Below are positions 1 through 64,000 of a DNA stretch of 64,000 nucleotides, one piece after another. A program made the position numbers and the translations under genes. The notes below the pieces were generated by a model. That model was given only the letters and a program-made list of their open reading frames with translations. It was not told the DNA's origin and did no database searches. The stretch spans positions 64,001 to 128,000 of the forward strand of contig CAWDYC010000008.1 of the NCBI GenBank assembly GCA_963806535.1, written 5' to 3'. The stretch is from Candidatus Bathyarchaeota archaeon. GTDB lineage: Archaea; Thermoproteota; Bathyarchaeia; Bathyarchaeales; Bathycorpusculaceae. How positions within the stretch are numbered: the first letter of the stretch is position 1; each line of letters starts with the position of its first letter.

Positions 1-350
1 TGGAGTGGACTCGAAAGCCTGAGGCGGAAATTGAAAAACGCGTATCTGAATTGCTAGAAACGGTTGGTTTGCAGCATCGAGCAAATCATTTTCCTTCGCA
101 ACTTAGCGGAGGAGAACAACAAAGAGTAGCTTTCGCTAGGGCGTTAGCCAATGACCCGCAGCTGATTCTCGCAGATGAGCCTACAGGCAATTTAGACACA
201 AAAAACGCTCAAAAAATAATTCAGGTTCTCCAAATATTGAAGGCACAGGGAAAAACAATTATTGTTTCTACCCATGACATGCAAATAACACAGTTGGCTG
301 ACCAAGTTTTGTGCCTCAAAGAAGGCAGATTGGCGAGCGAAAATGAGTAG
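1..350 (+). CDS. ABC transporter ATP-binding protein (LolD/MacB-like), 5' truncated by window edge
   Basis: [15 protein letters not shown] signature, [11 protein letters not shown] Walker B/D-loop, H-loop STHD. Confidence 0.9.
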
Positions 351-2224
351 CGCTGGTTTTCCAATCAACGATTTACTTCGAAGGAAACTTCAGACAAGCC
401 TCACAATCGCAACTTTAACGTTGAGTGTTGCTTCTACATTGTTTCTTTTGCTTTTTAGCAGCCGTTTAGGATATAATGTAGCCTCAGCTACTGGGGTATT
501 TAACTCAAGGCTTAGACGCTATTCTTTCTCAATTCATGCTTTTCATTGGCATATTGATTTTTGCAGTTGGCGCAGTTTTAACAGCATTTATTGCTTTTTT
601 GATGATGGCTCAAAGAACCCGCGATTTCGGCTTAATGAAGGCCGCAGGATGCCCAAATAGTCTCGTTGGAGGCTATTTCATGACTGAACTTCTTGACAAC
701 AGCGTTTGCAGGATGCATATTGGGCATAGCTCTTGGTTTTTTAATGGATTATATTGCTGCTAATCTTGTTTTTTCTTCATATCTAGATGCCTAATTTCTG
801 GTTTGCACCACTGATTTTTATTGTTTTTTTGGTTCTTGCAGTCATTGTTGGTCTTCAGCCAATCCTTAAAGCTGCCAAGATGTCTCCTGTAGATGCGCTT
901 TCACCCGTGCAGTATTACGGTTTAATCACGACAAACAAACATAAGGCAGTATCAAATTCAGCGTTAACATGGAGAATTGCGTCAAGAAGCTCTATTTCGT
1001 CGGCAATCTGCAACTATTCGAATCGTTGTTTTGCTTTCAATAGTCTTTATTTTGCTTACAGTTTCGGTTGCAGGAGGAATCATTGCTAACGGCACCACTA
1101 CATCGTGGGTTCAAAACACTGTTGATAAAAACACAATCGCAATAGCCGATAACAACATGGGAAATCAGTACAAACTACTCTTATCAAAGTTTTCAGGAGC
1201 CACAGAAACAGGTGAATTTAACTATTCAGACCCAAACTTAGCCATTCCACAGACTGTTATCGAACAGTTAAGCAGCTCTTCCAAGTGTTAGTTTAGTTGA
1301 TTCACGCTTGATTTTGAAAGAACACGTTCAAGAAATCTCCAATTTCACTAGTTGACTATGAAACTCAGACAACATATTCTGTGGGTGATAGTAGACAAGG
1401 TGACTTCGCTGGTTATCGGCGTTAACCCGGAAAAACTTGCAGGCACATGGTTCACGCAAGGACGGTTTTTAGCTCAAAACGATGGTTTAAAAGCAGTTGT
1501 TGGCGACACGGTAGCCAACACAATGTATTCAGTCGACCGCAGCAAAGGCATAACAGATATCCAATGCCTTAGATGAAAGCATAGAGTTTCAAAACAACAC
1601 TTTTAACATCGTTGGCATCTGCACCGATCCAACAAATAATGGTTTAGTCGTCTACGTTCCAATTCAAACATTAATGAATATCACAGGTTGCAGCCCAAAT
1701 TTGCTGCTGGTAACGCTGAACAATTCAACTGACCACTCAACCACTATTACACAAATTAAAACATTAATTCAATCGAGCAGATCCCAACTTGAATGTTTTT
1801 CCACTTGACAGTATTATTCAAAAGAACACTAATTTTTTAGCTTCAACTTGGCAAACTATAATGCTTCTGCCACTTTTCACGTTGGTTTCGGCCGCGCTTT
1901 GCTTAGTGGGTTACATGATGCTTGCGGTAGATGAGCAACATCAAGAATTCGCTGTTTTACGGGCTGTTGGAGCTAAACCAAAAATAGTTGTTGTTCATTT
2001 TAGCAATTCAAAGCGTGATTGTCCTGCTTTCAAGCTTCGGGGTTGGAGTATCACTCGGCACCATCATAACTTTGATTATTTTAATCCAGCAACCACTAGT
2101 TACAAGCGTCACTATCCTAGAGATAACCGGTTGGTTTCTTGCAGCTTTAGCTGGAATGTTCATTTTTAGCCTTTATCCAGCTTTCAGGCTTGCGAAAGCT
2201 TCAATCTTAAAAATTATGACTTAA
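343..2224 (+). CDS. ABC transporter permease, FtsX/MacB family (split by several frameshifts)
   Basis: Consecutive ORF fragments with two FtsX-type motifs (QRTRDFGLMKAAG; EQHQEFAVLRAVGAK) and many TM segments; overlaps the ATPase stop. Confidence 0.8.
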
Positions 2225-2296
2225 ACTCTGAAAGGCCTCAGCAGTTGCATTAGAAAGCATTTATGAAAGTTAAGTGTTAAAAATACTGAGGAAACT

Positions 2297-2880
2297 GTGA
2301 TGTCTGAACAAATAAGAAGCTTCATAGCGTTTGACTTGGAAAATGAGCAAGTGCTAAACAGGCTCACGCAAGCGCAGAAACTTGTTCTTGAAACAGGCGC
2401 CGACCTAAGACCTGTGGCGCCACAGAACATTCATGTAACTATTCGTTTTCTCGGCGACATAAGCCCAGGCATGGTAGAGAAAGTTTACGAAGCCATGAAA
2501 AAAGTCGAGTTCAAACCTTTCACCATTCAAATTCGGGGTTTAGGCGTTTTTCCGAGCCTAAATTATCCCCAGAGTTGTTTGGGCAGGAATGACAGATGGC
2601 GTAGAACAACTCAGAAACATCTTTACCCAGCTTGAACCCCAAATACGTGCATTAGGATTTCAGGCGGATGCTTACGGTTTTAGCCCACACTTAACTATTG
2701 CACGGGTAAGAACAGGCGCAAACAAACAGCATCTAGCTGAATTTGTAACAAAAAAAGGTGATTTCGAATTTGGCACAATACAAGCCAACTGCCTGCGGCT
2801 TAAAAGAAGCCAGCTTTCGCCGAAAGGTCCAACTTACTCAACAATTAAAGAATATTGCCCAGAATACAGAAACAAAATGA
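2297..2880 (+). CDS. thpR: RNA 2',3'-cyclic phosphodiesterase (2H phosphoesterase, 2'-5' RNA ligase family), frameshifted; 3' end approximate
   Basis: N-terminal RSFIA; two HxT motifs (NIHVTIRFLG, FSPHLTIAR); directly upstream of cca. Confidence 0.88.
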
Positions 2881-2885
2881 TAGCC

Positions 2886-4313
2886 ATGCAAGAAATCCAA
2901 GCAGCTAACCAAGCAAGTGCTTGAGAAAATTACTCCAGCAAAAGAGGATCGCGCAAAAGTTGAAGCAATAACCCGCGAATTAGAGCTTAAAGTCACCTTA
3001 GCTTGTAAACAAGAAGGCATTCCAGGCAATTGTACGGGTAGAAGGCTCGGTTGCCAAAGACACATGGCTAAAGGAAAATCCTGATATTGACATTTTTATG
3101 CGGTTGCCAACTTCAATTCCAAGAAAAAACCTTGGCGATGTCGCATTAAGAATTGCTAAAAACGCGGCTGGTTCTTATAAGCAAATTGAACGTTTCGCTG
3201 AGCATCCGTATCTTCAATTAATCGTTGAAGATTACCGCGTTGACATTGTTCCATGTTACGATGCTAAGCCAGGCGAATGGCAAAGCGCCACTGACCGAAC
3301 ACCTTACCATACAGATTACATCAAAAAACATTTGGACAAGGACCTGCGCGGAGAAGTTCGGCTTTTAAAAAAATTCATGCAGAGCATAGGTGTTTATGGA
3401 GCAGAAATTAAAGTCGGCGGCTTCAGCGGCTACCTCTGCGAATTATTAATAATGAAGTATCGCTCGTTCACCCAAACAATCGAAGCCTTCGCACGCTACA
3501 ATAAACGCGTCATAGTTGACATCGAAAACTTTTATGCAAATAGGGAAAATGATCTGTCACTGCTTTTTCCTGAGCCCTTAGTGATTGTTGACCCAGTTGA
3601 CAAAGGAAGAAACGTGGCTTCAGCCGTGCAACCAAACAAACTATACGATTTTATTGGTGCAGCCAGAGCATTCCTAAAAAAACCTGACCAAGCCTTCTTT
3701 TATCCACCAAAAACAAAAGCATTATCGATTGCAAAGATTGAGAAGTCATCTTGAAAACCGCGGTTCATCAACTATTTTTTTAGTTATCGAACCAAATCAA
3801 TGCTGTTCCAGACGTTTTATGGGGGCAACTCTACAAAACAAAACGTTCCCTGCACAAACTAATCGAGCTCAGTGATTACAAAATCCTAAAAGATACAGTT
3901 TGGAGCAATGAAACAACAGTCAGCATCTTCATTTTTGAGCTTGACCAGCAAGTTTTGCCAAACATAAAAAAACATCTTGGACCACCACTTGAACGAGAAA
4001 TTGAAGGAGAAAATTTCTTAGCAAAATACACTGACAACAAAACGGTGATTTCTGGACCCTACATTGAGGATGGACGCTGGATGGTTATGGTGCCACGGAA
4101 AACAATTGATGTGAGTTGGCCTTTTGAAAGATAAGACTTGCCGATGGAGGCAAAAACGCTGGGGTCGCTGAACTAATTGCCAAATCAATCCAGAAAAATC
4201 TCAGGGTTCTAGTTAATGCAGAAATACGTTCAGTGTATTAGGAAAATGCTGATTTTGCAGAATTCTTGACTGATTTTCTCTTGGGAAAACCATTTTGGCT
4301 AAAAGTCCAGTAA
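2886..4313 (+). CDS. cca: Archaeal class I CCA-adding enzyme (several frameshifts and one in-frame TAG)
   Basis: EGSVAKDTWL..NPDIDIF, FAEHPY, VDIVPCY, SATDRTPYHT, GGFSGYLCELLI, DPVDKGRNVASA; C-terminus GKPFWLKVQ ends 4313. Confidence 0.9.
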
Positions 4314-4323
4314 GTGCATTGGT

Positions 4324-4917
4324 ATGTCAGATAATTATTGGGAAACCGCTTATGAAACCGGTGAATACAAGCACTGGGAGTTTAATTATCCTTCACCCGA
4401 GCTGATTGCCCTTTCAGCTGCTAACATTCCCCGGAGAAACGCGAAGGTTCTTGATGTTGGATCAGGAGGAGGTACCGACGCAATCTTCATGGCTCAACGT
4501 GGATTCAACGTCACAGGGATCGATATCAGCGCAGCAGCTCTTAAAATTGCAGAAAAAAGAGCGAAAAAAGCCCAAGTCGAAGTCAATTGGCTCCGAGGGA
4601 ACGTTCTTGACTTACCCATATACAACGGGACTATTGATTTTATCACCGACCGAGGATTATTCCATCACATCGATGATCATAACCGCGCCAAATATGCTTC
4701 AGAATTTTTTCGAATATTAAGAAACGGAGGACATGCAATCATAAGAGGAAAGAGTAAAGAAACAGCTCATAACCAATTCAACCCCGTAACTGAAGAATCG
4801 ATAGACAAATATTTTTCTAAAGCCAAATTTAGCAGAGGCCCAGTTTTAGCAATTCCACTCTTTTCCGTTGAGGGTTCGATGGATGCAAGAATCGTAATGC
4901 TCCAGAAAAAGAAATAA
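4324..4917 (+). CDS. Class I SAM-dependent methyltransferase
   Basis: VLDVGSGGG motif I, GIDIS, DRGLFHHI. Confidence 0.85.
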   Translation: MSDNYWETAYETGEYKHWEFNYPSPELIALSAANIPRRNAKVLDVGSGGGTDAIFMAQRGFNVTGIDISAAALKIAEKRAKKAQVEVNWLRGNVLDLPIYNGTIDFITDRGLFHHIDDHNRAKYASEFFRILRNGGHAIIRGKSKETAHNQFNPVTEESIDKYFSKAKFSRGPVLAIPLFSVEGSMDARIVMLQKKK

Positions 4918-4930
4918 GAATGACTCAAAT

Positions 4931-6095
4931 TTACTGCGTCACGGAGTGGTACCAGCTGATTATGTATTCGGGAAGATTTAAGTCCTCTTTGTCCAAGACG
5001 TTCAGCCAGTTTAACTGGCACTGGACTCAACACGTAGGCTGCTCTTGTGTAGAAGCGTCTTGGAGTAAGCGGTTTTGCTTCTTCTGGCAAAATGATTTTG
5101 AGGTCAGCTTTTTTGGCAAGTGTTGATTCTGCCGAGTTTGTTATTGCGAAATACGGTTCCAGCGAATTTTTTGATTACATCTGCCCAGATGATTACGGGT
5201 CTTGTTTCGCCTGAATATGACAGGAGAATTTCAAGGTCGCCTGCTCTTGGATGCGGAGTGTTAACGCCTCTTGTTATGTACACGTTGTCACCTAGGAAAC
5301 TTTTAATGTGGAAAAGTCTTACGCCTGTCATTTTGGCGATTTCGTTAGCCGTGCCTTTTCCGCCTAGAAACACGTTTGTTCGTTTTTCAAGGATATCAAC
5401 AAGCGTTGTGTACGTTTCAGAATTAACGTTTGAATCTATCATTTCACCGATTTTCTCGAATTCTTCAACACAAAGCCGAAAAACATCGTCAACTTCAAGA
5501 TTTCGGAAAATGGCTTCAATCATACTATTCAAAAGTTCAAGTGTACCTAACTCGAAGATGTCGCCCATCATACCTGTTTCGCTGTATTCAGTGCCGGGTT
5601 TTGATTTGCCACGTCCCTTAAGCTCAACCACGTTGCCATATTTGCTGCATATTTCTCCTAAAGGCGACGATAAAGCAGATGTGAAAAGACCCATGGAAAA
5701 CTTGTTTGATTTCTTTTCCTCAATGTACTTAGCTAAATCTTGAGCCATAACTAAGGGGTCATCCGAATATCCGCTTCCAGAATTTATCAAAAGTAAAGTC
5801 TTCTTGTAACGCCTGCCCAAATCAGCGGCTGCATCATACATGCTTTTTCCTGGAAAACCTGGATCGTCAGGAGTTAAAACCACTTTATTTCGCCAACCAA
5901 CTTGGCTCAAAGCAATTTGACTTAAAGCAGCGTTTAAGGAGTAGAGTGATCTGCCTGATCCTCCGCAGATTACACAGTCAGCTGCTTTTAGATCCTCATA
6001 TAAGGGTGAGAGTTCTCTTTCTTTTAATACTCAAAATGTTTTCTTGGATTTTGTTGACGTATCCGATGCTGCTGATTTTGCTTTTGATTACAACC
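4931..6095 (-). CDS. Tandem SIS-domain sugar-phosphate isomerase-like protein (Phi/HxlB-related), frameshifted; start approximate
   Basis: First module ICGGSGRS...LLINSGSG; second module FLGGKG...LLSYSGET; C-terminus LPEYIISWYHSVTQ in a shifted frame. Confidence 0.65.
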
Positions 6096-6280
6096 GCACC
6101 TTCAGTTCAAACATGATTTACCGATTCTCTATATTATCCTTGTGCTTGCTAGAATGCAAAAATATCAAGTATCCATTAATCGCTTACTTGCCAGCACGCA
6201 GTTAACGAAGAATTTATCTAAAAATTCTCTAAAAGTTTATATCAAAAGAAAACGCTCACGCAAGAGATAAGTGAAAATCA

Positions 6281-6918
6281 ATGTCAACTCAAACAGGCAC
6301 AGAAAAATTTCAGTTTCTAACCAAACTTAGCTTTAGAGAAAGGGGCTGCAGACGCAAAAATCATTCCAACAAGCAAAGTAGTTGTTGAAGACCGTGTGGT
6401 TCTCAAATGCAAAGTCGGCTGCAATCATTACGGAAAAACATTAGCTTGCCCACCTTACACACCATCAGCGGAAGAATTTAGAAAAATCAGTTAGCGAATA
6501 CAGCTATGCCATGTTCATGAAGTTCAAATCAACTGCGGAAGCCGAACCTGAAGTACTCAAAAAACTTATGGTGGCTGAAACCGATCCCACAGTTCCGAAA
6601 GAAATCAAGGAGAAAGCAGCAAAGTTTTGGGCAGACTGGAAAGATGACAAACGCAAAATGCTGCAATCAGTAGTTGATTTGGAGAAGGCAGCGATGAACA
6701 AAGGCTACAGCTTAGCCATATCTTTTGTTTCAGGTCACTGTCAACTCTGCGAAAAATGCAATACAGAAACAAAGATTTGTGCTCATCCTAATTTGGCTCG
6801 TTGGTCTGAGGATGCGGTCGGAGTGAACGTGAAAAAAACTGCAGCTAACGCTGGGATCGAAGTTACTTTTCCATTTGCGAAGACTCCTGAGTCATTCGCG
6901 CTGCTTCTTATAGATTAG
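6281..6918 (+). CDS. DUF2284-like metal-binding protein, frameshifted
   Basis: LKCKVGCNHYGKTLACPPY and GHCQLCEKC...CAHPNLAR.SEDAVGVNV motifs. Confidence 0.8.
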
Positions 6919-6945
6919 AATGATTCTTTGTTATTGTTTGCTTTT

Positions 6946-7342
6946 TTAATTAGGTGGCTTTGCTCGCTGAATTAAGTCATAAAGATTGCCGTAGAGGTCT
7001 TCAAAAACCACTTCTATGCCCCACATTTGCTTCGTTGGTTCTCCATAGAATTTGACGCCTTTCGCTTTCATGGCTTCGTAATCTCGTTTGCAATCATCGG
7101 TCTGCAAAGTCATGAAAACGTGGTCCCCCGCCTGTTTTCCCAACGCTTTTAGCTTCTCTTCCGTATTGGCCAAAACAAAAGTTAATTCCAAATCTGGCTG
7201 GTCTTTTGGCGAAACAGTAACCCAACGCATGTCTTCTCCAAACTTGGTCATCTCGGCATTTTTGGAAACCCAATTTTTCAACGTAAAAACTTAGTGCTTC
7301 ATCAAAATCCTTGACAAGAAGTGTTATGTGACCTATCTTCAT
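6946..7342 (-). CDS. VOC/glyoxalase family protein, frameshifted
   Basis: IGHITLLVKDFDEALSFYVEKLGF...RWVTVSP...WGIEVVFEDLYGNLYDL. Confidence 0.88.
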
Positions 7343-7408
7343 CTGATTTTACCCTCAAATTAGTTGAATTGAAAAATTGAAAGAAAAATGTTTGCCTAAG
7401 CTAAGAAC

Positions 7409-8161
7409 TTAGGAAGTGTCAAAGGGAGATTTTAAGGCAGTTACAACTTCAACTGGTGAGTCTTCGCCTGATTTTAGCCGTTTCTTCCATTCTTCTCCTA
7501 CAGCGATTAGTGAGAAGATGCCTGAAACTTCAGCCTTCGACTTCTTTACGAGAGTTACGAGTGCTTCTTGTGTTTCGCCGCTTTTAATCATGTCATCTAC
7601 GATTAGGACGCTGTCGCGTTTTTTGATGGCTTCTTTGGGAATGTAGAGTGTTACGGTTACGCCTGAATCTCTTCCTAAAACAAATGTCTCATCGAGGAAG
7701 GCTTTGACGCCGACTTCTTTGTTGCGTTTTGCCACAATAAGGTTAACTCCCAAAGCGTTGGCGACCATGGTGGCTAATGGAATTCCATCAACTGCTGCAG
7801 TTAAAACTTTGGTAACTCTTTTGCCTGCAAAATTTGCTAGTGCATGGTTTGCTGCTTGCTGTAAAATGTTGTAGTCACCGACGATTTCCGTGTTGTCGAA
7901 GTAGCCGATGTCGTCAAATTTTATTCGGCTCCGCAGTTCTGCTTCTAAGCCGACCATTTTGGTGAGGACTCGCCAGAGTTGTTTGGCTCTTGTCGTGTTT
8001 GGTAACACGTGGCCTTTTGCGTATCGGCTAAGTACAGTGACTGGTAATCCTGTTTTTGATGCTAATTCTCGATAAGTAATATTTCGTTTATATTTTGCTG
8101 TTCTTAGCAGTTCGATTGTCATTAAACGAAGTTTCAAATCTTCTGCGTGAGTGCTCATCAA
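7409..8161 (-). CDS. HTH plus phosphoribosyltransferase-domain protein (archaeal Apt/PurR-like regulator)
   Basis: N-terminal HTH TYRELASKTGLPVTVLSRY; PRPP-binding VLIVDDMIKSGET. Confidence 0.82.
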   Translation of the reverse strand: MMSTHAEDLKLRLMTIELLRTAKYKRNITYRELASKTGLPVTVLSRYAKGHVLPNTTRAKQLWRVLTKMVGLEAELRSRIKFDDIGYFDNTEIVGDYNILQQAANHALANFAGKRVTKVLTAAVDGIPLATMVANALGVNLIVAKRNKEVGVKAFLDETFVLGRDSGVTVTLYIPKEAIKKRDSVLIVDDMIKSGETQEALVTLVKKSKAEVSGIFSLIAVGEEWKKRLKSGEDSPVEVVTALKSPFDTS

Positions 8162-8341
8162 TTAACCCTCAATTCACACTTATGTATATTTACTTGTTAT
8201 TGTAGCTTGCCAATTTATAGCTTTCTGATTAAAACAAACAAGGAATAATTGTTGGTCAGAAAGCCTGATTTAGCAACTTTTTCTATTTGTGCATTAAACT
8301 TTTTAGATAGTAAGTGAAGTCCTATATCAAAAGGGGGACTA

Positions 8342-8887
8342 TTGATGCAGAAGCTCAGCCAATTATTCATGACCGCGCTCTTCGGCTCAATCATTTTCGT
8401 AGTCAACGTTTTTCTGCCTCCCCCATTGAACTATGTTTTAATCGTAGTTGAAGCAGTTCTTCTCGCATTAAGCGGATTATTTATCAGTAAATTAGGCGCT
8501 ACCTATGTGGGAGCAGTTGGAGGTCTCTTAACAGCTCTGGGAAATCCAGCTTTGGGCCCTTTCACCTTTTTCTTTACCCTCTTGTTTGGAGTTTTTGTCG
8601 ATGTATTCTTGTTCGTTTTCAAAATCAACGCTTCCCGCGAAGGCGTAAACCGCAACAGACTGATGGCTGCTATGGCTGTGAGCACCATGTTAATTGGGGT
8701 TTTAAGTTACTCGGCTTTTGCGATGTTTCCACAGTTCATTCCTTTTGCGAAGGGCGCAGGCTTATTTATTCAAAGAAGCACGATGCTTGATGCCTTGGTT
8801 TTGTTTATGGGTCCAGCTACTGGCAGTGTAGCAGGCTACGCTGCTTCCTACCTGTGGAACAAATATCTCCGCCATGTACTCATTTAA
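8342..8887 (+). CDS. Integral membrane protein (possible ECF S-component-like)
   Basis: 181 aa with about five hydrophobic segments; divergent from the HTH-PRT gene. Confidence 0.6.
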   Translation: MMQKLSQLFMTALFGSIIFVVNVFLPPPLNYVLIVVEAVLLALSGLFISKLGATYVGAVGGLLTALGNPALGPFTFFFTLLFGVFVDVFLFVFKINASREGVNRNRLMAAMAVSTMLIGVLSYSAFAMFPQFIPFAKGAGLFIQRSTMLDALVLFMGPATGSVAGYAASYLWNKYLRHVLI

Positions 8888-9150
8888 AGAGCTGCTTAAT
8901 TTTCTCGTCAACCAATTTGGCAATCATCAAATTAGAAATAAAAACACACTTAACACCCAAGCAGCTCAGCCAACTCTGCGGGTTTTTGGTCCTGAGTAAC
9001 AAGAATCAAATTGTTTTTTCCAGCGTATTCCACTATATCTCGATCTTTTGCACTTTTCAAACCTGATTCCTGAGCAGTCAGCACTTCGTAGCCTAAGGTT
9101 TCAAAATATTCTTTCAAGCCGGCGTACATTTCGTCAAGTAAAATCTTCAT
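8880..9150 (-). CDS. DUF5615/Mut7-C PIN-like small protein, frameshifted near the C-terminus
   Basis: MKILLDEM...AKDRDIVEYA...ILVTQD motif. Confidence 0.75.
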
Positions 9151-9332
9151 ATCGCTTCGCTACTCATCTTATCTGATTAGAATACTTAGGTTTAACTTAT
9201 GTATAATTGCCAATGGGTCTTTAATTCATAAATCAAAAACAAACCAGAACACAAACAACAAAAATAATGAGAAAAGTGTTAGGTTGGTCAGGCTCTCAAC
9301 GATTTTTACGATTCAAGTTGGTAGCGCCTAGA

Positions 9333-9468
9333 CCTTATTGGACCTTTCCAGACCTTTTTAGACCTTGCCGAACCTTTTAAAACCGCAACCTGCAAAAGAT
9401 TTAAGTTTTATTTCAAAAAAACAGCTCAAAACACAAAAAAAAATTGCACAAAATACCGTCAATAACTG
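9333..9468 (+). repeat. Phased 10-mer/core repeat element, locus 1 (one clear unit; degenerate units possible at ~9208-9270 and ~9506-9580)
   Basis: ccttattgga cctttccaga cctttttaga ccttgccgaa ccttttaaaa, then core ccgcaacctgca-N33-aaaacacaaa...tgcacaaaataccgtcaataactg. Confidence 0.85.
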
Positions 9469-9603
9469 ACTTCACAACTCAGCCTAACTTTATGAAGATT
9501 GTATTGAACCACCTGATCCCTAATAGATCTGATTCAGTTTAATTCAATGTTAATTACACAAAAAATTTTAAAAAGCAACCCGATATACTGTGACCTGAAA
9601 CTA

Positions 9604-11239
9604 ATGATAAACTCTCCAGTTAAACGGTTCATTTTGCCCTTTTCCCCGGAGAAAAGCAATGAACCAATCGCCTCAGAAGTCGAAGCAGCAGCGGTTTACT
9701 GCGCTTGCAGAGTTTGAAAGAAACAAAGGCGGAGGCTTAATCTTAAAACAGCCAGAAGAAAAACTCCATTTTATTGCGGAAATGGGTTATCCACTGTGGC
9801 TTTTTCCAAATAATCTGATTACCTACATTTTTGACGGCTTAAACAATTTCATCTATTCTATTCCTTATGTTGAATTGCCTACTGCAAAAGTTTTCATGGA
9901 GAACCTTGAGGTAAATTCTAAGACGCGGGAAGATTACATGGCTTTCCTCTCAGACAATAATAGTTATTTTCTGCAACCAATAAAAGAGAAAGAGTTCTCT
10001 CTGAGAAGTTTAATTGTTGATTCAGATTTTAAAAAAGAGTTTGATGTCTACCGTAAAGAAGCCAACAGAAGTTATAGGTCAATTTACAAAGATAGCTTTG
10101 CTGCCTCCGTCTCTTCAAGATGCAACAATTTCTTCAATGATATCTGAAATGAACAGTTTACAATCTTCACTTAAAGAAGATGCTGACAGGTTTCCTGAAT
10201 GCCTAAGACGCGTAAACAAAATAACTAGCCAATACATAACCGAGCTGGATTATGCAGCGGAAGCAGTAAAAGATGAAGCCGCAGCTAAAATCAAAGCTCA
10301 AGAAGAAATCATAAATCCACAAATCTTCAAGCTAAACAGCGAATGCAAACGTCAAATAGCAAAGATAACTGCTGACTTTGATGATGAAATAGATAAACTT
10401 GAAAAACTCAAAGCAAAAACATCAAAAATCGTAGACTTTGAAGAAAAAAAGCTCAAACAGTACGAACATAGCAGCAAAAGAACAAGCCGAACAGAACCAT
10501 TCAATTTATGAAAAAAGATGGAAATCAAAAAGTCGCGAAACCAAGAAAGAAATCAATGGACTTAAGAAAAGAGCTAAAGCAAATAGAAAACAACATTAAA
10601 CATTTAATCAAACAGAAAAATGAGAAAATCTCTGCCCTACGGTTTGAACTTGAAACTAATGTAAAGTTGGCTCGCCAACCATTGCTTGATCTTGAAACTG
10701 TATGTGACGCTAAAATGTTGATTTTTAAGCGAGAAACTGAAAAGTTGCTTAGCCGAGAAAAACCAATAGTTGAAGGGTTGAATCGTGCAATTAAATTGGC
10801 TGAAGGAGTCGTCGATGGTTTCCAAATGTTAGGTATTAGAAACCTACAATTGAATGGTCCAACTCTGTTTTATATCCCATTCTATGTTGCTTGTTATCAA
10901 ACCGGATCAGCAAATCGTTATCTTTTTCTGGCACCATCAATGACAAGTTCTGTTGGTTTTGCTGCGAAACTGAAGGGTGTAATGGGTATTTCGAAAATTA
11001 AAGAGATGTTTAATCCACGGTTCAAGGCTATTGCGACTTTTATTAACAAAGTTCAGGTGATAACTAATCAGAATAGTTTGATGGATCAACAAATTGTTGA
11101 TTTGGGTGAAAGAAATAATCTTTTGAAAAATGAGTTGATTCGCGTTAACATAGAAAAGGGATTAGTTTATTTGAAAGATGCAGGATGGCTTTCGGATCGT
11201 GAATATCAATCGTTAACAAATAGGTTAAATCAATATTAA
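9604..11239 (+). CDS. Hypothetical coiled-coil protein, frameshifted
   Basis: Collinear fragments 9659-10147, 10014-10511 and 10508-11239; long K/E-rich heptad region. Confidence 0.7.
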
Positions 11240-11310
11240 CCGATTTCGTCTTCTAAAAAGCCTTATTGCATCGACACTGTTTATCGTTTACAGAAAATGA
11301 ATTGAGATAA

Positions 11311-11730
11311 GTGATCAAAATGAAGAGATACACTGGCAAAACCGCAACGGCGATAATTCCATTTCCAAAGGACAAAATTGTGCTAATTAAACGAAATACT
11401 GTTCCCTTCAAGGGTTACTGGGGGTTGCCAGGCGGCAGAATGGATCCAGGCGAAACCATTGAGCAAACCGTTGTTCGAGAGGTAAAAGAGGAAACAGGAT
11501 TGGATGTTGAAATTGTCCGAAAAATAGGCGAATACATCGAGAAAGGAATCATGGATGATGTGGACTACGAGTACTACCCGACATGTTTTCTTGTTAAAGT
11601 GGTTGGGGGAGAAATGAAGCGGCAAGAAAGCGAAATCCAAGATATCCAGCTATTCAGCCTGCAGGAACTGCCTAAGCCATTGGGGTTCGAACATGATAAA
11701 ATGATTAATGATTACTTACTCGTAAAATAA
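11311..11730 (+). CDS. NUDIX hydrolase
   Basis: Nudix box PGGRMDPGETIEQTVVREVKEETGL. Confidence 0.93.
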   Translation: MIKMKRYTGKTATAIIPFPKDKIVLIKRNTVPFKGYWGLPGGRMDPGETIEQTVVREVKEETGLDVEIVRKIGEYIEKGIMDDVDYEYYPTCFLVKVVGGEMKRQESEIQDIQLFSLQELPKPLGFEHDKMINDYLLVK

Positions 11731-11762
11731 CGCCGTAGATTTCAGGTTTGCCTTACTTAGTT

Positions 11763-12182
11763 TTATTTTTGCAATTGTTTTTCTAAAGCTTTTCGTACTT
11801 CGGCAACGACCTCTGAGAAGTCTGCTTCTTTTTCAGGCTTCATGCCTTTCTTAGAAACTCTTGCTACGATTTGATAGCCTTTACCTGCTAACCTTTTTTC
11901 CATATTCTTCATGGTTCGCTCATTTCCAAATGCGCGGTAAGTGCAAAATAGAATAACTTTTTTGTCTTGGACCTGGGGCATGTTCTCGATGAAGGTTACT
12001 GTCTCTTTTGCTGGGCTGGCACCTTCAACAGGGGTGCCTAAGATTAGAAGGTCACAGTTTTCGATGGCTGACGGCTGTGCTGAGGCTAAATCGTAGATGG
12101 GTGCTTTTGTTGCGTCAGCTATTGCCTGGGCTAAGCGTTTGGTGTTTCCTGTTCTTGAAAAATAAACTACACAAACGTTCAT
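11763..12182 (-). CDS. Flavodoxin family protein
   Basis: FMN loop YFSRTGNTKRLA, LILGTP. Confidence 0.85.
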   Translation of the reverse strand: MNVCVVYFSRTGNTKRLAQAIADATKAPIYDLASAQPSAIENCDLLILGTPVEGASPAKETVTFIENMPQVQDKKVILFCTYRAFGNERTMKNMEKRLAGKGYQIVARVSKKGMKPEKEADFSEVVAEVRKALEKQLQK

Positions 12183-12382
12183 GGTTTAGAGTGCGCGTAC
12201 TTGGTTTAAATAACCTTCTATATAGAGCCGATGACGACATTCCTTACTGTATAATATTTGCGTTGAAAGAAGAAGCTCGGGGGAAGCACGCATCTTCTTC
12301 AAAACATTCTAAACAATACTTGAGTACATTTAAAAATCTCTTTTTCGTCAGAAAACTTGAAAACAAGAAGCATTGTTGTTAA

Positions 12383-12994
12383 TTGTTGATCCTCACAATG
12401 ATTAACACATTTTATTTGCATTTGGAATTCACAAACAAAAACGGCGATTGGTCCGTTAATTTGCCTTTTTTGTGCACAAAATGTGGCGCATGTTGCTTGC
12501 TAGAGGATTTCTTGTGTGCTGGAGAAATAAACTCCAAACCTGAAGAGCACCTTGAAGTTCATGCCAAAGTAAAAACGCTATTTGAAGAGCTAGGCAAAAT
12601 GTGGGAAGCAGATCATTCAAAATACGACGACTACATCGCGCATACCCTATGTCCATTCCTAGATAACCATGCATGCTCCATCTACAAAATCAGACCTGAC
12701 GGCTGCCGACTTTTCCCAAAAACCGCATTTGGCATGGAAACTCAAGACTGTCCGTCTCTTACCCAATTCAGAAAACAACGTGCAGCGCTGATAAAGAGGA
12801 AAGCTCATAAAGAAACCTACTATTTCATTGGCTCAAACAAAAGTGATGACTCTATAAAGACTACAAAGTTCACTGAAAAGCAATACCGCACTTGCATTGT
12901 CAAAGTACGCCAAGCTGGAATAACAATTGATGAGCAATCTCTGTTTGAATATTTCAATGGAAAAAAGGCAGTTCTTAAAATTTTGAAGAAATAG
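12383..12994 (+). CDS. YkgJ-family (CxxCxxCC) cysteine-cluster protein
   Basis: FLCTKCGACC...CPFLDNHACSIYKIRPDGCRLFP. Confidence 0.8.
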   Translation: MLILTMINTFYLHLEFTNKNGDWSVNLPFLCTKCGACCLLEDFLCAGEINSKPEEHLEVHAKVKTLFEELGKMWEADHSKYDDYIAHTLCPFLDNHACSIYKIRPDGCRLFPKTAFGMETQDCPSLTQFRKQRAALIKRKAHKETYYFIGSNKSDDSIKTTKFTEKQYRTCIVKVRQAGITIDEQSLFEYFNGKKAVLKILKK

Positions 12995-13170
12995 ATTTCA
13001 AACCCTAAAAAGAAATTAATTAGTATGCATTATTGCGAAATATCTTAAAAAATATTGAGTGCTGAGTGTGGGTAGCTGCCTCACATGCGTTTGATCCTTC
13101 GCATTCTGGCGGCATCACTTAACACTTTTCCTTTTGATAGCTATCAGTTATTAGATTCACCAAAAGCCAT

Positions 13171-13857
13171 ATGTGTGTTTTGTGTGCAATATTATTGCAG
13201 TGTGTTGCATATATGTCAATAGATTTGAGGTTTTGGGACATAGTAGAGTTTAAACCAAATAAAAGTGAAACCATTGTTCTAGACACGCTAGGAAAAATAA
13301 AATATGGCAATGCATATCAGATTTGGAAAAGTTCAGGCTTAAAATATTATCCCACCGTTTTACGCACTATTAAGAAACTGCAGAAAAGAAAACTTGTAGG
13401 CACGATTGAGAAAAGAAGCGGATTGCATGGGGAGACTTTATTTTCTTCCACAATTCAAGGAATTTTAGTTTATTACGTATTTAATAACAAAGATGAATCG
13501 ATATTTCAACTAATGAAAGAAGAGTCGGGGTTATTTAATCAATTAAGTAAATTACCAATTGCCAAAGAAATTGCTCTTGATGCTGCGAAAGATATTATTC
13601 TAAATTCCAAGAAAAATTCTGAAGTTTACATTGATGACGCCATTAAGTCAGTAAGCAATGATTTAATTCATAATGATGTTTTTGAATATATTTTTAATAG
13701 CAATAAGGATTCACTGTCAAAAATTCTGGAGCTTTCAAAAATTGAAGGGCTGAAACCAATTGTATTGAAAAACATAGAAGATGAAAAAAACGGAATTGCT
13801 ATAGCTCTTAAGAACCTCAATGAATTAAAAACTTTATTGAATTTGACTGGATATTAA
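13171..13857 (+). CDS. Hypothetical winged-HTH protein, AT-rich (true start probably ATG at 13213)
   Basis: NAYQIWKSSGLKYYPTVLRTIKKLQKRKLV resembles a wHTH. Confidence 0.55.
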   Translation: MCVLCAILLQCVAYMSIDLRFWDIVEFKPNKSETIVLDTLGKIKYGNAYQIWKSSGLKYYPTVLRTIKKLQKRKLVGTIEKRSGLHGETLFSSTIQGILVYYVFNNKDESIFQLMKEESGLFNQLSKLPIAKEIALDAAKDIILNSKKNSEVYIDDAIKSVSNDLIHNDVFEYIFNSNKDSLSKILELSKIEGLKPIVLKNIEDEKNGIAIALKNLNELKTLLNLTGY

Positions 13858-13864
13858 TCAATGA

Positions 13865-14671
13865 TTATACATTGGGTTTGTGTGCTTCTACTTCTATGCG
13901 CATCATTCCAACATGAACAACGCCTTCATTGTCCGAAGGATGTCGTTCAATGTAGCAGTTAACGATTAATTCGACGAATTTTGGTCTAAGCTCTATCGGT
14001 ATCCTGTCAGTGAACGGTAGCCAAGTAGTCCTTACCCATCCAGCTAAGCCTTCTGCACCGTTAAACTTCATATCTTTAGGAAACAACTCAATCCGTTCAG
14101 CCAACAGACCCGCCTGCTGCATAAACGTTGTATATTCTTCGGCATCGTAGAAGCCATAGGGAAAAGCCATATTGCCAAAAAAGCTTTTCCAAGGCTCAAC
14201 AGCCAATAGTTCGTTTATGAGGCTAAGTATGTCTTTGGCGTTGCCTTTGCCAGCCATTTGAAAAAGCATTCTTCCGCCCGGCTTTAAGCTTCTTTGTACG
14301 CCTGTAAGAACTGCATTTTGGTCAACAATCCAGTGTAGCGCAGCATTAGAAAAAACAATATCGAATTCCGATTTGAAAGTTAATTTTCGGGCGTCCATAA
14401 CTTGGAAACAAAGGTTTGGGTAGTCTTTTTGTGGGAACGCTTTTTTTGCTAAATCTATCATTTTTTCTGAGCTGTCGATGCCGACTGCCCTGCCTTTGGG
14501 TAGACATCTTGCAAGTTCTGCCGTGATTTTGCCGTTGCCGCAGCCAATATCCAGCAGGGCTTCGTTTCCTTGGAGATTTAGTTTTGGAATTAATTCTTGG
14601 GCCCATTGGAACTGGTTTTGGCTATTTTTAGCGTAATCTTGAGCGTTCCAGTTATAACCGATATGCGCCAT
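13865..14671 (-). CDS. Class I SAM methyltransferase (trans-aconitate MTase-like)
   Basis: WNAQDY, LLDIGCGNG, FSNAALHWI. Confidence 0.85.
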   Translation of the reverse strand: MAHIGYNWNAQDYAKNSQNQFQWAQELIPKLNLQGNEALLDIGCGNGKITAELARCLPKGRAVGIDSSEKMIDLAKKAFPQKDYPNLCFQVMDARKLTFKSEFDIVFSNAALHWIVDQNAVLTGVQRSLKPGGRMLFQMAGKGNAKDILSLINELLAVEPWKSFFGNMAFPYGFYDAEEYTTFMQQAGLLAERIELFPKDMKFNGAEGLAGWVRTTWLPFTDRIPIELRPKFVELIVNCYIERHPSDNEGVVHVGMMRIEVEAHKPNV

Positions 14672-14681
14672 TCTTTAGCAC

Positions 14682-15233
14682 TTACTTGAAAGTTAACTGG
14701 GAAACCGAGTAGTAAACGATTTCGCCTCTGCGGTTCATGACGGCTAAGGTTAGCTCTTTCTTTTGGTTTTGACTCTGTTGCACTGCTCCAGCTAACTCGT
14801 CTATACCGAGAGGTTTGCCTTCTTGCATACTTAAAACCAAGTAAGGTGCTGTATCTTTGCCGTAGGCTCCTCGCTCGTACATTCGAAAATCAATTCCCGC
14901 CCCGAAACCTTCCCTCGCAACGTATCCGCGGCTTCTGAGGTCACGGTAAACCATGTAGCTAACCCATGCATTATCATTTTGTGCTTCGTAGCAGTGAAGT
15001 AAGGTTTGGAAATCAGCGACTTTGCAATTTTCATCTTTGACTTCAAGCATGCCTTTATCCATAAGGTACAGAGATTCAAAAAAGGTAAGAGTGAAAACTT
15101 TGTCTTCTAAAGTGCCATATCCACGTGTGATAAGTGCATCAATGCTGCTCTGCTCAACCACGATAACCCCTTTTTTTGCTAAGGTGCCGCTGGTTCTGAA
15201 TTCTGGAGGCTGGTTCTTTTTGTTTTCGCTCAT
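14682..15233 (-). CDS. endA: tRNA-splicing endonuclease subunit, probably the structural (beta) subunit
   Basis: LTFFESLYL, VYRDLRSRGY, DFRMYERG, LAVMNRRGEIVYY; no catalytic His at the expected position (KDTAPY). Confidence 0.8.
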   Translation of the reverse strand: MSENKKNQPPEFRTSGTLAKKGVIVVEQSSIDALITRGYGTLEDKVFTLTFFESLYLMDKGMLEVKDENCKVADFQTLLHCYEAQNDNAWVSYMVYRDLRSRGYVAREGFGAGIDFRMYERGAYGKDTAPYLVLSMQEGKPLGIDELAGAVQQSQNQKKELTLAVMNRRGEIVYYSVSQLTFK

Positions 15234-15390
15234 CAGTTAAATCAACCGTAATACGTCCATTTTGGGTTTGTTAACTCTTTAACGTTTCCCAGCCGAATTT
15301 TCATTTTTTATCATTTATTGAAAATAAGAGACATGATAGTTTGCTCTAATTTGATGGGAATTTTTGTGTAATTAGGTAACAACTTATCGC

Positions 15391-15873
15391 TTATACTGAT
15401 TCGGAGACTTCTTTAGCCCATTTCCTTGCAGCGCTTAGTTCTTCGGTATTTGGGTGGCCATTCGCATTATGCCCTATGAGACGGGAAATGCCGCGAGTCA
15501 TGAATGTATGTCCTTCACCTTGGCATTCATAGCAGCTTTCAAGTGTTCTTTGACCTTTCGCTTCAATTGCCGTTTTTATTTTGTCAAAGGCAGGTTTATC
15601 GCTTGTTCCACGACCAAACCAAGTCATAAAAACCGCAAATTGCCTGCTGTTAGTTAGATTTATTTCATTAAGGTAGTTAAGCATATCAGCATTCGGCTTA
15701 GCTGCATAAACACCAGTTCCAACAAAAACCAACTCAAAATCGTTCAAGTCCAAGATCGATGAATCAAAATCCTTGTTTATCTTTACACATTGGCAGTTTA
15801 GCTCAGAAGAAATTTCTTTAGCAATTTTCTCAGTGTTGCCTCCTTTAGAAGAAAAAAGAACAATTGTTTTCAC
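15391..15873 (-). CDS. Flavodoxin family protein
   Basis: FSSKGGNTEKIA, FVGTGVY, GHPNTEEL. Confidence 0.8.
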   Translation of the reverse strand: MKTIVLFSSKGGNTEKIAKEISSELNCQCVKINKDFDSSILDLNDFELVFVGTGVYAAKPNADMLNYLNEINLTNSRQFAVFMTWFGRGTSDKPAFDKIKTAIEAKGQRTLESCYECQGEGHTFMTRGISRLIGHNANGHPNTEELSAARKWAKEVSESV

Positions 15874-16053
15874 AACTCTAACCTCATCGTCTGTTTGTAT
15901 TTATTTGCTAAAAAGCCTTTGCATCAGATAAGAATTGCATAAAGAAACTTATTACTCAAACGGAAAAAAATTCATCTTCTTAAGGTATGAAAACAGGTCT
16001 CTAAACATTGTTTGCGATTTCTACAAAAGAATAGGAAAGGAAGGCTTAAACTA

Positions 16054-17082
16054 CTATTTTTTGAATGATTCGAAGTCTTTGCTGTAGTAAACGTGGGTTT
16101 CGCAGATTATGGCTGACACGTATTTTAACGGTGTTATGTCGAAGGCGGGGTTCATAACGTTGACTCCGTCTGGAGCAATCTGCACTGAGCCGATGTGTGT
16201 GACTTCTTCCGGTTTGCGCTCTTCAATAATTACGTCTGCGGCTTTGTGTGCGAGGTCGAAGGTGGATTTTGGTGCTGCAACATAGAACGGTATGCCATGT
16301 TCATGCGCAAGGACTGCCACTGAGTAAGTGCCGATCTTGTTAACCACCCCATCTTGAACTATGCGGTCAGAGCCAACAATAACTTTGTCAACAAGCCCTT
16401 TGCTCATAACGTAGCCCGCCATATTGTCCGTAATAAGCGTAACAGGAATGCCATCGCGTTTAAGCTCGTAAGTCGTAAGCCTAGCACCCTGCAAAAGCGG
16501 ACGGGTTTCGTCAGCGATAACTTTAATTTTTTTGCCTTGCTCGCAAGCCGCTCGAACCACACCCAATGCTGTGCCGTATTCCACAGTCGCAAGTTCGCCT
16601 GCGTTACAGTGAGTCAAAATTGTATCGCCGTCATCTATGAGAACTGAACCGTTTTTGCCGATTGCCCGGTTCTGAGCTGCATCTTCATCGGCTATCTTCT
16701 GAGCTTCCTCAACGATGGCTGTTTTAAGCCCTTCCATATTTCCTGAGTAGGCTTGGGCTTTGTTTAGGACTCGGTCTACTCCCCAAAACAGGTTCACAGC
16801 TGTGGGTCGTTGACGTTTGATAATTGAGCCGGCAGCTTCCAATTCTGATAGCAGTTTCTTTTTGGTTTTTGCTTTTGAATGGTAAGCTGCTAATGCAACG
16901 CCAAAGCCAGCAGCTGCACCCAGCAGAGGAGCACCCCTGACGCGGAGGGTTTTAATGGCTTCAGCCATCTGCTTAACCGTTTTAATTTCCAAAGTCACTT
17001 CTTGGAGAGGAAGTTTGGTTTGATCCGGTGTTATTACTGTGCCGTTTTGCCACTTAATCATCCGCATTTTGATGTTCCCCAA
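16054..17082 (-). CDS. mtnA: S-methyl-5-thioribose-1-phosphate isomerase
   Basis: VRGAP, RPTAVNL, ILTHCNAGELAT, ETRPLLQGARLT, NKIGTY, NPAFDITP. Confidence 0.9.
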   Translation of the reverse strand: MGNIKMRMIKWQNGTVITPDQTKLPLQEVTLEIKTVKQMAEAIKTLRVRGAPLLGAAAGFGVALAAYHSKAKTKKKLLSELEAAGSIIKRQRPTAVNLFWGVDRVLNKAQAYSGNMEGLKTAIVEEAQKIADEDAAQNRAIGKNGSVLIDDGDTILTHCNAGELATVEYGTALGVVRAACEQGKKIKVIADETRPLLQGARLTTYELKRDGIPVTLITDNMAGYVMSKGLVDKVIVGSDRIVQDGVVNKIGTYSVAVLAHEHGIPFYVAAPKSTFDLAHKAADVIIEERKPEEVTHIGSVQIAPDGVNVMNPAFDITPLKYVSAIICETHVYYSKDFESFKK

Positions 17083-17149
17083 CGTTGTTATTATGCTTAG
17101 TCAATTATGGTTCTGTTTAATATTTCGGCAGTTTTAAGAAAAAACTTCA

Positions 17150-17745
17150 TGTTCGACATAATCATGTTTTTCTTCATTTTTGTAATTTGTGTTTTGGATT
17201 GCTTTTTTGCTTTGGGTATTGATTCGTTTGCAGGTTGCGTCTTTAAATGTGAGAAAATGTGAGGATCTGTAAAAATCTGTAAAAAAATGTGAGAAAAAGG
17301 AAGAAAAAGGAAGAGATAGGCCGGTCTATTGCTTCCTGGAAGTTGTGACGGTTTTTTGGCAGTGTTTTTTCTTTGTGTTTTGAGCTTCTTTTTTGTTTCA
17401 AAGCTTGATTTCTCTGCAGGCTGCGTCTTTATCCCTCTCTACCCGCCTCCCTCCGTCTGTGTCCGTCTCCTTGTGTCCCAAAGGGCTATTGACAGATTTT
17501 TTGGCAGGGATTTTTCTTTGCGTTTTAGATTGCTTTTTTGTTTTGGGGCTTAGTTTGGTTGCAGGTTGATACATTTTTTGACAATATTTGACATTTAGAA
17601 GTTTAGGTCTAGCTAGAAAGAGAAGTTTTAGAAAATGTTTTCAACGTAAAAAACATCAGTTTGTTTTGAGTTGTTTTTTTGAAATAAAACTTAAATCTTC
17701 TACAGGTCGTGTCTAGATTCGTCCCAAAAAGTCCCAAAATGCTTA
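17150..17745 (-). repeat. Phased 10-mer/core repeat array, locus 2 (four units)
   Basis: On + strand TGCAGG/TACAGG starts at 17229, 17415, 17560 and 17701, each exactly 33 bp from a GTTTT box; unit-specific 10-bp repeat runs in between. Confidence 0.9.
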
Positions 17746-17781
17746 GAATTAAAGATAAAAATGTCAATCAAAATTTTGGTG

Positions 17782-19118
17782 TCAATTACCTCTGAAAAAA
17801 TCTGTGATTTTCTTTTGGAAAAGAGCTTTCTTCAACAATTCACTCTGCCTTATCCACCGGTGAATTGGAATCTCAAACCTGCCAGCAATGAACTGCAAAG
17901 ATTCAGCCAAGCTTTTGAAAAGATAAGGTTTTTGACGCATAGCATTCCTAACATTTTCACGTACCTGCCAAACGCCAATTGGCATGATGTAACCGGGTCT
18001 TGCCTCCCTTAGCACAATAACAGTGGCTTGGCGCCGTTCCCGAACCAATTGTTCGCAAGTAGCCAACCGCGCCGAATAGTAGCAGCCGCCAATCAGAGCA
18101 TATGTAGTTCGTCCACTGTTACCTTCCCAATCAGAAAAGATTGCGATGTTTTTTCCAGTCGGATTCCAAGTTGTGCCTGGAAACCAGGCTTCCATAGATT
18201 CGTAACTCCATTGCTGCGGAATCATTAAAATCTCAAAAACATTATCCATATAGACGGATTCGTAAACCCTGAATTCGTTGATTTCAGGAAAAGTCTTCAC
18301 TTGTTCTCTTAGGTTTTTGGATATGATGTCATCAACAGCAGTAATGCTCCAGCGAGTAGGAACAAGCTTCCTGTTTTTTTCAATACCAAAAGCGCCAACG
18401 CTGAAGGCTTTCTGAATTTTTGAAACCACAACGCCTCGATTAAAAAGTTCCAAAACTGCCTGCGTCGCCTTCAAATCAGTATCGTAATATGCTTTCTCAA
18501 TTTTATCATCGTACCTTGAATTGCCGACATGCAAGTCTCGAATTGGCGCTGAAGGACCAAATGGTTGAATATCATCGTCAAGAAAAATTGAGCCTCTTGG
18601 TTTTTTGGTGAGGTTCAATTCAATGTCTACACTGCTGTCGGCGAGGGCTAATTCACGTGTTTGATCTAAGATTTTGCCGCATCCGTGAATTTTTGCACGT
18701 TAACTCTATGTTTGCCACGTACAAGCAAACTACGGAAACCTACAATTTCATCCATGGATTTTCCAAACCAATGCTCGGGTAAATCGTAAATGCTTGTATC
18801 CTCATGAACCGGGGGCACGAGTGGTCCAGCGTAAACATTTGGGTATCCGATTCTTCCGATAAAAACGCTTGGCGGAGACATACCAGCAATATCCTCACCC
18901 ATTAATGGCACGCTTTTGAGGAAATAGTTGACTTTTAGCATTATTGAACAACGAGTTTTTCCGCAGAGAAAACGTGCACCTTTACATAAGACACATAAGC
19001 TGTCTTGTCGGCTTCGAGTAACAATTTGGTTTTCGTCAAAGCCGCTGTGACTTTTTAAGATGTCTTTTAACCAATTGTCTGAGCCGCGAATGTTTGAAAG
19101 TGAAGTTGTGGAAGTCAT
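17782..19118 (-). CDS. nreA: Nre family DNA repair protein, frameshifted
   Basis: CVLCKG..LCGKTRC, SPPSVFIG..GYP.V..GPL, LVPTRWSITAVDD, GCYYSARL; C-terminal PIP box QKKITDFF. Confidence 0.9.
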
Positions 19119-19201
19119 GTTACACTTTCATGATGATTATGACGGCTTGATATGTTTTTCCACCAAGTTTAACGCAATAAACCAGACATTTTGCCTTTAA
19201 A

Positions 19202-19786
19202 TTATCGTCCTTTGCCAGTGGTTAGCATCCGTGACTTCCTAATTGCTTTTCTAACTGGCGGTGGCAACATCGTTTTAACAACATCGGCTGTCTTCCAAAG
19301 TCTAAAAAGCCCTGGAGGCGCTAGGCTTGCATCTACGATTTTTAGGTTCCCATTTACGTTTCGAATATTGTCGCACGTTATGTCCAACAGACCATATTTA
19401 TTGGCAATAGCTTTAAGCTGGACTAAACCTTCAGCCGAAGCCTCTGCTTCGACACCGTATTCTTGCAAGAGACAATACTTAGTGTGCCAAAAGACCCTGG
19501 CGAAATAAATTTGCCTTAAGTTTGCTGGAAGTTGCTTGTACGCTTTATGATCCAATTCTATGGCTTGGGCTTTTCCAGTCTTTAATGCTAACTCGTGACT
19601 TTTATGCTGGATGTGAAAAACAAGTTTATGTAAACCAAAGTTTACCAAAACAGCGTCGGGAAAAGCTGTCGTAATAATCTTTTCCAAGTTGTTCATTGGA
19701 ACAAAACTGGTTCTTTTTGCCTCTATGTAAGCATCTATTAAATTGTCTACAAGCCTTGCTTTTTCATGCAAGGATTTGAATTTCAC
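19202..19786 (-). CDS. Hypothetical protein with minimal protein-kinase-like motifs
   Basis: FGLHKLVF, LALK, LLQEY, LDITCDN, KIVD appear in kinase order. Confidence 0.5.
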   Translation of the reverse strand: MKFKSLHEKARLVDNLIDAYIEAKRTSFVPMNNLEKIITTAFPDAVLVNFGLHKLVFHIQHKSHELALKTGKAQAIELDHKAYKQLPANLRQIYFARVFWHTKYCLLQEYGVEAEASAEGLVQLKAIANKYGLLDITCDNIRNVNGNLKIVDASLAPPGLFRLWKTADVVKTMLPPPVRKAIRKSRMLTTGKGR

Positions 19787-19829
19787 ATTCTATAGAGAGC
19801 GGTTTCTGGTTGAATTAGCTTTGTGACTG

Positions 19830-20459
19830 TTAAAACACAACAACAGTAGATAAGGAAATCAAAAAAATGAAGAAATATTCTGAGAGCGAAATCAACCTTT
19901 TTTGGTAAACAATAAAATGCCATAGTTCTTGTAAGGCAATAAGCTTTTCAAGTTTAAAATTTACGGCTTCAATTTCAGCCTTCAATTTGTCTGGATTTTG
20001 AACTGGCGCCCCAGGAAAGATACCCTTCTTTATAATTTCTACAATTACCAACTTTCCCTCTTGCTTCAAGACTCTGCCAAACTCTTTCAAAACAACTTCG
20101 TTATCACCGACCTCATGATAAACCGTGACAAGAAGAATCATGTCAACAAGCCCTCTTTCAAGCTGAAGACTTTTTCCGTCGCTTTGCAAAAACTCAATAT
20201 TTTTCACTCCTGCTTTCTCGGCTTTTCTTTGGGCTTTTTTAAGCATCTCAGGCGAAAGATCAACTGCCACAACCTTTTTTGCTTTTTTTGCAAGCTCTAT
20301 CGTATAGTAGCCTGGTCCGCATCCAAAATCCACAACTACATCGGTTGGGTTTATGGCAAGTTTTTCTACAAGTTCAGTGGGCGGTTGAATTAACCGTCTT
20401 ATCGGATTATCCAAAAAGATGGCGCCCGACGCTGAATAGGCTTCTCCTTTATGTGACAT
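19830..20459 (-). CDS. Class I SAM methyltransferase (3' end probably frameshifted)
   Basis: LDNPIRR, VVDFGCGPG, AVDLSPEML. Confidence 0.85.
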   Translation of the reverse strand: MSHKGEAYSASGAIFLDNPIRRLIQPPTELVEKLAINPTDVVVDFGCGPGYYTIELAKKAKKVVAVDLSPEMLKKAQRKAEKAGVKNIEFLQSDGKSLQLERGLVDMILLVTVYHEVGDNEVVLKEFGRVLKQEGKLVIVEIIKKGIFPGAPVQNPDKLKAEIEAVNFKLEKLIALQELWHFIVYQKRLISLSEYFFIFLISLSTVVVF

Positions 20460-20612
20460 TTTTTTGATTCTCCATTAAACTGAAGTTATATTCAATAGCC
20501 GCTATTTCTTAAAGAATATGCTTAGTTTGAAGTTCCAGCAATTTGTCCAAGCGCTTAATGTTTAATAGTTGCTCGGTAAACTATCTTTTTGACAACTCGT
20601 GTTGTTGATTTT

Positions 20613-23236
20613 ATGGCGGAAAACCAAGAAGTTCTTATCTAAACCTGCTGATGAAGTTTTAGCACAACTCAAAACATCCCAGTCAGGTTTATCTGCTCAA
20701 GAAGTTCAGCGCCGCCTTGCAACGTACGGACCCAACGAGTTAGCTGAAAAACAAAAACGAACTGGATTTGTTGAAATTCTTTATCACTTGAGAAATCCGC
20801 TTGTTCTTATCCTTTTGATTGCGGGCTTAGTCTCAGGGTTTGTTGGGGACACAACAGACGCAGTTATTATTTTCTTCATAGTTCTTCTGAGCATCATACT
20901 TGACGTTTATCAAGAATCAAAAGCCCAGAACGCTGCTGAAGCACTTAAAGAAAGAGTAACCACAAAGGCAACAGTTCTTAGAGACGGCGTTAAACAAGAT
21001 GTGAAACTTTCCGAAGTTGTCCCAGGTGACATCGTGTATCTTATCGCAGGAGATCTTGTTCCAGCCGATGCCCGATTAATCAGCGCGAAAGATTTGAACC
21101 TTAATCAGTCAGCGTTAACGGGCGAAGCGTTTCCAGTTGAAAAGAACGCAAATCCATTGTCAACTGTAACATCTGAGATGACAGGGTGGAATAACTATGT
21201 TTTCTTGGGAACCTCAGTAGTCAGTGGAACAGGAACAGCAGTTGTCGTCAAGACGGGAAAATTAACAGAATACGGAAAAATCGCAAAAGCACTCACATCG
21301 AAGGCACCTGAAACCGAGTTTGAAAAAGGGCTACGCCGCTTCGGAGCTTTAATGACTGAAGTAACGCTTTTCCTTGTCGTTTTCGTGTTTTTTGTAAACG
21401 CATTTTTCTATTCAGGCAGCCGAACAATTCTGGAATCGCTGCTTTTTGCAGTAGCTCTTGCGGTTGGCTTAACACCTGAGCTTCTGCCAATGATAATGTC
21501 CATCAACCTATCCAGAGGAGCCGTCGCAATGTCCAAAAAAGGTGTTATCGTAAAACGCTTGGCATCCATCCAAAACTTTGGCAACATGGACGTTTTATGC
21601 ACTGATAAAACAGGAACTCTCACGGAGAATAAACTTACTCTAAATGATGCCGAGGATTTAGAGGGAAAAGAAGCACAGAAAGTATTGATGTATGGCTACT
21701 TTAACTGTGTTTTTGAAACAGGATTGAAAAGTCCTCTCGACGATGCCGTGCTTCAGTACAAGCAGTTTGATGTTACTGGAATCAACAAAATTGATGAGAT
21801 CCCCTTTGATTTTATCCGTCGGCGCGTTTCGGTTGTGGTTGAATATGAAGGGCAGAGGCTAATTATTTCCAAAGGTGCAGCAGAAGAAATCCTAAAAATC
21901 TGTACCTTCTGCGAAACAGACGAAAAGTTAACTGATTTTACAAATGTTTGCCAAGGCCAGTATGAGCAACAATACAATGATCTCAGCGCTAAGGGATACA
22001 GAGTTTTAGCGGTCGCGTACAAGAAAGTCACAGATGATAAAACACATTACTCAATTGGCGACGAAACACGACATGGTTTTTCTTGGGTTTCTATCTTTTT
22101 CTGACCCGCCTAAAGAAAGCGCAAAGGAAGCTATCAGTTTGCTCGCCCGAGATGGCGTGGAACTCAAAATAGTTACCGGGGACAACGAGCTAGTTACAAA
22201 AACTGTTTGCGAGCAACTTGGCTTTGCTATAAAAGGAGTTGTTACAGGAAACCAAATCGCTCTGCTCCAAGACGATGCTCTGTCGCGAGTTGTTGAGGAG
22301 AACAACATTTTTGCCCGTGTAAACCCCGCTCAAAAAGATAGAGTGATTAGCGCCCTTAGGGCTAACGGTCATGTAGTAGGGTACATGGGTGACGGAATCA
22401 ACGATGCACCCTCTTTGAAAACTGCCGACGTAGGCATATCAGTTGAAAACGCAGTTGATGTTGCGAAAGAATCTGCCGACCTCATCCTGTTGAAACCTGA
22501 CTTAAACGTGCTTGACCAAGGCGTTTTGGAAGGCCGAAAAACCTTCGGCAACACAATGAAATACATTATGATGGGTGTCAGCTCAAACTTTGGCACAATG
22601 TTTAGTGTTGCTGGAGCATCCCTGTTTTTGAGTTTTCTGCCTATGACAGCGATTCAGATTCTCCTAAACAACCTTTTGTACGATCTTTCTGAAGCAACTA
22701 TACCAACCGACAACGTTGACGATGAGTATATTCAGAAACCGAAAAAACTGGACATCTCATACATAAGAAGGTTCATGGTTGTTATGGGACCAGTAAGTTC
22801 GATTTTTGATTATTTGACATTTTTCTTGTTACTGTTCGTCTTTATGCCTATGTTGCCAGATGTTGTTCCTGAACTTCAAAGACAAAGCATTTTTCAAACT
22901 GCATGGTTCATGGAGTCACTTATAACGCAAACACTGGTAGTTTTCGTGTTAAGAACAAGAAAAACGCCGTTTTGGAAAAGCAAACCAGGCAAATATTTGG
23001 TGATTAGCAGCTTAGCCGTTGTCGCAGTTGCTTTCGCCTTGCCTTACACGCCACTTGGCGCCATATTTGGGTTTACTCCTCCGCCTGCAACATTCTACCT
23101 GGCTTTGGTGGGGATAATAGCGGGCTATTTGTTCTTAGTTGAGGTTGTTAAGAAATGGTTCCTGAAACGATACTCTTACCGCTTAGAACAAATTTATGCG
23201 CCGAAAAAACGAAACGGAAGCGCGAAAACACCTTAA
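20613..23236 (+). CDS. mgtA: Mg2+-translocating P-type ATPase (type IIIB), frameshifted
   Basis: TGEA, AVGLTPELLP, DKTGTLTEN, GDGINDAP, SSNFGTMFS, QILLNNLLYD, FQTAWF.ES. Confidence 0.88.
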
Positions 23237-23344
23237 ACCGAGTTTATCCATTTTTTACGAGAATGACTTAGTTGCTCGTTGAAAAAATGAATTTTGGCAA
23301 GAACCTTCTGCCTTTTTTCTCTATTTTAAAAAGCCCAAAAAAAA

Positions 23345-24340
23345 CTAATTCGTTTTCTGGTATTTCCTTAGTGTTTGGATGGCTTTTTGTGCCCATTCAT
23401 TATCTCTCCAAAAAGCTCGACCTACCGCCACCAAATCCACTTTGCCCTCACTTACCAATTTATCTGCAAAAATAGCGTCGGTAATTCCGCCCACTCCAAT
23501 GATGGGAACGCTAACTGCCTTCTTGATTTCACTTGCCTGAGGAACAAAATAGCCCTTTACATGCTTTAACTGCTTTGGTTCGCTTCCACACATCCCGCCA
23601 GACACATCTATGATATCAACACCTGACGTCTCAAGCTTCTTGGCAAACACAACAGAATCCTCGATACGCGTTCCGCCTGGAGCTAAATCATCTGAACCTA
23701 ACCTGTAGAGCAAAAGCTTGCCATTGAGTTTCTTAAGTACTTTTTCAACAACCAACAGGGGAAATTTCATTCGCTTCTCCAGAGAGCCACCGTACTCATC
23801 ATCACGCTTGTTTAGCAATGGCGAAAAGAACTGATTAAGCAGGTATCCGTGTGCTCCATGAAGCTCAACCCCGTCCAAACCAGCCTTAACCGCGCGTTCA
23901 GCAGCCAAAGCGAAATCCTCGGCAATCGATTCGATCTCGCTAACTTCCAGCATCCGTGTTTTTGGTCTTGCCGAGGGTCCTGCTGGTTCGGTGCCGATGA
24001 CTTTTTTGTTTGTAACTCCGCCGGCATGCGATATTTGAACAACTGCAGGAACGCCAACCTCATGCAAACCCTTCGCAAGCTTCTCAAAACCGCCAATTAG
24101 CGAGTCAGCATAAATTCCTAGTTGTTTTGGCCCTATTTTTCCAGTCGGTGAAACGTACGCGTGCTCAACAATAGGCAAACCCAACGCTGAGGAACGGCGC
24201 ACATAAAAATTAATGAGTCTGTTGGTTACGACGCCTTCAAAACTAGCTCTTCCCGATTGCATCGGCGGCATAACAATTCGATTTCTAAGAGTATAACCCT
24301 TCACCTTCAAAGGCTCAATTAATCTAGGCAAACACGACAC
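23345..24340 (-). CDS. NADH:flavin oxidoreductase (old yellow enzyme family)
   Basis: LRNRIVMPPM, ELHGAHGYLLNQFFSP..NKRDDEYGGS, DLVAVGR. Confidence 0.92.
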   Translation of the reverse strand: MSCLPRLIEPLKVKGYTLRNRIVMPPMQSGRASFEGVVTNRLINFYVRRSSALGLPIVEHAYVSPTGKIGPKQLGIYADSLIGGFEKLAKGLHEVGVPAVVQISHAGGVTNKKVIGTEPAGPSARPKTRMLEVSEIESIAEDFALAAERAVKAGLDGVELHGAHGYLLNQFFSPLLNKRDDEYGGSLEKRMKFPLLVVEKVLKKLNGKLLLYRLGSDDLAPGGTRIEDSVVFAKKLETSGVDIIDVSGGMCGSEPKQLKHVKGYFVPQASEIKKAVSVPIIGVGGITDAIFADKLVSEGKVDLVAVGRAFWRDNEWAQKAIQTLRKYQKTN

Positions 24341-24455
24341 CGTTTCTATGAATGGAAACCAAAGCGCTATAATAACATATCAAAATTGAGGGTTGAAATC
24401 GAGGTTGTGTGAGAGTATTTTTAAAGTTGGATGATGAATTAAGGAAGACCAAATT

Positions 24456-25145
24456 ATGGATAAACCTGTTAGCAACATAAGAATTCAAGCACTTGTTGGA
24501 TTAGCAGCTCTTGCTGTTGTCCTGTGGCTTGCGCTTTTTTTGCCAGCTGGTTCATTGAATTATTGGCAGGGATGGGCCTACTGGTTTGTCTTTGTAATAT
24601 GTGTGTCATCAATCAGCATTTACTTTCTGAAAAAAGATCTCAATCTTATAGCAAGTAGGCTGAAAACTGGTCCTTCCGCAGAAAAAGAGAATAGCCAAAA
24701 ACTCGCAAATTCGCTCATAACTATTTTTTTCATTTTGTTAATTCTCATTCCGCCATTTGATCATCGCTACCAATTATCCAATGTTCCAGCGTATGTTGCT
24801 TTGGCATCGTATGTTTTTGTTGCAATTGGACTTTTTATAATTTTTCTAGTCTTTAAAGAAAATAGTTTTACATCTGCAGTCATTGAAGTTAACCAAGGGC
24901 AAAAAGTAATATCGACAGGACCATATGGCGTAGTTCGCCACCCTATGTACGCAGGAGCATTGCTCATGTTGCTATTCACTCCCCTTGCACTGGGATCATT
25001 TTGGGGACTGCTTGCCTTTATTCCCATGTTTTTGGTGATTGCTTTGAGAATTGTTGAAGAGGAAAAGTTCTTGGCGAAAAATTTGTCTGGGTACGCTGAA
25101 TATTGCAAGGAAGTTCGTTGCCGTTTAATTCCCTTTGTCTGGTGA
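24456..25145 (+). CDS. Isoprenylcysteine carboxyl methyltransferase/PEMT family membrane protein
   Basis: VISTGPYGVVRHPMY, EEEKFL, RLIPFVW. Confidence 0.88.
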   Translation: MDKPVSNIRIQALVGLAALAVVLWLALFLPAGSLNYWQGWAYWFVFVICVSSISIYFLKKDLNLIASRLKTGPSAEKENSQKLANSLITIFFILLILIPPFDHRYQLSNVPAYVALASYVFVAIGLFIIFLVFKENSFTSAVIEVNQGQKVISTGPYGVVRHPMYAGALLMLLFTPLALGSFWGLLAFIPMFLVIALRIVEEEKFLAKNLSGYAEYCKEVRCRLIPFVW

Positions 25146-25203
25146 ATATTATTTAGACTACAACAATTCACGTGAAGCTCCTAAACTTCTAGCATTGATA
25201 TGT

Positions 25204-26327
25204 TCACAAGACGTTTTTCAATAATGGTATTCTGCGGAAAACGAAGTATGGAACGCAAATCACGCAGAGGAGCAACCATTTTGCAATGGGGTACAATGCA
25301 ACCGGACTAAGCAACAGAGTGACTGGGATGATGATCATGGGATGAAACATATAGACGGCAAACGAGTTATCTGCCAGCGTTTTTACCAACTTGCTTTGGT
25401 GGTTAAACTTTTCCTTGAAGAAAGCGATCAGCCCGATGCCCATGGCAACCGCTATAAAGGATTCCCATAGCGAAAATGCCGCGCTTTGCCAAGTTAGGCC
25501 GCCCTCAAGGGCAACCGTTGTTCCGTTTGCAGTAGCAACTGCCACCAGCAAAAACCAAGCGAGGAAGCCCAAGACAACAGCTGTAATTAGCCATCTTTTT
25601 CCGGTTCGATAGGTAATTCTGGCAAACAGGTTGTTTCGATAAGCTATAATGCCCAGGATGAAAAGGACAACGTATGAAGCGAAATAGCAGAGCTGGAAGT
25701 TCAGGATGTCAGTCCCAATCGGTTGAACGATTCTGATCAAGAAGGCAAAGATGGAAATAATCAGTATAAGTCCGACTATCACGCCTATCGTTGGATTTAG
25801 CTGTTTCCTGTCAGAGTCAGGTGCGGACCTGCGAGATGAAAGACGCATCAACCCGTAGATAAGGGAAAAAGCCAAAAAGCGCCGCTGCAAACCACATCGG
25901 TCCAGTACCTGAAAGAAAGCCGATTAGGTTAAAGCCGGTTGATTTGTTGCCGAGTTCGACGATTTCGATGAATGGGGTTATTGCTATCATAAAGATCAAA
26001 GTGGGGATGACTAGGCGTTTGAATCTGTCTCCGACAAACCTGCCAAAACCTTTTCGATCATAGCTTCCTGCAACAAAATATCCGGAGATCAAAAAGAGGA
26101 GCCCTAAGAAATATCCTTGTGTAAAAGATTGGTAAAATGCGAACACAACGGTGGATAAAGTATCGAGATGCGTGCCTTCAATGTAAGTACCAGCTTCCAA
26201 AGCCGCTGTACGTTACAGCCAGATGAATCGTGATAACAAGTATGATTACCAGCAGTCGAAGATTATCGATGTAAAGCAGCCTTTCCTTAACATTCCCAGG
26301 TTCATTTTCGACTAAGTTGGCTGCCAA
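25204..26327 (-). CDS. Acyltransferase-3 family membrane protein (OpgC/MdoC-like), frameshifted
   Basis: RLLYIDNLR...H, LLFLISGYF...RFKRL, GPMWF, SFAVYMFH. Confidence 0.82.
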
Positions 26328-26337
26328 GTTACGACCT

Positions 26338-27069
26338 TCATTTCCACTTCGTCAATATCTCTTCTCTTCTGAAAGTGGCTCTACTTAAGAAATTTAGAGC
26401 TATGTCCACGATTACTAAAATGCCAGCAAAAATCAGAAGATTATTAATACTGAACGAAAAAAGCCCTTCCGCGCCTGCAAAGAAGACTGCAACAAACGGG
26501 ATAAACATGAGACCAGCAATCTGGTTTGCACCTCGAACGTCGCTTACCCTGGAAGATGCAATAACTGCTACTTCAATACTAAGAATTCCTGCGAGAGGAG
26601 CGAGGAGTAACAGCATAACTCCGGCGTTCCAGTTGGGAAAATAATAGTAGCCTAATCCACCTTTGTAGAGTATGTAGTCCGATGCTGCCATGAAGACCGA
26701 TGCTCCTGTCCACGCAGATATGATAGGCGGTATGAATGCTGCAATACTTTTCCCGAGTAGAATCTCTCCATCAGTTGTTGGCGTCGCCAGCAAAGGTTCT
26801 AACGTATTCTCAACTTTTTCACCCACAATACTGTAGGCAGCAATCGTGCTGGGAAGAACAGTTGCTAAAACAACGAAAATGTAAATAATTGATTCAGCAC
26901 CAAGAGATATCGTCGTTGGGATTCCGTTCGCTATTTGATTCTTGACAACGAATGAGAAAACCACTGCAATGAGAAGGGGAAGGCCAACAGTATAGAATAT
27001 GATACTTCTTTTTCTGCTGATTACCTTCAACTCTTTGCGTGCTATCTTCCACGGTATCCAGGTTGTCAT
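26338..27069 (-). CDS. ABC-2 type transporter permease
   Basis: IARKEL, SIVGEKVENTLEPLLATP, ILLGK. Confidence 0.88.
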   Translation of the reverse strand: MTTWIPWKIARKELKVISRKRSIIFYTVGLPLLIAVVFSFVVKNQIANGIPTTISLGAESIIYIFVVLATVLPSTIAAYSIVGEKVENTLEPLLATPTTDGEILLGKSIAAFIPPIISAWTGASVFMAASDYILYKGGLGYYYFPNWNAGVMLLLLAPLAGILSIEVAVIASSRVSDVRGANQIAGLMFIPFVAVFFAGAEGLFSFSINNLLIFAGILVIVDIALNFLSRATFRREEILTKWK

Positions 27070-27989
27070 TGTATGTTCTCCTTCACGAGTTTCAGGTAAG
27101 CGTCTTCTAGCGAGCTGCTAGTAACCGTAACTGTTTCAATGCGTGCTCCCGCTGCAACGATTGCGTTTATCATGTCAGGATTCTCCTCCTCCGGATTCAC
27201 TACGTCGACTGTAAGTTTGTTACCTTCCTTGACCAAGTTTTTGACCTGCAATCTTTTTAGCGAATCCAAGATTGCTTCGTTCACCTGTCTCAGTTGGATC
27301 GCGGTCTTCCTTCCATGAATCGACCTTTCAAGTTCCTCAGGGGTACCTACCGCCATCAACCTGGTATTCAATATGCCAATTCTATCGCAGATCCTCTGCG
27401 CCTCATCTAGGTTGTGCGTATTGATAAAAATGGTCTTTTTCTCCTTCTTCAAATCGAGGATGAATTCCCTCACTGCTTTTGCAGCCTCAGGATCCAGGTT
27501 CGCAGTCGGCTCATCCATAAAAAGTATCTCCGGGTCGTGTACGAGAGCTCGTGCTATGGCAAGCTTCTGCTTCATTCCCTTCGAGAACGTCCCTGCCAAA
27601 GCATTTCTCTTCTCCCAGAGTCCGAGTAACTTGAGGAAGTACTGGTTGCTCTCTTTCCGCTGGGAGTCAGTGCGCCTATACAGCGTCCCATAGTAGTCCA
27701 GATTTTCATATGCTGTGAGAGACTCGTAGAGACCTACGTTGTCGGGTACGAGCCCGATGATCTTCCTGATCTTAAGAGCATCTTCTTGATTGCCAAGTTC
27801 ATAAGTTCCAATCTTAGCTTTGCCGCTTGTCTTGGATATCAAGCAACAGAGCATCCTAACTGTAGTGGTTTTTCCTGCCCCGTTAGGACCTAGAAATCCG
27901 AAGACTTCGCCCTTATCTACGCGAAGGGTTAGGTTGTCGACCGCGGTGAAGTCACCGAATTTTCTTGTTAAGTTTTCAATTTCAATCAA
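27066..27989 (-). CDS. ABC transporter ATP-binding protein (export type)
   Basis: GPNGAGKTT, FSKGMKQK, MDEPT. Confidence 0.93.
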   Translation of the reverse strand: MIEIENLTRKFGDFTAVDNLTLRVDKGEVFGFLGPNGAGKTTTVRMLCCLISKTSGKAKIGTYELGNQEDALKIRKIIGLVPDNVGLYESLTAYENLDYYGTLYRRTDSQRKESNQYFLKLLGLWEKRNALAGTFSKGMKQKLAIARALVHDPEILFMDEPTANLDPEAAKAVREFILDLKKEKKTIFINTHNLDEAQRICDRIGILNTRLMAVGTPEELERSIHGRKTAIQLRQVNEAILDSLKRLQVKNLVKEGNKLTVDVVNPEEENPDMINAIVAAGARIETVTVTSSSLEDAYLKLVKENIQ

Positions 27990-28107
27990 TTTGACATCAT
28001 TATCACAGGTTGCTTCTTGAAGATCTGATTACATCTGAGAATAGGTTTGATATTTAAGCCTTGATTCGAAAAGAATTTTGGGCTTAAAGAGATAAGAATA
28101 ATAGGAA

Positions 28108-28185
28108 TGGCGCCCAGGCCGGGATTTGGACCCGGGTCCTTCGGGCGACAGCCGAATATACTGGACCGAACTATACTACCTGGGC
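28108..28185 (-). tRNA. tRNA-Asp(GTC), intronless, CCA genome-encoded
   Basis: GCCCAGG/CCTGGGC acceptor stem, anticodon arm TTCGG-CTGTCGC-CCGAA, T arm CCGGG-TCCAAAT-CCCGG, G73 discriminator, CCA. Confidence 0.92.
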
Positions 28186-28260
28186 ATAAGCGCCGCAACA
28201 ATACACGATAATTCAACTAATTAATGTTTCTCGGAAAAACTGTTTGCATCAAACCTAATG

Positions 28261-29242
28261 CTACTTCATTTTGGGTTTAGTTGGTTTCTTTGTTTTGCGT
28301 GAATAAAGAGTTTCATTCATCCACTTTACTTGATTTTCACTTAGTTGGGCTCCCCAAGTTTTAGGTCCAATAGTTGCGTTTACCAACATTTCGTAGAATC
28401 TTTTTCTTTCCAGCAAATAGGTTTTCTCTATTCTGTATGCAAAGTGATGATCTCCTTCATCTGTTTCCACGATACCTTTGTCAAATATTCGAACTAAATC
28501 AACCTCCACTTTACCCCGTTTCTTCTTTAGGTTAGCAAGAAACGCCAAATCCCCGAGTTTAATATTTTTAAAACAAGTGGGACCAATATCTGCAACAACC
28601 GACAAATCGCTTGCCCAGTTTGCTTCTTTCTTAATCTTGCGCTCAACATTTTTTGACAATACATCGGGAATAGTAAAGTACCATCGACTAACATAATCGT
28701 CTGTCCAATTCTTGATCTGAGTATGCGGCTTAGTTTTCTTTGAATCACCGATGTTTCCGTTCTTTTCCATGTTCCACATTTTCTTGAGTTTTTGAAGCTC
28801 TCTTACTGTTTTTGCATTTTCCCATAAACTGCTGAAGAAACTCTTGACTTCACCAACTTCTGAGCCATCAAGGAGCACTCCTGTTTCGACAGAGCTTTCA
28901 AAGGCAGGTTTTGTCAGATTTGCCGATGTAATCAACGCTGAGTTGTCAAAAATGTAAATGTTAGAATTAAAATTGTCATGAGACTTTACGTTATCACCAT
29001 TAAAATGCTCCATGAAATACTGAATTTCATAGGGATTAACGTCACCGCTTTTGATAGCAAAGTCAGTGACTTTAAAAACAAAACGGATGTCCGCAGGTGG
29101 ATTCTTCAATATCTCTTGAGAAAAGACTTCATGTGCATCCGACTCCCAGATTTGGTGAGCATACCCACAAAATGTCTTTTGTTTCTAAAGATTTTTGCTG
29201 AATCGTTTCGTAAAGTTCGTTGCAGGAGAGAAATTTGACCAT
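28261..29242 (-). CDS. Phospholipase D-fold (nuclease-like) protein with degenerate HKD motif, frameshifted at the 5' end
   Basis: WVCSP, FNSNIYIFD...ITSANLT..AF...VETGVLL...FF..LW; ATG at 29242. Confidence 0.65.
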
Positions 29243-29334
29243 AGCATAAAGTATGTTTGTTTATATAAAACATTTTTCTTGCAGAATTTCACCGTGGCAA
29301 GTTTTAAATATAAAAGCAAACGGAAATAGAAGCC

Positions 29335-29757
29335 ATGACAACTAAATCAGCCAGTTTGGGGATTAATTCATAAAATCCTTATGATTCTTCGTATTCATAA
29401 ATATCATCGGCGATGTAGCCAATGTTGTCACATAGTGGACAGTTCCTTCCAAACCTGGCTTATCATTGATATAACAGCTATATCGGAAACGCCATAGGCA
29501 ACAATTCCATAACTCTTATCGTCGGCAGCATTATTCTGTTAGCTGTTGCAGCAGTCTATGTTGTTTCGCTGTTTGGATTATTTAGAAAACAGTTGTGGGC
29601 GCCACTTCTAGTTGTCGCTATCTCAATTGTCAACCGAGCAATTCACAGTACCGCTATACATGATAAATGCAGCATTAGGATTCTTCAGCGTTTGGACAGT
29701 AATTCTTGTAATAACCGCTTATCTTGATTCGCGCAAAATCAAAAAACAGCAGTCTAA
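29335..29757 (+). CDS. Small membrane protein, broken by several frameshifts; boundaries approximate
   Basis: Hydrophobic fragments such as IILLAVAAVYVVSLFGLFRKQLWAPLLVVAISIVNR and FFSVWTVILVITAYLD. Confidence 0.45.
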
Positions 29758-29765
29758 CTCAGTTC

Positions 29766-30256
29766 TTATGCTTGACTTTTTGGGCTCTGATGCTTTTTCC
29801 CTGACATGTAGTCGATATCGATTCTGCCCATCGTTGTGCTTCTCAAGTTTCTCAGGCTTAATCTTCGCGAGTTTGGCTTCAGGGTTAAGGGAAACCTGCC
29901 GCACCAGAACCTCCATCGCATGCTGCTTCTCAACTTAAATCTTCAATTAACGACATTTTGCCGCTGAAATGAACTGAAGTGTAAGCATAATCGCATTCCT
30001 CAGTAACGCCAAAATCCAGCAGCGCCTGCCCCCACACCCTGCTGTTAGCTTTTAAGAACTCCAGTTTCTTGCCTTCAGGTGCACAATGAAAGTACAAGCA
30101 GTTTTTGTCTTCGTCATAGCCATGGCTTAAGGAGACAAGATATGGTTCATTCTCCATGCAGAGAGCAACAGTAACATACTTGGTACTTTTTAGAACTTGC
30201 CTCAACTCTTCGCAGTCAGTTATTTCTCGGTCTTTGCGTCTAACATGAAAAGACAT
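29766..30256 (-). CDS. Pyridoxamine 5'-phosphate oxidase-like (NimA/NimC) flavin-binding protein, frameshifted
   Basis: RRKDREITD, PYLVSLSHGY, LYFHCAPEGKKL, C-terminal IDIDYMSGK. Confidence 0.85.
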
Positions 30257-30433
30257 ACTTCACCGTAAAGTAGAAATGCAATATTAACTTTTAGAGCTGA
30301 AAAATAGAGCGACAAAACAAACTGAAAACAAAAGTAAGCACTCGCATTTACAGAAGAATTAATAAGTCTTACATCTACACAGTTAAAAAAATGCTAATGA
30401 AATAGATTAATTATATCTCAAGAGGAAAAGGAT

Positions 30434-31084
30434 TTGAAAAACTACTTCAAAATAGCCATTAAATGGCTTTTCTTTATTCCGGAATGGCTCGATTATAAGG
30501 AAGCAATTAAAAAACGTAGTTTCCTACTCACTGAAAATCCAAAATATCGTAATTATTCAATTGGCAGATACTCCTATTGTTGGGGAAAATTAACATTGCA
30601 TAAATCGACAGATATGGCAACTTTAAGAATTGGTAGTTTTTGTTCAATAGCAATGAACGTTACCATTTTTCTTGACAGCAGACATCGAGTTGATTGGGTA
30701 ACTACTTATCCTTTCAGTGATCATTTCACCGAATTTAAGAATTTCACAGGAAATCTAAACTCAAAAGGCGATGTTGTCATAGGTAATGACGTTTGGATTG
30801 GTTGGGGAGTAACTATTATGTCGGGAGTTAGAATCGGTGATGGAGCGATTATCGGTGCTTCCAGTGTTGTCACCAAAGATGTAGAACCCTATGCGATAGT
30901 TGCTGGTAATCCAGCCCAATTAATTAGAAAGAGATTTGACCAAGAAACAATTGACCGTTTGCTTAAAATCAAGTGGTGGGATTGGAAAACAACACGCATC
31001 AGAGAAAATATGCCTCTACTTTTATCAGGCAATGTTAAAGAATTTGTTGACAAAAACTTCAATGAGAAAATGCAAGAACACTAA
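30434..31084 (+). CDS. CatB/Vat-related hexapeptide O-acetyltransferase
   Basis: IGSFCSIA, H...VTTYPF, KGDVVIGNDVWIG, IVAGNPAQLIRKRF, LLKIKWWDW. Confidence 0.9.
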   Translation: MKNYFKIAIKWLFFIPEWLDYKEAIKKRSFLLTENPKYRNYSIGRYSYCWGKLTLHKSTDMATLRIGSFCSIAMNVTIFLDSRHRVDWVTTYPFSDHFTEFKNFTGNLNSKGDVVIGNDVWIGWGVTIMSGVRIGDGAIIGASSVVTKDVEPYAIVAGNPAQLIRKRFDQETIDRLLKIKWWDWKTTRIRENMPLLLSGNVKEFVDKNFNEKMQEH

Positions 31085-31328
31085 GAAGCTGTTACGCAAA
31101 GCCAACACCGTAAACTTAATACTTGTATCACTTTCTGTTCTTGCGACTTTTCAAGGGAAAATGCCTCCTTGATAGCAACTTTTTTATTTGTGTCTCCCAA
31201 CGACATGGTAACTTAAGAGACCACTGAGGACTTCACAGTTTTTTACCTATAATAAAAAAAAGTGGAAAGTGCCTATCTGAAACACTAAGATCAGTAACAA
31301 TGATTAGTCCCAATAGAAAAAGTGATCG

Positions 31329-32427
31329 ATGTTGGAAAAGCCACAACCATTCAAGAAATGGGTATCAATAGTAGCAGTAATTGGATTTGTTGTTTTCTTA
31401 GTCTATCTTTTCTTCTTCACTGACTTTACAGAAGTGGAATTGGTAATTGGCGGAGCCAGCATCCCCATTTATGCTTTAGCTTTTCTTGCAGTGATAGGCA
31501 GCGTAGTCTTTGATGCTCTGTCTTGGAGAGCTATTCTGGGGTCTTTGGGAGAAAGATTAGGTTTCTGGAGAATGTTTGAACTTACATGGATCGGTCAGTT
31601 TGTAGACACTCTTGTTCCTGGTGGATGGGTCGGAGATTTATTCAAGACTTATCTCCTATACAAGGAAGATGGAGTCCATGGAGCCAAAGCAACTGCGGCA
31701 ATCGTAATAAAAGATGTATTGGAGTTATTCTTCAGTTTGGGGTCTGTCATAATTGGATTAGTTCTTTTGCTGTCCTTCTACTCCATTAGTGGAGTATTAA
31801 TGACAGCTATAACAATAACTTTTCTTTTCCTGTCCTTGCCTCTTATCTTGGTCATTTATTTAGCCATGAATATGAAAGCCACAACGAAACTGATGAATGG
31901 AGTCTATAAGATAGTCTGCAAGATAAAAGGAGAACAAACTGGAAAGTCTCTACAAGAGAAGCTAAAAGGACAGATACAAGAGTTTCACGATGGCATTGTC
32001 TCAATGAGACGATAACCCAAAAGGAATGATCAAACCCACCATCTATCAAATAATATCAGGGATATTTAGTGCACTTGTGCTTCTGTTTGTCTTCTACGCA
32101 CTGGGTGAGTTTATTGGATTTGACAAAGTCCTCATCACCAACACAATAGTCAGTAACATCCAAGTGCAGGGAGTAATGCTTGCAGGATTCTCTCAGATAG
32201 TAAGCAGCACTCTTTACAATGTTCTTGGAATAGCACCTGTACTCTCAGTAGCCTCAAGTCTTCTATCAGGATTTGCCGCATTCTGGTTCAGACTGGTTGT
32301 ATCATTTGGATACTTCCAATTAATAGTTGCAGAGAAATGTGTTCCATTCTTCTGCAGAAAATGCGGAGGATGGAGATCAATGAGAAAGAAGAGCTGTGAT
32401 GATCCAATAATCAAGAAGAAAAAATAA
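31329..32427 (+). CDS. Lysylphosphatidylglycerol-synthase TM/flippase-like (UPF0104) membrane protein, frameshifted
   Basis: ALSWRAIL, GQFVDTLVPGG..GDLFKTYLL; multiple TM helices; FWFRL near the C-terminus. Confidence 0.72.
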
Positions 32428-32719
32428 CAAGTAATATGGGGATTTTAGCGGAAAGTTTAAGGCAACACAGAAAAGCGTGTCTGCCATATTGTTTATTGAG
32501 AGGGTTTTGTGAGTAAACGTAGATTTTTTGATTCTCCAAATTGCGGATGCTGTATCTACAAAGCAAGTAGTTACTGTTGGGGGCAATGCTCCCTAAATAT
32601 CTGGAAAAGAGACAGAGAGTATTGATGCATTTTGAAATCGGTTTTGCTAGCGCTTTCTGTTAGACTTGCCTGCGACATCTTTAGAGTAATTCGGTTTTTC
32701 TTAGCGGTGACCTAAGAAG

Positions 32720-33052
32720 TTGGATTCCGTTTTGGAAAAGACCTACACACTTATTGTAAAAGTGGTTGACTTTCAAAGAAATAAACCAATCCAGAATGTT
32801 AACGTAAAAGTTTTCAGATTAGAAAAAGAATCAATAACACTCAAACAATGGGCTGAAAATCTCAAAAATGGAAGCCCCTTTAGAAGATTGATGATCTCAA
32901 TGAATACAGATAATTCCGGGAAGATAATTGCCGAGCTTACAGAGGGTATTTATGAAATTGAAGTCGAGAAATGCGGCTATGCTAAGGTTTGCGACCTAAA
33001 GAAAAATGAGGAAGCTGTTTTTGTTGAGCCGAAAAAGCAGTGGTGGCGATAA
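32720..33052 (+). CDS. Hypothetical protein with carboxypeptidase-regulatory-like beta-sandwich pattern
   Basis: VKVVD....PIQNVNVKV...TDNSG.....L.EG.YEIEVEK.GY. Confidence 0.5.
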   Translation: MDSVLEKTYTLIVKVVDFQRNKPIQNVNVKVFRLEKESITLKQWAENLKNGSPFRRLMISMNTDNSGKIIAELTEGIYEIEVEKCGYAKVCDLKKNEEAVFVEPKKQWWR

Positions 33053-33175
33053 TCACTTTTTTGGAAAGAGTGATAGATTGAATATTTTGGTTAAAGTGAG
33101 TTATGCCACGTAAGTTATGGATGGTTTTTTAAAGCTTATTATTGGAAAGACCAACGAGAATACAACACAACATTT

Positions 33176-33210
33176 ATATGAATAATTATTCATATGAAAT
33201 ATAATTCATA
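33176..33210. promoter_or_regulatory. Tandem ArsR/SmtB-type operators overlapping the TATA box
   Basis: Perfect 20-bp palindrome ATATGAATAATTATTCATAT (33176-33195) and second TGAAATATAATTCA (33195-33208), just upstream of an ArsR gene. Confidence 0.75.
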
Positions 33211-33237
33211 CTAACATTAGGGGCAAGATGAAACAAA

Positions 33238-33559
33238 ATGAAAACAGGATATAACAAAAATCTGCTACCGCTTCTTCTCCAACCTCGCAAACCCCACAAG
33301 ACTCGCCGCACTTGAACAATTAATGGAGAAACCAATGAGCGTAAACGAACTCGCAACCGCACTTGGGCAGGAACAAAGCATGATTTCACACAACCTAAAA
33401 CCCTTGCTCCAATGCAACCTCATCCTCGTCAAAAAAGAAGGCAAAAAACACATCTACACAGTCAATGAAGAAACCCTGCGCCCAATCTTTGATGCCATCC
33501 AAAACCACGCAGAAAAATTCTGCCCCACAGGCGGAAAGTGCCTAAGAGGAGAAAACTAA
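33238..33559 (+). CDS. ArsR/SmtB family transcriptional regulator, frameshifted at the 5' end
   Basis: FFSNLANPTRLAALEQL...MSVNELA...EQSMISHNLKPL...KKEGK...Y; C-terminal HAEKFCPTGGKC. Confidence 0.88.
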
Positions 33560-33560
33560 C

Positions 33561-34205
33561 ATGAAAAGAAAAATTGTAAACATAAATGAAAATCTCTGTA
33601 ACGGATGCGGAGCCTGCATACCTAAATGCGCAGAAGGCGCATTACAAATTGTAAATGGGAAGGCGAAAATTATCAAGGAGGTTTACTGTGACGGACTTGG
33701 CGCGTGTTTGGGTCAGTGCCCGCAAGGAGCAATTACCATAACGGAACGGGAAGCTGAACCTTTCAGTGAAACGGAAACTCATGAACACCTAAAAAGCAGA
33801 ACCCCAGAACCAACCATAACCATCCAAAGTAACCAGACTCCGCAAAAACCGCAATGGCCAGTAAAACTAGACCTTGTCCCGATAAAAGCGCCGTTTTTTG
33901 AAAACGCCAATCTGTTATTTGCCGCTGATTGCGCTCCGATTGCACTTAAAAACTTCCACGATTTAATGGTAGGTAAACGAACCATTATTGGCTGCCCAAA
34001 ATTCAACGATGCAATGGCTTATGCTGAGAAATTGGCTGAAATCTTCAAACAAAATACCATTGCCTCTGTAACTGTTGTTCACATGGAAGTTCCATGTTGC
34101 ACTGGCTTGAAATGGGCAGTAAACAAAGCGCTTGCAACCTCAGGCAAACAAATCCCAGTTAAAGAGCTTGAAGTAAAGATTGGAGGTGAAATAGTTGAGC
34201 TCTAA
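33561..34205 (+). CDS. 4Fe-4S dicluster protein with C-terminal Cys-rich domain
   Basis: CNGCGACIPKC, CDGLGACLGQCP, QWPVKL, AADC, GCPKF, MEVPCC. Confidence 0.88.
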   Translation: MKRKIVNINENLCNGCGACIPKCAEGALQIVNGKAKIIKEVYCDGLGACLGQCPQGAITITEREAEPFSETETHEHLKSRTPEPTITIQSNQTPQKPQWPVKLDLVPIKAPFFENANLLFAADCAPIALKNFHDLMVGKRTIIGCPKFNDAMAYAEKLAEIFKQNTIASVTVVHMEVPCCTGLKWAVNKALATSGKQIPVKELEVKIGGEIVEL

Positions 34206-34449
34206 AGACAAACCAACGGAAAAGAATCCACAAACTTGCCCGGGACTTCGAGATCTTCTTCAGCCAAAACCGGCATACATTAAATGCCATGTTTGCGGTG
34301 GCGACCTTGAAATCTGGAGCGATGAAGACAAAACAACGTGCCCCTCATGTGGTGCTGAATGGAAACGCCCTGACAAATCAGCCGCTTGCCTAGAATATTG
34401 CCAGTACGCTGACAAATGCCGAGGCATAATTGAATCGCGAAAATCATAG
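34195..34449 (+). CDS. Small Cys-rich (zinc-ribbon-like) protein
   Basis: CPG, CHVCGGDLEIWSDE...CPSCG, CLEYCQYADKC. Confidence 0.75.
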   Translation: MSSKDKPTEKNPQTCPGLRDLLQPKPAYIKCHVCGGDLEIWSDEDKTTCPSCGAEWKRPDKSAACLEYCQYADKCRGIIESRKS

Positions 34450-34571
34450 GAAATCCTTTTTTTAACTTCAATACTTTCTTTTACATTTCAAAATTATCTT
34501 TAGTCGAAAAAAGTCAATGGTTTACCTGTTTTAATTCTTAATCTTTCAGGAAATTAAAAAATGGCTCCCGC

Positions 34572-34685
34572 TCACTCAGATGGGTGATACCATTTCCGAA
34601 TTGAGGCAGCAACTTCTTTTGAGTAACCATAATCAGTTAATTTGCTAAAAACTTGCTCTGGTTTAGGGTTGCTTCGTCGAGGCAT
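34572..34685 (-). CDS. Putative 37-aa small protein (not in ORF track)
   Basis: MPRRSNPKPEQVFSKLTDYGYSKEVAASIRKWYHPSE; upstream TTTAAA-like box; T-tract downstream. Confidence 0.4.
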   Translation of the reverse strand: MPRRSNPKPEQVFSKLTDYGYSKEVAASIRKWYHPSE

Positions 34686-34870
34686 ATCTTCATTTTTGAC
34701 CGGCTTTAATTTAAACTTTCAGAATTCCAAATCTTACTGTAGATGTGTAGAACAAAAATACACAACCATCAGTCTATTTCTCTGGACACTAATTTTCTCC
34801 ATATATAGAAAGAAATGAATGAATGTTAACTCGCTAATTTAATCTTAGAAAAAAGAAAGTGGAAGAATGT

Positions 34871-34951
34871 TTATTCTTCGTCTTCGCAGTCTTCACAGTC
34901 GCAGTCGTCTTCGCAGTCTTCGTCTTCTTCTTCAAATCTGTACAATACCAT
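34871..34951 (-). CDS. Putative 26-aa acidic Cys-rich micropeptide (not in ORF track)
   Basis: MVLYRFEEEDEDCEDDCDCEDCEDEE*; CTTATA box ~40 bp upstream; T-rich terminator-like tract downstream. Confidence 0.6.
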   Translation of the reverse strand: MVLYRFEEEDEDCEDDCDCEDCEDEE

Positions 34952-35142
34952 TTTCAAAAACCCAACAAAGGGTAATAACGCTGCCCTATAAGTCTTCTCC
35001 AAATGAGGGTTTTAAATGAACCTATTAAAATTTTGAAGAAAATGTGAAAGTGACGTTCTAAATAAGTTTTGAAGCTACTTGAAGCTATTCTGCCTTATTT
35101 TATGGTTTTCCAGAAAGCTTATTATGATTACAGAAATTACTT

Positions 35143-35922
35143 TTGATGATTGTCATGGACATTCTTGAAGTCAAAGATTTGACTATTCGAGTTGAAGATA
35201 AAGAAATTCTCAATGGCATAAGTTTGAGTCTTAAGAAGGGCGAGGGGCACATTTTATTTGGTCCTAATGGTTCTGGAAAAACAACCCTGATAAGTGCCAT
35301 TATGGGTCTTCCTTCCTACGAGGTTACTTCTGGAAAAATATTCTTTGAAGGCAAAGATATTACAGCAACAAGTGTTGATGAACGCGCAAAATTAGGCATT
35401 GTCGTTAGCTTCCAAAATCCTCCGGAAATTGCTGGAGTAAAACTCGTTGATCTGTTAAAATTATGCATAGGAAAAACTGTTGAAGAAGAGTTTAGCTCTG
35501 AAGAAAACGAGCTTATTGAGACTTTTCAGTTAACTAACTTCTTAAATAGGGACCTTAATGTTGGTTTTTCCGGCGGCGAAAGAAAACGCTCAGAAATTCT
35601 TCAGCTGATCTTGCTTAAACCCAAACTACTGCTCCTTGACGAACCAGATTCAGGCGTTGATGTTGAGAGTCTAAAATTAATTTCGACTGCCATTCAAAGG
35701 TACATAGAAAAAAGTGGTGCTTCAGCTTTAATAATTACGCACAAAGGAGACATACTAGAATACATTAAAGCAAAATACGGTTGTATTCTGCTCAGCGGTC
35801 AATTTCATTGCTTCACTCATCCAGACAAGATTTATGAAGATATCAAGAAAGTTGGTTACGAAGAATGCGTAGTATGCCAAAGAAGAAAAACTGGAGGCTG
35901 GAAAAATAACAAACCAGAGTGA
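35143..35922 (+). CDS. sufC: Fe-S cluster assembly ABC ATPase SufC/SmsC
   Basis: GPNGSGKTT, FQNPPEI, RDLNVGFSGGERKRSEILQ, LDEPDSGVD. Confidence 0.9.
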   Translation: MMIVMDILEVKDLTIRVEDKEILNGISLSLKKGEGHILFGPNGSGKTTLISAIMGLPSYEVTSGKIFFEGKDITATSVDERAKLGIVVSFQNPPEIAGVKLVDLLKLCIGKTVEEEFSSEENELIETFQLTNFLNRDLNVGFSGGERKRSEILQLILLKPKLLLLDEPDSGVDVESLKLISTAIQRYIEKSGASALIITHKGDILEYIKAKYGCILLSGQFHCFTHPDKIYEDIKKVGYEECVVCQRRKTGGWKNNKPE

Positions 35923-37030
35923 TCTAACCAAGGTTCCCGAAGAAATCCTAAGAGAAGCCCAACAGGCTGGCATAGAATCCACCTCTGAGAATAGGGCAGG
36001 ATCCTTTTTCCATATGGATTCTGCTACCATTCAATCAAAAGTTAGCGAGGCATATGAAGGAAAAATTGAACTTATGGATGTTAAGTCTGCTCTTAAGAAA
36101 TATTCATGGCTTAAGGAGTACTTTTGGAAAATCGTTGACAAAAACAAGGATGAATTTACCAAGAAAGTTGAAGAAGATTATAGCGGTGGCTATTTTATAC
36201 ACATCTTGCCTGGAGCTGACATAACTTTTCCGCTGCAATCTTGTCTTATGATAACTCAAAAAAACCTTGAACAGCGTGTGCATAATATCATAATTGCTGA
36301 AGAAGGCTCCAAGTCACACATAATTACCAGTTGCCTGCAACATTCCACGGTTGAAAAAGCGTCGCATTTGGGAATTTCTGAAATATACGTAAAAAGAGGC
36401 GCTATGCTCAATTTCACTATGATCCATCAATGGAGCGAGGATACGCTAGTGCGCCCAAGAAGCGCAGCTGAAATAGCTGACAAAGCCACCTTTGTCTCAA
36501 ACTACGTGTGTATGCGCCCCGTTAGGGATATACAAATGTACCCTTCAGCCAACTGCATAGGTGAGGATTCTCGAGTAAGCTTTAACAGCATTCTTTATGG
36601 TCACAAGAACTCTTTGTTGGATATAGGATCTAAAGCAGTTTTAACTGGAAAAGGCAGTAAAGCCGAAATGATAAGTCGAGCCATTGCAAGGGAAGGCTCA
36701 AAAATAATTGTTCGAGGATTAATCGATGGTAATAGTTCTGAATGTAAAGGGCACCTTGAATGTAGAGGGTTGCTTATGGATGACCTATCTTTGATGCAGT
36801 CCATACCTGAATTGATCGCTAGAAAGAAGGGCGTGGAAATAACCCACGAAGCGGCAGTTGGCAAAATATCGGAGAAAGAAATAACTTATCTGCAAACACG
36901 TAAACTTTCCCGCGACCAAGCAGTCTCTTTAATCATACGAGGCTTCATGGATGTTGGCATACTTGGCTTGCCTGACGCGTTAAATGCGGAAATCAAGAAA
37001 ATAATAGAAACTTCTACCCAAGCCACTTAG
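35899..37030 (+). CDS. sufB: Fe-S cluster scaffold SufB/SmsB family; start approximate
   Basis: FPLQSCL, QRVHNIIIAEEGS, HLGISE, KGHLECRGL, ITHEAAVGKI, IIRGF. Confidence 0.85.
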
Positions 37031-37110
37031 AAATCGCAGGTCAACATAAAAAACAGGTGGCAATTCATCCTTCCTAAACCAATAAGTAGACGCTCAACCA
37101 ACCTTACTTT

Positions 37111-38693
37111 ATGGTAAACGCTACTTTTCCGAAGATAACTTATGTTACTTTGTTTGCAGATGAGAGCTATTCACCCCAAATATGAGGCTGCTTTGGGAAA
37201 ATTTGAGAAAGAGCTTGGTCGCCGCTATCCCATGTTCATTGGCGAAGAAGAAGTATGGTCAGATTCTGGCGAGTTTGAGCATCACAGCCCCATTGACACT
37301 TCAATAACTGTGGGAAAATTCCAAGTCGGCACGCAAAAACATGCCAAGCTTGCAATCGCGGCAGCCAAAGAAGTCGTTCCCAGGGTGGAGCCAAAAAGGG
37401 TGGCAAGAACGGGTCAACATCATGAACAAGGCAGCAGATTTGATTGATGAACGGAAATTTGACATCGCGGTTGCTATCACATATGAAGTCGGAAAGAACC
37501 GTCTTGAAGCCCTTGCTGAATGCTGGGAAGCCATAGACGCAATAAAATTCTACACAAAAATCATGCAAGAGAACAACGGGTACATCAAAAAGATGGAAGA
37601 AGGTGGACCTGGCGAGGATTGCAAGGTTGTCTCAAAACCATTCGGCGTCTGGCCTGTAATTTCGCCCTTTAACTTCCCATTCATGTTAGCCAACGGAATG
37701 GCTCTTGGCGCCCTCCTTACAGGAAACACAGTTATCCTAAAGCCAACAAGCGAGGCTCCGCTCACGGGCTTAATGCTCTATAATGTCTTCAAGGATGCAG
37801 GAGTGCCTGAAGGAGCAATCAACTATGTCACAGGTCCTGGTCCAAATTTTGAGGAGGAGTTTGTTTCAAACAAAGATGTTGCAGGAATCGCTTTCACAGG
37901 CTCAAGAGAAGTTGGAATGAGACTTTATCGTGAGTTTTTGACTCAGCAGCCGTATCCTAAGCCGATCGTGCTTGAGATGGGAAGCAAAAACCCAGTTGTT
38001 ATAACTTCGTCAGCTGACATCGGCAAAGCGGTTGAGGGAACGGTTAGGTCGGCGTTTGGCTATGGCGGGCAGAAATGCAGTGCAACATCAAGAATCTATG
38101 TGCAGAGCAATATTCGAGACAAATTCTTGGATAAGCTTAGGGAACGAATTGAGAAGATAGTTGTGGGTGATCCTAGGGAAAAAGAGGTTTTCATGGGACC
38201 AGTGATTAACAAAACCGCAGTAGAGAAATTCACTAGGGCATTAACCGAAGCAAAGGAAGCAGGTGGAAAAGTGATTACTGGCGGCAAATGTTCTCCGAAG
38301 GCAAATTCAAAAATGGATTCTACCTATCGCCCACAGTCATAATTGGGTTGCCACAAACTCACAGGCTCTTCAAAGATGAGCTATTCACGCCGTTGATTGT
38401 TGTTGACGAATTCAAAACCCTTGATGAAGCCATAGCAAAAGTCAACGACACCGAATATGGATTGACAGCAGGCATCTTCTCCGAAGATCCAAAGGAAATA
38501 CAAACCTTCATGAATCATGTGCAGTTCGGAGTTCTCTATGCAAATCAGGAGCGGTGGAGCAACAACGGGAGCATGGCCAGGTGCCCAATCCTTTACAGGC
38601 TGGAACGCCAGCGGCGCAACGGGACGAGGAGTTGGAGGATCGAATTATCTGCTTAATTTTCTCCGCGACCAATCCCAAACGATCGTTTCCTAG
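37111..38693 (+). CDS. Aldehyde dehydrogenase (1-pyrroline-5-carboxylate dehydrogenase-like), frameshifted
   Basis: ISPFNFP, FTGS, LEMGSKNP, FGYGGQKCSATSR, ELFTP, YGLTAG, GATTGAWPG.QSF.GW. Confidence 0.85.
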
Positions 38694-38715
38694 TTTTGGA
38701 TCTTTACCATTTAGT

Positions 38716-39015
38716 TTATTTCTGTATTCCTATATCTTTCGCCCAAGTGAAGCCTTCTAAATACTTCAACACGGGAGAAATTCGCACTTTTCCAATGAGC
38801 CTGAATGGTTCAACAGCGTTATTAAGTGTTGTAACATCGTTTGCTTCCAAAATAAAGTACCATACGTGTCCAGGCGCATCAAGATATCCTTCCATAACCT
38901 TTACTCCTGATTTCTTCATGCTTTCTTCCACTTTTTCAATAAACTTATCGTCAGGTCTCATTAATCCTCCAGGACAGTTTTCAGCAGAATGTTTTGCAGT
39001 AATAACAAAAAGCAA
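38716..39015 (-). CDS. Small hypothetical protein (GYD/ferredoxin-like barrel type)
   Basis: HSAENCPG...YLDAPGH..YFILEA; GGAGGTG ribosome-binding site upstream. Confidence 0.6.
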   Translation of the reverse strand: MLFVITAKHSAENCPGGLMRPDDKFIEKVEESMKKSGVKVMEGYLDAPGHVWYFILEANDVTTLNNAVEPFRLIGKVRISPVLKYLEGFTWAKDIGIQK

Positions 39016-39135
39016 CTCAACACACCTCCTTTTTTCGATTCATTGGTAGACGTGTAGGATAAGTTGTTTCTTAAGCGTATGTGATTGCAGAGTGACAGCC
39101 ACATTTTTATCGAATAGACATGACTTATTAGATGG

Positions 39136-39771
39136 TTGGTTAGGATGCTTACAGAAGCTGAGATATCAAATTTAGGAGATCAATATCGATGTCCAATGGG
39201 ACGCCGCGGTAGATTAGTTGCCACAATGATGAATCAGCATCATGAAGCACTTACGCTATGGGGATTAGCAAAAGTAACAATCAACTCAGACTATGTGATT
39301 TTGGATGTTGGTTGTGGAGGCGGCAAAACAATTACCACGATAGCCAAACTGGCACCTCAAGGCAAAGTCTACGGTATTGATTATTCAGTTGACATGGTTA
39401 AATTCTCGAAAAAAATCAACAAAACGCTGATTGCCCAAAATCGAGTCGAAATAATAGAAGGGTCAGTTGAAAAAATAAGTTTTGAGGATAACTTTTTTGA
39501 TTTGGTGACAGCCATTGAAACCTATTATTTTTGGAGCGATCTTCTCATCGGCTTCAAGGAAATACATCGAGTGTTAAAATCAGATGGAAAACTGCTTTTA
39601 GTTAATGAACTTCTATATGGGATTACGCCTGCAAAAATTATTAAAGAAACACATGTAAAACTTTTCCCTCTGAAAGAAATTCAGAATCTTTTGCAGTTGG
39701 CTGGTTTTGTAGATGTTCAAGTTTTTACTGAAGCTGAATCGCCTTGGAACGCAATTATTGCCAAAAAATAA
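39136..39771 (+). CDS. Class I SAM methyltransferase
   Basis: ILDVGCGGG, GIDYS, FDLVTAIETYYFW. Confidence 0.88.
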   Translation: MVRMLTEAEISNLGDQYRCPMGRRGRLVATMMNQHHEALTLWGLAKVTINSDYVILDVGCGGGKTITTIAKLAPQGKVYGIDYSVDMVKFSKKINKTLIAQNRVEIIEGSVEKISFEDNFFDLVTAIETYYFWSDLLIGFKEIHRVLKSDGKLLLVNELLYGITPAKIIKETHVKLFPLKEIQNLLQLAGFVDVQVFTEAESPWNAIIAKK

Positions 39772-39949
39772 CAGGGTTAATTGAGTCATTTATTACAGTT
39801 ACACAGAAATCTGCGATTTGCGAAGGAGGATTGCTGCCTATTAATTTCGCTTTTTCTTTTCAGTTGAAAGACCGTTCACATTAAATTTAAGAATCCCAAT
39901 TCAATTTATTTAACTCCCACTAGCATTATCTAAGCAAGGTTCTCCAAAC

Positions 39950-40945
39950 ATGAGCAGCAACGAAACAAATAAACCATCAATGGACGAAGCTATCATAGAT
40001 TTTCTTTCCAAGAAAGGCGGAATAACTGATCAAACAGAAAAATTGGCTCTTAGTCGAATTACCACCAAGATTGGAGTCAGCCTTCAAGAAGTAGAAGTCA
40101 GCATCAATAGGTTAAGTTCAAAAAACTTAATACGGAAAATTTACGTGCAAGGCAAAGTTGGTTTTGAATTAACTCCAAAAGGAAGATCAGCAATTGAGGC
40201 TCTGGCAAAAGCCGAAACAGACCGCATCACAAAAAAACTGCAAGAGGCGATAGAACAGGAACAAAAAGCTAAGCAAAGATTGAATGCAGTCAGAAAAATT
40301 AGGTTGATTGAAAATGAATGGCAAAAATACCGAATACCCGACAATAAACTGATGAATAACATTGAGGAAGAATCATTAAGACTTCTTTCAACAACAAAAG
40401 AAATTAAAGAAAAACAACCTATTTGCGAGTTAAACCCTCAAAATTACGATCAAGAATTCTCACAATACAAGCTTGAAGTTGAAAAACTAATTGGACAAAA
40501 CAGTAACCTGACCCAATTAGTTGACAATTATGCAAGAATCAGAAATGACCAATTGTCAATATCGTCTGATATTCAAAACATCAAGAGAACCATTACGAAA
40601 TACGAACCTTTGGTAGAAGCCGCAGCTCATGTAAATGAACTAAAAATTTCTCTTGGAAAATTAAAATTAATTCAGTCTCAAATAGAGACCTTTGAGAAGG
40701 AAAAGTTAGACCGATTTGTAGCTCTTAAGACTGAACTTAGAGATAATTCTAGACTTTTAGAGAGTCTTAAGAAACCTACCCATGAATTTAAGCCCATAAA
40801 AATTGCGACAGATACAGAAATAGCTGGGTACTTCGATACGGAAGGTCCAATAAATGATGGCTACAAAACAAGTGGCTACCCGTTAATGGAAAAATGCAGC
40901 AAATGTGGAATGAAACGAAAATCAACCCGTGTTGACATCGGATAA
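39950..40945 (+). CDS. Hypothetical protein: N-terminal wHTH, coiled coil, C-terminal CxxC
   Basis: INRLSSKNLIRK.....GFELTPKG wing; heptad region; KCSKCG. Confidence 0.6.
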   Translation: MSSNETNKPSMDEAIIDFLSKKGGITDQTEKLALSRITTKIGVSLQEVEVSINRLSSKNLIRKIYVQGKVGFELTPKGRSAIEALAKAETDRITKKLQEAIEQEQKAKQRLNAVRKIRLIENEWQKYRIPDNKLMNNIEEESLRLLSTTKEIKEKQPICELNPQNYDQEFSQYKLEVEKLIGQNSNLTQLVDNYARIRNDQLSISSDIQNIKRTITKYEPLVEAAAHVNELKISLGKLKLIQSQIETFEKEKLDRFVALKTELRDNSRLLESLKKPTHEFKPIKIATDTEIAGYFDTEGPINDGYKTSGYPLMEKCSKCGMKRKSTRVDIG

Positions 40946-41181
40946 ATGTTTGCCTGTTTTCAGCTTTCTAAGACCAAGCACAACAGTGACGATAGCGACT
41001 ATAATGATGACTGCTCCAGCAATGATTAATTCTTCAAATTGGCTTTGGGTAGATGAGGCCGATGGAGCAGTCGCTAGATTCATCACGACTTGGTGAATGC
41101 TTGATGGTGTGTGAAACTAATAAACCAAGAATCTCCCTGTGATTCGCTGATGTAAACCAACTGTTTTTCGTCTAGGTCCAT
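40922..41181 (-). pseudogene. C-terminal remnant of a membrane-anchored surface protein
   Basis: LDEKQLVYISESQGDSWFISFTHH / SIHQVVMNL..S/T linker..IIAGAVIIIVAIVTVVLGLRKLK; no N-terminal part found. Confidence 0.4.
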
Positions 41182-41446
41182 TGACTAAAAGCTTTGTTTT
41201 CAGTCAAAGTCTTTTGACTACTTTTCCGCAAGCGACTAGGTTAAGTGAACAAAGCGCTAACAGGTTACTAGAATAAAAAACCCTTAAAGTTTTTGTTCTT
41301 TGCAGGTACCAAACGAGTTGCCCTACGATAACACAGGAAAAACGTTGGTGTTGTTTAACAGTCATATTTTTAAGAACCCCAAAAATCATTATTTAATTAG
41401 ACTTGAGTGTGCATATCTGAATTCTGAAGCTAAGACGGTTGAGAAC

Positions 41447-43736
41447 ATGAGTAAAAAAAATTGTCAATCACAACAAAACAAAAAAAATCTTGAGGGCAAA
41501 TCGGTTGATTCCACAGCCGTTGATAGCGTTGGCTCGGAAGTTGGCAACCGTGAGTTGAAACGAAGAGATTTCATGAAGCTGTCAGCCCTATTGGCGGGTG
41601 GAGCTTTAGCCACAGTCGTTTTGGAAGGCTCATTGAACCCTTTAAGATTGATACCGAAAGCAACTGATCAACTTCTTTTGGCACCAAGAAAAGGAAATTT
41701 ACAATTAGGGTCATTTGAGGCTCTTGCAGTTTCTAATATCAGCAGTTTGGACCCGTTGAACATTCCAAAATTTGAAAACCAATTAACTGCCCCGCCACCT
41801 GTTTATGACCCCAAAGTTATCACCAGCCAGGGTAAAGTGGTTCGGCATGAATACACTGTAGCAATGGCTAGTTTTATGGAGCAAATTCTTCCGCCTTCGA
41901 TGAATCTTAAAACGCCTGTTTGGGGTTATGGAGGCTTAGCTCATGATGCAGTAACAGGAGCATCTTTAGGTTTTGTCCAAAACAGCCCGGGTCCAACATT
42001 TGAAGCTGTCAGAGGAGTACCTATTCAGGTGGAGTGGCAAAACAACATTACCTCATCTTACATGTTTGCAGTTGATCCGACCATACATTGGGCGAACCCC
42101 AACAACAATTCGGAGAGCACTTCTCCTTTTTCAGCATATCCGCCAGGTTATCCAAATGCACAAACTCCAGTTCCACTTGTAACCCATCTACACGGAGGAC
42201 AAAACCAGTCCTTCTACGATGGAGGCCCAAACCAATGGTTCACCTCAAGCGGCAAACATGGCTCACAATACAGCACCTATAACCAAACCGGTTCAAACGC
42301 TGCAGTCTACTATTATCCTAACACCCAAGAGCCAACGACACTTTGGTATCATGATCACGCCTTAGGTGTTACACGCCTAAATGTGGTGTCAGGGCTCGCT
42401 GGTTTCTATCTCATAAGAGAACCGCAAAATGGAAACGATAAGGTTGCCCCTTTGTTGCCTACGGGAAAATATGAGATGCCTCTTGTAATTCAAGATAGAA
42501 TGTTCAACACTGATGGCTCATTCAACTATCCTTCAGTTGGCGTTGAACCTACAATTCATCCATATTGGGTAAACACTTTCTTAGGCAACACAATAATGGT
42601 AAACGGCAAACTCTGGCCAAACATGAATGTGGACAGAGGACAATATAGATTAAGAATCTTAAACGGATCAAATTCTCGTTTTTACAACCTAAGCTTTTCA
42701 AATGGAATGACTTTTATCCAAATCGGAAGCGACGGTGGCTACCTAAAAGCGCCAGTCAAACTCACATCATTGCTTCTTGCGCCCGCTGAACGCGCCGACA
42801 TCATAGTAGACTTTTCAAATTTGGCTATAGGAGCAAAAGTAGTTCTTACCAACACTAGTCTCATCTTAAATACAGATGAAGAAAAGCAGACACTTGGGCA
42901 AATAATGCAATTCACCACAACTGACCAAAAAGCATCTACACCTTTTAGTCTTGGCTCAGGCGCCAAACCCATTTAACCCAACACTTGCAGCCTCAAATTT
43001 CCCGACTTTGCCAACAGCAACAAAACAAAGAACTCTAACATTATTGGAGGTTTTGGGGCCAAACAGCACGAAGATTGCATTGCTTGATGGGCAAATGTGG
43101 GACGCACCGATCTCTGAACTTCCAGATTTGGGAACAACTGAAGAGTGGATACTTGTTAATGGAACCATGGATCCTCATCCAATTCATCTGCATTTAATTC
43201 AATTTCAACTTGTCCGAAGAGAAGGCTTTGATTCCGTTACTTATCTGGATAATTGGAATGCTCTTAACGGACAAGCGCCGTTTAGTAAACCTACGAAAAA
43301 TCTAGATATTAATTCATACCTCAATAATTTGCGGATTCCACTTCAGCCAAACGAAGAAGGCTGGAAAGACACAATTACAGTTAACGCTGGAGAAGTTGTA
43401 ACGATTAGAGTAAGGTTTGCGCAGCAAGACGGTTCCAGTTTCCCGTTTGACGCAACGGCTGGTCCGGGATATGTTTGGCACTGCCACCTGCTTGAACATG
43501 AAGACAACGAAATGATGCGGCCCTACAAAGTTACCAAAGCTAGCTCAATAGTTGTACCTTTAGCTGTTGCTGCGGTGGGGGTAGCAGCTGCGGCTTCCGT
43601 GATAGGATATTCTTATCAGAGAAAAAGAAAGAAAAAACGCCAACAATCAGAAGCGGCTTCAACCAATCAGCCAAATCATTTAGGCGAAAAAACCGAAACT
43701 AAGCAACCTGAAGAAATCGAAGACGAAAACTCTTGA
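41447..43736 (+). CDS. Multicopper oxidase (CotA/bilirubin oxidase-like) with Tat signal and C-terminal membrane anchor, one frameshift
   Basis: KRRDFMK Tat motif; HLHGG, WYHDHALG, HPIHLH, WHCHLLEHEDNEMM copper ligands; terminal TM followed by RKRKKKR. Confidence 0.9.
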
Positions 43737-43805
43737 AATTAACCAAAATTTTCTAAAAATAAATACTTTTAAAACAAACAAGAATACTGCAATGGAGAGA
43801 GTAAT

Positions 43806-44222
43806 ATGTCGCAAAAGTTCAACGCCCTTCTTTTGGCAGTTGGTGCAATTGCCATAGTTTTTGTTTGGCTGATAAACGTTCATGTTCAAATTGATCTAAT
43901 TCCAACTATAGTAAATGGCGAAGTTATTGCAACTTCGACTGCCATAATTTTCACTGGAATATTCTTCACGTTAGGCTGCACAAACAGACTTGTGGAGATT
44001 CAAAAAAAGAAGAATTTTCCGTTTTTTGTCCTTGGATTGTTAGGGGTAGCTTCAGTTTTTGTTATAGGCACTTTCTTTAGCATGATAGTCAACAATTTTG
44101 AGATTGCTTTAAAATTAAGCTTTACAGGTTTGATATTTGCAATTGGAACTTTCATGAGTCTAATAGCAGTATTCGTCCAACAAATGATTTCTCGAAACGT
44201 TAACTCCGATAACCAAAATTAA
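43806..44222 (+). CDS. Hypothetical membrane protein (four TM)
   Basis: Four hydrophobic segments. Confidence 0.55.
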   Translation: MSQKFNALLLAVGAIAIVFVWLINVHVQIDLIPTIVNGEVIATSTAIIFTGIFFTLGCTNRLVEIQKKKNFPFFVLGLLGVASVFVIGTFFSMIVNNFEIALKLSFTGLIFAIGTFMSLIAVFVQQMISRNVNSDNQN

Positions 44223-44266
44223 AGGTATTCAAGAAAAGCAGAATCCACCGAATAATGACAGAATTT

Positions 44267-44701
44267 TTAGATTGTTTTGAGGCGCAGAGCAGACCATTTT
44301 TCATCAATGGCAACTAAGCTTACTGCCTGTAATCCGACAGTTTGGGCATATTTCCGGATGGAATCCCGATTCACATCTGTTTTTGTTTTTGATGTTCCTT
44401 TTGGATAAGTCACCCATAGTACACCGTTTTTGACGAGTAGAAGCTTCAAAGGGGATAGCTTATCCTCCAAATCTTTCCTTGAATTCACAAAGACTTGAAT
44501 GATATCAAACTGTTTCTCTGAGATGTCAACTGTAACCGTCACGTTGAGAGACAGCTTGCCAAGACTTAACATATAGTTTTTTGGCTCGTTAAGTAGCAGA
44601 ACCTTGCAGTTTTCTTTAATTTGAAGCTTTTCTGAAATCGGTTTGTAAGACACTTTCCTTCGCCTTACATGTGATTTTAGGATTTTATGGTTTTTAACCA
44701 A
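44267..44701 (-). CDS. DUF3052-like hypothetical protein (true start probably near 44653)
   Basis: EKLQIK, LLNEP, LWVTYPKGTSK..TDVNRD, AIDEKWSALR. Confidence 0.7.
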   Translation of the reverse strand: MVKNHKILKSHVRRRKVSYKPISEKLQIKENCKVLLLNEPKNYMLSLGKLSLNVTVTVDISEKQFDIIQVFVNSRKDLEDKLSPLKLLLVKNGVLWVTYPKGTSKTKTDVNRDSIRKYAQTVGLQAVSLVAIDEKWSALRLKTI

Positions 44702-45264
44702 TCTAAGAAAACTTGACGCATTTTCTCTGGGCTTTCCAGCACATGTACGTCTTCCATTTTTTCGAGTTTACGAACTTGGTCAGCTTCTTCTTTGCGCACT
44801 CTCAGCTTCATTTCTTTGCCATTTGGCAGTTTTGTGATAACAGTGCTTTCCCGATAGTCCGTGGGTAAGATGTATACTGGTCTGTATGCTTTTAGGCTCA
44901 TGATTGCTGAGTTCGTTAACATGGTGTCTCCGATGCCATTGGCGATTTTGGCAACCGTGTTTGAACTGGCAGGAGCAATGAGTAAAAACTCGTATTTGCC
45001 GCTTTGCAGCCATGCAGCCAGAAAAGGCGAATTGGAATTAAGCTCAACTTGCACTTTCAGAAAATTCTTCTTCAATTCATCTTCAAGCCGATAAAACTTC
45101 AGCATTGTGTCAGCGGCTTTAGAAAGATAGACATCAATTTCCACTATCTCTTCTGATTGCTTTTTTAGATCCTTCATTATTTCCAAGATTTCAGCGATTT
45201 TGTCGCCTGCGCCAGTTATGCCCCAAGCCACTTTTCGCTTCTTTACTTTCTCTGCTTCTGTCAT
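44677..45264 (-). CDS. afpA: Archaeoflavoprotein AfpA
   Basis: KVAWGITGAGD, NSNSPFLA, LIAPASSNTVAKIANGIGDTML, TKLPNGK.MKLRVR. Confidence 0.85.
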   Translation of the reverse strand: MTEAEKVKKRKVAWGITGAGDKIAEILEIMKDLKKQSEEIVEIDVYLSKAADTMLKFYRLEDELKKNFLKVQVELNSNSPFLAAWLQSGKYEFLLIAPASSNTVAKIANGIGDTMLTNSAIMSLKAYRPVYILPTDYRESTVITKLPNGKEMKLRVRKEEADQVRKLEKMEDVHVLESPEKMRQVFLDWLKTIKS

Positions 45265-45273
45265 AAACTCAAC

Positions 45274-45870
45274 CTATTTTTGTTGGTACTTCTCCATGTA
45301 ATCTGCAAACCGCTTAACGGTCTTCTTTAAGCTTCTGAAACCTTCTTCATCAGACTTGACGCCGTCAAGAGTGTCTTTACTCCAAAACGTTACACCCAAA
45401 TTCGCTCCGAAGAATCCTCCCCCAACAGGAATCATTCCGTTAATAATATAAAATGTGTGAATCTGCATTAAGGCGAATTCTTGACCACCATTCCTGTCTC
45501 CTCCAACAACGATGCCCATGCCAACTTTGCCCTTAAACACATTTTTATCAGCTGCAACCAATGCGCGTGTTCTATCCATCACCGTCTTAATTTGGGCACT
45601 TACGCCTCCATTGTAAACTGGTGATGCAAAAATGATTCCTTTTGCCTCAGTGAGTAATGCGTAAAGTTCTTGCATATCATCTTGGACAACGCATTCCTTG
45701 TTTTTGAGGCAGTAATCACAATGCGCACAAAAATCAATCCAATTTCCCTTTACAGTCCAAAATTTGGTTTCGAACCCTTTTTCGCTAAGCATTCGAAGGG
45801 CTTCTTTTAGGACATATTCAGTGGCTTGATCTCTTGGGCTGCCGCAAACTCCGATAATCATAAGCTTCAC
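45274..45870 (-). CDS. Iron-sulfur flavoprotein (Isf/WrbA-like)
   Basis: GVCGSPR, CAHCDYC....ECVVQDDM, FASPVY, GGDRNGGQE. Confidence 0.88.
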   Translation of the reverse strand: MKLMIIGVCGSPRDQATEYVLKEALRMLSEKGFETKFWTVKGNWIDFCAHCDYCLKNKECVVQDDMQELYALLTEAKGIIFASPVYNGGVSAQIKTVMDRTRALVAADKNVFKGKVGMGIVVGGDRNGGQEFALMQIHTFYIINGMIPVGGGFFGANLGVTFWSKDTLDGVKSDEEGFRSLKKTVKRFADYMEKYQQK

Positions 45871-46018
45871 TATTAACGTTAATTATAGATTTGCATTAAA
45901 ATCTTGCTACCAGAAATTATTCGGTAAAAAAGCAGGCTTCAAATGAACAAAAACTCCTTAAAAATATAGGGTTTTTCACATGATAAAAAAAGTGGAAGCT
46001 GAATAAAGTTTTGCTTCA

Positions 46019-46207
46019 CTACATTTTCTTTTTTACTTTTTCAGCTACCTTTTTGGTATCTTCAGCTGCTTTTGTCCCGGCTTTTTTAGCAACGGCAGCA
46101 ACCTTCTTTGATTCCTCAGCAACCTTTGACCCGGCTTTCTTGGCGTCGATTACAGCTTTTTTAGCTTCTTCTTCCGCCACGGTCTTAGCATTCTTTAAAT
46201 TGGGCAT
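46019..46207 (-). CDS. Small Lys/Ala-rich repetitive protein
   Basis: 62 aa; AKKAGSKVAEESKKVAAV / AKKAGTKAAEDTKKVAEK repeat; TATTTAAA box upstream. Confidence 0.65.
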   Translation of the reverse strand: MPNLKNAKTVAEEEAKKAVIDAKKAGSKVAEESKKVAAVAKKAGTKAAEDTKKVAEKVKKKM

Positions 46208-46360
46208 ATTGACGCTTGCTCCGCTAAAGTTTTTGATCTTTGATGTTTAAATAGTCTATGCTTTTGTCTTTTAACACAAAAACGAAAAGAAGAAAAACTC
46301 AAAAACAAAGAAATCAAGTTAAACAAAAAAATAAAGAAATAAGAAAATTTTGAGGTGATT

Positions 46361-48578
46361 TTATTCTTTCTCGAAGTATTCTTCTGCTTTTGGCGGTACT
46401 GGCGGTAATCCTCTGCGTTCGCGTATCTTTTTGATGGTTTCTGCTTGCATTTGTTCTGGAACTGGTGCCCATCGGCTGAATTGTGTTGCCCAGAAGGCTC
46501 TGCCTGAAGTTGAACCTCGTAGTTCATCAGCGATGCCGAAGCTTTCGGAGACTGGCATTTCAGCTTTTACGGTAATCATGTCTTCTTCTGATGGCATGTC
46601 AAGGATTTTTCCTCGTCGTCTTGTTTAGCATTGTGATTACTGCGCTGACGAATTCGCTTGGAACTTTGCATTCGAAACTCATGAGTGGTTCAAGCAGTTT
46701 TGGATCGCTCAGTAGTATACAGCAGTATATTGGTCTCCAAGTCATTGGGATAGCTTGTGCTGGTCCCCTGTGGACTGGGTCTTCATGGAGGGTTATGTCT
46801 TCAAGGTTGATTTTTAAGCCGTAAGCTGGTTCTTTAGCTAATGGCGATGTATGGACTGCTTCTCGGAATCCACCTTTAATGTGGTCTAAGATTTCCTCAA
46901 CATATTGTCTTCCACGAATACGGTTGACAAGAATGCAGTTTTCCTCCACAGCTACTGCGCCTTTAGCTTCATCCGCTTCCCATCCTAAAGCCCTCAAAGT
47001 TTTCGTTCGTTCATCTCTACTCTGCATATCATTGACTTTGTCTGATTTTATTGCTTCAATGACTTCATCGGACAGCTTCTCAATAGTTATCCAAAGTTTG
47101 TTATGTTTGTTGGGGCTTTTACCCATGATTGCTGGACCACGGTAATCGTGACTTATAGTTTCTCTGTAGATGACGATTGGTTTGCTAAGTTTTACTTTTA
47201 AGCCTGCTTCCTGCATTCGGTAAGCTGTAATTTCAAGGTGTAGCTCGCCCATTCCTGAGAGAAGGAATTCGCCGCTTTCTTTGTTCATAACAAAGTGAAG
47301 GTTAGGGTCCTCTGTTGTTAGTTTATGCATTACTTTGTCGAATAAGGGCAGGTCTTTGACGTCTTCAGGCTCTACTGCGACAGTTACGACTGGGTCAGAA
47401 ACATATCTTAAGCCTTCAAACGAATGAACATCTGCACCTTCTTCTGCGACAGTTTCGCCGACGTGTATGGATGGTAAACCTGAGATTGCTCCAATGTTGC
47501 CCGCTGGAACACGGTCAATTAGAACCCGGTCAGTTGCCATACTCATGAAAACCTGTTGAATAGTGCCTTTCTGGTTACTGCTTAAAAGCTGAACTGTTTT
47601 TCCTCGCTCAACTGAGCCACTGAAAATTCTGCCGATTGCAACTGTTCCACTGTGTGGGTCAACTTCAATAGTGGATATGCACATAAGCAAAGGTGCTTTG
47701 GGGTCAACTTTTGCCATGCCTACACCGGTTGGACTAGTTACATCTCCTGGCCAAATCTGTGGCTGTCTGTAGGGTTGTGCTTCGTATGGGTTAGGCAAGT
47801 GCTTGACAAACATGTCTAGAATCGGTTCTGGTAGAGGCGCTTTTTTGCTGAGTGCATCTACTTTTCTTCCAACGTCTATAGGGTCACCTGTGTATGCGTC
47901 GATGATGTCTTGGAAAGTGACTTTCTTCATTTTCATGTGATCAAGATTTAAGCCCCATTTGTGAAGCGCGGAGCCAAAGGCAACACGGCTATCTTCAATT
48001 TTGACTTGCCAATCTTGTTTATGTTCAGCAGGTGCATACCTCTCAATTAAATTGTTTACTCTCATCAGAATCTTTGCAAATTTCTTTTGAATTTCTGCTG
48101 GAGTTAATTTGATTTCTTTTATGAGTCGGTCAACTTTATTGATGAACAAGATTGGTTTTACCCGTTCTCGAAGGGCTTGCATAAGAACAGTTTCTGTCTG
48201 AGTCATAGGTCCTTCAACAGCATCAACAACCACGAGTGCGCCATCAACGGCACGAAGGCTTCTGGTTACTGCACCTGAAAAGTCGATGTGACCAGGTGTA
48301 TCAATGAGGTTGATCAGGTAATCTTTTTCTTGATAAGTGTGAACTAAGCTCACGTTTGAAGCGAAAACAGTCATTTGACGCTTTTGCTCAAGATCCCATG
48401 AGTCCAAAAACAGTTTTTGCCCAGCGGTTTGAGTGCTGATGATTCCTGCTGCAGCAAGTAAACTGTCGGCCAAGGTGGTTTTTCCATGGTCAACATGCGC
48501 GATAATACTGGTATTTCTGATGAATGTTGGAGTTTCCATCAGTTTGACTATTTCGTCAGTCTGCCTATAACGAGCCAT
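46361..48578 (-). CDS. fusA: Archaeal elongation factor 2 (possibly a paralog), frameshift near 46610
   Basis: AHVDHGKTT, DTPGH, NKVD, KSPNKHN, HEDPVHRGPAQ, C-terminal LRGSTSGRAFW. Confidence 0.92.
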
Positions 48579-49155
48579 CTAAACATTCTCCATTTTAATG
48601 ATATTTATTATTTGAAACTACATGGAAAGTGAAATTGTGTCCTATTAACTTTATGGCATCCTTTTTTTCAAACACTTGGGAAAATCACTAGTGGTGAAAC
48701 CAACAACAAACTCCATTATTTTGAATAGATTCTGCAATTTGACTTATTTTGCTTCTATAGTAGTCAAGAACACGGTTGATCCACTTTTGCAGATAAGTTA
48801 AGTGAAGTTCACAAAAAAGGATAAATGGACTTATTTTTCTTCTATTCTACAAAATTATTAAGTTGAAAGAGGAAAAAGATTCAAATGTGTGATAAAGCTA
48901 TTGCCCGCTTTAAAACTATTAAATCGACATTAAATTTACCTTTAAGTCCGATTAGTTTAAATGTAGTAAGCAACAATAAATCCAAAAATAATAACGCCAT
49001 CAATGTATTTAGGTTTAAAACGAGGGTATGAATGTACTTTAAATTAGTCTTGGTTCAACTTTGTATCTTCCCATCAAATATTTCTCCATGTAATGATGCT
49101 CACTTTGCGGGGTTGTAAATAACTAAGTCAATCTTGAGGTTTTGGCGGAGTATAT

Positions 49156-51925
49156 TTGGAAAAAGCTGTTTCTTTGCCCATTAACGAGGTTTTCGACGAC
49201 CTAAAAACAACACCTGACGGATTAACAAGTGAAGAGGCTAAACTCCGCATAAAGAAATACGGTTACAACAAGCTTTCAGAAAAAAGACAAATCCCCTTTA
49301 TTCACAAATTCATAAGGCATCTGAGAGACTTATTCGGCATCCTACTACTTGTCGCAGCAGTTTTATCATACATCAGTGGCAGTCCCGAACTTGCCTTAAT
49401 CATACTCGCAGTTGTTTTCGTAAACATCTTCGTTAGTCTATTCCAAGAGTCACGTGCAGAAAAAGCTATGGAGACCCTGAAAAGCTGGATGCCTGAGTTT
49501 GCAAAAGTGATGCGTGATGGAGAACTTAAAAAAATCTCTGTCAGCGAAATTGTTCCAGGCGACATCGTAGCACTTGAAGAAGGCGACCGAGTACCAGCAG
49601 ATGCCCGCCTGATCGAAGCTTTTGATTTATGGACAAACAACGTTCCATTAACTGGAGAATCCGAACCTCAACCCCGTGTTGCTGAAGCAGTGAAGACAGT
49701 TGAAAAAGCGTATTTGTATTCACCCAACCTTGTTTTTATGAGTACAAGCGTCGCCAAAGGACAGGGTAAAGCAGTTGTTTACTCAACAGGTATGAATACG
49801 CAGTTTGGAAAAATCGCTAATTTAACTCAAACAATCCAGGAAGAAGACAGCCCTCTTCAAAAAGAAATCGCTTTAACAGCTAAATACGATTTTATGATCG
49901 CTGTAGCAGTAGGCGTAGTCTTCTTTGCTTCAAGTTTTCTTTTCCTGCATGCCTCTCTTTCTACAAGCATATTCTTCATGATTGGTGTTATGGTTGCTTG
50001 CGTGCCTGAAGGGTTGCAGGTAACTGTTTCCAGCGCTTTAGCCATCAACGTTTTGAAAATGGTTAAAGAGAACGTTTTGGTAAAACGGTTGTCAGCAGTA
50101 CAGACTTTAGGCAGCGTTACTGTCATTTGCACCGATAAAACGGGCACAATAACAAAGGGAGAAATGACTGTAAACAAGCTGTGGGTTTATGATTATGTTG
50201 TGGATGTTTCAGGTCTAGGCTATAAACCTGAAGGCGACTTCACCGTAAACGGTCAACCATTAAACAAAGAACAAAATGGTTGTCTTGAAAAGCTTATTGA
50301 GATTGCTGCCCTTTGTAACGGAGCAAAACTTGATCCTCCTTCAGATAGAAACAAAAACTGGAGCGTAATAGGTGACCCAACAGACGGCGCTTTACTTGTT
50401 GCCGCTTTAAAGTCAACAGTGAATATACAGGATGCTTTGGCTCAAAAACAAATGATCCATATTATACCATTCAGTTTTGAACGCAAAACCATGACCACTG
50501 TTCACAGTTTGAATGGCGATGTTTTAATTTATACTAAGGGTGCACCGAGAAACATTTTAGATTTATGCAAAAAAGTGCTTATTGACGACAAAGTTGTAGA
50601 GTTAGATACTGAAAGAATGGCTTGGATAGAAGAAAGAATTCATGAGTTTGCCAACGAAGGCTTGCGCGTTATAGCAGTTGCTTATCAGGAAAATGCCAAA
50701 AGCTGAATTCGAAAAAGGAGCCGAAGTGGAATCTGACCTCATTTTTGTCGGTTTAGCTGCCATGCGTGATCCGCCAAGAATGGAAGTTAAAGACGCCGTT
50801 TTAAAGGCAAAGCAAGCGGGAGTAAAAACCGTTATAATTACAGGGGATTATGGCCCAACAGCACAGGCTATTGCACAAGAAGTTGCGATTGTCGACCGGG
50901 ATTGCTGCCAAGTCGTTCGCGGTGTCGACTTAGACGATTTAAGCGATGAAGCTGTAGTTAATGAAGTTCGACAGGGAAACGTGATTTTTGCTCGTGTTGC
51001 ACCAGAACAGAAACTCCGCATAGTCAAAGCTCTTAAGAAAAGTGGAGAAATAGTGGCAGTAACTGGTGACGGCGCAAATGATGCTCCTTCGCTTAAAGAA
51101 GCAGATATTGGCGTAGCCATGGGTTTTTCAGGAACCGACGTTGCCCGTGAAGCGGCAGACATCGTTTTGCTGGATGACAGTTTTGCATCTATCGTTAAAG
51201 CAATTGAGTCAGGAAGAGCAATCTATGAGAACATTCGCAAGTTTATTGTCTACGTGTTTTCGCATAACTGGGCTGAATTAATTCCGTTCATACTTTACGC
51301 CGTTCTAGGAATTCCTTTGCCGCTTCTTGTAACGCAAGTTTTAGCAATTGACCTTGTCATAGATGTCATTCCATCGTTAGCTTTAAGCCGTGAACCTCCT
51401 GAAGCAGGAATCATGCAGGAACCTCCAAGAAGCATCAAAGAAAGACTGTTTACGCGCAAGGTTCTGATTCGGTCAGTATTCATTGGAGTTATCATTGCCG
51501 CAGGGGCCATGTACGGATGTTTGAGCACTTGGGCTGCAGGAGGATGGCACTTTGGATTATCGTTGGCCACCAATAGCCAACTTTACGCTAAAGGTGTAAC
51601 TATGACTTTCGCAGGCATCGTAGTGGCGCAAGCAGGCAACGTCTTGGCATGTAGAACCAGCAAACAATCAATCTTCAAAACAAGCCTAAAAACTAACAAA
51701 TGGATAATCTTTGGCATCGCCTCACAAATCGGAATCTTGGCATTAATTGTTTATGTTCCAATAATGCAGCATGTATTCACAACTGCGCCTCTCAACCTAA
51801 GTGACTGGGGATTCCTGATTTCATTGGCTTTGGTCGTGGTTTTCGCAGAGGAAATTCGCAAGTTCTTTAGCAGAAAATTCAGCAAAACAGGTTCAGAAGC
51901 ACTAAAGATACACGATCACACTTAA
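49156..51925 (+). CDS. Cation-transporting P-type ATPase (type II), frameshifted
   Basis: LTGES, VPEGL, DKTGTIT, KGAP, DPPR, TGDGANDAP. Confidence 0.9.
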
Positions 51926-52063
51926 GCTCTCTTCATTAATGGTGTTTGCTAACTATTTCTATTATTTTTCTTCCAGCGATAGAAACAAAACAAATGCCAA
52001 GAGCTAAATACAAACAATTGTACATTTTTACTGCAAAGTTAACTGGTATAGGAGAAAAAGTGC

Positions 52064-53339
52064 ATGCCTAATTTCCAGACTGTTCGTGGAATGAGAGATT
52101 TACTTGGCGAAGAAGCCCAAACATTCACAAACATTATTGCTAAAGCCCGTGAAACCGCGGCACTTTACGGTTACAAAGAAGTCATAACGCCAGTTGTTGA
52201 GCCACTTGAGCTTTTGAGTGCTAAATCAGGTGAAGAAATTCGACAACGAATGTTTATTTTCAAAGACCTCGGCGAACGGCAGGTTGCTTTGCGTCCAGAA
52301 TTTACTGCATCAATCGCACGGTTAGCAACTACAGCTCTAAAAAACGAGCCTAAACCACTTAGACTGTTCTCGGTGGGTAGCGTTTACCGATACGACGAAC
52401 CCCAAAAGGGACGTTATAGAGAGTTTTGGCAGTCAAATTTTGAATTAATGGGTTCAGCTAGGCCAGAGGCGGATGCAGAAATCGTTTTGCTGACAAATAG
52501 TTTGATGAAAGGGTTGGGTTTGCAAGGTTACGCTTTCAAAATCGGGCATATAGGCGTGATACGGGGTATTCTTAGCCAAGAAGGTGTGGATGAAAAAACT
52601 CAAAACGCGATTTTGCAGCGAATGGACAAGAAGGAATATGATGAAGCGTTTAAGTTGGTCCGTACCGAGAAGTGCAGAGTAATGCTTGAAGGGTTACTTA
52701 AACTGAAAAGCGATGATTGTTTTGAAACCGTAGAAAAAATCAAAACCTATGTTGCAAATAATGAAAAGGCTAAGGCTGCCGCGGAAAACCTATACGAAAT
52801 CTTAAAGCTCATTGTAGAAAGCGGGTGTCCAGTGCAGTTTGTGGAGCCTGCGTTCGCTCGCGGCTTAGAATATTACACAGGAATGATTTTTGAAATTTAC
52901 ATCCCACAGCTAGACATTGCTCTTGGCGGTGGAGGCAGATACGATAGGTTAATTGAATTATTCGGTGGCGAACCAACCCCCGCCGTAGGCGTTGCTCATG
53001 GAATTGACAGGGTTGCACTTGCTTTGCAAACCCAGAAGGCAACAATTGCAAGGTACGGTTGGGAAACGTGTTCTTGTTTTAGCAGTGAATGATGCATTGA
53101 AAGTTGAAGCATTAAAAATTGCGCAAATGCTCCGTGGCTTGGGGGTGGTTGTTGAGTTTGAAGTTATGGGCCGCAAAATGGGCAAGGCGCTGGAGGATGC
53201 TGATAAACGGCAAGCTGATTACGCAGTAATTGTTGGCGAACGAGAATTAAAAGAGGGCGCAGTAATGCTTAGGAATTTGGCCAAACGTGAACAAACAACT
53301 GTTCCGATTAAAGAGCTGGCTAAAAAAATCAAGGATTAA
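52064..53339 (+). CDS. hisS: Histidine--tRNA ligase, frameshifted
   Basis: VRGMRD, LRPEFT, YRYDEPQKGRYREFWQ, RGLEYYTG, GGGRYD. Confidence 0.95.
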
Positions 53340-53365
53340 AAAAACAAGAGAAAAGCGGTTAGCTA

Positions 53366-53671
53366 TTATTTCAATTCTACAACCAACAGATCAATCACGC
53401 TGTCACCAATATTAGTGGCTTCGTGATTCTGGGCATCTAAGAAAACCGCAGACCCTTCCTTCAAATCAAGGTCTTGACTTTTGCCTTCAGATGTCAATTT
53501 TAGTTTTCCACCTTTCAGCACGTAAGCCATGTGTTGCGGGTGATGATGCATTTTCGCTGTTGCACCTGGTTCGAAAGTTACTTTGAGCACACGCATTCGA
53601 TTGTTTTCATTAATAAATGTGTAAACGTTTTTGGCCGATACCAATGGATCTAACTGGTTCATTTCCATCAA
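53366..53671 (-). CDS. Cupin domain protein
   Basis: ENNRMRVL..TFEPG....MHHHP, HEATNIG, VVELK. Confidence 0.85.
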   Translation of the reverse strand: MMEMNQLDPLVSAKNVYTFINENNRMRVLKVTFEPGATAKMHHHPQHMAYVLKGGKLKLTSEGKSQDLDLKEGSAVFLDAQNHEATNIGDSVIDLLVVELK

Positions 53672-53782
53672 ATATAATCACCTCTAATCACAATTACTCG
53701 CTCCCTAAAAATAAGAAATTGTGACTACAAAATGAACACACAAAAAAATGAAAAACAAAGAAAAGAAATAAGTTTTTTTGGC

Positions 53783-55174
53783 TTAGAGCCGTTTGATGTA
53801 GCGGTTGACTTCCCACTCGGTGACTTGTGTACGGTAGAGGTCCCATTCTCTGCGTTTTTCAATTAGGAAGTTTGTGAATGCGGTTTCGCCGAGGGTTTCA
53901 CGCATTAAATCGCTGGTTTCCAATTCGTCAAGTGCTTCTTTTAGTGATTCTGGCAGTGAAACGATGTTTCGTTCTTTGCGTTCTTCATAGGTCATGTGGT
54001 AAACGTTTAGTTCAACTGGGTCGCCTGGGTCAATCTTGTTTTTGATGCCGTCTAAGCCAGTTGCTAAGAGCACTGCGAATTGGAGGTATGGGTTTCCGGC
54101 GCCGTCTGGGCATCGAATTTCGCATCTTGCAGCGTTTTTTCTTCCGCCAAAGTTTGGCACTCGAATAAGAGGTGAACGGTTTTTGTGTGCCCAAGCAAGA
54201 TAGACTGGAGCTTCGTAGCCTGGGACTAGTCGTTTGAAGCTGTTTGGCCATGAATCAAGGATTGCGCACATTTTGCGTCCATGCGCCAGTTGTCCACCGA
54301 TGAAGTTTCGTGCTAAGTCTGAAAGGAAACCGCTTTTCTCGTCGTCTTCGTAGAAGAGATTTTGTGATACGTTTTTGTTCCATAGGCTCATGTGAGTGTG
54401 CATTCCTGAACCGTTTATGCCTGCGAATGGTTTTGGCATGTAAGTTGTGATGTAGCCGTTTCGTGCTCCAACAACTTTTCCGCACATTTTCATTGTAATG
54501 GTTCTGTCGGCTGTTTTCAATGCTTCATCATATTTGAAGTCAATTTCGTTTTGTCCCAAAGCAACTTCGTGATGCGAAATCTCTATTTCTATTCCGAAAG
54601 CTTCAGCTGTATCAGCTATTTCCCTTCTTAGATCGTCTGTTAAGTCGCCTGGGTGGAAATCGAAGTAGCCTGCCATGTCTATTGGTGTTGGCAAGCCTCC
54701 TGTTTCACTTTCTTTCACTATGAAAAATTCTAGTTCCGGAGCACAGATGAATGTGTAGCCTGCTTTTGCAGCTTTTTCTACTTGTCGTTCAAGAACATAG
54801 CGGGGATCGCCTTCAAACCTTCTGTTTTGTGGAGTGTAAATGTCGCAGATTAGTCGGGCGGAGGATTTTTCTTTGGGTCGCCATGGCAAAACTGCGAATG
54901 TGCTTGGGTCTGGATACAGCACCATGTCGGATTCTTCTATGGGTCTGTAGCCTGTGATGGATGAGCCGTCGAAGGATTGGCCGTTTTCAAAAATTGTTTC
55001 AATGTTTTTTGAGCTTACTGCTAAGTTTTTTAAAATACCGTTAATGTCGGTAAATTGAAGTCTGATGAACTTAATTTCTTGTTCCTGTATTTGCTGGATT
55101 ACTTTTGAGACGTTTTCTTTCCATGTTGCGTCTTTGAAATTTTTCATTTTTATATTTTCACCTGTATTTAGCAT
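53783..55174 (-). CDS. glnA: Glutamine synthetase type I (alpha-like, no beta insertion)
   Basis: FDGSSI, EESD, HHEVALGQNEI, MPKPFAGINGSGMH, KRLVPGYEAP, NRSPLIRVP, EIRCPD..GNPYL. Confidence 0.9.
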   Translation of the reverse strand: MLNTGENIKMKNFKDATWKENVSKVIQQIQEQEIKFIRLQFTDINGILKNLAVSSKNIETIFENGQSFDGSSITGYRPIEESDMVLYPDPSTFAVLPWRPKEKSSARLICDIYTPQNRRFEGDPRYVLERQVEKAAKAGYTFICAPELEFFIVKESETGGLPTPIDMAGYFDFHPGDLTDDLRREIADTAEAFGIEIEISHHEVALGQNEIDFKYDEALKTADRTITMKMCGKVVGARNGYITTYMPKPFAGINGSGMHTHMSLWNKNVSQNLFYEDDEKSGFLSDLARNFIGGQLAHGRKMCAILDSWPNSFKRLVPGYEAPVYLAWAHKNRSPLIRVPNFGGRKNAARCEIRCPDGAGNPYLQFAVLLATGLDGIKNKIDPGDPVELNVYHMTYEERKERNIVSLPESLKEALDELETSDLMRETLGETAFTNFLIEKRREWDLYRTQVTEWEVNRYIKRL

Positions 55175-55381
55175 CTGATTAACTGATAGTTAATAGTAGT
55201 CTTTGGGTAAATATATTTAATGATTGGCAGCTTACCAGCAAAACTGATTATTTGTCAAAAAATAAAGTAAAATTTGAAAAAATGTGGATAATTCAGTATC
55301 AGAAGCATTTGAATGTGGGTAATCATTTAAAAGGGAACGCAGACATAAACAGAGAATATTGGGTGAAGAAAAATAACTACA

Positions 55382-55657
55382 TTGAAACTTATTCAAAAAA
55401 TAGCCTTACTCTCTGGAGTAGTTTTCAGCATATTTGCCGGTTTAGCCGCATTGATAACTTGGCAAGCAGATAAACTAGAATACAATCCAATTGTTCCCGC
55501 CAGCTTTATTCAACTGACCATTGTAACGTCGGCGTTGCCGTTCATAGCTTTCGCGGTTGTTTTATTCATAACAACAGGAATTATTTGGCAAGCAACAAAA
55601 ACAAAAGAAGAAAAACTGCCTGAAACACAAACCCTCTTAGAAGAAGCAAAATCTTAA
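55382..55657 (+). CDS. Small two-TM membrane protein
   Basis: Two hydrophobic segments and a charged tail. Confidence 0.5.
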   Translation: MKLIQKIALLSGVVFSIFAGLAALITWQADKLEYNPIVPASFIQLTIVTSALPFIAFAVVLFITTGIIWQATKTKEEKLPETQTLLEEAKS

Positions 55658-56123
55658 CATTATTTTTTCTTTTTACAAAAGACGAAATTTAATGAAAAAC
55701 AAGAATTCTTTTCGCAAGCTATAATAGCTATTTTAGACTTAATTTGCCTGTGGCCGTTAGACCTCTTGTCTAATTTTTCAACCTTTCCTATAAAATAACA
55801 CTAATCAAGGCTTTCTTCATCTAAGGGGTCTTTGTTCTGTCTGCGGTCTCTTTCTGTATCGCACACCGAACGAGGCTTCAGATTACTATTTTTCGACATT
55901 TTACGATCTCCATACTATTCTTAAGGCAATGACGTTTTTAGGCATACCCAGCATATTCTATATACGCTATTGTTGACAAAACGGAAACGTTCAGTGGCAG
56001 TGCTAGTTATTTATCCTTCTCACATTTTAAAATATATTTTCGGGTTGGAAGAAATCGGTTAATGTTAAATACGTTAGAAGCAGAATTGATAATTAATCAA
56101 TAAATGACATAGAAGGAAGCTTT

Positions 56124-56423
56124 TTGTCTGCGGATGATGAACTAAGAAGAAAAGCAAAGCTGAGAGCTGAAGCAAAGCTTGGATTTTATATCCACTTTGG
56201 GGTCTATGTCGGTGTAAACGTTTTGTTGTTTTTTGTTTGGTGGTTTACCCGTGGAGACGCCTCTATTCCTAATGCCTCTTTTCCGTGGTTCATCTTTCCG
56301 TTGGTCGGCTGGGGAATAGGGGTGTTGGCTCATTATTTGGCAGTTTTCGCTCGGACGGGTGTCACAGACAGAATGGTAGAGCAAGAGTACAGAAGACTTA
56401 AAGAAGAACAAGAAAAACATTAA
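56124..56423 (+). CDS. 2TM-domain protein
   Basis: GFYIHFGVYVGVN...PWFIFPLVGWGIGVLAH. Confidence 0.85.
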   Translation: MSADDELRRKAKLRAEAKLGFYIHFGVYVGVNVLLFFVWWFTRGDASIPNASFPWFIFPLVGWGIGVLAHYLAVFARTGVTDRMVEQEYRRLKEEQEKH

Positions 56424-56434
56424 CCCATAGCCAT

Positions 56435-56918
56435 TTATCTTTTCAGTTTTGAAGCGAACTCTTCCGCATGTTTGAGGTCTTCAGCGTTAGGTCTGCCTTT
56501 GTTGATTCCACCGAACCACTTGAGGAATTTATTTGTGTTGAAACCAGCGCAACCAAACTCACCAATGACCGTGTAGCCTTTATGTTGAAGAGTTTCTTTG
56601 AGGGTGGTGTGACATTTGGTTGTGTATGCTTCTATTCGTTTTTGCCCTGAAACACTGATTGGCGTTCCAGAAGTTGAGAAGACGAATGCTTTCTTGTTGA
56701 TGACTTGAGGCAGTCTATCTGCAAAGTCAAGAAGTTCCATGTAGTTTTTACCAGTGTCTATCCCTGACCCGAAGCCTACTAAGTCATACTCTTGAAGCGT
56801 TTCTGGGTCAGTCTGTTGCGGAGTCTTAATCTGCGCATCGAGAACTTTTGCGATAGACTTCTGCTACTTTCTGCGTATTATGATGATGGTAAGAATAAAC
56901 AACTATCAAAGACTTCAA
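56435..56918 (-). CDS. Flavodoxin family protein, frameshifted; paralog of 57419-57868
   Basis: TTG start, KSLIVVYSYHHHNTQKVA...YDLVGFGSGI...GFNT..GGINKGRPN. Confidence 0.82.
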
Positions 56919-56949
56919 TGGAAATTTCAATGTCTCCTATCTTTCCTTA

Positions 56950-57394
56950 TCAATATTGGGGGAAGAGGTGTTTTCCTTTTTCCGTGACTTCGATAGCACC
57001 AACTTGTTTGAAAATACTTACGTTGTCAGTAACATTCCAGTATTCAGAAAGTTTGCCATTCACGATGCGATAGATGTCAACAGCCTTAGATGTTATTTTC
57101 TTTCCAGTAGGCGATAATCCCATAAATTCGACCTTTATGAGTCCCAGTGTAAGTAAGGCGAACCCAAACCTTGTCTCCTTCAGCAATAATGTCTTCAATA
57201 GCTTCATGCCAATCAGGGAAAGCGTTAAGACCCATTTTAAATAATTGTTTTAGACCTTCTCGATCGACATTATTGGAGTGGTCAACATAATCTGGTGCCA
57301 CAAAATCATCTATTAAGTCCAAGTAGTCTAAGTTTCGTTTATTATAGGCTTCAATAAACCCACGAACAATTGCTTTATTCTTTTCCAATGACAT
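56950..57394 (-). CDS. SnoaL-like ester cyclase, frameshifted
   Basis: EKNKAIVR, AFPD....EDIIAEGDKV, GTHKG.F.G..PTGK, DIYRIVNGK..EYW. Confidence 0.85.
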
Positions 57395-57418
57395 TTAGGT
57401 TCACTTCTTTTGTATGAT

Positions 57419-57868
57419 CTATTTTAGGTTCTTTGCAAACTCTTCTGCAAGTTTGAGGTCGTCTAAATTTGGTCTGCCCTTCTTCAATCCGCCGACGAGT
57501 TTATACGGTCCCCAAGTATTGAAACCAGCACAATTAAATTCCCCAACAATCGTGTATCCTTTAGATTGCAGTTTTTCTCTGAGAAGTGAGTGATATTTGG
57601 GTGCGTTTTTAGTATTCGTGCAAGTTGAGAAGATGAATGCTTTTTTGTTAACTACTTTCGGAAGTTCATCTGTGAATTTGCGAAGCGTTCTGTGGTGTCT
57701 TCCAGCGTATATTCCTGAACCAAAGCCAACAAGGTCGTACTGTTGAAGGTCATCAGGGCTAGTTTGTTCTGGTGTCTTTACTTGTGCATCAAGCACTTTC
57801 GCCATAACTTCTGCTATCTTCTGGGTGTTGTTATGATGATAAGATACTAAGACTATCAAAGACTTCAT
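57419..57868 (-). CDS. Flavodoxin family protein
   Basis: SYHHNNTQKIA, GFGSGIY, FSTC, KGRPN. Confidence 0.85.
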   Translation of the reverse strand: MKSLIVLVSYHHNNTQKIAEVMAKVLDAQVKTPEQTSPDDLQQYDLVGFGSGIYAGRHHRTLRKFTDELPKVVNKKAFIFSTCTNTKNAPKYHSLLREKLQSKGYTIVGEFNCAGFNTWGPYKLVGGLKKGRPNLDDLKLAEEFAKNLK

Positions 57869-57892
57869 GAGTTACTCGACTTTTCCAGACTT

Positions 57893-58451
57893 TCATTTTT
57901 TAGCTACTTCTCTTGTCCAATCACGAATAGCATCTAAGTCTCTTAAATCATAAACACCAGCTTTTGATTCCTTGTAACCAGCACTTTCAAGTTTAGGCTT
58001 AATTGATGATAGAGTTTTCTTGAAGAACCATGACATTTTGTTGAAGTCATAGCATCCACCAAAGAAACCTAATGCAACTGGATTCACTTTGTATTCAACA
58101 GATTTATCCTCAAGATATTTCCTCTTCGCATCATCCATTTCCTTGTTCTTCTTGTTCACCTTCAGATAGAGGATTTGCACCACCACAAGACACGAAGAGG
58201 GCTACTTTCTTTTTTGATAATTCTTTCTGGTATTTCTTGAGGAAGTCTTCGGGTTCTTTTGTCCATTTACCCATTTGGATTCCGCTTCCGACAATGATGA
58301 GGTCAAATTCACCTATGCTTTGGACTTTTTCTTTTTTGGCATCAACAATTTTGACTTCATAGCCTACTTGTCGAAGAGTATCTGCAATAACCTCAGATGT
58401 GTTCGCTGTTGCTCCATAGCGAGTTCCGAAAACAATCAAAGCCTTACTCAT
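57893..58451 (-). CDS. Flavodoxin-domain protein (HemG-like), frameshifted
   Basis: FGTRYGAT, IVGSGIQMGKW, ALFVSCG, FFGG, DLRDLDAIRDW. Confidence 0.82.
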
Positions 58452-58580
58452 TTACTATTCCTTCAATTGTGTATCTTGTTTGTAATATATAACAGATGAG
58501 TTTCAATTATTTTGGTAACTATTTAGACTATATTGGAAAGCTTTTAGACCAAAAACCTCCAAGTTGGAATAAGTGAGAAC

Positions 58581-58730
58581 TTGCAAAAAACAAAGAACCT
58601 GAAAGTAGCATTCATTGATGATAAAAAGATAGTTTACACTGTGGAAATGGCTTCTCCTGAAGAATTAGATGAAGGAGTCAGAGTCTTGTACAGCGAACTA
58701 AAGGTGAAAAGTATAATCCCCCGAAAGTAA
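58581..58730 (+). CDS. Putative 49-aa small protein (not in ORF track)
   Basis: TTG start; QKTKNLKVAFIDDKKIVYTVEMASPEELDEGVRVLYSELKVKSIIPRK. Confidence 0.35.
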   Translation: MQKTKNLKVAFIDDKKIVYTVEMASPEELDEGVRVLYSELKVKSIIPRK

Positions 58731-58797
58731 GATACTAATTAAAAGCAACTTTCTAGGCATGATAATACCTTAAAAAGAATGGAATCGGTACGTAACC

Positions 58798-59379
58798 TTA
58801 TGGAGACTTCAAAGGGTAAACGTTTTGTGAGAAGCTTTTGGCAAGCGAATCTGTGTTTGATGTGCCAAGAATCAGATATTGCCCATTGTTTAGTTGTATT
58901 ATGAGGTCGGTTGAGTTGGTTGATGCCAAGTAAGCCGTTGCTCCGTTTCCGAGAGTAAATACACCTACGTTAGTATTGCCATTATTGGTTCCATATTGTT
59001 TATTTAACGTAAAATTTCCTGAACCTATCTGACCAACGAAGGCGTTGGAAATTTGACTTGATGTAATGTTCTTTTCGCCGCCGATAAAAGGGATGGGCGA
59101 CAAGGTGGAGAATTGTGTGTTTATATATCCAGAGCCAACGGTTACTGTTGAAGGGGCGTAATAAAGAAAAAATACCCCAAGAACTAATGCGATCAACACA
59201 ATCCCGCCGATAATAACCGAATATTTATTATTCAAATTATACCCAATCGATTTAACTATCCGTAGTCTACTTGACAAGCCTATTATTATAAGAACAGCCC
59301 CCACCGCAATTAGAACTATCACAGCGATAGTTACAAAAATGCTGTAGGGTGCTTGCACTGTAAATTGTTCAAGAGACAT
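58798..59379 (-). CDS. Membrane protein with bacterial PH-like domain
   Basis: Two N-terminal TMs; YGTNNG...VGVFTLGNG..AYL pattern. Confidence 0.55.
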   Translation of the reverse strand: MSLEQFTVQAPYSIFVTIAVIVLIAVGAVLIIIGLSSRLRIVKSIGYNLNNKYSVIIGGIVLIALVLGVFFLYYAPSTVTVGSGYINTQFSTLSPIPFIGGEKNITSSQISNAFVGQIGSGNFTLNKQYGTNNGNTNVGVFTLGNGATAYLASTNSTDLIIQLNNGQYLILGTSNTDSLAKSFSQNVYPLKSP

Positions 59380-59531
59380 TTAAATTGCCAAATCCTAAAT
59401 CGTCTCATCCAAGAGTAAACCTCTTGCATTGGTTAGAGAATTTAAATTTAACGTTGGTTCAGACAGTTCTTAAGCAGCCGAAAACAATCCATCTATTTAT
59501 TCTAAAAAAATGAAAATGGAAATTCCTCAAC

Positions 59532-61007
59532 TTAGTAGTCGAGGTACTTCATTATTTCCCAAGGTGACACATAGAGGCAGTATTGGTTCCAATCGTTTGT
59601 TTTCAGCTCGATAAATGCGTCGAAAACGTGGTTGCCTAGGGTTTGTTTTATGAGTTCGTCGCCTTCCATTTCGTCTAATGCGTCTTTGAGTGTTGTTGGC
59701 AGTTCTTGGATGCCTAGTTCTTTGCGTTTTGCTTTGCTGAGTTTGTAAACGTCTTCGTCAACTGGGTTTCCTGGGTCAAGCTTCTTTTTGATTCCGTCAA
59801 GACCAGCCATCATAATGCATGCGAATGCTAAGTATGGGTTGCATGATGGATCTACGCCGCGGTATTCAACTCTTTTCTGTGCTGCAAAGCCTGCTCCTTT
59901 ATAGTATAGAGGTATTCTTGCAAGTGATGAGCGGTTGCGTCTGCTCCACATGACGTAGATTGGTGCTTCAAAGCCTGGGACTAATCGTTTGTAGCTGCTT
60001 ACGGTTGGGCAACATACTGCGGTTAGGGCTTTTGCGTGGGCTAAGATTCCACCGACGTAGTATCTTCCGATTTGGCTTAGTTCTGCGTACTCATCTTTTC
60101 CATCGTACATTATGTTTTTTCCGTCTTTCCAAAGTGATGAGTGAACATGCATGCCGCTTGCGTTGTCAAGGTAGATTGGTTTTGGCATGAATGTAGCGAT
60201 TAAGCCATATTTCTTCGCGATGTTTTTGGCGACAAACTTGAAGAATAGGGCTCTGTCCGCTGTCTCAAGAAGTTCACCGTATTTGTAGTCGATTTCAACT
60301 TGACCGACTGTTGCCACTTCGTGGTGATGTTTCTCAATTGTTAATCCAAAGTCATCTTCCAGAACCTGAGAGACCTCATTTCTGTAAGCAACAGTGGTGT
60401 CTTCTGGTGGTGTTCTATAGTATGCTTCTTTGGGTCTTAAGATGAAACCGCCTGGTTTGATTTCTGGCGATTCAGGAACAACACGAGGTGCACCCCATGC
60501 ATCTCCTTCACCACTTTTTGGAGCAGCCCAAAGATCCCATGTTAATTTTGTGGGGTCAATTGAAGTGAAGACGAAGTGTTCAAGTTCAGGAGCGAAAATT
60601 CCAGTGTACCCCATGTCTTTCGCTGCTTTGATAGCTCTTTTTGCTACGTAGCCTCTTGGGCAGGTAACGGAAGCTTCTTTTCCACCGAAAGCTTCCTGGG
60701 CATCACCTAAAATTATTGCGCTTTTTTGTAATTCATCAGTTACCCATGGCATGATTGAGAGTGTTTTTGCGTCGGGCATAAAAATCATGTCTGATTCTTC
60801 GATGGATTTGAAGCCGCGTACTGAGGATCCGTCAAAGCCTATACCTTCTGTAAAGGCTGCGCCGCTTAGGTACTCTCTGGCTGGGAGAACCATATCTTGG
60901 AGGATTCCTCGGACATCGACAAATGCTGAATGCACCCATCGAATATTATTCGATTTGAGTTTTTCAATTGCTTTCCTTACTTGTTCATCCACCATGATTT
61001 TCACCAT
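59532..61007 (-). CDS. glnA: Glutamine synthetase type I with long beta-type insertion
   Basis: FDGSSVRGF..IEESD, APELE, insertion ending RPKEAYY..PPED, HHHEVATVGQ.EI, MPKP..DNASGMH, KRLVPGFEAP, EYRGVDPSCNPYL. Confidence 0.92.
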   Translation of the reverse strand: MVKIMVDEQVRKAIEKLKSNNIRWVHSAFVDVRGILQDMVLPAREYLSGAAFTEGIGFDGSSVRGFKSIEESDMIFMPDAKTLSIMPWVTDELQKSAIILGDAQEAFGGKEASVTCPRGYVAKRAIKAAKDMGYTGIFAPELEHFVFTSIDPTKLTWDLWAAPKSGEGDAWGAPRVVPESPEIKPGGFILRPKEAYYRTPPEDTTVAYRNEVSQVLEDDFGLTIEKHHHEVATVGQVEIDYKYGELLETADRALFFKFVAKNIAKKYGLIATFMPKPIYLDNASGMHVHSSLWKDGKNIMYDGKDEYAELSQIGRYYVGGILAHAKALTAVCCPTVSSYKRLVPGFEAPIYVMWSRRNRSSLARIPLYYKGAGFAAQKRVEYRGVDPSCNPYLAFACIMMAGLDGIKKKLDPGNPVDEDVYKLSKAKRKELGIQELPTTLKDALDEMEGDELIKQTLGNHVFDAFIELKTNDWNQYCLYVSPWEIMKYLDY

Positions 61008-61173
61008 ATCAATTCATATGTTTGAGAATCCACTTAAAACATAAACATATATAAGTTTATCGCAGAAATGTTTGAATGAACGTTTACTAGTTAAGAAAAA
61101 ATCATAAAGCCTCAAATTTAAATTAAAGCGACAGACGCAGTTCAAAATACAAAAAAATTGACTTATGGAAAAT

Positions 61174-61674
61174 CTAGAACCTTTCTCTTGATTCTCTACG
61201 CAGAAAATCCCCAACATCAAGCACATTTTCAACTGAAATCTTTCCCTCAGACGTCCCAAGATCGTCTAGTATCTTGCCAAATCCGAGGCACTCCCCAAAC
61301 TCGTTAAGCACCAAAGTAGACTCACCCTTCCGCTTAGACCCCATAATCTTCACTATCCCAACTCGAAAAATATCTCTTCCGCAGATAAAGAGCCAAGCTG
61401 CTTTCTGGTCGATCACAATTTTATTTGCGGCTGCACTTACAAGCAAGTTTAGCAGGTTGAAGCTTGGGAAGAACATGCCATTCTTGATTTTGCCCAGATA
61501 TAAGCCAGCGTAATAGAAGTCACTTTGCAAAATCGTTTTGAGGCGTGGATTCAATAGGTAATATCGTTGATTTTTTTCAGTGACCATTTGTGAATTAAAG
61601 GCTATTCTGCATCCGAAACGGGATGCGAAAACTTCGTATGGCTTCATTGGGTAACCGCCTTCTTTAGTTTGCAT
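61174..61674 (-). CDS. Nip7-like PUA-domain ribosome biogenesis protein (start probably 61647)
   Basis: YAGLYLGK....FFPS, AAWLFICGRD, VLNEFGECLGFG, DVGDFLRRE. Confidence 0.72.
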   Translation of the reverse strand: MQTKEGGYPMKPYEVFASRFGCRIAFNSQMVTEKNQRYYLLNPRLKTILQSDFYYAGLYLGKIKNGMFFPSFNLLNLLVSAAANKIVIDQKAAWLFICGRDIFRVGIVKIMGSKRKGESTLVLNEFGECLGFGKILDDLGTSEGKISVENVLDVGDFLRRESRERF

Positions 61675-62534
61675 ACAAAGAAACCTTGAGTCTGTTCAGG
61701 CCAGATTCTTCTGCAAAATGAGATTTGAGGGTCAAGTTTTCTGCCAAAAACTTCGGTTAGCCCGTTTACTCCGTAGCAATCAATTTTTTCTACTTTTAGG
61801 CCTAAATTTTTGATTGCCCAATCAATATTTAGCTCGTCTTCCTCAGGTTCCAGTGAGCAGGTGGAATAAACTATTTCTCCATTCGGAGCGAGACATTTTA
61901 CTGCTTCAGCAAGAATTTCCTTTTGCACCTTGGCGTTGCGTTCAACGTCGGCGAATGTTCTTCGGCTGAACCATTCACTATCAGAAGCAAAGTTGCCTGA
62001 ACATGGAACATCGAGAAGAATACGATCGAACGTGCGGTTGAGCTTTGTAGCTTGCCGACCATCTAAATTGTAAACAACTGTGTTACTGATATGACAGCGT
62101 TCTAAATGGTTCGCCATAACCGATAACCGTTCTTTGTTCACATCTAACGCTGTTATGGTGCCGCTGTTTTCCATTAGGTCAGCAAGTTGAACGGTTTTTC
62201 CTCCGGGCGCAGCCGAAGCATCCAGCACCATTTTGCTATGTAACGCGGCGAAGAGTGTTGCTGGGATTTGTGCTGCTGCTTCCTGAATAGAGTACATTCC
62301 AAGCAAGTATTCTGCTGTTGCGCCCGCTGAAGCCTTAGACCGCACTACCCAGTATCCTGTCTGCAAAAAAGGAATTTTCACAACTTCAACGCCTAAACTG
62401 CGGAGACGCTCAGGAAGTTTTTTGGCTCTTGCATTGATTTGATTTATTCTGATTGCTAGCTTAGGCTGTGGTTCTTTGTATTCCCAACCAAGTTGAGCAT
62501 AGCGATCTAAGAAAAATTGTTTGCCAGACATCAA
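61644..62534 (-). CDS. RsmB/NOP2 family RNA m5C methyltransferase
   Basis: IQEAAA, VLDASAAPGGKT, ILLDVPCSG, VYSTCSLEPEEDE, TQGFFV. Confidence 0.92.
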   Translation of the reverse strand: MMSGKQFFLDRYAQLGWEYKEPQPKLAIRINQINARAKKLPERLRSLGVEVVKIPFLQTGYWVVRSKASAGATAEYLLGMYSIQEAAAQIPATLFAALHSKMVLDASAAPGGKTVQLADLMENSGTITALDVNKERLSVMANHLERCHISNTVVYNLDGRQATKLNRTFDRILLDVPCSGNFASDSEWFSRRTFADVERNAKVQKEILAEAVKCLAPNGEIVYSTCSLEPEEDELNIDWAIKNLGLKVEKIDCYGVNGLTEVFGRKLDPQISFCRRIWPEQTQGFFVCKLKKAVTQ

Positions 62535-62720
62535 CTCTACATTGGGCTAACGTAATAAAAACCTTTCAACAACGAATCTCTGTCAACATAATATTTACGA
62601 AACAACATTTATTCAAATCAAGATATGTTCCAGAGTTGGAACATTTTGTTCCTCAAGTAGAACTTTTAGCTTCTTTCCATTAACTGATTTTCAGCTGAAT
62701 CAGGGAGAAATACCTTAAAA

Positions 62721-63272
62721 ATGATGAAATCGGCGCTAGGTACATTTAGTAAAAGAACTATGTTAACAATTTCACTTTTCTTAGTTATCCTAATGATATC
62801 CTCTGTCAGTGGGGCTTACTTCGTATCGGTTAATCAATCCAACAAAAAAGATACCGTCGCACCTTCCAATTTTTCTTCGCCGATCTCCACACAATCTCCC
62901 CAGACGACAACGCCGCCTTCTCCAACACCGACTGCTTCACCTACCTTAATTTCTGCAAAAGTATTTTTGGGAGGTCCGTTTGGCGGTTTCAAAGTAAAGT
63001 ATAACGTTGAGTCGAGAGTTCTTAGTGTCAATGGACAAGTTTTGTGGGGAGCTAACTGCAAATTGCTCATAACCTACAGTATTGATGGGTTAGGAAGCTA
63101 CACTATTTGTACGAACATAAAGCCAATTGATGTTAATTTTCCCGGTGTAGATATTAGTGGATCAGATGTTTTGCCACTTTTAGCTGCCGGTAATCATAGC
63201 ATAACGGTTTATGGCAGTTTGGAATTGCCTGGTTCTAAAGCAACTCAAACCACCCTTAATTTTGCATTGTAG
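62721..63272 (+). CDS. Secreted or membrane-anchored hypothetical protein
   Basis: N-terminal hydrophobic segment, P/S/T linker, Ig-like YSIDG...GNHSITVYG. Confidence 0.65.
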   Translation: MMKSALGTFSKRTMLTISLFLVILMISSVSGAYFVSVNQSNKKDTVAPSNFSSPISTQSPQTTTPPSPTPTASPTLISAKVFLGGPFGGFKVKYNVESRVLSVNGQVLWGANCKLLITYSIDGLGSYTICTNIKPIDVNFPGVDISGSDVLPLLAAGNHSITVYGSLELPGSKATQTTLNFAL

Positions 63273-63348
63273 AGCAATTTTAAAACATGTTAGGATAAAG
63301 GCATAAAATAATCTTTTCTGAAGAGAGGATTTCTGAGTTTTTTACGAA

Positions 63349-63693
63349 CCTTTTCTGTTATTTTTCATACTTTTCTAACCTTTTTCGCACGTTTCTGTTC
63401 TTTTCCATTCATTTCTGTTCTTTTCTAACCTTTTCTTTACGTGACCTGCAAACACTGCAAGCCCTAAATCAAAAAAGCAACCTAAAACACAAAGATAAAA
63501 TTTCTGCACAAAAACCCGTCAATAACTGTTCCTCTAATGACACTTTCGGAACGCAAAGAAACGCAATACAACGGGAATAAACGCATTTCAACGGGGAACA
63601 ACGGGAAAAAACGCAACTTGCAAACGCAGCAAACCCTGAACAGAAGAAACAACTTAAAACACAAATAACAGAATTTGTATCTTTTGAATTGTC
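63349..63693 (+). repeat. Phased 10-mer/core repeat array, locus 3 (two units)
   Basis: Nine nCTTTTCTnn-type 10-mers, core at 63439 (acgtgacctgca-N33-aaaacacaaa...ccgtcaataactg), six ACGSRnnnnA 10-mers, core at 63611 (acgcaacttgca-N33-aaaacacaaa). Confidence 0.9.
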
Positions 63694-63766
63694 TTTTATC
63701 ATGGACTATCTGGGTGGTGTTAATTTTAATAAGTCTCCCAATTAGTATTTCTTCTGAGCGAAGAAC

Positions 63767-64000
63767 ATGGATTACGCGGTTATAGCTGAAGCCTACGAGA
63801 AAATTGAAGCGACATCAAAAAGGCTAGAAATGACCGATCTGCTAGTAGACCTGCTTAAGAAAACGCCTAAAGAGGTCATGGCTAAGGTGGTTTATTTGAC
63901 GCAGGGTAAATTGTACCCAGACTTTATGGGCGTGGAGATGGGCATTGCTGAAAAATTAGCAATAAAAGCCTTAGCCCGAGCATCTGGACAAAGTGAAAGC
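63767..64000 (+). CDS. lig: ATP-dependent DNA ligase, N-terminus (runs off the window; not in ORF track)
   Basis: MDYAVIAEAYEKIEATSKRLEMTDLLVDLL...VVYLTQGKLYPDFMGVEMGIAEKL. Confidence 0.9.
   Translation, partial: MDYAVIAEAYEKIEATSKRLEMTDLLVDLLKKTPKEVMAKVVYLTQGKLYPDFMGVEMGIAEKLAIKALARASGQSES

What the first reader, a model, noticed from the sequence alone, without database searches (positions are those of the whole stretch)
17241..17742. Unit-specific 10-bp microrepeat spacers in phase with the core, with near-invariant C at position 2
Seen in sequence: each core is preceded by a run of degenerate 10-mers in exact register with its first 10 bases, and each run has its own consensus. Read on the - strand, one run is cctatctctt cctttttctt cctttttctc acattttttt acagattttt acagatcctc acattttctc acatttaaag | acgcaacctg. 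Others are acacaaggag acggacacag acggagggag gcgggtagag agggataaag | acgcagcctg; tcaaatattg tcaaaaaatg | tatcaacctg; and gcattttggg actttttggg acgaatctag | acacgacctg. Across all three loci, 37 of the 39 10-mers I delimited by eye have C at position 2, in runs ranging from T-rich to G-rich. Neighbouring 10-mers resemble each other more than distant ones. Inference: this repeat-plus-variable-spacer layout could come from iterative, polarised addition or duplication of 10-nt units next to the core. Alternatively it could reflect a protein filament reading one face of the helix. Ordinary microsatellite slippage would not explain one period and phase shared by unrelated consensus sequences.
Basis: partly seen in the sequence, partly recalled or inferred. 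Interest (0 to 1): 0.88.

Follow-up and report, generated by a model that had tools for sequence, protein, structure and literature searches.

The report
Archaeal repeat element with 10-bp comb
A short non-coding repeat scattered about a hundred times through an uncultured soil archaeon's genome always carries a run of 10-base units with a fixed C once per DNA turn, an apparently undescribed design that probably lines a protein up along one face of the helix.

Summary
The "core" is a ~60-90 nt A/C-rich dispersed repeat beginning ACGCAACCTGCAAAC. The 2.95-Mb genome, a Bathyarchaeia relative, holds 102 copies.

- **Comb:** upstream C frequency is 0.95, 0.83, 0.76, 0.73, 0.66 and 0.60 at -9 to -59, against a background of 0.20. 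Autocorrelation peaks only at lags 10, 20 and 30.
- **Exclusivity:** an unanchored scan finds 23 period-10 arrays. 22 abut a core and the 23rd abuts a degenerate one. No arrays exist at periods 7-9, 11 or 13-15.
- **Constraint:** 10-mer positions 2, 6 and 10 change 2-4 times less often than the other positions.
- **Arrangement:** units are intergenic and random in orientation to genes, but 34 of 34 neighbouring units are head-to-tail.
- **Distribution:** copy number varies patchily among species, and the architecture recurs in another family of the order.

Best reading: a new MITE/BOX-like modular repeat whose internal 10-bp minisatellite changes by whole units and keeps phased contact bases for an unidentified DNA-binding protein. 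Polarised enzymatic addition is not supported: no gradient, no reverse transcriptase. Function and partner remain unknown.

The parts
17241..17320 (-). 10-mer run of unit A (8 units, CCTTTTTCTT to ACATTTAAAG flavour)
   Evidence: 8 of 8 units have C at position 2
17155..17240 (-). Core of unit A (ACGCAACCTGCAAAC...). Its 3' part is replaced by sequence shared with the orthologous unit in L011.
   Evidence: nhmmer (E 6.3e-10)
17427..17476 (-). 10-mer run of unit B (5 units, G-rich ACGGAGGGAG flavour)
   Evidence: 4 of 5 units have C at position 2
17344..17426 (-). Core of unit B
   Evidence: nhmmer (E 1.7e-12); covariance-model match
17572..17591 (-). 10-mer run of unit C (2 units, TCAAAAAATG flavour). 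The core also starts with T.
17486..17571 (-). Core of unit C, ending in GTCAATAG
   Evidence: nhmmer (E 1.2e-12)
17713..17742 (-). 10-mer run of unit D (3 units)
17629..17712 (-). Core of unit D (diverged: ACACGACCTGTAGAAG...)
   Evidence: nhmmer (E 6.1e-12)
9333..9382 (+). 10-mer run (5 units, CCTTTCCAGA flavour). The core also starts with CC.
9383..9465 (+). Core, ending in CCGTCAATAAC. It lies at a synteny break relative to relatives.
63349..63438 (+). 10-mer run (9 units, ACTTTTCTGT / TCTTTTCCAT flavour)
   Evidence: 8 of 9 units have C at position 2
63439..63525 (+). Core (ACGTGACCTGCAAAC... to CCGTCAATAAC)
   Evidence: nhmmer (best hit, E 3.1e-15)
63551..63610 (+). 10-mer run (6 units, ACGCAAAGAA / ACGGGAAAAA flavour, which resembles the start of the core)
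63611..63688 (+). Core, 157 nt upstream of the ATG at 63768, which I read by eye as an ATP-dependent DNA ligase (not searched)
17083..17130 (-). Context, not part of the element. The ancestral promoter-like stretch GCCGAAATATTAAACAG of the IF-2B-family gene is kept just downstream of the array.
   Evidence: the same stretch directly follows the upstream gene in relatives that lack the element. Pfam IF-2B.

Best explanation
This is one family of short, non-coding, dispersed repeat modules in a group of Bathyarchaeia.

ANATOMY. A unit has three parts:
- in some subfamilies, a ~40-nt left motif;
- a run of 2-12 ten-base units, most often 6-8;
- an unstructured A/C-rich core whose first 14 nt and two inner blocks are conserved.

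ORIGIN AND TURNOVER OF THE RUN. The run is an internal minisatellite. It descends from one ancestral array next to the core. It gains and loses whole 10-bp units and is homogenised within each array. That explains both the array-specific flavours and the common period and phase.

WHAT IS KEPT, AND THE INFERRED MECHANISM. Against this turnover, three positions are retained on one strand: C at position 2, T at position 6 and G/T at position 10. Together these form a G-A-C cluster plus a T-tract half a turn away. The inferred mechanism is that copies of a DNA-binding protein sit head-to-tail once per helical turn on one face of the DNA. Binding would be nucleated at, or ending at, the conserved core start. 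This is the geometry used by winged-helix or ribbon-helix-helix proteins on direct repeats.

SPREAD. The modules spread, or once spread, as whole units into intergenic DNA, and always head-to-tail when they lie next to one another. They act as substrates for genome rearrangement.

SHOWN: the family, the comb, its exclusive link to cores, the positional constraint, unit-wise length change, head-to-tail arrays, insertion polymorphism, taxonomic spread, and the absence of coding capacity or RNA structure.
INFERRED: protein binding, and mobility by an enzyme.
UNKNOWN: the protein and the benefit, if any.
For: 1. FAMILY AND COMB. There are 102 copies with an exact 10.0-bp C comb.
2. EXCLUSIVITY. 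22 of 23 period-10 arrays in the genome abut a core, and no arrays exist at neighbouring periods.
3. CONSTRAINT. In 418 same-flavour pairs, the mismatch rate is 0.10 at position 2, 0.19 at position 6 and 0.18 at position 10, against 0.30-0.43 elsewhere. Among the 36 distinct array consensus 10-mers taken from the 64 arrays with at least 4 uninterrupted C2 units (so C2 is given by construction), T6 is present in 86%. The comb is strand-polar: C is .73-.95 and G is .01-.09 at -9 to -39.
4. UNIT-WISE CHANGE. Internal gap lengths in the run region peak at 10 (52, against 11 at length 9 and 8 at length 11), at 20 (8) and at 30 (4). Subfamily copies carry 5 to 9 units of otherwise the same series.
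5. HOMOGENISATION. Identity is 5.4-5.5 of 9 within arrays and 3.31 of 9 between arrays. Position 1 of the core follows position 1 of its units: T in 7 of 7, C in 6 of 8 and A in 48 of 73.
6. DISPERSED, MOBILE-LIKE BEHAVIOUR.
- The 74 clusters are intergenic, with orientation to the flanking genes 29/20/12/12 and no strand or GC-skew bias.
- Only 1 of 80 orthologous IF-2B loci carries a unit at the orthologous site, whereas G000 has four there.
- An orthologous site is empty in G016.
- Element sites coincide with synteny breaks.
- Copy number ranges from 0 to about 58 among species of the genus.
7. HEAD-TO-TAIL. 34 of 34 neighbour pairs within 1 kb are head-to-tail.
8. DEEP CONSERVATION. In-phase xC T-rich 10-mers plus the CAAAAAAGCAACC.AAAAC block also occur in G174, in another genus (G189, G192) and in another family (G030, G093).
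9. NOT AN RNA GENE OR CODING. Rfam finds nothing. The 56-sequence alignment yields 0 consensus pairs. Fold z-scores are -0.98 and +1.67. A 10-nt period cannot be coding.
Against: - No binding protein or mobilising enzyme was found. There is no multicopy transposase. The ends of the three IS200 copies are unrelated hairpins. Two tyrosine recombinases and the LysW-like ORF are not co-distributed with element-rich genomes.
- No terminal inverted repeats or target-site duplications could be shown. The 3' boundary is heterogeneous: +62/67, +77, +89 and +102.
- A protein that reads only about 3 of 10 bases per site would have low specificity.
- Some flavours lack the T-tract (ACGGAGGGAG, ACGCAAAGAA).
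- The strong strand asymmetry in base composition (core A .49, C .25, T .15, G .11) is not needed for a double-strand binder. It hints at a single-strand or RNA-level role.
- Mismatch rates among paralogous copies are not independent observations.
Confidence: 0.5

Rival explanations
1. Neutral minisatellite. The runs are only slippage products of a 10-bp unit that once arose beside the core. Period and phase are inherited, flavours arise by drift and homogenisation, and the C has no function.
For: - Gap lengths peak at 10, 20 and 30.
- Arrays are homogeneous internally.
- There is no gradient and no partner enzyme.
- The AC/TC/CC at the core start behaves like a last partial unit of the array.
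Against: - C2 stays at .95-.60 across arrays whose other positions differ completely.
- Its mismatch rate is 3-4 times lower than that of neighbouring positions.
- The same C2 and T-tract are kept in other genera and another family.
- One copy in G013 that has T in place of C throughout also has a decayed core start.
Confidence: 0.15
2. Portable transcription terminator or insulator. As RNA, the T-rich 10-mers (sense direction) and the T-runs of the core's complement (antisense direction) stop archaeal RNA polymerase in both directions. Insertions between genes would therefore be tolerated or even useful.
For: - Runs of T>=5 per 170-nt element number 1.5 on the sense strand and 2.03 on the antisense strand, against 0.73 per strand in 1000 intergenic controls.
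- 71 of 102 elements have such runs on both strands, against 215 of 1000 controls.
- Elements fill intergenic spacers of all three kinds, convergent ones included.
- Archaeal termination relies on U-tracts read by RNA polymerase and aCPSF1/FttA (passages read in PMC13675443).
Against: - Termination needs no exact 10-nt phase and no fixed C.
- Flavours without T-tracts exist.
- The conserved 14-nt core start is not explained.
- No expression data are available.
Confidence: 0.15
3. Chromatin element. The phased T-tract and G/C pattern makes curved DNA that positions archaeal histone oligomers or another nucleoid protein. The array length of 60-80 bp matches a histone tetramer or a little more.
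For: - The genome has 2 histone-fold and 4 Alba genes.
- 331 of 468 10-mers hold a run of at least 4 A/T, and 206 hold T>=4.
- Array length is most often 6-8 units.
- Ten-base nucleosome-positioning motifs have been discussed for Archaea (PMC3691935; search listing and start of abstract only).
Against: - Histone or curvature signals are not strand-polar, yet here C is never replaced by G on the same strand.
- The pyrimidine/purine pattern is not a clean YYYYYRRRRR.
- G-rich and A-rich flavours exist.
Confidence: 0.12
4. Polarised, enzyme-driven addition of 10-nt units at the core, in a telomerase-, CRISPR-adaptation- or target-duplication-like manner.
For: - One flavour (ACGCAAAGAA, ACGCAGAACA) looks like repeated copies of the first 6 nt of the core, in G000 and in relatives.
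- Runs lie on one side of the core only.
- Arrays of units are strictly head-to-tail.
Against: - There is no proximal-distal gradient.
- The order of the 10-mers is conserved between dispersed copies of a subfamily.
- Unit gains and losses are not confined to the proximal end.
- No reverse transcriptase was found, and no co-distributed recombinase.
Confidence: 0.05
5. Small-RNA or promoter cassette. The last 10-mer supplies a TATA-like box, the core is transcribed, and the next run terminates it.
For: - The proximal 10-mer is all A/T at -8 to -2 and richer in A than the distal ones.
- ACATTTAAAG resembles the TATA boxes upstream of this genome's tRNA genes.
- A21/A22 of the core are more than 90% conserved, at the distance expected for a start site.
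Against: - There is no A-rich BRE upstream, unlike the tRNA promoters.
- Many flavours have no TATA-like last unit.
- There is no common terminator after single units.
- There is no RNA structure or Rfam match.
- Orientation towards the downstream gene is near random: 41 same against 33 opposite.
Confidence: 0.08

Closest known systems
BOX elements of Streptococcus pneumoniae (modular boxA-boxB(n)-boxC intergenic repeats; recalled, not checked in a call)
   Same: - Short, non-coding, dispersed intergenic modules of about 100 copies.
- An inner sub-unit is repeated a variable number of times between conserved parts.
- No linked transposase gene.
   Different: - The inner unit here is 10 bp, exactly one helical turn, rather than 45 nt.
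- It has a fixed C and array-specific flavours.
- There is no stem-forming structure.
- The host is archaeal.
MITEs and REP/BIME-type repeats (recalled)
   Same: - Small, non-coding and multicopy, with patchy copy number among species.
- Presence/absence polymorphism at orthologous sites.
- Found at rearrangement break points.
   Different: - No terminal inverted repeats, target duplications or palindromes were shown.
- No related autonomous element was found.
- Arrays are strictly head-to-tail.
Direct-repeat protein-binding arrays: plasmid parC centromeres bound by ParR, OmpR/PhoB boxes, arm-type sites of lambda-type integrases (recalled)
   Same: - Tandem 10-11-bp direct repeats in helical phase beside a functional core site.
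- A few conserved bases per repeat plus an A/T-rich half-turn.
- 3-10 repeats.
   Different: - Those arrays are single loci with one repeat consensus and a known cognate protein.
- Here there are about 100 dispersed loci and dozens of flavours, and no protein is known.
Tandem 10-bp 'strong nucleosome' or nucleosome-positioning sequences (Trifonov group; PMC3691935 seen only as search listing and abstract start)
   Same: Runs of about 10-bp units with alternating pyrimidine/A-T and G/C segments, in an organism with histones.
   Different: The signal here is strand-polar, has a single invariant base, and is tied to a specific repeat core.

Membership tests
MITE (miniature inverted-repeat transposable element) | Terminal inverted repeats | tested here: inconclusive
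   A left motif T[TA]A[AG].GG..A, a weak inverted match to the right end GTCAATAAC, is found in only 7 of 102 copies. That is above the 0.015 expected per 160 nt, i.e. about 1.6 expected among 102 copies.
MITE (miniature inverted-repeat transposable element) | Target-site duplication at filled versus empty sites | tested here: inconclusive
   The empty site in G016 is too diverged to place the boundaries. The 3' ends of copies are heterogeneous.
MITE (miniature inverted-repeat transposable element) | A related autonomous element with a transposase in the same or related genomes | tested here: not met
   No multicopy transposase was found apart from IS200 x3, whose ends are unrelated hairpins. 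No reverse transcriptase was found. Only G000 was examined in full.
MITE (miniature inverted-repeat transposable element) | Small, non-coding, multicopy, with insertion polymorphism | tested here: met
   102 copies of about 120-220 bp. Only 1 of 80 orthologous loci carries a unit at the site. Copy number is 0 to about 58 among species.
REP/BIME | Imperfect palindrome forming a stem-loop, with a RAYT (Y1) transposase partner | tested here: not met
   There are no consensus pairs and fold z-scores are -0.98 and +1.67. The only Y1 genes belong to ordinary IS200 copies.
BOX-like modular repeat | Conserved end modules with a variable number of an inner sub-unit | tested here: met
   There are 2-12 inner 10-mers between an optional left motif and the core. 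Length changes occur in steps of 10. This is a likeness of design only; there is no sequence relation.
CRISPR array | Identical repeats of 25-40 bp separated by unique spacers of similar length, plus cas genes and a leader | tested here: not met
   The units are 106-247 bp apart. The 'spacers' are themselves 10-bp repeats shared between loci. The cores are 75-90% alike, not identical. Cas genes were not searched.
Iteron or centromere-like protein-binding array | Tandem direct repeats in helical phase with conserved contact bases | tested here: met
   The period is exactly 10.0 bp. Positions 2, 6 and 10 are constrained.
Iteron or centromere-like protein-binding array | A cognate binding protein, usually encoded nearby | tested here: not met
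   No recurrent neighbouring gene was found. The LysW-like ORF is present in 12 of 61 genomes and is missing from element-rich G016. Binding itself cannot be tested with these tools.
Structured non-coding RNA gene | Conserved secondary structure or a match to a known family | tested here: not met

The most novel reading that the evidence does not exclude
The 10-bp comb is a landing track for a directional protein filament, or for archaeal histone or Alba oligomers. The filament is nucleated at the conserved core start. These elements would then be portable chromatin or insulator modules of an archaeal genome. The array 'flavours' would act as addresses for different paralogous binders. The strict head-to-tail order would reflect a site- and orientation-specific insertion mechanism of a kind not yet described.
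Probability: 0.15. Interest if true: 0.85.

Novelty: new variant of a known kind. Interest (0 to 1): 0.62.

Why it matters
- **New for this lineage.** Bathyarchaeia are abundant and mostly uncultured, and their non-coding DNA is essentially unexplored. Four full-text searches for such repeats in this group or in archaea found nothing that describes them.
- **A natural mutagenesis experiment.** Dozens of independently drifting arrays keep only three positions per helical turn. That gives a precise, testable recognition code for an unknown DNA-binding protein.
- **Practical consequences.** The elements mark synteny breaks and contig ends. They therefore matter for assembly and for genome evolution in this group.
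- **If they are insulators, terminators or chromatin-positioning modules,** they would be a new kind of portable regulatory DNA in archaea.

Tried and rejected
- **RNA evidence.** The look-up of sequencing runs listed 3 DNA runs with small shares of the words (0.05-0.07) and no RNA holder. Read laying was therefore not used, and nothing can be said on expression.
- **Viral origin.** The 15-mer core start matched 80 viral contigs, but 0 of those 80 loci hold a real core by nhmmer. blastn of one unit found no match in the phage or plasmid collections.
- **Strain-level comparison of the window array.** The 80 genome loci and 80 metagenome loci around the IF-2B gene reach at most 92% protein identity. 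Cores were found in 4 of 80 and 1 of 80 loci, and only L011 has one at the orthologous site. Gain or loss of 10-mers between strains could not be read.
- **Target-site duplication.** The alignment of the filled site (G000) with the empty site (G016) was too diverged.
- **tRNA association.** 4 of 39 tRNA genes have a unit within 600 nt, so there is no clear link.
- **Partner proteins.** Representatives of the 10 largest multicopy protein clusters are surface proteins, kinases, glycosyltransferases, TFB, RAM-domain proteins and the like. Reverse transcriptase is absent. The IS200 ends are unrelated. Recombinase L302 has close orthologues in element-free genomes. Recombinase L307 is present in only 3 of 61 genomes. 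The LysW-like ORF is present in 12 of 61.
- **Orientation bias.** There is none relative to genes, regional coding strand or GC skew.
- **Conserved position.** There is no element upstream of the L7Ae gene in G000, although G030 has one there.
- **Sub-threshold Rfam search.** It gave only a chance hit with E 0.39.
- **Pairwise gap analysis.** One search is noisy, because short spurious gaps abound. Only the peaks at 10, 20 and 30 are used.
- **Single 19-mer hits in genus g16 of family f7.** These lack the comb and look like chance or coding matches. They are not counted as elements.
Full report
WHAT IS THERE

On the - strand of window 17155-17742 lie four head-to-tail units. Each unit is a run of 10-base units followed, in exact register, by an A/C-rich core that begins ACGCAACCTGCAAAC or a close variant. 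Three more units lie at 9333-9465 (+), 63349-63525 (+) and 63551-63688 (+). By my delimitation, 36 of 38 window 10-mers have C at position 2. Tandem Repeats Finder independently reports period-10 rows at these places.

GENOME-WIDE CHECK

The window is contig C8:64001-128000 of a 2.95-Mb, 12-contig genome with about 41% G+C. A profile of the seven window cores finds 102 copies with E<1e-3.

- Anchored on the core start, C frequency is .95.83.76.73.66.60.44 and .30 at -9 to -79, against a background of .20. G at -9 to -59 is only .01-.09. The picture is unchanged in 88 non-redundant copies.
- Without anchoring, identity at lags 10/20/30 is .477/.432/.414. At lags 2-35 that are not multiples of 10 it is .27-.32 (lag 1 .36), and it is about .27 in 1000 intergenic controls. 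Lags 9 and 11 show nothing.
- A scan of the whole genome for any period found 23 period-10 arrays. 22 have a core abutting on the correct side, and the last has a degenerate core. Periods 7, 8, 9, 11, 13, 14 and 15 gave no arrays, and period 12 gave 3.

ANATOMY OF THE UNIT

- **Core.** The consensus is ACGCAACCTGCAAAcaAatcAA.CccTaAA.CAAAAAAGCAACctAAAACACAAAGAACAAAa, often followed by ..CTGC.CAAAAAACCGTCAATAAC. The sense strand is A .49, C .25, T .15, G .11.
- **No RNA gene signal.** The 56-sequence alignment has no consensus secondary structure. Whole units fold no better than shuffles, with z-scores of -0.98 and +1.67. Rfam finds nothing.
- **Run length.** Runs have 0-12 units, most often 6-8.
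- **Array consensus.** Each array has its own consensus. I took the 64 arrays with at least 4 uninterrupted C2 units, so C2 is fixed by construction. They gave 36 distinct consensus 10-mers, which share T6 (86%), T4 (67%), T5 (61%) and A1 (58%).
- **Positional constraint.** In 418 pairs of copies of the same flavour, mismatch rates are 0.10 at position 2, 0.19 at position 6 and 0.18 at position 10. Elsewhere they are 0.30-0.43.
- **Start of the core follows the array.** The first base of the core tracks the first base of its 10-mers: T in 7 of 7, C in 6 of 8 and A in 48 of 73. The xC at the core start thus behaves as a last partial unit of the array.
- **Left motif.** Some subfamilies carry an extra left motif of the form ..TTGAAAGT..AC....GTTAATGGCAAC...

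HOW THE RUNS CHANGE

Copies of one subfamily at different loci carry the same 10-mers in the same order but in different numbers, for example 5 to 9 units in the CCTTTTTCTT to ACATTTAAAG series. Gap lengths between such copies peak at 10 (52, against 11 at length 9 and 8 at length 11), at 20 and at 30 in the run. The core shows no such peaks.

Similarity to the core's first 10 nt does not fall with distance. Similarity between units hardly depends on their separation: 5.54, 5.42, 5.54, 5.44 and 4.97 of 9. It is well above the 3.31 of 9 seen between arrays.

This is the signature of a minisatellite with whole-unit gain and loss and within-array homogenisation. It is not the signature of polar addition at the core.

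GENOMIC BEHAVIOUR

- **Clusters and orientation.** The 102 copies form 74 clusters: 52 single, 17 double, 4 triple and 1 quadruple. All are intergenic by a crude ORF map. Relative to the flanking genes they are co-oriented with both in 29, opposed to both in 20, in divergent spacers in 12 and in convergent spacers in 12. There is no bias towards the regional coding strand or GC skew.
- **Head-to-tail rule.** All 34 of 34 neighbour pairs within 1 kb are head-to-tail, spaced 106-247 nt, with three at about 497 nt. Neighbours usually belong to different flavours that also occur elsewhere.
- **The window array is an insertion.** It lies between an Nre gene and an IF-2B-family gene. In 79 of 80 orthologous loci from related genomes no unit lies upstream of the IF-2B-family gene (3 of these hold cores elsewhere in the locus). 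In most of the close relatives I read (L013-L017, L037, L053), the IF-2B promoter-like stretch follows the upstream gene directly. L011 has one or two units of another flavour. G000 keeps the same promoter-like stretch just downstream of its four units.
- **Rearrangement.** At other sites the left and right flanks of G000 elements lie far apart or inverted in relatives, with element copies at the break points. One site is empty in G016.
- **Other.** An IS200 copy has inserted into one element. One contig stretch (C10, 0-76 kb) carries a unit about every 3 kb.

WHO HAS IT

Titles of the records that hold the closest relatives of the neighbouring gene name Candidatus Bathyarchaeia/Bathyarchaeota MAGs.

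- The core-start 15-mer with up to 1 mismatch occurs in 17 of 24 other species of the genus that were searched. It occurs in 1 of 16 genomes of other families, against 0-1 control hits.
- Exact 13-mer counts are 28 (G000), 20, 20, 12 and 7 in the richest genomes, and 0-4 in most others.
- The inner 19-mer with up to 1 mismatch is found in 62 of 301 genomes of the order. That is 31 of 56 in the genus (up to 58 copies) and 10 of 16 in a second genus, and it is sporadic elsewhere. Control hits occur in 7 genomes, with 1-2 hits each.
- A sequence-only covariance model gave matches in 11 of 151 genomes.
- The diverged copies in G174, in a second genus (G189, G192) and in another family (G030, G093) again have in-phase xC T-rich 10-mers directly before the core. 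An example is TCTTTTCCCA TCTTTTAGTA TCTTTTCCTA....
- Single hits in genus g16 lack the comb and are not counted.

The architecture is therefore old and conserved, while copy number is patchy and burst-like.

WHAT IT MOST LIKELY IS

The data fit a family of non-autonomous, MITE/BOX-like modular repeats with an internal 10-bp minisatellite. Period and phase are explained by common descent plus unit-wise turnover.

What needs a further cause is the retention, on one strand and once per helical turn, of a G/T-A-C cluster and a T-tract half a turn away. On B-DNA, a major-groove contact and the minor groove 5 bp away face the same side. This is the pattern used by proteins that bind direct repeats head-to-tail, such as winged-helix response regulators and ribbon-helix-helix centromere binders. 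That comparison rests on established knowledge and is recalled here, not tested.

I therefore infer phased binding of a protein along one face, starting from or ending at the conserved core start. I rate this mechanism at about 0.4-0.5. The repeat-family description itself is secure.

The strict head-to-tail order points to orientation-specific insertion beside existing units, or to tandem duplication. I could not tell which.

RIVALS

- **Purely neutral minisatellite (0.15).** It explains everything but the constraint at positions 2, 6 and 10.
- **Bidirectional terminator or insulator (0.15).** It is supported by the excess of T>=5 runs on both strands (71 of 102 elements against 215 of 1000 controls) and by what is known of archaeal U-tract termination (PMC13675443, passages read). 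It does not need a 10-nt phase.
- **Histone or curvature role (0.12).** It is compatible with the histone and Alba genes and with array length, but not with the strand polarity.
- **Polar enzymatic addition (0.05).** It lacks a gradient and an enzyme.
- **Promoter or sRNA cassette (0.08).** It fits only some flavours and lacks a BRE.

PARTNER SEARCH

No partner was found.

- Representatives of the 10 largest multicopy protein clusters of G000 are not transposases, and the only transposase seen among multicopy genes is IS200.
- Reverse transcriptase was not found.
- The two tyrosine recombinases that were tested are not co-distributed with element-rich genomes.
- A LysW-like zinc-ribbon ORF sits inside a 0.8-kb composite bracketed by elements. 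It occurs in 12 of 61 genomes and is missing from element-rich G016.
- The element is not in the viral, phage or plasmid collections that were searched.

NOVELTY

Full-text searches for Bathyarchaeota or Bathyarchaeia with intergenic repeats, MITEs or mobile elements, and for 10-bp repeats in archaea, returned no paper describing this element. For some searches only listings were read. Supplements were not available and subscription journals are not covered.

In kind, it is a dispersed intergenic repeat, which is a known kind. The helical-phase comb with a single invariant base, the flavours and the head-to-tail rule make it a new variant.

Limits: there are no expression data, no strain-level comparisons, and no protein.

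Noticed in passing
L323:713-901 (-) = G000 C4:413712-413900; copies also on C5 and C11, with partial copies on C6 and C8: A 63-aa LysW-like zinc-ribbon ORF (Pfam Zn_ribbon_LysW 26.7 bits, cut-off 27) lies inside a ~0.8-kb composite repeat bracketed by three elements. G000 has 3 full and 2 partial copies besides a canonical LysW-like gene on C3. The ORF also lies beside elements in G013.
   Followed up: partly
L308, L309, L310 (G000 C3:355938-356300, C4:112617-112979, C8:17991-18353): Three identical copies of a ~0.55-kb IS200-type element (Y1 transposase) with hairpin ends. The C4 copy has inserted into, and truncated, one of the repeat cores.
   Followed up: yes
L317 and L320 (genomes G030 and G093, another family of the order), about 70-150 nt after the core start: In these genomes the element is followed by repeated G-run units of the form TTAGGGGGGG TCTAGAGAGAGAC. 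This is a second, unexplained repeat.
   Followed up: no
window 8000-11000 and G000 C8:147620-150620, C4:544059-547059 (L279, L276): The left and right flanks of element sites lie tens of kb apart or inverted in related genomes (G013, G003), with element copies at the break points. The repeats mark rearrangement sites, and many contigs of G013 end in them.
   Followed up: partly
G000 C4 about 414160-414185 (L323 about 1161-1186, - strand): A tRNA 3'-end-like fragment (GGTTCAAATCC...CCACC) lies directly upstream of an element. ARAGORN does not call it as a tRNA.
   Followed up: no
G000 C10:1-76000 (L286-L289): There is an unusually dense stretch of about 25 units, roughly one per 3 kb. They are all on the + strand up to about 46 kb and all on the - strand from 51 kb, following the local gene orientation.
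   Followed up: partly
G000 C3 and C4: The genome encodes 2 histone-fold proteins and 4 Alba paralogues. It also has several TFB paralogues and five stand-alone Lrp/AsnC ligand-domain (RAM) genes among its multicopy families.
   Followed up: no
window 34875-34927 and 46303-46346: Other short tandem repeats (periods 9/15 and 8) were reported by Tandem Repeats Finder. They are unrelated to the cores and were not examined.
   Followed up: no
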